The notes beneath the pieces are model-generated. The model saw only the letters and a list, made by a program, of their open reading frames with translations, made no database searches and was not told the DNA's origin. A program made the position numbers and the translations under genes. This document shows, in pieces, positions 1 through 32,000 of a stretch of 32,000 bases of DNA; position 1 is the stretch's first letter; each line of letters starts with the position of its first letter. Where the stretch lies: the NCBI GenBank assembly GCA_054661495.1, contig BAAFSQ010000003.1, forward strand, positions 60,001 to 92,000. Reading direction: 5' to 3'. Origin of the DNA: Zygophlyctis sp. KS116 (lineage: Eukaryota > Fungi > Chytridiomycota).

Positions 1-636
1 ACTATTAAAAATTTAAAATTACTTTGAAATGATTTGAGTTGCAGTTCCTGTTCCTGCTCCGAAAAAGTTGTCAAAACTCATATTTGGCTTTACATCTCTG
101 CCATTATGAGCATGAGCAATAACAAAAAGCCCTGAAGGAGATCCTCTTATTTGACCTGATACACTTGCAGTAATTGTAAGTATATCTCCTTCCTGAGATG
201 CTGCAAGTGTATCACCTGGTAAATCATTTAAAGTTAAACATTCACGATCAAAACCGCTAAAGTTGACTACTCTTGAATATATTCCAGAGTCATCACAAGG
301 AATTTTATTTCCAGTGGATGATTTAAGACCATAACAAGAGATTATCCCGGCCGTTTCTCCAACTTCCGGACAGATTGTCACTGCAGGAAATTCATAAGAC
401 GGCGAAGGGATCTGAGATGGAAACATGTTATTTAGGAAATCAACTGAAAGATGCTGAGGTGATGCAGTAGTTCTATAAGTTGCAGGCAGTTGAGAAGCAA
501 ACTTATGGCCTCGTACGATAGCATAAATGAATACACTGAAACCAAAGATTAACCCAAATACAAATTCCAGTCTAGCGATGATCGTCTGGCCTCTTGTATT
601 CAATGATCGTTTAAAGAAGAGACTGTTATTGTTCAT
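1..636 (-). CDS. Membrane protein with an N-terminal TM helix followed by an FPAVTIC motif (DEG/ENaC-like); 3' partial, continues off the left edge
   Basis: ATG at 636 in AAAAATG context; TM FVFGLIFGFSVFIYAIV; FPAVTICP at about 367-390. The ORF stop lies inside a 21-nt GT-AG intron (minus strand, 22..2, GTAATTTTAAATTTTTAATAG). Confidence 0.6.
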
Positions 637-644
637 TTTTAGAG

Positions 645-652
645 TTACGTCA
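645..652. promoter_or_regulatory. CRE/ATF-like site TTACGTCA in the 38-bp divergent intergenic region
   Basis: Matches TGACGTAA on the minus strand; related sites at 28775, 30406 and 31381, all upstream of genes. Confidence 0.4.
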
Positions 653-674
653 TTTGATTGTTCAAGGTTATCAG

Positions 675-2789
675 ATGGAACAAGACTTTACTGACCAAGA
701 TCTGAATGATCCCACTCTTTTGGCAGAGCTCGCAAAGCTTGGATTGTCTGATACAGTAGATGTTGTTGTAGGCCAGGTGGATCATGTTGAGATTAATACT
801 GAATTTGATGATGTGGAAGTTGAATTTGATGATAAAGACATGGAAGATCCTGATTTACTGGTAATATGCAATCATTAATCAATAGAAAGATCTTCAGAGA
901 CTACATGATACGGCCATTGATCGGGAAGAGACCAAAGATGATCATAATCAAGAGCATAAGACTCTTCGCAATGCAGAGGTGAATACGATCGCCAAGAATC
1001 AAGGGGAGTTGGATCAAGGAGAAGATCAGGAAGACTTGCTCAAAGAATTAATACAAGGACAAGTTTCCAAACCCATCGTTTCTCCGTCGATAGATCAATT
1101 AGAGACTTTACAAGCTAAAGCACTGGAATTAAAAAAAACGGCACTGAAATTTAAAAAGGAAAATAATTTAGTAAAGGCTAGAGAAGCTCTGATTGCTTCT
1201 AAAAAGGTTCAAGAGCAGATAGATAGAATTACTTCTGGATTTGCAGTATCTCCAGGGTTTGTGATTCCTGACTTGACTGTGCAGTCTCCAAACATTAACA
1301 GTAATAGTGGTACTACTAATTCTGTTGATGCTGCTAATGTAACCAATACGAGTAATTCGAATGAATCACGTAGATCTATAAGGAAAGAAGTTGTCTCTCC
1401 TAAAATATTACAAAAAGACATCATTCCAATCATACACGATGATCAATTTGATCCATTAAAAGAATTAGAGACAAAAATGGAATCAACAGATATTTTCAAG
1501 CATTTAAGTGATGTATTGAATGAACAGATTAAGACTTGTACGAATTTATCAGCTTACTACTTTAAATCTGGAAAGAAAGATAAAGCTTTGGAGTTTCACA
1601 AGTACAAAAAAGGATTTTTAAGTGATTTAGAAGCTTTATTAGCTTTATCAAAGACCAGTGGTGCTGCACCCCCTACTTTCTCTTATTTTAATATTGCTTA
1701 TAATATTGAAATACGGGTTTCAGAGTTGAGCATGGATGAATTACTCTTAAATATTGTAAAAGGATATGATATGAATTCTTTTCAAGGAAATGAACTCTCA
1801 ATTTCTTTTAAAATAGAAGGATTAGAAGACAATGGAGGAACAGGAGAAGTTTTATTTCAAAAAGAGAATAATCCAGGTATATGAATTTTTTAAAAATCTA
1901 GAGATTAAGTTTTCTAAAAAGATAAGTATTCAAAGAAACAAGAATTTTCAAAGGATTTTAGAACGTAAAAAGGTCCAATTAGAACTTTATTCTACCTCTA
2001 CACAATTCTTTATTATGAAAAAGAAAACCTTGATTGCTAAAACATCTCTTAAATTGGATAATTTGCTCAATAAGTGTGAAATTCATGAAATATTTAGTGT
2101 AAGATTATATTTATTCTTAAATTCAAGTTTATAGATCCTAATAATCCCAGAAAATCTTTAAATTCCAAATTGGAAGTAAAACTTTGTCTATCTCAACCAG
2201 TTTTAAAGCCTGAAATAGTCTCTAAACAAGAAAGATGGATACAAATAAGTTTTGATAATCCAGAAAACTATAATTCTCCTACTAATACTCAAACTATAAT
2301 TAAAAAGGAAATTTCAAAACCTGTAGATACTATAAACAAACCAGATCGTGTGCCCAAAAGCTCATCTCCTATTCCATCTACTCAAGAAAACTCTGATGAA
2401 ATAGAAGATGCACTTTTATCTTTTAAAAAGTAATTTATACTGTATTAACGATTAGTGTTGATTCAATTGTATCTAATCTAGTTTTAGAACATGAATCTAG
2501 TGAAATATCAAGAGAAATTCAAAATCTTAAATCTAATGGAAAGACTGTTCCAGCAGATCTATCAGATATATTATTGTCATATGAAATCAAGATGAATTTA
2601 TTAGTTTCATTGGTTCAAATGGGATCTTTAACACCTGCAGCATATCTTGAACAATTAAACAATTTCTTGAAAGAAACTAAAAGATTAGCTTTAACATTTA
2701 AAAAGGCTAACAAGACTGATGAAGCTCAAAAAGCAATGATCAGGATAAAGCTCATTACAAGAGAGATTTCGGAAATCTCTATTGATTAA
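675..2789 (+). CDS. CC2D1A/B (Lgd)-like DM14 + C2 domain protein
   Basis: Spliced model with introns 861-885, 1877-1901, 2099-2127 and 2430-2455, all restoring frame. DM14-like helix (KALELKKTALKFKKENNLVKAREAL), C2-like region (KLDNLLNKCEIHEIF..LEVKL), C-terminal SNLVLEHE..VQMGSLTPAAYLEQL. Confidence 0.75.
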
Positions 2790-2797
2790 ATTAGGAA

Positions 2798-5700
2798 ATG
2801 TCCTTTATATCCAATTTTAAGAAGCTAACTAAAACTAGAGGTAAACTTCCAATTGAATACTTGAATTTGTACTTTGAGACATTATTTACTCCCTGGAAAG
2901 TCTCTATTCTTGAGAAATTAGAAATTAAACGACTCAAAAAGCTCTATAATTGTCAAAATGAAGATATTTTATTATTTTTACTGGAAATATCTAGACTAGA
3001 CTTGAATTCAGAGTCTTTAGAAGAGACAGAAACTCAAAATTCACTACAAATTGTTTCACAAGTCAATTATTGGCCTATATTACCAGTAGAACCTGTAAAT
3101 CCAGTGGATATATTATACAAAAATTATGACTGTATTTGTATTAATCAGGATGATTCAGATAAGAGTATAGACAGTGGATATGAGTCTATAGGAACGTCTG
3201 GAGCGTGTTTCGACCAGGATGTTTACTCTACAATGGAAAATAAGGGATTAAGAAAGGTATATTTTTATATTTAAAATAAGAATTTACTTTCTTGTCTATT
3301 GGGAGTGAATTCTTCTTCATTTATAGAGTCATCAGGGGAATTAATACCATCAAAAAATTTGGTTTTAGAGTCTAGAAATCTAAATGTATTCACTATATTT
3401 TGTCAAATTGGGACTAAAATGAAAAAATTAGAAGATATTATGGTTTTGATAGAGTAATTTAGAATATTAATGGTAACTATAGGGATCAAGGGATATATTC
3501 AGGATTAAATAGAGTCTATTTAGGACTACGAGATGAAATATTTCGAATTTTTCAAACGGAAAGGTTGTATGTGGACTTGTTCAAGGCTATGCAATGTTTA
3601 AAATTTGACATGGAATTCTTTATAGATAGGATATTGGGAAATATTTCATCAAGGGTGATTATAAATAATACCTTTTCATGTTTGAAGAATCTAGAGGCTG
3701 TAAGTTTGGATCTGGCTGGAGCAAAGTTGTATATTACGTTGAAGGAAATGTTTTTGTACTCTGTAGAGCCGATTGTGGAGTCAATAGTGCAAGGATCTTT
3801 TCAAAGAGAAGAAAATCAAATTCCAGATTTTTTAAGTCTAGAAAATGTTTTACTTATTCAGGAAAAAGAACAGGCGATTTCTATATTACATATGTTGGAT
3901 AGTAATCATCCTCTAATTACTTTCAAACGGACGTTCTCAAAAAGTAATATTACAAAAAGCTTGTTCTTACTATCGTAATCGACTTTGCATAATTTTAGAT
4001 CTCAACAAGAAATATTAATTTATTATCAGGAAAGTAAACAGATGGCTTTAGATTATTATCACATGTATAATAAGGCAATCGAGAAGTTGAAAATGAAGGA
4101 AAGACAGGAAAAACTGTTAAAAATAGAAATGGTATTTCTAATTTTTACTTAGCAAAAGGCTATAAATCAAGTTAAAGCTATGGAAGAATTCACCATAAAA
4201 AAGAAAATACTCAACCAAAAATATAAGGAAAGGCTTCAAAAGGAAATTCAGGTACGCATTCAAAATCTAATATTAGGAATTCCTAGATTCTCGTGAAAAA
4301 TATCGACAAGATCTACTAAAGTCTGAGCAAAAAAAGGATGAAACTTACCAAAATAATTTAAAAGTTTTAGAAAATGTTGAAATGGAATCAATGATCTCTA
4401 ATTACAAACAGAAAATTCAGCATTTACAGAAATTGGAAATTCGTTTGAAATGGAGAACCCAACGACTGAATTCCAAGAGCAAATTGCAAAGTCTATTTGA
4501 ACATAATACGTGGGAAGAACAACAATCTTGGCTCTCGACGTTGCCGACTGTTGGAAGATTATGCCCTGAAATGGAAAATGAAGAGGATTGGATTGCGAAT
4601 TTCTTGATTGCAAATAATCACTCTGATCACATCGGTAATACTTTTGAACGATCGCAGAGTGAAGACACGCTAGTTATTGACAAGGAAGAAGAATTATTAG
4701 ATGACGGGGTAAATCTAACAGTTGAAAAAATGGATTTGAATGAAAATTTAAAGGTTGTTGTCTTGGAATCGGGCATGGAGCTTCAAAAAAGTGAAAATGT
4801 TGTTGAGGATAGGCCTAGATTGTTAGAAAGCCCGATATTAAGTGAAAGTAGTTTTGATTATTCTGAAAAGATATTACATGAATCGGAAATGGATGGTGAT
4901 TCAAATCTGTCATTAACATGGCTGCTGAATCCCCAGTCCAATGATCTGGCTTCTAATATTAAACCTGATGATGATTGCTCTCTTTCTGAGATGGAGTCGA
5001 TTAAAGTTTTCTCAAATAATCTGTCTTGCATGATTCAATTGGAAGCAGAAGTAGCATCTAGATGTACTTTACAATTTATTATTCGAGATAAATCCAAAGA
5101 TTTATCACCAAATGATTTAAGATGGCATCTAAAGCTACTCAACTGTGCTTTCTTAAGTATTGAATCGCCACGCCATGCAAATCTATCAGACATACTTTTT
5201 TGGCGCGGATTGAATATTGGGACTTTGAGTAAGTCTGTTCTAGTTGCCAAAATCTTTAATTCACTCTTGGCATTTGATCTCTTAGAGCCTGAATATCTGT
5301 CATTTATTGATTCTGGATATAGATCCCAAAATCCTAGCGGTAACAGTTTTTAGACACGCTAAAACATTTAGAGTTTGATTCTTTGAATTTCCTAGGTATT
5401 GAATATAAGTCAAAGCCTCCATTTGAATATTTCTTGGAAGCATCATGCATTCAAACATATCAAAAATGCTTCACTCTGCTACTACTGGTTAGTAGACTTC
5501 GTGAATCTATAACAAAATGTTTCAAGAATCATCTTGAAATAGGAAAGGATCTACTATTTTTCAGACTAGGTGCACAATTCTTTATCAATGCATGGATCCA
5601 ATACATTGATCTTTGTATATCTAAAACCATGACTCCCTTTATGAAGAACTTAGATCTACTGCATTCACAACTAGAAGAATCCGACTCTACTTTAATTTAT

Positions 5701-6006
5701 AACAACTTGAATACCTTGAAAACAGAGCTGAATAATGCAATCAATGGACTAGAAAAACAATTATTCTTCAATTCTACAAAAATTATGGGTGCGTTATATG
5801 CGCAAGCTCAACTCATTTTAAACGTTTTTGAATGCGAAAATTATTCTTCATTAGCAGATGAAATCAAAGCATACGAAGTAGGTCGGTATCATCTCGCATT
5901 ATGTCTAAATGAATCACAGCCTGGATGGACTTTCAAAAAGATGCTAGACTGTAACTTTTATGCAGTGCTAACAGCAGCTGAAGGAGCAGAACCACTTGAT
6001 TGCTGA
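2798..6006 (+). CDS. Gamma-tubulin complex component (Spc97/Spc98 family), GCP6-like
   Basis: Introns 3257-3280, 3454-3482, 3975-3998, 4132-4152, 4252-4276 and 5340-5371 join the ORF fragments in frame. GRIP1-like start (LLSCLLGVNSSSF), long coiled-coil/acidic insert, GRIP2-like LGIEYKSKPPFEYFL..YQKCFTLLLLVSR. Confidence 0.7.
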
Positions 6007-6296
6007 GCTTCTCTTCGGGAAGCATCCTGCAAAAGCGCAGTGTCAACAAGATTTGCAGGTAAATCTACATATCGAACCACTGATCCTCTAATAAAACAAT
6101 TCTTTAGGGAAGCCTATCATCAGCATATCAAATTTACCAACTGAGGACATTTTTCATGATCAACAGATATCTCATCCAACTTTAGATTTAGAAACTGATC
6201 TACCGAGACAAGAGTTCCTGTGATCACCACATTATTTTTCAACTGAACAGACACTTTCTGTCCCACCAGAGTCTTGAAAAAGGAATAGAAGAGCAT
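5958..6296 (-). CDS. LSM2: U6 snRNA-associated Sm-like protein Lsm2
   Basis: Not in the ORF track. Exon 1 MLFYSFFKTLVGQKVSVQLKNNVVITGTLVSVDQFLNLKLDEISVDHEKCPQL, 24-nt intron 6114-6137, exon 2 ASLKNCFIRGSVVRYVDLPANLVDTALLQDASRREAQ... Confidence 0.95.
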
Positions 6297-6432
6297 TTAA
6301 AATCCAAAAAAGAGTAACCTAGACTCAATTTACTGCTTTTAATGTAGACTACTGATCTTGGTATGATGGGCTATGAAGGAAGATATATAAAAGTATTTAG
6401 ATCAAATGAATCAATTTATTCATGTTTGAAAA

Positions 6433-6740
6433 CTAAATCAGATGATCTCTATGATGGTGATGCCGATGATGTCCATATCCAGGATGCAAACAAGGCCCGT
6501 TATAATATCCTGGATAACCTCTATATTGGAGATCCCCATACATTCCATGGCCATAGTATGGATGATGATATTGTCGATCATAGGTTCTTGCATTTAGATG
6601 AGATGGAAACTCTGTGATCGGACATGATTTTCTAAATATTTCAAATAATTGGGAAAACATACTTTATCTGCTCAGGAGTAGAATCCGGACTCTTCTTGTG
6701 GGTGATACAGGAAATCCCATCGCAAACAATATCAATAGTC
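6433..6740 (-). CDS. Possible small His/Tyr/Gly-rich protein; 5' end unresolved
   Basis: Biased composition (YHHPYYGHGMYG..GYGHHRHHHHRDH). A plausible intron GTATGT..TTTAG (about 6662-6632) joins it in frame to an upstream open stretch (TIDIVCDGISCITHKK..). No clean start codon found. Confidence 0.35.
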
Positions 6741-6812
6741 TAAATAGCATTACGAGGAAGCTCTCATGACTCATATTCAAACGGATGCAATCATATTCAA
6801 GAAATCAAACAA

Positions 6813-7120
6813 TCAAAATCTTCTATATGGCCAGTATGGTTGAACCATACCATATTGCCAGCAGTATCCATTTTGCGCATCTGCTGCAGCAATGCATGCA
6901 TCAAATTCGCTTGCTGCTCTTGTTACACAATTTCCATATCCTAATTATAAAAAATAATAGGTATACCATCTCCTGGAATTGGAAATCTGGAACAATAGTA
7001 TGCTTTAACATATGCAAAATATTGATTGCATTCTGCACGTTTAGTAGCAGCTAATGCACCACAATATAATGCTTGGGTAAAAGAGATCAAACAAGAGATA
7101 AAGATGAGAATAATATTCAT
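6813..7120 (-). CDS. Small secreted cysteine-rich protein (93 aa, 6 Cys in the mature part)
   Basis: Not in the ORF track. AAAAATG start, signal peptide MNIILIFISCLISFTQA, 26-nt intron 6941-6966 restores frame, mature LYCGALAATKRAECNQYFAYVKAYYCSRFPIPGDGYGNCVTRAASEFDACIAAADAQNGYCWQYGMVQPYWPYRRF. Confidence 0.75.
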
Positions 7121-7137
7121 TTTTTGATGAGAAAATC

Positions 7138-8376
7138 TTATGATGCTTCATGATGATTTGACCGAGCAGTAACTCTACTCATCAAAAATGCAGCCATTGA
7201 TATTAAAAGCAGTAATATACAAAACATCCAAAGATAAATATGTCCATAATCCTCGTATATCCTACCTCCAATATATGTCCCAAGAAATCCACCAACATTA
7301 TTATATAAAGTACAAAATATAGCTACAAAAGTTGATTTATTTGACTCTGGAGCATTCCTTTTAGTGTATTCTAGTCCTCCAGCCCAAGTAAGTGCAAATG
7401 CAAGTCCATGAATGAGTTCAACAGGTAAAATAAAAATTGCAGATTGCACATTTAGAACCATGTAAATCAGTAATCTTGAAATCAACAAGATATGAACCAA
7501 AATCATCATGAGACTAGTACCCATAATCTTTATAATATCTTCAGAATAATAAAACACTGGTAGTTCAAAGAGTATTGAAAGAGGAGTCGTGAGTCCTATA
7601 ATAGAAGATGAAATAAGTAATTCCCTCGACATGAAAATAAATAAGAAACTCTGAATCAGAGAGAATACCATTCCAATTAGAGTTATAGAAAATAAAAAGA
7701 GTATAGTTGATGATTTGAAAAGAACCGTTGATAATCGTGACTCTGATACTTGCCTTTCAATTAGAGGAGTTTGCTCACTCTCTTGTATATAATTTATAGA
7801 GTCTTGTACTACCGAATCACAGTCACAGCCACTTTCAGACTTGCAACCTGGTAAAAACAATAATAGCAAGAGAAATATGAGACTAGAAATTGTAAATAAA
7901 ACAAACATAAAATTCAGACCCATGTAATCAATTACTAACCCAGTACATAATGAACCAATCCCCCAAGAAACTGAACACCATAACCGTTGTTTCCCATAGT
8001 CTTTACTAAGAATCAATACCAAAGAGTCTAAAATAGTTCCTAAAGGTGAAGCCAAGAATGCATTCAAGACACATAATCCAATTATAAAACCCAATGTTGT
8101 AAAAGAGTCTGGTAAGATTATTGCGTACAGATCAAAAGTAATAATTCCAAATATTGTACATATAATAGCAGCATTTTTCAGTCCTATCCAACTCTCTCCA
8201 ATCCAAGTCAATAGCGGTGTAGAAATAAAAGAAAGCACTGGAATTATACTTAACAATAGTCCAATTTGTTCCTTTCTTAGAGAGAAATAATGGTCTAAAT
8301 ACAATGGAAGATATAGCGGACCTGATGCAGAAGAGAAACCACTAAAAAAGTATAAATTCTTTAAGAGAAAATCCAT
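7138..8376 (-). CDS. MFS transporter, MFSD6/MFS_1_like family
   Basis: About 12 hydrophobic segments; YGKQRLWCSVSWG, FELPVFYY and ELIHGLAFALTW motifs typical of MFSD6-like carriers. Confidence 0.85.
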   Translation of the reverse strand: MDFLLKNLYFFSGFSSASGPLYLPLYLDHYFSLRKEQIGLLLSIIPVLSFISTPLLTWIGESWIGLKNAAIICTIFGIITFDLYAIILPDSFTTLGFIIGLCVLNAFLASPLGTILDSLVLILSKDYGKQRLWCSVSWGIGSLCTGLVIDYMGLNFMFVLFTISSLIFLLLLLFLPGCKSESGCDCDSVVQDSINYIQESEQTPLIERQVSESRLSTVLFKSSTILFLFSITLIGMVFSLIQSFLFIFMSRELLISSSIIGLTTPLSILFELPVFYYSEDIIKIMGTSLMMILVHILLISRLLIYMVLNVQSAIFILPVELIHGLAFALTWAGGLEYTKRNAPESNKSTFVAIFCTLYNNVGGFLGTYIGGRIYEDYGHIYLWMFCILLLLISMAAFLMSRVTARSNHHEAS

Positions 8377-8551
8377 CCAGTTTATTATAGAAAATCGGAC
8401 TTTTTTGAATGATCAACTCACAGTATGAAAGTAGAGGGGACATTTGGAAATTTAAATGATAAAGACAATGCATCGGTTTAAATTTATTATTAATATCTTG
8501 AAAGACTGGAGACTTGAGTCTGGAGACTGTTGTGTGCAGGTTTCGTTGCAA

Positions 8552-11500
8552 ATGGCAGAGTTTACTGATTTGGGATTCTTCTCTCCAGCGCCGGTTAAAG
8601 AGGAGGAAAAGGATGATGAGATGGAAGTAGTGGAAAACAAACTTGCTGTCAATGATCTAAAGGCTCAAAAAGTAAAAGTAAATAATAATCAAATTCCAAT
8701 GGATTTTGATCTTTGTAATGCAAGAGAAATTTTTATAAAGTTTCTCTCAAACGATTTAGACTTTAATAATTCTCAGGCTCTAGATTCAAGAAAATATTTA
8801 GAATCGGTAATTTGGAAATTTTAAAAAATAGTTTTTATTGCCAAAGATGCAAGATAAAAATGTGGATTTTCATATAATTCAGTCTATTGTGATTATGGTG
8901 AATTATCAATGTTTGATTGGGAAAAAATGTTTAGTCGATTCGAGATTTTCAAAAATATTTTCAAAATCTTTACTGGCATACAATGATTCTAATGCAAGTT
9001 TAAAGAATAAAAGTGAAATTCACACTTTTTTAGGAAATTGTTTTTGTAATTTGGATTTGGCTCATGTGAAATCTGAAGCTCAGAGATTGGTTGGTATTGG
9101 GACTCTTTGTAATATTGGAGATTATACAAGACAATTGTATTTTAAGCAAATTCCAGAGCTTGAAAGTGTTTGGGATAAAACTATTTTGAATTTAAAAAAT
9201 ATTAAAAAGGAATCTACAAGAGAACGGGTGGAATCTGAACGGAATTTTATGTTTAATGCTTTAAAAACAGTTTTAAAAGTAATGCAGGTGTCGTTGGATG
9301 AAGAAATTTTGGATGATTTATTGCTTTTTGTAGAAACTTTGTTGGATCTAGCACTAAAGATTATAATACAGATTCCTTCAAGACGGTTCTTTAATTTGAT
9401 TTTAAAGGATTCTTTATTCTTTTTACGTGCAAAAGAATCAGTTCTAGTTCAACGGTTAGAGAAACAAAAAAAGGATAAGCATATAAGGCTTTTGCAATTG
9501 TTGGATTTGGTAGAATTTTATTCATATTTTGAAATTGATGAATCTACTGGACTGGGTTTTTCTAAACAGGAAGTTATTCATTTGCATTATGATAAAATTA
9601 AGCAGTTGCAAAAGTTTTGTTTTCAAAATTTAAAAGATCAAGCTGTAGATTTTGCATTATCAAATGTTGGAGCTGTCGATAATCCAGATTCTTTAAATAG
9701 AATACTCTCTGCAGTTCCAATATCTGCCTTGGTAGATATGTCAAATCAATTAGGAGTAAGGACTACTGATTTAGATGGTCATGACGTTGAAAAGGGATTT
9801 TTGATTCAATCTTTAATTTATTTTCTGAAAAAGAGAGAAATGGAAAGGCTTGAGTGGATGCGAAATGATGTTTTGTACCTAGATGAAAGAATTATATTTG
9901 ATGAATCTGTATCAAATTTAAATATGCATCCTGTTGCTCTTGCTCCTTCAAGTCTACGGTATCTTACTTTATCTGATTACCTCTATCGACAGTATCGCCT
10001 GTTAAAATTTGAATATGCAGACCGTCTAAGAAAGGATATACTAGATGCAGCACAAAGACTCTCTCCTACTGGAAACAAACATTCCAAAAATACAAACTCT
10101 GTAGTTTTTCAAGGTGCAGCTCGCATGGCCATCCCAATTGAAAAAGTAGAAATTGTGGAAAAAGGAAATACAATGATTGGACATATTGCACCGTCTTATG
10201 TAAGAGCTCATATTGTGTTTTCTTTATCAAATTTGGAAAAAAATATGGCCGAGGAATGGGATTTGCTTGCTAGTGATGATATTCTATATTTGCTCTCCTT
10301 TAATGGTTCTGTCTCTAAACAAAGTAATGATGATGACTTGTTGACTAGAGTTGATCAAAGATTTGGGTTAAAACACGTTCGAGGATGTAAAATTGTCGGA
10401 TGGGTTGGATCTAACGGCCAGATTTTGAATGAAGGAATTTACAATGATTCAAAGATAATCGATAGGTCTACTGGATCTCTTAGCTCTTCAAGGACATTGT
10501 TGGTTGAGTTAGATCCACATCAATACGTACTTGACCAGAATAAGAAAAAAAAGAAATCATCTGCTGCTGATTTATATGAATCTTTAAACGTCATCATGAG
10601 ACGTAAAGCAAATGATAACACATGGGGCCATTTATTACAACCTTTTAGGGAAGTTGTTGGATTTGAAAATCTGATACCGCCATGGTTAAAAGGTGGATTT
10701 CTCGGGCATGAAGATCCATCAAGTTCCAGTTACAGAAATATTCCCGACCTAAATTTGACATTCAACTTTAGAGATACATTTTTAGATATAGATCATATTA
10801 AAGAAAGCTTTCCGAATATGGTAAATTCTTTAATATTTATAAATAGGATATAGCAATGGATAATAATGCGGCGGAACCCCCGTTTGTCCTCAATTTTCCT
10901 TCTAAATTTTGGGAATTTCAGCGGGATCTTGAAAGTCAACAGGAAAATCCTAAAAAACGGAAAATTAATGAAGGGAATGACAAGTCGAGCGGACCTACTC
11001 TTGAAGTTAAAGGTGCTGTAGCCACCTTCCATCCGTATGAAGGATCAAATTCCAAAAATAGTTTTAAGTATTCCCGTTTTCAAAGTATGTTTTTATCTAC
11101 TAATTCTAGTTGAAGGGATTTTGTCAGGTATGTGTCCAGCTTTGACTATGATTAAAACTCCAGCAGGAACAAATGGTATCTCTGTGGCTGCACAAATAGC
11201 ATCGAATCTATATAACAACGGCCAAAATCACCATTTGCTTGTTGTATCCAATACTGATTACACACTGGATCGATTTTTGGATTCTTTAACACCACTTAAT
11301 ATCGACGAGCGTCACATTTTAAGACTAGGGCACTTGACTGATAAGTGGAATCCTAAAAATCAATGTTGGGGTAGAGCAGGACGTGTAGATTCGTACCTAT
11401 CCAAAAGAATTTCCTTGCTAGAAAAGGTTTCTAAATTGGTAAGGAGTCTTGAAATCGAACAAGACTATGGAGCAACATGTGAATTGGCTGGGTATTTCTT

Positions 11501-12869
11501 TGAAAGTACTATTAGTCCACTATGGAAAGAATTTTTGAGTAAGAATCAGTCTAGTTCTCCTTCTGAAATCAAAGATTCATTTCCATTCTTGGAATTTTTT
11601 TCAGATCGTAGCAGTCCTCTTTTCAACGAGGAAATGTCTTTTTCTGATGCTTTACATGTTGCAAAAGGCTGCTATGAATATATAAGATCTATTTTTATAG
11701 ATCTCTCCGAGTTAAGACCTTTTGAAATTTTAAGAGCTGGAGAAGATCGGGCGGATTACTTAATCATGAAGGGTGTAAGAGTGGTAGCATTAACCAGCGC
11801 GTACGCCTCCCTTCATCGTGAAAAACTCCTCCGTCTTGGATTCAGGTTTGAAAGTCTAATCATTCTTGACGCTGGACAGCTTTTAGACTCTGAAGTATTC
11901 TTTACTTTTCTTTTGCAGGGATTACACGAGGAAACTGGTTTGTCTCGGCTGGAAAGGCTAATTATGGTTGGCGATGATTCACGTTTACCTCCAAAAGTTT
12001 CCAGTACAGCTCTTTCAAGGAAATGCAATCTGAATCAAAGTTTATTTTCCAGGCTCACCCGTTTAGGCTTTCCAGTGATTGAACTAGAGGAACAGTCTGA
12101 ATACCGCCCCACAATTGCAAATATATTCAGATCTTGCTATAAGGAGTTGGTTGACTCACCTTTAATATCAGAAATAGAAAATTTCAAGTACGCTAATCCT
12201 GGTTTTTGCTTTGAAACGCAATTTATAAATGTTGATGATTATATGGGAAGAGGTGAAACGGAGCCAAGAAAGCAATTTATTCAAAATTTAGGAGAAGCAG
12301 AGTACGCAGTTGCTATTTATATGTATATGAGATTAGTCGGTTATCCTAATAATTTAATTTCTTTACTCACATCTACGCATGGTCAAAAAGAGCTAATTAA
12401 GGACATTATCAAACAAAGATGTGGATGGAATAATTTTTTTGGAATGCCATCTGTTGTAGCAACTTTTGATGAATATTCAGACCAGAAGAATGCTTATGTT
12501 ATTTTGTCTTTGGTTAGGACAACAAATCTAGGAAATCTTGCTGATGGCCGGCGACTTTTATCTGCATTTTCTAGGGCAACGACCGGATTATATATACTTG
12601 GACGGAAGAGCATTTTTGAAGATTCTGATGTTTTCCAAAATTCATTCAAGAGCCTCTGGACATACCCTCATAATCATTTATGGATTAATACCGAAGAAGT
12701 TTTTGAAGATAAGTCTAGAAGTGTAGATAATCATCACCTAAAGTTTGTTTCAAAGTCTTCAGAATGGCAAGTTTCAAAGAAAGAGCAGGATGAGGTCAGA
12801 GGGATTGGTAGTGTTGAAGAAATGGGTGATTTGGTGCATGCTTTGTCCGAGAAGAAATTAAAGGATTAA
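8552..12869 (+). CDS. AQR: Intron-binding spliceosomal protein Aquarius (AQR/Cwf11) with degenerate helicase motifs
   Basis: Introns 8807-8831, 10821-10846 and 11085-11109. Aquarius signatures: QIPSRRFF, YLTLSDYLYR, VELDPHQY, FRDTFLDIDHIKESFP, IDERHILRLGH, ELRPFEILR, QNLGEAEYAVAIYMYMRLVGYP. Confidence 0.92.
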
Positions 12870-12895
12870 AGCACTGCTTAAATTTGAAAATTTAA

Positions 12896-14365
12896 ATGTT
12901 TCGAATAATAATGATCTTGATATTGTGTATTAATGAGACTCATAGCAGAATTATTAGATCAAGGCCCAATCATGAGTTGGACTATCCAGTGCGTGAATTG
13001 GCAATTGTATACTACTCGCAATCTTCAACTTTAACATTGAAACAGAAATATCATAGATCGCCAATCATTAAAATGAAGATTAAATCAAAGGGATCATGCT
13101 TAAATGTTGATAATGTCTTCGGACTAGAATCCATCATTTGCCGTGATGATCGTATGCACATGAAGCTAAACAGGAAGCTTTCAATATCTCACTGGAATGT
13201 GTCAGATGGCATAACATTTCTTATCAATCCTCATTGGAACTGTTTGGGCAATCATCGGGCTGTATTTCTATACTCTAAATCTTTCATTGCTTTATCAAAT
13301 GAACTAGTATTCAAAGTTCAGACTGTTCACCCAACAGATGTTATTGATGAATATGAATTTTTAATCAGGCCTAATAATGAATACACTCAGGAACTACTTG
13401 TTGGCGACGCTCAAGGCAATAATATGATGGCACCAAATGAATTAGAAAAAATGGATGATACACTGCCATTCGATTATGATTTATCTGGGCAATCATGGGA
13501 TGTTGTGCTAGGGAATACACATTCTTTGCAGCCTTCATCTGCTACAATTTATTGTATATCGTGTCATTTATCAGGGACTAATGCTCTATATTCTAATCTG
13601 AAAGGATCAACTGCTATAGATAAGCTTGATGCGGTTTTCAAAACTGGTATTAGTTCTTCTTTAAATGCGGATTTAGAATTGGTCCTGGAAATAACAAATC
13701 TTGCAATATCAAGTAAACTGGGGCTTATGTCATGGAAACAATCTATATTCAAGTTAAATTTCTTGCCAATTTCAATACCTGGATTATTCGACATTGGTAA
13801 TATGCTATATATAAAGTCATCATAGAAGCAGCAATATGGATTGATGCCTCATTGCATTTTGCACTCTTAGGAAAAGGGAATATTACCATTAATTTTTCAT
13901 TTAATCAATCACAATCATTTACAGAAATGGAAGTAAAAAATGAAAATCCGCAAATATTTAATATCTCAAGTAGACCCATCATTAAAATTGGACTTGAGAA
14001 TCCAACAAACGATTTTTCGGTATTCATATAACAATTAATCGAAGGTTTATGGCGCATCTGTAATTTCTCCTTCCGTGGGTATTCGTGTCAGATTATTCGA
14101 TAGACCATTTAACTCTTTCGTTGGACTTCGTTATGATGTTGGCGTATCATCTCAAATTGATATTTATTCTGCCCCATTTAAAAAGGATCATCTAAAAATT
14201 ATATTTTCAGAATGTCCGAATGGTAGTTTTGGGTTTTCAAAAGACCGTTTTGTGAAAGTTGTTGGAAATGTTGGACCATTTGAACATTGTATTTGGGCTC
14301 CTGAAATATATAATTTAGATAAAGGATGTATTCCCGCAGATCAGATTCAATACTCAAATTTGTAA
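12896..14365 (+). CDS. Secreted beta-rich protein of unknown function, paralogue A (resembles fungal DUF7029/DUF7223-type proteins)
   Basis: Signal peptide MFRIIMILILCINETHS; introns 13797-13825 (alternative acceptor 13816) and 14020-14044; paralogous to the next gene (C..C.L/V.GT, IPG.F, terminal GCI). Confidence 0.65.
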
Positions 14366-14917
14366 AGCATCACAAGCATATTTGTCAGCTGCTTCAATAC
14401 GATCAATCATTAAAATGGCAATCCACAATTGTTTTTATTTTTTATTCAATTTCTTAATTGTTTCCAGCCATTTCCTTAGTTCCTATCCAAAGCATGAATT
14501 CGGATCACCTTCCCAGCGACTCGTTGCTCTTTATCATTCAGGATTTCTGGCTGCACACCACAATTTAACATTGAAACAGAAATATCATAGATCGCCAATC
14601 ATTAAAATGAAGATTAAATCAAAGGGATCATGCTTAAATGTTGATAATGTCTTCGGACTAGAATCCATCATTTGCCGTGATGATCGTATGCACATGAAGC
14701 TAAACAGGAAGCTTTCAATATCTCACTGGAATGTGTCAGATGGCATAACATTTCTTATCAATCCTCATTGGAACTGTTTGGGCAATCATCGGGCTGTATT
14801 TCTATACTCTAAATCTTTCATTGCTTTATCAAATGAACTAGTATTCAAAGTTCAGACTGTTCACCCAACAGATGTTATTGATGAATATGAATTTTTAATC
14901 AGGCCTAATAATGAATA
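13030..14917 (+). repeat. 354-bp identical direct repeat (13030-13383 and 14564-14917)
   Basis: Both copies run from TTTAACATTGAAACAG to GGCCTAATAATGAATA at offset 1534; no mismatch seen by eye; flanks strongly diverged. Confidence 0.9.
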
Positions 14918-15808
14918 TCATCGCAATCTATTGTTTTATGATCGTATCACTGAACACGACAATAATACTACTGATCATCTAAAGCCGTTCAATTACTCAT
15001 TCACTGGAACTTTATTTGATACAAGTGCACCTTTCACCAATGTCATCAAAAACTATTTTAGAATATCCTGTGAGAATTGTACTGTTGAAGGAACGACAGA
15101 GTTATCTGCACATATTCGTGGCCCGGGCTTACTGAATAAAGCCCATGCGGTAATTGAAACGGGTATCGGATCAGCCTTAAATTTAAAGTTGATATTGGTT
15201 TTAAAAAGTGTTGGTGTATTTCTCGATCCATTTAGTTGGAATCGTAATTTGTTCAAACTAAAACTATTTCCTTGGTCTGTTCCTGGGATATTTGAACCTG
15301 GTATATTTACAATTACTTAAGATTAGATGTTTCTTTCAAGATTGATTTATCAAGCAGTATCCGACCACTAGCAGAAGGGGTATCACGATTTGCTATATCT
15401 CTCAACCATGATTACTCAAGAGTAACTATGCACTCTGAAAATGGGATTTCTAATACTACCATGGATATGCAAGAACCAATATTTTCTGCAAATTCAACTT
15501 CCAATTTCAAGGGTGTCAGTTTCATCGGTTCTATTAATTTTTCCCCGTCTATTACTGCATCAATATCCTTCTTTAGAATGGCTGTTCCTCTGGCAGCCAT
15601 TTCATATAATACAGGATTTTCAGCAGTTGTAGATAATTTATCTGGAAATCTATATAATCAATGTAAATCCAACTCTTTTAATCTAACTGCATTTGGAAAT
15701 TTTAAAGGATCGATTGGTAATTTTAGTAGAAATATGTTGCGTCCGATCACTAAAAAGCTCAAGAGTGGATGCATCAATCCAATTCCACAGCGAAACGTAG
15801 GGCGATAA
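14415..15808 (+). CDS. Secreted beta-rich protein of unknown function, paralogue B
   Basis: ATG at 14415 (MAIHNCFYFLFNFLIVSS signal peptide); intron 15301-15326 at the position homologous to intron 1 of paralogue A. Confidence 0.65.
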
Positions 15809-15820
15809 AACTTTAAACAA

Positions 15821-17202
15821 ATGTCTGTTCTCTTGGAAACATCTCTAGGAGAGATCGTTATTGACTTGTATCTTGAGAAATGTCCAAAGGCCAGTCTCAA
15901 CTTTTTAAAACTCTGCAAAGTAAAATATTATAATTTCTCTTTATTTCACAATGTGCAAAAAGGATTTATGGCACAAACAGGCAAACCCGGAGCCGTCGAT
16001 GCTTTTGAAACTGGGGAATCTGTTTGGGGGTAAATTGATGATTAATAATGATAGGCTGATCCATGGAGCCGATAAGCGATATTTTGTTCCTGAATTTCAT
16101 CCAAAGTTGAAACATAATCAAAAAGGGATAGTATCAATGGCTACAGTGACTTCTGAAAATGGAACCCACTTGGCTGGATCTCAATTTTTTATTACTCTTT
16201 CAGATGGTCATTTGGAGTATTTAGATGGTAAAATGTCAGTTTTTGGAGTTGTTGCTGAAGGTTTAGACGTTTTGGATAAAATCAATGAAACTATTACTGA
16301 TACTGAAGGGATTCCGTATAAAGACATTCGGATAAAACATACTATAATTTTAGAAGATCCTTTTGATGATCCGTCAGGCTTGATAGTCCCTGATCGATCA
16401 CCAATTTTAACTGAAGAAATGTTGAGAAAAGGAAGGATAGGAGAAGATGATGGGGAAGAGGAAGAATTGGATCCTGAAGCCTTGGAAAAAAGGACACGAG
16501 AAAGAGAAGCTGAAGCTAGAGCACTTACTCTTGAAATGGTGGGAGATTTACCATTTGCTGAAGTCAAACCTCCAGAGAATGTATTATTTGTATGCAAATT
16601 GAATCATGTTACACGCGATGATGACTTGGAACTGATATTTTCAAGATTTGGCAAAGTCTCTAGGTAATTTCAAGATTTAATTTTGTAGTTGTGAAATTAT
16701 TAGAGATCCTAAAACTGGAGAGTCTTTACAATATGCATTTATTGAATTTGAAGATAAAGAAGCATGTGAAGAAGCATATTTCAAGATGGATAATGTTTTA
16801 ATAGACGACCGTAGAATCCATGTTGATTTCTCACAAAGTGTATCAAAACTTCACCAAGACTTTTTAAGAGGAAATAGAAATCCATTAGATGATTCTTTTG
16901 GAGGAAGTTCAAATCTAAAAAAGAAGACCCAATATAGAGACCAAGAGTATTCACGTTCAAAGTATGATTTAGTTTTTGAACATTCTGGTAATATTTCTGT
17001 AGAAAAGAAAAGAAAAGAGAGCCATGATTCAGTTGGACATGATAAAAGTAGAAATAGATCAAGAGAAAGATATAATCAAAGAGATGATTCTAGAGATCGC
17101 TCTAGAGAACGTACCAGACGTCGCTCAAGAGATCGTTCTAGAGATCGCTCAAGAGACCGCTCTAGAGGAGATCGTCAGAATCGTTATACATCACATCGAT
17201 AA
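15821..17202 (+). CDS. PPIL4: Cyclophilin-RRM-RS protein PPIL4/Rct1/Cyp59
   Basis: [83 protein letters not shown] tail; introns 16030-16054 and 16664-16688. Confidence 0.95.
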
Positions 17203-17221
17203 AAACAATTATATTATCTTA

Positions 17222-17725
17222 TTATCTTTTGCCTTCTGTCAAATCAATTACAGACTTGTCAATATTTTTCCAAGTTTCCCTAATTAAATCAAAGATTTCA
17301 GATTGTAAATCCCCTTGCACTACAATTTCATCCAAACCTTGATTATTCTTTGAGACTGACGACCCAGTTGCAAATTTATTAGCAAATAGTTTAGCAGCCT
17401 TTTTCAAATCAACTGAATAGTGTTCGAGTCCTAAAATACATGTAACACATTTTCTTTTATTCCTTTCTGATCTCTTGATAATGACTTTTGCAACATCCTT
17501 CTTCTTTGCAATTTTCCCTGAAATTTTTAAATTCTCTACTGATAAGTCTCCCTTGAGTTTTTGATGTAAAGCAGAATGATTTGATTTCAGCCATTCCATA
17601 CAATCAGCCTCTGACGGACCAAACTCACAGTATTCTGATGGTAGTGTGCATATATTGCAGTAGACTATATCAGATATGATTCTTGATGGTGGCACCTCTA
17701 CTGGCGACAAGGACTCTGTTTGCAT
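17222..17725 (-). CDS. DENR: Density-regulated protein / Tma22 (SUI1-domain reinitiation factor)
   Basis: YCNICTLPSEYCEFG zinc site; RNKRKCVT, KFATGSSV and EIVVQGD SUI1 motifs. Confidence 0.93.
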   Translation of the reverse strand: MQTESLSPVEVPPSRIISDIVYCNICTLPSEYCEFGPSEADCMEWLKSNHSALHQKLKGDLSVENLKISGKIAKKKDVAKVIIKRSERNKRKCVTCILGLEHYSVDLKKAAKLFANKFATGSSVSKNNQGLDEIVVQGDLQSEIFDLIRETWKNIDKSVIDLTEGKR

Positions 17726-17826
17726 TCTGTAAACCTTAGCCTACTAATTCTGTTCCTAGTGTTCAAAATTATAACAAATCTTATAACCACACTAAACAAA
17801 ATTATAGAGAAAACCCTACAGTAAAA

Positions 17827-18418
17827 ATGGCGGCGGCCTTCCAACAGACTGTAATTATTCTCTCTCTAAACACATAGTCTCTTAAAACTATCCGCGCTTG
17901 TATAATCTTTGACTCTGAAGGAAACAGAATTCTCTCTAAATATTATGGAAACAAAATTTCTGAAAGTTTTGAAAAGAAATTATTCGAAAAAACTAAAAAA
18001 AATCCAAATAATGATATTATCATGTTGGATCGACAACTTGTATTGTATAAATCCTGTGGTGACGTTTTCATTTATTTTATTGCAAATTCTCCTTTTGAAA
18101 ATGAAATCATGTTGTTTGGAATTTTAAATTCCTTTTATGATGCATTAGTCATTCTATTAAAGAATCAAGTCGAAAAAAGAATTATTTTGGAAAATTTAGA
18201 TTTAATTCTTTTAGCAATTGATGAAACAATTGATGATGGGTAAGTATTTTTCTAAAAATTTTAAATTTTATAGAATTGTGCTAGAATTAGACTCTTCTAA
18301 TATTGCATCTCGTGTATCAAAGAGAAGCGATAGAGATAATGTTCCTTTATCTGAACAAACATTGTCTCAAGCACTAAGATCAGCACAAGAAACAATTGCA
18401 AGATCTTTATTAAAATGA
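17827..18418 (+). CDS. RET3: Coatomer subunit zeta (Ret3/COPZ)
   Basis: Introns 17851-17877 and 18240-18273; IFDSEGNRILSKYY, ENEIML, VEKRIILENLDLILLAIDETIDDGIVLELD, LSEQTLSQA. Confidence 0.93.
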
Positions 18419-18778
18419 TTAAGAATTCTTAATTTTACGTCTATTTGGTCTTATTTTTATAGGTGCATTTGGGAGATTCATTCCTCTTTTATACCATTCT
18501 CTACAAGACATCAAATATTTACGATCAGAGATTTTAAGGCCTAAACTAGACAATTTTGAAGATGAAAAAGTAAATAAATCTGACCAATTTTGGAATTTTG
18601 AAGAATATTGATCCATGGATCGTCCAATAGATTTTAGAAATGTTGTTACATCTGCAACATCTTCTCTTGCAGGTGGAACCCATGTTCTTTTTGCTGGGTT
18701 GGGAAGGGATAGATAATCTAGTCCTTTTCTCCAGGAATTGAGATTAGAAATTGTTATTTTAGATCGAGAAAATATCAT
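18419..18778 (-). CDS. FYV4: Mitochondrial small-subunit ribosomal protein mS41/Fyv4 (IGR domain)
   Basis: DVTTFLKSIGR..KFQNWSDLF..LGL..DRKYLM IGR motif; basic N-terminal presequence. Confidence 0.85.
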   Translation of the reverse strand: MIFSRSKITISNLNSWRKGLDYLSLPNPAKRTWVPPAREDVADVTTFLKSIGRSMDQYSSKFQNWSDLFTFSSSKLSSLGLKISDRKYLMSCREWYKRGMNLPNAPIKIRPNRRKIKNS

Positions 18779-18908
18779 TAGGGCTTCAATTATGTAAGGG
18801 TTTCAGTATTAAAGTTTTTAAATTTACTCTAAATGCAGATGATGTCTTTTGAGAGAATTTTCTCAAATTATTAAAATGTTTACACCATTATAATAATCTT
18901 GTAGTAAA

Positions 18909-20145
18909 CTATACCTTCAACTTTTCTTGCATAAATGCGACTGTTGTAGCCTTTTTAATGGCTCTTCTGTCTCGCCTCTGAGCTTTAATCGCTTGTTTTC
19001 GTGCTTTTTTTTCCTCTGCACTTTCTTTTTTAGATCTAGCAATTCCTAAATTCTCTATTTTAATAAACTCTAAAAATAAAATTACCCTTTTCAGACTCTG
19101 ATTCCTCTTCTGTCTCTATTATAGGTTTCATAATGGGTTTAAGTGATATTTTTGCTTTTGGCGCCTTTTTCAATATAGTAGGACGATTGTAAATATTGGA
19201 AAATGTACTTAAAATACTTTCACAATCCCATTCTTCTCTAATCTGCTCTTTAATGGATTCTACAGAAATTTCTGAACTAGAATCTTCATCTCTTAATTGT
19301 AAATTTTGCAAGTTATCTCTTAAAGTATCTTGTAAAGTATCTCTCTTTGGTATAACCCTTTGTTTTCTTCCAATAGTTTCTGTACTAGTTAAAAATTCAT
19401 CCAAAATATCATTGATTCTTTCAGAGTCTAAATCTTGTCCTAATTCATCTTCATCTTCTTCCTCATAAGTTTCCAAAACTTTTTCAAATCTGTTATCTAA
19501 AAGAGTTAAATTTGCATTTCTAAACATTGCAGAGGATGACATTGAAAAGTTTGTTTTTTGATCTTGATAAACTTCAAAATCTTCCAAAGAGTCTTGAGAG
19601 TCTTGTTCGCTGTCTATATCCTTTGAAATTTGATATTGCGACATTTCTTGATCATATTCAGTGTTTTGAGTTTTTTGAATCTTTTTTAAATTCTTTGGGA
19701 CTTGTTGAGAATTCAAAAAATCAAAATATTCTTCTCCATCCCCTTCAGATGTTAAATATTCTTCATCATCCAAGGCATACAATGTTTCATAAACTTCCGG
19801 GTCCATATTTGGATCAAACTCTGGTTCCTCTGGTAAAAATGACTGTTTAGCCTTTATAAATACTCCTGATGGATCTGATCCCATTGGTTTTAAATGTTTC
19901 AAATAATTATAATCATCATCATAGTACACACCATATTTAACATTTTCATTTATGGACGCATTGATAGATTCTTTAAAGTTTTTAGTTGATTCATCAATAG
20001 ACTCGACATTTTTCCTAGAATTTCCAGAATGAATTTCTTTTAAAACCATTTCTGAAGCGTCTTCATTTACAATTTTCTCCTTTTGAGGTCTGTATACCAA
20101 CTGATAAGACAGAGAGTTTTTCTTGTCAATAAATCCTTTTCCCAT
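18909..20145 (-). CDS. LTV1: 40S ribosome biogenesis factor Ltv1
   Basis: FIDKKNSLSYQLVYRPQ, YGVYYDDDYNYLKHLK, FSMSSSAMFRNANLTLLDNRFEKV, WDCESILSTFSNIYNRP. Intron 19055-19085 leads to RSKKESAEEKKARKQAIK. Exact 3' end uncertain (a further intron is possible). Confidence 0.93.
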
Positions 20146-20211
20146 TATTTTTCAACTGATAAGGTACAGAAAATTTTTTTTGTAAAGGTCAACAAAATTT
20201 TCTGCACTTGA
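20146..20211. promoter_or_regulatory. 66-bp bidirectional promoter LTV1/RRP3 with RRPE-like AAAATTTT motifs
   Basis: GAAAATTTTTT near 20169 and AAAATTTTTC near 20194, between two divergent ribosome-biogenesis genes. Confidence 0.5.
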
Positions 20212-21489
20212 ATGTCGTTTAAAGATCTAGGACTCGTCCCAGAACTGGTTGATGCCTGTTTAAAGTTGGGATTTACAGAACCAACTGAAATTCAAAAAGA
20301 GGCTATCCCATTAGCATTAGAAAAAGATCTCATTGGTCTAGCTCAGACTGGTAGTGGTAAAACTGCTGCATTTGCTTTACCCATTTTACAAAAACTATTT
20401 TTAAATCCACAACCATTTTTTGCTTGTGTCTTGGTTCCAACCAGAGAATTGGCTTTTCAAATATCTCAGCAGTTTGAAGCTTTGGGTTCTGGAATTGGTG
20501 CAAGGTCAACTGTAATTGTTGGGGGGATGGATATGATGTCTCAATCAATTGCATTATCAAAAAAGCCTCATGTGGTTATTTGTACTCCAGGAAGGCTGTT
20601 GGATCATTTAGAAAATACTAAAGGATTTAATCTAAAGCAGTTAAAATATCTAGTATTGGATGAAGCAGATAGATTATTAGATATGGATTTTGGTCCGGAA
20701 ATTGAAAAAATTCTAAAAGTGATTCCAAGAGAACGCTCAACATTACTATTTTCTGCTACAATGACATCAAAGGTAGATAAACTACAAAGAGCCAGTTTAG
20801 TAGATCCAGTAAAAGTTTCTGTGGACACAAAGTATACTACAGTTTCAACTTTGCAACAATCTTATCTCTTTTTTCCTTTTAAACACAAGGAAGTTTACTT
20901 GGTGTATTTATTAAATGAATTAGCAGGTCAGACAACAATTGTTTTTACATTAACTTGTAATTCTGCTCAAAAGTTGGCGTTAATGTTGAGAAATTTGGGA
21001 TTTTCTGCAATCTGTCTTCATGGTCAAATGTCTCAAACTAAAAGATTAGGGGCTTTAGGAAAGTTTAAAGCCGGTGGAAGGAATATTCTTATTGCTACCG
21101 ATGTTGCAAGTCGTGGGTTAGATATTGCTGGAGTTGATGTTGTCATTAATTATGATGTTCCTGGTAGTTCAAAGGATTATGTTCATCGTGTTGGTAGAAC
21201 TGCAAGAGCTGGAAAGTCTGGCAAATCTGTTACATTTGTTACTCAATATGACGTTGAGTGGTATCAGAGAGTTGAACATGCTATTCAAAAGAAATTAGAT
21301 GAATATCCAATCGGTGATAAGTCTCAAGTTATGATATTGAAGGAAAGAGTCGATGATGCTGTCAGATTTGCTCATATGCAAATGAAGGAAGAAAACATGG
21401 GGAAAGGAAGGAAACATAGAAATGAGGACTCGGAAGATCGAAATTCTCGAAAGAAAGTTAACAAGGTTCACGGAAGGAAAAAGTATTAA
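20212..21489 (+). CDS. RRP3: DEAD-box rRNA helicase Rrp3/DDX47
   Basis: [21 protein letters not shown] and [10 protein letters not shown] all intact; Rrp3-specific DHLENTKGF and VTQYDVE. Confidence 0.96.
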
Positions 21490-21542
21490 ACTATTTTGAT
21501 AGAAATAAAAGCATTAATCTCCTTTTTTAAATCACCCAAGTT

Positions 21543-23096
21543 TTACTCGTCTACTCTTTCGATTATCATATCAACAAGCATTCCATGACGGCTAATGTTT
21601 GGGGCATTTATAAACCTGGGTTGAAACGTTCCTAGATGTTCAATCTTCATATCAGATTGTAGTATTTCAGAGACTGTGACAGGGACAATACTTTGTACTT
21701 TTGCTGTAATTATTGATGTTGAGCTAGATTTGATCAAACGATTGAAAAGAGAAGAGACAAGATCAATAGATGCCGACGTAGATGTGATCTATTGTATTAG
21801 ATTTTTGAGATTATTACATTTAAATTTTGCATGGTTATATTGAGTTTTTTGAAATTAGGATATAAAGTTTGATTGATTAGATTGAAACCAACGTCGGTGA
21901 TTACACGAAAGTTTTGGATTTCAGCAGTTAAGCTTGCAGTGGGTAGAATAAATCTAGAGTTTGTTTGATATTTCGCATAAACTTTAAAGGAAATTCCTAT
22001 ATCAATATGAATAGCATCTTGTATAAATCTTATGTCGGTTTCTGGATGCCAAAGAATTTCATTTTCATCCACCTTAAAATACGTTATGTTAACCTGAAGT
22101 GGTGAGGAAAATGGAATTGAAACTGAATTATTAGATATTAAGTCCATATTTGATAATTCTGAATTAATTGACTCAAAGACAATTACTTTTAAATCCTCCA
22201 AGAAAACATCGGTCAGAAAAGGTTGCAAATCTGTATTTCGAGATGGAAGCGGCCTGCGGAATCCACTTTGAAGCTGTCTTTTTAAGATTGATTGAGATAA
22301 AGAGGTATTATAAAAAGGATCACTCCCTCTAAAAATCCCAAGATCAAAGATTATTCCAGCATCCGTGAACCAGGGAGCAGATGTGAATTCTGTATGATAC
22401 ATTCCATTTGGAGTCTCGAATTCAATTTTTGAGATCTGTTCTAATACATTTGGAAGTATTGCAACAATATTTTCCCTAATCATATCAGCTGCATACTTTT
22501 GAACTAAAGCTCTGAATCGCAAAGCTGCCCAATTAAACCATGCCTTTGGACTCCGAATCTAAATTTTAAAATGATTACCTTTATCTGCCCCAAGTATATT
22601 TCAACTTTACTAAAAATTGGCTGTAGAATCCGTTTCTCATGATTAAAACCAAATTTAAATCGTATATCAACTGAAGCATCTGTAACATTGACTTGTGTTG
22701 TACCTGATGGAAGAATCCAACTAAATATTTTAAACCCAATAACACTTACTGTGAATTGGTGATATATTGCATAAACATGCTAGTATCAAACTTTGCCCAG
22801 TATTGTAAGCTCTGATTTTTATAAAAGAGACCCGACGCCGGATGCCAATCTAAAAATGTGATCTTAAAAGTAGAAACACTTAAATTGATATTTCCTACAA
22901 CCGGAATAGCAATTACCTGATCTGGTATTGGAATTTCTTCTTTTATTAATGCATATGATATAGCATTATGCAAGTATGGATTCATTGATTGGAAAAAATG
23001 TGGTGTGATAAGAGGTTCAAGAGCAGTTTCATCATTCACTAAACTTGAACATTGATGCATTATTCCCACTATTAAGAGCACAATCATAAAAAACAT
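21543..23096 (-). CDS. Secreted protein with two tandem BPI/LBP (TULIP)-like domains
   Basis: Signal peptide; introns 22721-22749, 22559-22578 (20 nt) and 21789-21817 restore frame; IPIPD..G.INLSVSTFKIT pattern resembles BPI N-domains; internal duplication visible. Confidence 0.55.
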
Positions 23097-23240
23097 TTGA
23101 AAGATTCAACACCCTGTATCTGTCTCAAGACTAGATGAAACGCCAATTTTTCACTCTAATCGCTTGTACTGCATACTAGTAGTATGATACTACCAACCTG
23201 TAAAAAGCGCAATCTAATTGATTTAAAACAGTCTAAAACT

Positions 23241-23603
23241 TTATTCTAAATCTTTTAAAATCTTTTCCAATTCCCCTGATTGATGCATATTGATCAGTAT
23301 ATCACATCCTCCAATAAATTCCCCTTTAACAAATACTTGAGGAATTGTAGGCCAATTTGTAAATTCCTTGATACCTTGTCTAGTTTCTTCATTCTCTAAA
23401 ACATTAACAAAGGAGTATTCCTTGACTCCATTTAATTCTAAAATCTGAACAACAGCTCTAGAAAATCCACATTGAGGTTCAGTTTTTGTCCCTTTAATGA
23501 AAACAAGAACATTATTGTCCTTGATTGCCTTTTCTAGACTTGACTTTAATTCAGTTGAAATATATCTCTTAAAAGGTAAACAGTTCTTTAATCCTCTAAA
23601 CAT
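23241..23603 (-). CDS. GRX5: Mitochondrial monothiol glutaredoxin Grx5
   Basis: PQCGFS, WPTIPQVF and GGCD motifs; presequence-like N-terminus. Confidence 0.95.
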   Translation of the reverse strand: MFRGLKNCLPFKRYISTELKSSLEKAIKDNNVLVFIKGTKTEPQCGFSRAVVQILELNGVKEYSFVNVLENEETRQGIKEFTNWPTIPQVFVKGEFIGGCDILINMHQSGELEKILKDLE

Positions 23604-23655
23604 TCACAATTTTTAAATTTTTAAAACTCAACAGAAAAATATTAAAAACGACTTA

Positions 23656-24450
23656 TTAAGCTTTATTTGAGGCAGATTTACGAGTAGAAGACAATCTTCT
23701 TCTCATGTGGAGGGCAACCTTCTTTTCCTTCTTTTCCTTAATACGATTAGCTAATAATTTGGCATAATCAGCAGCTTCCTAATATATTAAATTTTTTTTA
23801 AAAAAATTACTTCTTTAGCCTTGACAGATGCACGCTTTTTAAGAGCCAATCGATGTCTCTTTCTTTGAAGAACAATTGGAGTGACTAAACGTTGAATTTT
23901 AGGAGCCTTTGATCTTGGCTTTTTTCCTTCTTTAGCTGGTAATTCTCTTCGAATAACATATTTTCGAACATCATCTTCTTTAGACAAATTAAACATTTTT
24001 CTAATTTTAGAAGCTCTCTTTGGACCCAATCTTTTAGGAATTGAAACATTTGTCAATCCATCAATATCTTGATCACCTTGTTTGACAACGACTAAAGAAA
24101 TAGCAGAAAGATCAGGGCCAACGATACAACCTCTAACAGATTTTCTTTTTCTTTCTCCAGTACGTCTTGGACGATAACAAGAGTGTCCCTTTGAGAGTAA
24201 AAGACGAACTCTACCAGGTGAAAGAACACCTTGTTTCATTGGGAAACCTTGCTTATCATTTCCTCCAGTAATTTTGAAGATATAACCCTTGAATTCATCA
24301 CCGATGGAATCACCAGCTACTTCTTGAGCCATTCTCTTCTCATAAAAGCATCGCCTAACATTAATCAATATGATCATACACTTTTTTCTCATCATCAATT
24401 TCAATAGACTTTTGTGCCCCAGTAGCTGGGTTGGCAATATTCAATTTCAT
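23656..24450 (-). CDS. RPS6: 40S ribosomal protein S6 (eS6)
   Basis: [23 protein letters not shown]; introns 24355-24379 and 23779-23810; [15 protein letters not shown]; C-terminal [10 protein letters not shown]. Confidence 0.98.
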
Positions 24451-24510
24451 TTTATGTTTATGTAGGGTCAAGTTTTTTTTCAGCTGCAAACAGGTTGATG
24501 TGGCGTGGGA

Positions 24511-24659
24511 CCTACCGCTTTCAACCTACATCTTTCATCCTAGATCCAGAGCCTACCGCTTTCAACCTACAGCTTTCATCCTACAACCTACAGCCTACAG
24601 CTTTCATCCTAGAACCTTCAACCTAGGTCCAGAGCCTACAGCCTAGAACCAAAGCCTAG
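24511..24659. repeat. Modular CCTA-anchored tandem repeat (7/13/14-nt units) in the RPS6/CHO2-like divergent intergenic region
   Basis: 13 CCTA cores at 24511, 24525, 24539, 24552, 24566, 24580, 24587, 24594, 24608, 24622, 24635, 24642 and 24655. Confidence 0.9.
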
Positions 24660-24663
24660 AGGA

Positions 24664-26836
24664 ATGTTTTCAACTCATTTACAAGTGTCCAGCGCCTTTT
24701 TGGGAATAGCCCTTGGATCCCTGGTGGATTTTAATAATTTGGCATTTATATACTGGGCTCTAGTCTTGGGAAAAGTACTAGTGTCTTTGGATTTATCTTG
24801 TATTTCAAGGGAATTTAGATTTGAAAATTTAAAATGGAAAAATTACTCTAAATATGCATCTGAAATTATAATCAATATTTTTCATTTCTCAATGATTATA
24901 ATTATATGTCGATGTATTCAGGATCAGTGGGAGGTTCATGCTCTAATTGGAGGTGGAATAATTGTAATTGAATTATATAGAAATAAGAATAATTTGGGTT
25001 GGTTCGTAAAGTTAGTAGGGCTGACTATAGCTCTAAATGATTGGAAAATGGGGATTTTGGCTTTAATGGCGTGTTTTACCTTGGTTTTAGGAAATAATCC
25101 TTTAATTGATTCAAAAACAATTGGGAAAATTCATCTTGTTTCATATCCAGAATTGATTTCTGGGCTGGTAATTGGTGGTTTAGTAGGATTGTATTCACTT
25201 TTCATTAGTATTTCGATTGGAAGAGTTTCTTTCAAAGTTTTTTTCATACTGTATTTTAGGAATTAATAATTTTAGTCAATATATGTTTTGGAGATGTATT
25301 TTATCAGTTATTTTTGGGTTTATTCTGTACTTGCAAGGGAAAACTAGGTTTTTTACAAAAGTATTTGTGCGGCATGGATTAAATTCTAAAGTTGCACTTT
25401 CTCATTGGTTAACGTAAGATTTTAATGATTTAAAAAGAATAAGGATTTACTCATGTTCGGCAGTCATGACATTTGTTACTTTTTGCATGGCATCTATTTA
25501 TTTTTATCAACAAATGGATTCACCAATGATTATTTTATTAACGCATGGTTTAGGAACTCTTTCTATTCTAATTTATGCTCAAATGGTAATATATAAAGTC
25601 GGTAATAGTGGTGTTTCAAATCTTTTATATCATTACTTCTTTATTGTGACTGATGATTACTTATCGCCTGAAAATTATCTAAATTTGCTTTTACCATTTT
25701 GGGGATTAGCTCTAATATCAAATGCAGTAGAAATTTATTTTCTAGCGCTTTTAAGTCAGTTTATGCATGCTTTGTTTGTATATTTTGTAGATCAACCGTA
25801 CATTAAAATAATGGTAAAAGAACAAACTGTATTGGCTGATAATGTACCTTGCTCTGCTGGTGATTCTAATTCTGTTAATTATTCTGAAGGAGCTCCTGAT
25901 TCATTGTCTATAATTAAAACTGCGAGAGATATTAAGAGTAAATTATTTGCAAAAATTAAGAGAACTGGAATAGGGGAAATAGTAAGAGATCAGATAAGAT
26001 CAGACTTGTACTCTTTACAATTTCCTTTGAAAAAGGATGAACTACTTACATTTTGTTTGGGGCAGCCTATAGTAGTCGAATTTGTCGCCGTAAGAGAAAC
26101 CATGAAGGCAGATGATTGGATTGGAATACATGGTGTGACGCATAATCTATACAAAGAAATAACAACTTCTGGATGTGGTGAAAATTGGTCTTATGTATCT
26201 GGAAAGCAAACTTTACGAGAAGAAAATGACCTGGAAACTTCTGAAAGTTTATCTTTTCATTCGCTTTCGAATTCTACCTTTGGCACTACATCCTTAAAAA
26301 TGATACGATGCCCTGGAGAACCAGGTCTACGTCTAGTAAAGGGAATGCTTACTTTTAAAGGAGATTTAATTCCTTGGAAGGTTGGCGTATATGAGGCCCG
26401 TTATCATTTCAATGGCCAACATACTTGCATCGTCGTTAGCAGGCCTTTTGAAATAGTACCATGGGAAAATGAGAAACTTGAAGATAGCTTGGATGATAAT
26501 CTAATATTGTCAAATGGAATTGAACGTGGAGAGTATTTACTAATGAAAATTGTAGCGTGCTGCATCAATATTTATGGATCAAATCTTGAGCTGTCGAGAT
26601 CATGTGATTTTTTCAAGTTTGCTTCACATAATCACCAAGTCACTGGATATACTTTAGATAAATTCGAAAAATGCTGTGAAAGACTGGTTTATTGTATTAA
26701 ACAAAGTTTTGGAGTAGGGTTTTCTTGGACAATATTTAGGTCTGTCAGAAGCATTGATAAATTATGGAAAAAAATTGAGGAGGCAAAAGTATCAATTTCT
26801 TGCATTGATGTGCCAGAAGAACTAGTATTACGTTAA
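24664..26836 (+). CDS. Cho2 (phosphatidylethanolamine N-methyltransferase)-like membrane protein, divergent
   Basis: Cho2-type C-terminal domain (LGQPIVVEF..DWIGI..G.LTFKGDLIPWKVGVYEARYH..SRPFEI) and WR..GFILYLQ segment; intron 25414-25437; one further intron near 25170-25260 not resolved. Confidence 0.7.
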
Positions 26837-26942
26837 TATGGAGCGATTAGTGTTTCATATTAGGAAGATTTTCCCGTTTCAAGCTTGAAACATTCCTTTA
26901 GCTGAGTTTGGGTTTGAGCAAATTTTCATCACTGAACTAAAA

Positions 26943-28743
26943 ATGATTCACTCTCTGATAATCATGTTCAATCTATTCTTTAGACTGCATGCCCATGGTG
27001 ATCATTCAATTGGAGCACATACTGGCGAAGAGGAATTGGGCTACTATGATCGGATCCCTGATGATGCATTTTCTAAAACTGCATCAGGAGAACTGGTTGG
27101 ATCAATAAATTTCAAAAAGAGGTATATTTGTGTCTACTGATTAATTTAGGTCACTCCCTATTAAACTATGGAAAAATGATCTGGATCAAACTAATCAAAC
27201 TACTAATCATATCTTAATGTCTGGTGTAGTGACAGATATTCCTGGTTCTTATATCAGAATGAGTGCTTTTAATAATACAATTGAAGGAATGATATCACTT
27301 CCAAAAAGAGGAATAATAAGAGTGGCGCTAGCGTCCAGATATAATAATATTAATGGAAATTCAAAAACGATTGCATACCATTCAAATGATTTGTTACATT
27401 TATCTAAAAGATCATTATCTCATTCTGAATTCTGGAAGCCATTGGATTCTCATTTAGAGAAGCGGGGTCTAGGGAGGAGACAATGTCGACCAAGAGTGCT
27501 TATTGCAGCTGATATTTCGGAACATCCAATGTCAAAGATTGAAACTAGCAATCAGCATCTTAATCATAATCAACAGCAATCACAAAGAAATTCACAGTCG
27601 GCCCTGCCTATCGTCAGTAAGGTGGAAGGAATTGTTATAAAACAGCAGGTAGGAACCACTGCACAGTATCAAGGAGGTCAGCAGCAACCAAATTATCAGC
27701 CTCCTCCTCAGCAGCAACAGCCTCGGTATCAGTACCCACAACAACAGCAACCTCAGCAGCCTCAACAGCAACAGCCTCGGTATCAGTATCCGCAACAACA
27801 GCAACCCCAGCAACCTCAACAGCAACAGCCTCGGTATCAGTATCCTCAAAAGCAGCAGCCTCAGCAACCTCAGCAGCAGCAACCGAGATATCAATATCCA
27901 CAACAGCAGACTCCCCGTAGTTCTCAACAGCAGCCTCAACAAGCAGTTAGATATACGCAATATGCTAGTGGGACGAGTGCTGCAACATCACGATTGACAA
28001 GCTGCAATGCCGGACTCATTGCCGACTATTCATTCTATTTGCAACATCGAAATCAACCTGGAGGAATTGAGGCATATATGCAGTCGCTTTTTAACGAAGT
28101 ATCTGGTCATTTCTATTCTCAAACTGGAGTTTCACTTAGGATCAAGTATATGTATGTGATAAAGAATCCAAATGATGGGTCTGGTCTAGGCTATAATTAT
28201 GCGGATCCTTCCTCTTCTGTATCTTATATTAATTCAAAATCCGCGAAACTCCCTGGATTTAATGCTGAAGATTTATGTGTTGTACATATTTTATCTTCAG
28301 CAAAATTCACTCAGCAGGCTGTTGGAGTCGCATTTATTGGATCAGTATGTAGTCCTGGAGCAAATGCTGGAATCGCTTCTGATAATTATGGAAAACTATC
28401 TAGATCAGACTATACTTCAGTTATAATGCATGAAATTGGGCATGTTTTTGGCAGGTAATTTATATTTAGAAATTTAAATTTTAGTGCGCATGACACTTCA
28501 TTTCCTTCAGAAAAACAGATTTGCATTCCTCAGACAAACAAATATGTAATGTATCCATCTGTACAAGGTGGTTCTGCAAATGCCCACAGATTTTCTCCGT
28601 GTTCTCTCCGATCCATTCAACGCACAATATCTAATCCTAAAAAGCAATGCTGGAATCTAAGTGGACAAAGAATTAGACCTGGAGCAAAGTTTGCATCTGC
28701 AAAGTCTGAAATGATTGTTGATTATCTTAAATATGATCTTTAA
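26943..28743 (+). CDS. Secreted reprolysin/ADAM-type (M12B) zinc metalloprotease with a Q/P/Y-rich insert
   Basis: Signal peptide, prodomain; introns 27122-27149 and 28455-28484; the spliced zinc motif reads HEIGHVFGSAHD; Met-turn YVMYP; FSPCS. Confidence 0.85.
27709..27909 (+). repeat. Coding tandem repeat, 54 nt / 18 aa (QQQQPRYQYPQQQQPQQP), about 3.7 copies
   Basis: PRYQYP occurs four times at 54-nt spacing with synonymous variation between copies. Confidence 0.9.
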
Positions 28744-28798
28744 AACGTCACTAATTTCGTAAATTTTTTCCTAATACGTCATTTCCCGGCATTCCAAT

Positions 28799-29650
28799 AT
28801 GCGAGAGAAAAGACTTTCAACTGCAGACTTGGAGGATCGGTTCCATACTTTTAAGGAAGAAGTCAAAAAGACGGGAAAATATAATGAGAATGAGCATACT
28901 GATTATATTTTACATCGATTTCTAAGGGCCCGGAAATCTGATGTCTCCAAAGCTATGGTCATGTTTTCAGACTACTTAGAATGGAGAAAAGAAGCTCAAG
29001 TAGATGATATTGTTCAAAATTATTCATTTCCTGAAGCATCAAAGGTAGCAGAAATATATCCACGATTCTACCATAAAACCGACAAGTTCGGCCGTCCAGT
29101 TTATTTTGAAATTCTTGGCAAAATGCATGTGGACGCATTATTCTCTGTAACTACTTCAGAACGTCTTATAAAGGGATATATTAGAGAATATGAGAAATTA
29201 TTAAATTACAGATTTGTGGCATGTGGACTAAAAGTAGGAAAGCATTTGGAACAAGGTTGCAGTATTTTAGATCTTAAAGGAGTTCCATTAAGTCAGTTTA
29301 ATCAAGTCAGGAAAGTTGTACAACAAGTATCATCAGTTGCCCAAAATTATTACCCTGAAACTCTGGGGAAAATGTTTATTATTAATGCTCCATTTCTGTT
29401 TAAAGGAATTTGGTCAATGATCAAACCAATGTTGGATGAAAATACAGTCTCAAAGATTTCAGTTTTAGGATCTAATTATGAAGCTGATCTACTGGAAGTT
29501 ATTGATAAAAACAACCTTCCGTCATCATATGGAGGCACATGTAAATGTGCAGGAGGATGTAATAGCTCTGATACAGGTCCTTGGAATGATAAATCAGTCC
29601 CAGGCTATCCAATCGCCTTTTGGGAAGATTTTAAGAAGCGAGACGTGTAG
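28799..29650 (+). CDS. SEC14: Sec14 phosphatidylinositol/phosphatidylcholine transfer protein
   Basis: RFLRARK, YPRFYHKTDKFGRPVY, QNYYPETLGKMFIINAP, LPSSYGGTCKC.GGC..SDTGPW. Confidence 0.93.
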   Translation: MREKRLSTADLEDRFHTFKEEVKKTGKYNENEHTDYILHRFLRARKSDVSKAMVMFSDYLEWRKEAQVDDIVQNYSFPEASKVAEIYPRFYHKTDKFGRPVYFEILGKMHVDALFSVTTSERLIKGYIREYEKLLNYRFVACGLKVGKHLEQGCSILDLKGVPLSQFNQVRKVVQQVSSVAQNYYPETLGKMFIINAPFLFKGIWSMIKPMLDENTVSKISVLGSNYEADLLEVIDKNNLPSSYGGTCKCAGGCNSSDTGPWNDKSVPGYPIAFWEDFKKRDV

Positions 29651-29699
29651 CATACTTTAGGAAAATAATATTCCAAAATGATTGGATTTTTACTTCATT

Positions 29700-30369
29700 C
29701 AAGTAGAAAAAAAATTGAGGCTTCATATCCACCATTTGATGAATCGCTTGAGAACGTAATATTTTAGCTCCTAAAGTACTTTAGGGACTCTTGCAACTAA
29801 AGTCTGATATACGCGATCAAAATCAAAGTCAATCCATCCTAATTCTAGAATCTATGGATTCATCATCTGTCCATGAGATTATTCCAGAGAAAAATGCAGA
29901 TAATTTGGCTGATAATATTCCAGAAACTATTGTTAAAAGTATGGTAATTATTGAAGATAATCTGGGTGAAAATGTATCTGCGCGATCTCAAAGAAGATCA
30001 GAAATCAGACATTGCAACCAAAACTCTATTGAAACAAGAACAATCCTAGATCTGCCTAAAAAGACTACATACAAATCTTTAGATCCAGAAATCAGATCAT
30101 CAAAAGATGCCAACCATCAGGTTACAGATTTCAAATCTCCAGTAGTCGAAATATCAAGACCGTTCATAGTAATCATTTACCGTTATTAATTCTAGAAATC
30201 GTCGGATCTTGCTAAAATCTATCAATTCAATCAACTATTGGGTAAATTTGAAAAATATGGATTTCAGTCCAAATTAGATGATACGATTGTTAAATATTCT
30301 CAAAGCGTTGCATTATCTAAAATTTCTAAATTATTGCATATCATTTACCAAGTTAAAAATCACAAATAA
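29700..30369 (+). CDS. Hypothetical protein; start unresolved
   Basis: ORF 29791-30168 joined by a 27-nt intron (30169-30195) to an open exon ending in TAA at 30369. A probable upstream intron lies near 29756-29784, but no in-frame ATG was found in the preceding exon. Confidence 0.4.
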
Positions 30370-30425
30370 TTTGAAGTTTTAATGCACTTTTGCTTTGTTT
30401 GAGCCTGACGTAACCGTTTTTGACA

Positions 30426-31260
30426 ATGGAAAGCTGCAGTTCTGATGCTTGTCTAGCATTGACTCAACATGTTATCCCAATTATGTACGATACATTTTAT
30501 AATTATAGGGGTATATTAACGTCCATTGGCATTGCATTATCATCATGGACTGCCATCCAGGAAATAATTAAAACTCAAAATCTTGGGAATTTTGATTCTG
30601 TTCCCAATGCTATGCTATTTATTAACAGTTTCTCTTGGTTTTTATATGGAATCTTTGTCAAAAAGCCTTATGTTACATTTCCAAATGTCATTGGAGTACA
30701 ATTCATGTTATACTATATAATGTCTACTTATCATTTGCATTCACCCGATAAACGAAAGCTGATTAGAAATATATTTATGGGCGGTTTTATGATTGTCATG
30801 TCTATAGGAATGATTGCTTTTATTGGAATATATGATACTGATAGAGTTCCAACTCAAGAAGATTTAAATCACTCAAAGAATTTACTTGGAGTTTCTTCAG
30901 TCTTGATCTTGATGGTGTTTTACAGTAGCCCACTTGCAAATTTAGTACAAGTTATTAGAAAAAAAGATGCTAGTTCATTAAATCTTTCTTTGGCGATTGC
31001 TAGTGGGATTAATGGAGCGTTATGGACAACTTATGGGTTCGCGATTGCTGATCCGGTACTTACTATTATCTAAACTGTAGTTTGTGTTTCTCCCAAATTT
31101 TCTGGGTATTGTGTCATCAGTGATTCAAATACTTGTCAAGCTTTCAATGAAATCAAATCAGGAACCTACTGCTTCAACATATCACGTCTTGAAAGAAGAT
31201 ATATCCACTAGTGAAGCATTTACTATGAAGGCAGTTTCATTGGAAACTACAGATCCTTAG
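30426..31260 (+). CDS. SWEET (MtN3/saliva) sugar transporter, copy 1
   Basis: NSFSWFLYG, FPNVIG, YSSPLA..VIRKKDASSL, NGALWTTYG, DPFVFLPNFLG; introns 30485-30508 and 31056-31080. Confidence 0.9.
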
Positions 31261-31463
31261 AGAATTAAGATTATAAAAAAAGGATTTTTGTGATTTTAAT
31301 GAATGGTTATTCTTGATCTGAATTCACAAGTTTCCAAGTAGACAGACTAAAGCATGATCCACTCGGAGGGGAAGTAGAAATACGTCATACAGCGATTTCA
31401 TACCAAGGTATCAGAAGAATGTTTTATTAATGATCTAGTTTAAAAAGAGATATTGAGATTGAA

Positions 31464-32000
31464 ATGGAAAACTGCAATTCTGAAACTTGTTTGTTGGTAA
31501 CGCATCATGTCATTCCAATCATGTAAGTATGATCTTCTTGGTCAATATTTTAGAGGGATTCTAACATCATTGGCTATAAAACTATCATCATGGGCTCCAG
31601 TCAAGGAGGTTATTAAAACTCAAAATCTTGGGTCGTTTAATACAGTTCCGAATGCAATGCTCATGATTAACAGCATGTCTTGGTTTCTATACGGGCTATT
31701 TATCAGAAATCCATATATTTCATTTCCTGGTATTTTAGGAGTACAATTCATGTTATACTATATAATGTCTACTTATCATTTGCATTCACCAGATAAACGA
31801 AACCTGATCAGAAATATATTTATGTTTGGATTTCTGTTTATAATGTCAATCGGGATGATTGCCTTTATTGGAATATACAACCCAGATAGAAACACATCCC
31901 TAGAAGATTTTATAAAGGCAAAGAACTTGCTTGGCGTTTCTTCAATCTTAATATTAACGGCATTTTATACTAGTCCGCTTCTTAATATGATGCAAGTTAT
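31464..32000 (+). CDS. SWEET sugar transporter, copy 2 (3' partial)
   Basis: Not in the ORF track. MENCNSETCLLVTHHVIPI, intron 31523-31553, then GILTSLAIKLSSW..NSMSWFLYG..FYTSPL; clear paralogue of copy 1. Confidence 0.9.

Follow-up and report, generated by a model that had tools for sequence, protein, structure and literature searches.

Background

Human Aquarius (AQR, or IBP160) is an RNA-stimulated ATPase of the spliceosome, and the mutation K829A, which is dominant-negative, abolishes its function and halts the spliceosome ahead of branching (PMC10208982). A second role has been described during termination, when human AQR pulls on the lariat (PMC13736545). Catalytic activation has been modelled as the work of two motors, PRP2 and then Aquarius, restrained by a brake made up of PPIL4, SKIP and the N-terminal domain (NTD) of PRP2, and owing to conservation it has been proposed that this arrangement may be universal; budding yeast has neither AQR nor the PPIL4 brake (PMC10208982). 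The footprints of AQR and of its fission yeast orthologue Cwf11 lie some 33-50 nt upstream of the branch point (bioRxiv 10.1101/226894; PMC13736545). Cwf11 is a stoichiometric component of the spliceosome in Schizosaccharomyces pombe, in which introns are mostly <60 nt, and Chen et al. have asked where it sits on introns <60 nt (bioRxiv 10.1101/226894). Open papers in which Cwf11 appears are silent on the status of its helicase motifs, and a full-text search of the literature collection produced no description of a natural motor-dead Aquarius in fungi. The gene considered here lies in a window of 32,000 nt from the genome of Zygophlyctis sp. KS116, a freshwater chytrid that lives in lakes.

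The Aquarius locus

The gene extends from 8552 to 12869 on the forward strand and consists of four exons with 1413 codons, the reading frame being open across three introns of 25, 26 and 25 nt, all of the GTA..TAG type (Table 1). The initial annotation had described it as full length and uninterrupted after splicing, and this is borne out. The gene model is a predicted one in which the introns are supported by frame, consensus and homology, a search among RNA runs having found none that contains the locus; the joined, spliced sequence was used only for the frame check and for codon classes, with searches, alignments and trees carried out on single exons. In phmmer searches exon 4 matched human AQR (4pj3) at E = 4.9e-135, collinear over 533 residues (residues 790-1322), whereas UPF1 and SEN1 matched only at E ~1e-8, and the junction of exons 3 and 4 reads FQ-IEGILSG against TQIEAIRAG in the human protein. 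Pfam recognised Aquarius_N_1st (PF16399, E = 5.1e-49), Aquarius_N_2nd (PF21143, E = 2.5e-41) and, in exon 4, AAA_12 (E = 2e-15). The match to Aquarius_N_3rd (PF21144) was partial and just under the cut-off, at the exon end, and AAA_11, which represents the RecA1 half with Walker A, reached 21.8 bits, under the Pfam cut-off of 27. The blocks IDERHILRLGH, ELRPFEILR and QNLGEAEYAVAIYMYMRLVGYP, singled out earlier as conserved parts of the scaffold, are all present.

A six-frame search of the whole 12.7 Mb assembly of 1175 contigs gave one AQR locus, the further matches being Upf1-like or more distant SF1 genes. No second copy, intact or otherwise, and no alternative exon encoding a P-loop was found in that search, and motif I falls within exon 4, which is continuous. 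The linkage of AQR to the GCP gene is held in common with Rhizoclosmatium and that of AQR to PPIL4 with Batrachochytrium dendrobatidis. On its homology, the gene is identified as a single-copy orthologue of the AQR/IBP160/Cwf11 group.

Table 1. Features of the Aquarius gene and of the neighbouring PPIL4 gene, in window coordinates; motif changes are given as human AQR -> window protein
Feature	Position	Strand	Description or evidence
AQR exon 1	8552..8806	+	ATG at 8552, 85 codons; in frame with exon 2 once a 25-nt GT..AG intron is removed
AQR intron 1	8807..8831	+	25 nt (GTAATT...AATAG); sequence read, ORF-joining intron census
AQR exon 2	8832..10820	+	N-terminal ARM and beta-barrel scaffold; Pfam Aquarius_N_1st, Aquarius_N_2nd, start of Aquarius_N_3rd
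AQR intron 2	10821..10846	+	26 nt; sequence read, ORF-joining intron census
AQR exon 3	10847..11084	+	ends at conserved Gln of Q-motif region (..YSRFQ|I); sequence and frame
AQR intron 3	11085..11109	+	25 nt (GTATGT..ACTAAT..TAG); branch-point-like ACTAAT ends 5 nt before AG
AQR exon 4	11110..12869	+	entire SF1B (Upf1-like) helicase core and C-terminal tail, including stop codon; phmmer to human AQR 4pj3
Motif I / Walker A, degenerate	11157..11180	+	GPPGTGKT -> TPAGTNGI (Lys -> Gly, Thr -> Ile); alignments to human AQR and orthologues
Motif Ia (RNA contact), degenerate	11238..11276	+	LIVTHSNQALNQL -> LVVSNTDYTLDRF; core THSNQALN -> SNTDYTLD; alignments
Motif II / Walker B, degenerate	11862..11879	+	MEEAAQ -> ILDAGQ; alignments
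Motif III, altered	11964..11993	+	MIGDHHQLPP -> MVGDDSRLPP; alignments
Motif IV, altered	12087..12110	+	DAQGRARA -> EEQSEYRP (QGR -> QSE); alignments
Motifs Va and V, altered	12366..12521	+	LTTYNGQ ... TVDRFQGQQNDY -> LTSTHGQ ... TFDEYSDQKNAY; alignments
Motif VI, partly altered	12549..12602	+	RRLVVAMSRARLG -> RRLLSAFSRATTG; first Arg retained, second gone; alignments
PPIL4 (cyclophilin and RRM), context gene	15821..17202	+	3 kb downstream of AQR; exons 15821-16029, 16055-16663, 16689-17202; two 25-nt introns

Decay of the helicase motifs

All of the changes to motifs I, II, III, IV, Va and V listed in the initial annotation are seen in the phmmer alignment to human AQR, and those in motifs Ia and VI are additional to that list. 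The acidic pair of Walker B (EE in AQR, DE in Upf1) has become Leu at the first position and Asp at the second, the core of motif V has changed from TVDRFQGQ to TFDEYSDQ and that of motif VI from SRARLG to SRATTG. The features by which an active SF1 helicase is recognised, namely a Walker A of the form GxxxxGK[T/S], the acidic pair of Walker B, the arginines of motif VI and the RNA-contact motifs Ia, IV and V, are thus not preserved.

The proportion of conserved positions lost was established from 212 columns that are near-invariant among 35 intact AQRs, split into those within motifs and those elsewhere. The window protein retains 24 of the 50 motif columns (26 changed) as against 118 of the 162 elsewhere (Fisher p = 0.0018), from which it follows that the motifs for ATP binding, hydrolysis and RNA contact have been lost preferentially; intact orthologues on long branches retain 94-100% in both classes. 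Neither chance nor assembly error accounts for the loss, because GxxGxGK[TS] is retained in 134 of the 150 best AQR orthologues and independent contigs from lake metagenomes carry the same motif I.

It might be argued that the protein is still an enzyme, binding or hydrolysing nucleotide in a non-canonical manner, or that it is an ATP-independent clamp gripping RNA through the helicase channel. The fold is kept, with no large deletion in either RecA domain, several residues are still in place (the Gln of the Q-motif, GD..LPP in motif III, GQ in motif Va and the first Arg in motif VI), and the helicase exon is under purifying selection. However, the Lys and Thr of Walker A, both acidic positions of Walker B and the second Arg of motif VI have changed together, where K829A alone is sufficient to kill the function of human AQR (PMC10208982), and AAA_11 falls below its Pfam cut-off; as to a clamp, motifs Ia, IV and V, which contact RNA, have been rewritten as well. 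Residual activity of either kind is therefore considered very improbable.

Selection in lake populations

Motif I reads TPAGTNGI, unchanged, in contigs from two other lake metagenomes (runs X6 and X7), in which the sole difference is one synonymous change. Among the 37 best-supported coding variants, drawn from low-depth contigs of four lake metagenomes (a further 52 variants being left out), 22 were synonymous and 15 non-synonymous, giving a pN/pS of ~0.18 for the gene, and in the helicase exon there were six of each (pN/pS ~0.27). No frameshift or stop was found among these 37. One other variant, G>A at 8814, falls within intron 1. On these counts the gene is under purifying selection in lake populations. 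The independent metagenome contigs, the open frame and the synonymous excess rule out an assembly artefact or a pseudogene.

A related possibility is that AQR is not a functional scaffold but a decaying relic, heading for the complete loss seen in budding yeast. The terminal branch of the window protein is 3.87 in the helicase tree (median 0.29) and 3.27 in the N-terminal tree (median 0.48), so that in either tree its branch is the longest or close to it, and 27% of the near-invariant columns outside the motifs have changed. Against this, the frame of 1413 codons is intact across three introns, variation in the lakes is mostly synonymous and free of stops and frameshifts among the 37 best-supported variants, many blocks are strongly conserved, with human AQR still matched at E = 5e-135, and whole clades (Pneumocystis, the Batrachochytrium clade, Taphrinomycotina) have kept an AQR that is decayed to the same extent. 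We regard a relic as unlikely to a high degree. The speed at which the N-terminal scaffold is evolving does nevertheless weigh against the preferred reading, in which the motor has been lost and the scaffold kept, as constraint may have relaxed over the entire protein.

Other helicases and spliceosomal partners

Other helicases of the same genome have kept their motifs. Upf1 has all of them intact (human UPF1 is matched at 570 bits over 376 residues), Rrp3/DDX47 keeps its motifs and is 73-82% identical to the Rrp3 of other chytrids, and among the eight DEAH paralogues, which include PRP2/DHX16, DEAH is kept in every one and the motif VI signature in seven. A GSGKT-type Walker A was likewise found in seven of the eight, the remaining one (L025) being possibly split by an intron at that point. 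Since Upf1, Rrp3/DDX47, PRP2 and the seven other DEAH helicases keep their motifs, the decay is, as judged from these alignments, specific to the AQR gene.

The initial annotation had suggested inspecting the partners of AQR for co-degeneration; the intron-binding complex comprises AQR, SYF1/XAB2, ISY1, PPIE and ZNF830. Isy1 is present (contig G000:C287), the motifs of PRP2 are intact and part of its N-terminal domain is retained. The genome contains about a dozen cyclophilin genes (25 exon-level matches), among which PPIE was not singled out. PPIL4 is well conserved (human PPIL4, chain 7qtt_V, E = 6.6e-62 by phmmer).

Independent decays in other fungi

The loss of ATPase motifs had not been thought unique to this organism, and comparable decay was found in Pneumocystis, Saitoella, Sugiyamaella, the Batrachochytrium clade and two metagenomic lineages. 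The P-loop and Walker B read GAPGTGRT and YKSSNQ in Pneumocystis jirovecii, CPPGTGDA and IPDCAY in Saitoella complicata, and GGPGTGHI and VLDAAI in a Taphrinomycotina-type contig (L023). In these three, as in the window protein, motif columns have been lost preferentially, although they belong to a different phylum, the Ascomycota, and the individual substitutions differ. Closer to hand is the clade of Batrachochytrium, Homolaphlyctis and Polyrhizophydium (Rhizophydiales), which is of the same phylum as the window chytrid and also has PPIL4 a few kb downstream of AQR. In this clade motifs II, III, IV, V and VI of AQR are degenerate and the helicase branches are long; Homolaphlyctis has lost the Lys of Walker A (K -> E, STPGSGEV), and B. 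dendrobatidis, unlike the window chytrid, keeps GxxxxGKT.

AU tests on AQR rejected neither the union of the window lineage with the second metagenomic lineage, a eukaryote contig (L024) (p = 0.65), nor that with the Batrachochytrium clade (p = 0.38). Because of its long branches AQR is uninformative for placing the window lineage and Rrp3 was used instead. The AU test on Rrp3 rejects uniting the window lineage with the Batrachochytrium clade (p = 0.0095), and the decay in that clade is therefore independent. Overall, the alignments and trees point to at least four or five independent events of motor decay in fungal AQR.

Intron length and the decay of the motor

Ultra-short introns had been put forward as the cause: if an intron of 20-30 nt has no RNA to offer to AQR, the footprint of which lies 33-40 nt upstream of the branch point, the motor is useless and would decay as an adaptation or a consequence. 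The description of the introns as ~25 nt holds within the window, where an ORF-joining census gave approximately 19 GT..AG introns, 20-32 nt long and most often of 25 nt. The 25-nt introns carry a branch-like TTAAT or CTAAT 5-8 nt before the AG, and only ~17-19 nt separate the 5' splice site from the branch point, which is to be set beside the published footprints at ~33-50 nt. Decayed AQRs also occur with short introns in Pneumocystis (39-47 nt) and in L023 (41-44 nt), in both almost twice the length of those in the window. The introns of L024, which has a dead Walker B (motif II VVNANQ), are 20-21 nt; its organism is distant from the window genome (CK2beta 40-42% identical), and a word-indexed search with its AQR gave one distant match only. 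Three of the four measured independent decays have introns <=45 nt (20, 25 and 45), while in four lineages with intact motifs the medians for introns of the AQR gene are 61-79 nt. It also fits that in Stentor, with introns of 15 nt, the best match reported as 'AQR' is a weak one (34% coverage, 25% identity; PMC9505925).

Loss of the motifs in relatives with introns of normal length had been named as evidence against such a cause, and the Batrachochytrium clade provides it in part: its decay is independent, yet the introns of B. dendrobatidis are ~89 nt, going by two introns of its PPIL4 gene located by tblastn with the PPIL4 exons of the window, the ORF-joining scan being too noisy at its GC content. 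In addition, the AQR gene has no introns in either Saitoella or B. dendrobatidis, AQR by itself does not separate the window lineage from L024, and the comparison of four lineages with four is not significant. The link between motor decay and intron length is thus suggestive, and is neither proven nor excluded since the sample of lineages is too small for significance; short introns as the cause of the decay in this chytrid are a tentative explanation that we think is probably wrong. In its more general form, the need for AQR as a second motor for activation and termination may depend on intron geometry, such that introns of ~<=45 nt, and most extremely those of 20-25 nt, lead to repeated convergent decay of the motor, with the protein and the PPIL4 brake kept as structure. 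This too is speculative, with roughly one chance in four by our reckoning. If true, nature's clearest cases would be the window chytrid and L024, with its 20-nt introns, and the 'two ATP-dependent steps' of catalytic activation would not be universal.

Discussion

The persistence of purifying selection despite the loss of motifs makes it most likely that the single AQR of this chytrid is an ATPase-dead scaffold, and the sequence evidence (the single copy, the preferential motif loss, the purifying selection and the intactness of the other helicases) lends good support to the proposal of a catalytically dead pseudo-helicase that persists as a scaffold. The ATPase loss is deduced from the motifs alone. 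The SF1B core has kept its fold while losing the Lys and Thr of Walker A, both acidic residues of Walker B, the second Arg of motif VI and most of the RNA-contact residues of motifs Ia, IV and V. From the loss of these residues for ATP binding and hydrolysis and for RNA contact, the protein is most likely unable to work as a translocase. Thus AQR is probably a structural subunit of the spliceosome that has lost its ATPase under continuing purifying selection, in one of several independent motor decays in fungi, and would act as an ATP-independent component of the intron-binding complex and of the NTC-related part of the spliceosome.

On this reading PRP2/DHX16 would be the only motor for the ATP-driven step in catalytic activation, a situation known from budding yeast. 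However, the chytrid retains PPIL4 together with a portion of the PRP2 N-terminal domain, and in the human model both form the brake that needs the ATPase of AQR; their retention is therefore hard to square with a simple mechanism based on PRP2 only. The only Aquarius of this genome naturally lacks the lysine whose mutation in human AQR is dominant-negative, while PPIL4 and PRP2 are conserved, and motor-dead Aquarius proteins of a similar kind occur in several fungal lineages, two pathogens (Pneumocystis and Batrachochytrium) among them. Such proteins, if confirmed, would provide natural experiments on the role of Aquarius without ATP, on release of the brake and on the position of Aquarius on introns too short for it to reach, the last being the question that Chen et al. 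raised for fission yeast (bioRxiv 10.1101/226894).

Human AQR/IBP160 (PDB 4PJ3; B-AQR and ILS-AQR structures) shares with the window protein the N-terminal ARM, the beta-barrel with its insert and the SF1B core, but the position of K829 is occupied by Gly in the chytrid and motifs Ia, II, IV, V and VI are changed too. S. pombe Cwf11 (PDB 3JB9), like the window protein a fungal orthologue of AQR, is very divergent in its helicase region, scoring 217 bits to the window protein compared to 455 for human AQR. Budding yeast, with PRP2 as the single ATP motor of activation, offers a proposed working model for the window genome, in which PRP2 is intact; budding yeast has lost AQR and PPIL4 altogether, whereas the chytrid keeps both.

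Identity and structure of the AQR gene

The gene for Aquarius (AQR), the spliceosomal SF1B helicase, was read as four exons separated by three predicted introns (GTA..TAG; 25, 26 and 25 nt), and with the exons joined a frame of 1413 codons stays open, in agreement with the initial annotation, which had described a single frame after splicing. The joined protein was used only for this frame check and for codon classification, searches, alignments and trees being made exon by exon. Pfam identifies Aquarius_N_1st, Aquarius_N_2nd and part of Aquarius_N_3rd on exon 2 and AAA_12 on exon 4, and AAA_11, the RecA1 half with the P-loop, scores 21.8 bits on AQR, under the Pfam cut-off of 27. Exon 4 aligns with residues 790-1322 of human Aquarius at E = 4.9e-135, and with UPF1 or SEN1 at only ~1e-8; on sequence similarity the gene is a bona fide AQR orthologue. 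When the whole assembly (12.7 Mb, 1175 contigs) was searched in six frames, no second AQR was found, the window copy being the sole one. At window position 8515, 5' of the AQR ATG, lake metagenome run X6 carries a 14-nt insertion, GAGACTGAAGACTG, within a short GACTG-rich stretch.

Features and motif changes discussed in the text (window positions unless a contig is named)
Feature	Position	Strand	Description
GCP (gamma-tubulin-complex) gene	861-6006		adjoins AQR
AQR exon 1	8552-8806	+	sequence reading
AQR exon 2	8832-10820	+	sequence reading; Aquarius_N domains
AQR exon 3	10847-11084	+	sequence reading
AQR exon 4	11110-12869	+	sequence reading; helicase core
AQR motif I	11157-11180	+	GPPGTGKT -> TPAGTNGI
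AQR motif Ia		+	THSNQALN -> SNTDYTLD
AQR motif II	11862-11879	+	MEEAAQ -> ILDAGQ
AQR motif III		+	GDHHQLPP -> GDDSRLPP
AQR motif IV		+	QGR -> QSE
AQR motif Va		+	TTYNGQ -> TSTHGQ
AQR motif V		+	TVDRFQGQQNDY -> TFDEYSDQKNAY
AQR motif VI		+	SRARLG -> SRATTG
Tandem paralogues, without Pfam match	12896-13825, 14382-15320	+	between AQR and PPIL4
PPIL4 (cyclophilin + RRM)	15821-17202	+	3 kb downstream of AQR
Rrp3/DDX47	20212-21489	+	single exon
Batrachochytrium dendrobatidis Pro_isomerase+RRM gene	L022 18941-20462		4 kb downstream of AQR
L024 introns, examples	L024 2560-2580, 6773-6792, 8501-8520, 11753-11772		
Pneumocystis jirovecii AQR			P-loop / motif II GAPGTGRT / YKSSNQ
Saitoella complicata AQR			CPPGTGDA / IPDCAY
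Sugiyamaella lignohabitans AQR			TPPGTGKL / IMECGQ
Batrachochytrium dendrobatidis AQR (Rhizophydiales)			GVPGSGKT / VDDAHQ; motifs III, IV, V, VI altered
Homolaphlyctis polyrhiza AQR (Rhizophydiales)			STPGSGEV / VASAHE
Polyrhizophydium stewartii AQR (Rhizophydiales)			GAPGSGKT / IDNAHA
P0144 AQR (metagenomic)			GGPGTGHI / VLDAAI
P0074 AQR (metagenomic)			Walker A retained; motif II VVNANQ, motif IV QMN

Genes downstream of AQR in Batrachochytrium dendrobatidis and beside it in the window and in Rhizoclosmatium (L053), where a GCP gene also adjoins AQR, appear to be what is left of an ancient GCP-AQR-PPIL4 microsynteny in chytrids, joining two functionally connected splicing genes. The tandem paralogues between AQR and PPIL4 have a long identical internal stretch, running from ...HRSPIIKMKIKSKGSCLNVDNVFGLES... 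to ...EYEFLIRPNNEY, and differ at their ends.

Loss of the helicase motifs

All of the ATPase-motif changes initially claimed were seen in an alignment to human AQR and in residue look-ups against 150 orthologues. Canonical GxxGxGK[TS] is present in 134 of these 150, the best AQR orthologues in a library of 1.8 billion proteins, and the remainder are mostly fragments. Assembly error as the source of the motif I change was ruled out, since contigs of two independent lake metagenomes cover the motif and repeat its sequence with a single difference, which is synonymous. The residues predicted to bind and hydrolyse ATP, and most of those predicted to contact RNA, are shown by the alignment to have been lost, which supports the reading of this AQR as probably catalytically dead; the protein lacks the features by which active SF1 helicases are defined.

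The decay is both gene-specific and motif-targeted. Upf1 is the closest paralogous helicase family to AQR, and the Upf1 of the same genome keeps GPPGTGKT, DEATQ, GDHQQLGP, QYRMHP and VALTRSKYG and matches human UPF1 with 570 bits over 376 residues, while the window Rrp3/DDX47 is 73-82% identical to those of other chytrids. DEAH is kept in all eight DEAH-box paralogues of the genome, QRxGRAGR in seven of the eight and a GSGKT-type Walker A likewise in seven; in paralogue L025 the Walker A was not found, and an intron may split the motif. One of the eight, on contig C13 of the genome assembly (G000:C13), is PRP2/DHX16, which matches the DHX16 N-terminal domain, conserved in part, at residues 214-375. 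PRP2, one of the genes that the initial annotation had named for a check of co-degeneration, is intact in this genome. The terminal branch of the AQR helicase exon is the longest among 44 sequences (3.87 versus a median of 0.29), and the branch of the N-terminal exon is long too (3.27 versus 0.48). Of 212 columns near-invariant in 35 intact AQRs from animals and fungi, 50 fall in the catalytic and RNA motifs, and the window AQR retains 24 of these, compared with 118 of the 162 outside the motifs (Fisher p = 0.0018). Intact orthologues on long branches retain 94-100% of the columns in both classes.

The window AQR is still under selection. The locus was found in none of the RNA runs searched. 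Most of it is covered by four lake metagenomes from four studies, and the 37 best-supported coding differences (22 synonymous and 15 non-synonymous, for 890 synonymous and 3349 non-synonymous sites) give a pN/pS of ~0.18, a value drawn from small numbers and with 52 further variants outside the set. The ratio of synonymous to non-synonymous differences is 6:6 in the helicase exon (pN/pS ~0.27) and 16:9 outside it (pN/pS ~0.15), and there are no stops or frameshifts among the 37 variants from the four metagenomes. Given this overall ratio and the intact frame, it is unlikely, small as the numbers are, that the gene is a neutral relic.

Convergent decay of AQR in other lineages

The window AQR is one of several convergent motor decays. 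The helicase branch is long in every degenerate AQR of the table, and in most of them motif columns have been lost preferentially, as in the window AQR. Motifs are intact in nearly all other chytrids sampled, including Chytridiales, Cladochytriales, Spizellomycetales, Rhizophlyctidales, Synchytriales, Polychytrium and Gonapodya, and also in Neocallimastix, Mucoromycota, Zoopagomycota and animals. Divergence of Cwf11, the fission yeast orthologue, is familiar to specialists. In the literature library searched, no description of a naturally ATPase-dead Aquarius in fungi was found.

Because its branches are long, the AQR tree is uninformative as to whether the window belongs with the Batrachochytrium clade (AU p = 0.38). 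The Rrp3 tree is clean: the window Rrp3 forms a clade with 100% support with its metagenomic relatives P0272 (Logan, 90% identical) and P0273 (JGI, 79% identical), and this clade falls within the core Chytridiomycetes, outside Rhizophydiales + Spizellomycetales, and joins no sampled order. A tree constrained to unite this clade with that of Batrachochytrium is worse by 24 log-likelihood units (p-AU = 0.0095), in a test of one gene with the constrained group chosen after the first tree had been seen. As AQR is intact in Spizellomycetales, the decays in the window lineage and in the Batrachochytrium clade are best read as independent events.

In the helicase-core alignment, independent motor-degenerate AQRs have common replacements beyond the catalytic residues (among them VAVQ to VAAQ past motif I, Met to Ile or Val just ahead of motif II, and Phe to Leu in the N.AF stretch past motif III), which suggests a convergent settling into a shared relaxed state. 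In both AQR trees the database AQR P0007, labelled Dinochytrium kinnereticum (Rhizophydiales), forms a tight group with Chytridium lagenaria and Phlyctochytrium planicorne; the public record may be contaminated, mislabelled or affected by a taxonomic problem.

Intron length and the decay of the motor

A scan of the window for GT..AG intervals connecting long open frames gave ~19 candidate introns, 20-32 nt long and most often 25 nt, matching the ~25-nt introns claimed initially. They carry a branch-like TTAAT/CTAAT motif 5-8 nt ahead of the AG, so that only ~17-19 nt would separate the 5' splice site from the branch point. Footprints of AQR/Cwf11 have been placed ~33-50 nt upstream of the branch point (bioRxiv 10.1101/226894; PMC13736545), and where Cwf11 binds on introns of <60 nt is acknowledged as an open question (bioRxiv 10.1101/226894). 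For Stentor, whose introns are 15 nt, the best match to AQR is a weak one that covers 34% with 25% identity (PMC9505925).

The initial annotation went on to propose that the motor had become dispensable as introns became ultra-short, a link that is suggestive and not established. The eukaryotic metagenome contig L024 (ENA; GC 38%), which encodes P0074, has five ORF-joining introns of 20-21 nt, and its AQR keeps the P-loop but neither of the Walker B acidic residues. Its CK2beta shares only 40-42% identity with that of the window genome, so the organism is a distant second lineage with ultra-short introns. The decayed AQR gene of Pneumocystis contains 19 introns, 39-47 nt long with a median of 45, and contig L023, which encodes P0144, has introns of 41-44 nt; an efThoc1-AQR neighbourhood is common to L023, Pneumocystis and Saitoella. 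Median introns in intact AQR genes are 61.5 nt in Rhizoclosmatium, 72 nt in Spizellomyces, 75 nt in Synchytrium and 79 nt in Rhizophagus. Introns are thus at most 45 nt in three of the four measured independent decays and at least 61 nt in all four intact lineages, a comparison of four with four that is not significant. However, Batrachochytrium is a clear exception, the decayed AQR gene of B. dendrobatidis being intronless and its PPIL4 gene having two introns of ~89 nt. Because of this exception and the lack of significance, ultra-short introns as the cause of motor decay are a reasonable hypothesis and not a finding.

The 60 nt at window 12276-12335 (encoding QNLGEAEY...) are the sole match of the loose ends of other-organism contigs from two lakes (runs X4 and X7), in which an apparent GTATGT..AAG intron of ~22 nt follows directly past 12335. 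These contigs probably come from a relative with tiny introns and another intron position in AQR.

Proposed spliceosome activation without an AQR motor

AQR in this organism would serve the intron-binding complex as a structural subunit that needs no ATP, with catalytic activation powered by PRP2 alone. The PRP2-only view is complicated by the presence and conservation of PPIL4 (E = 6.6e-62 against the PPIL4 of the human B-AQR structure), which in the human model belongs to a brake holding PRP2 stalled until the action of AQR (PMC10208982), and by the partial conservation of the PRP2 N-terminal domain. Either the brake is released without the AQR ATPase in the window organism, or PPIL4 has another role there. 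For budding yeast, activation by PRP2 only has been proposed (PMC10208982), and the same would apply to the window organism, with its intact PRP2.
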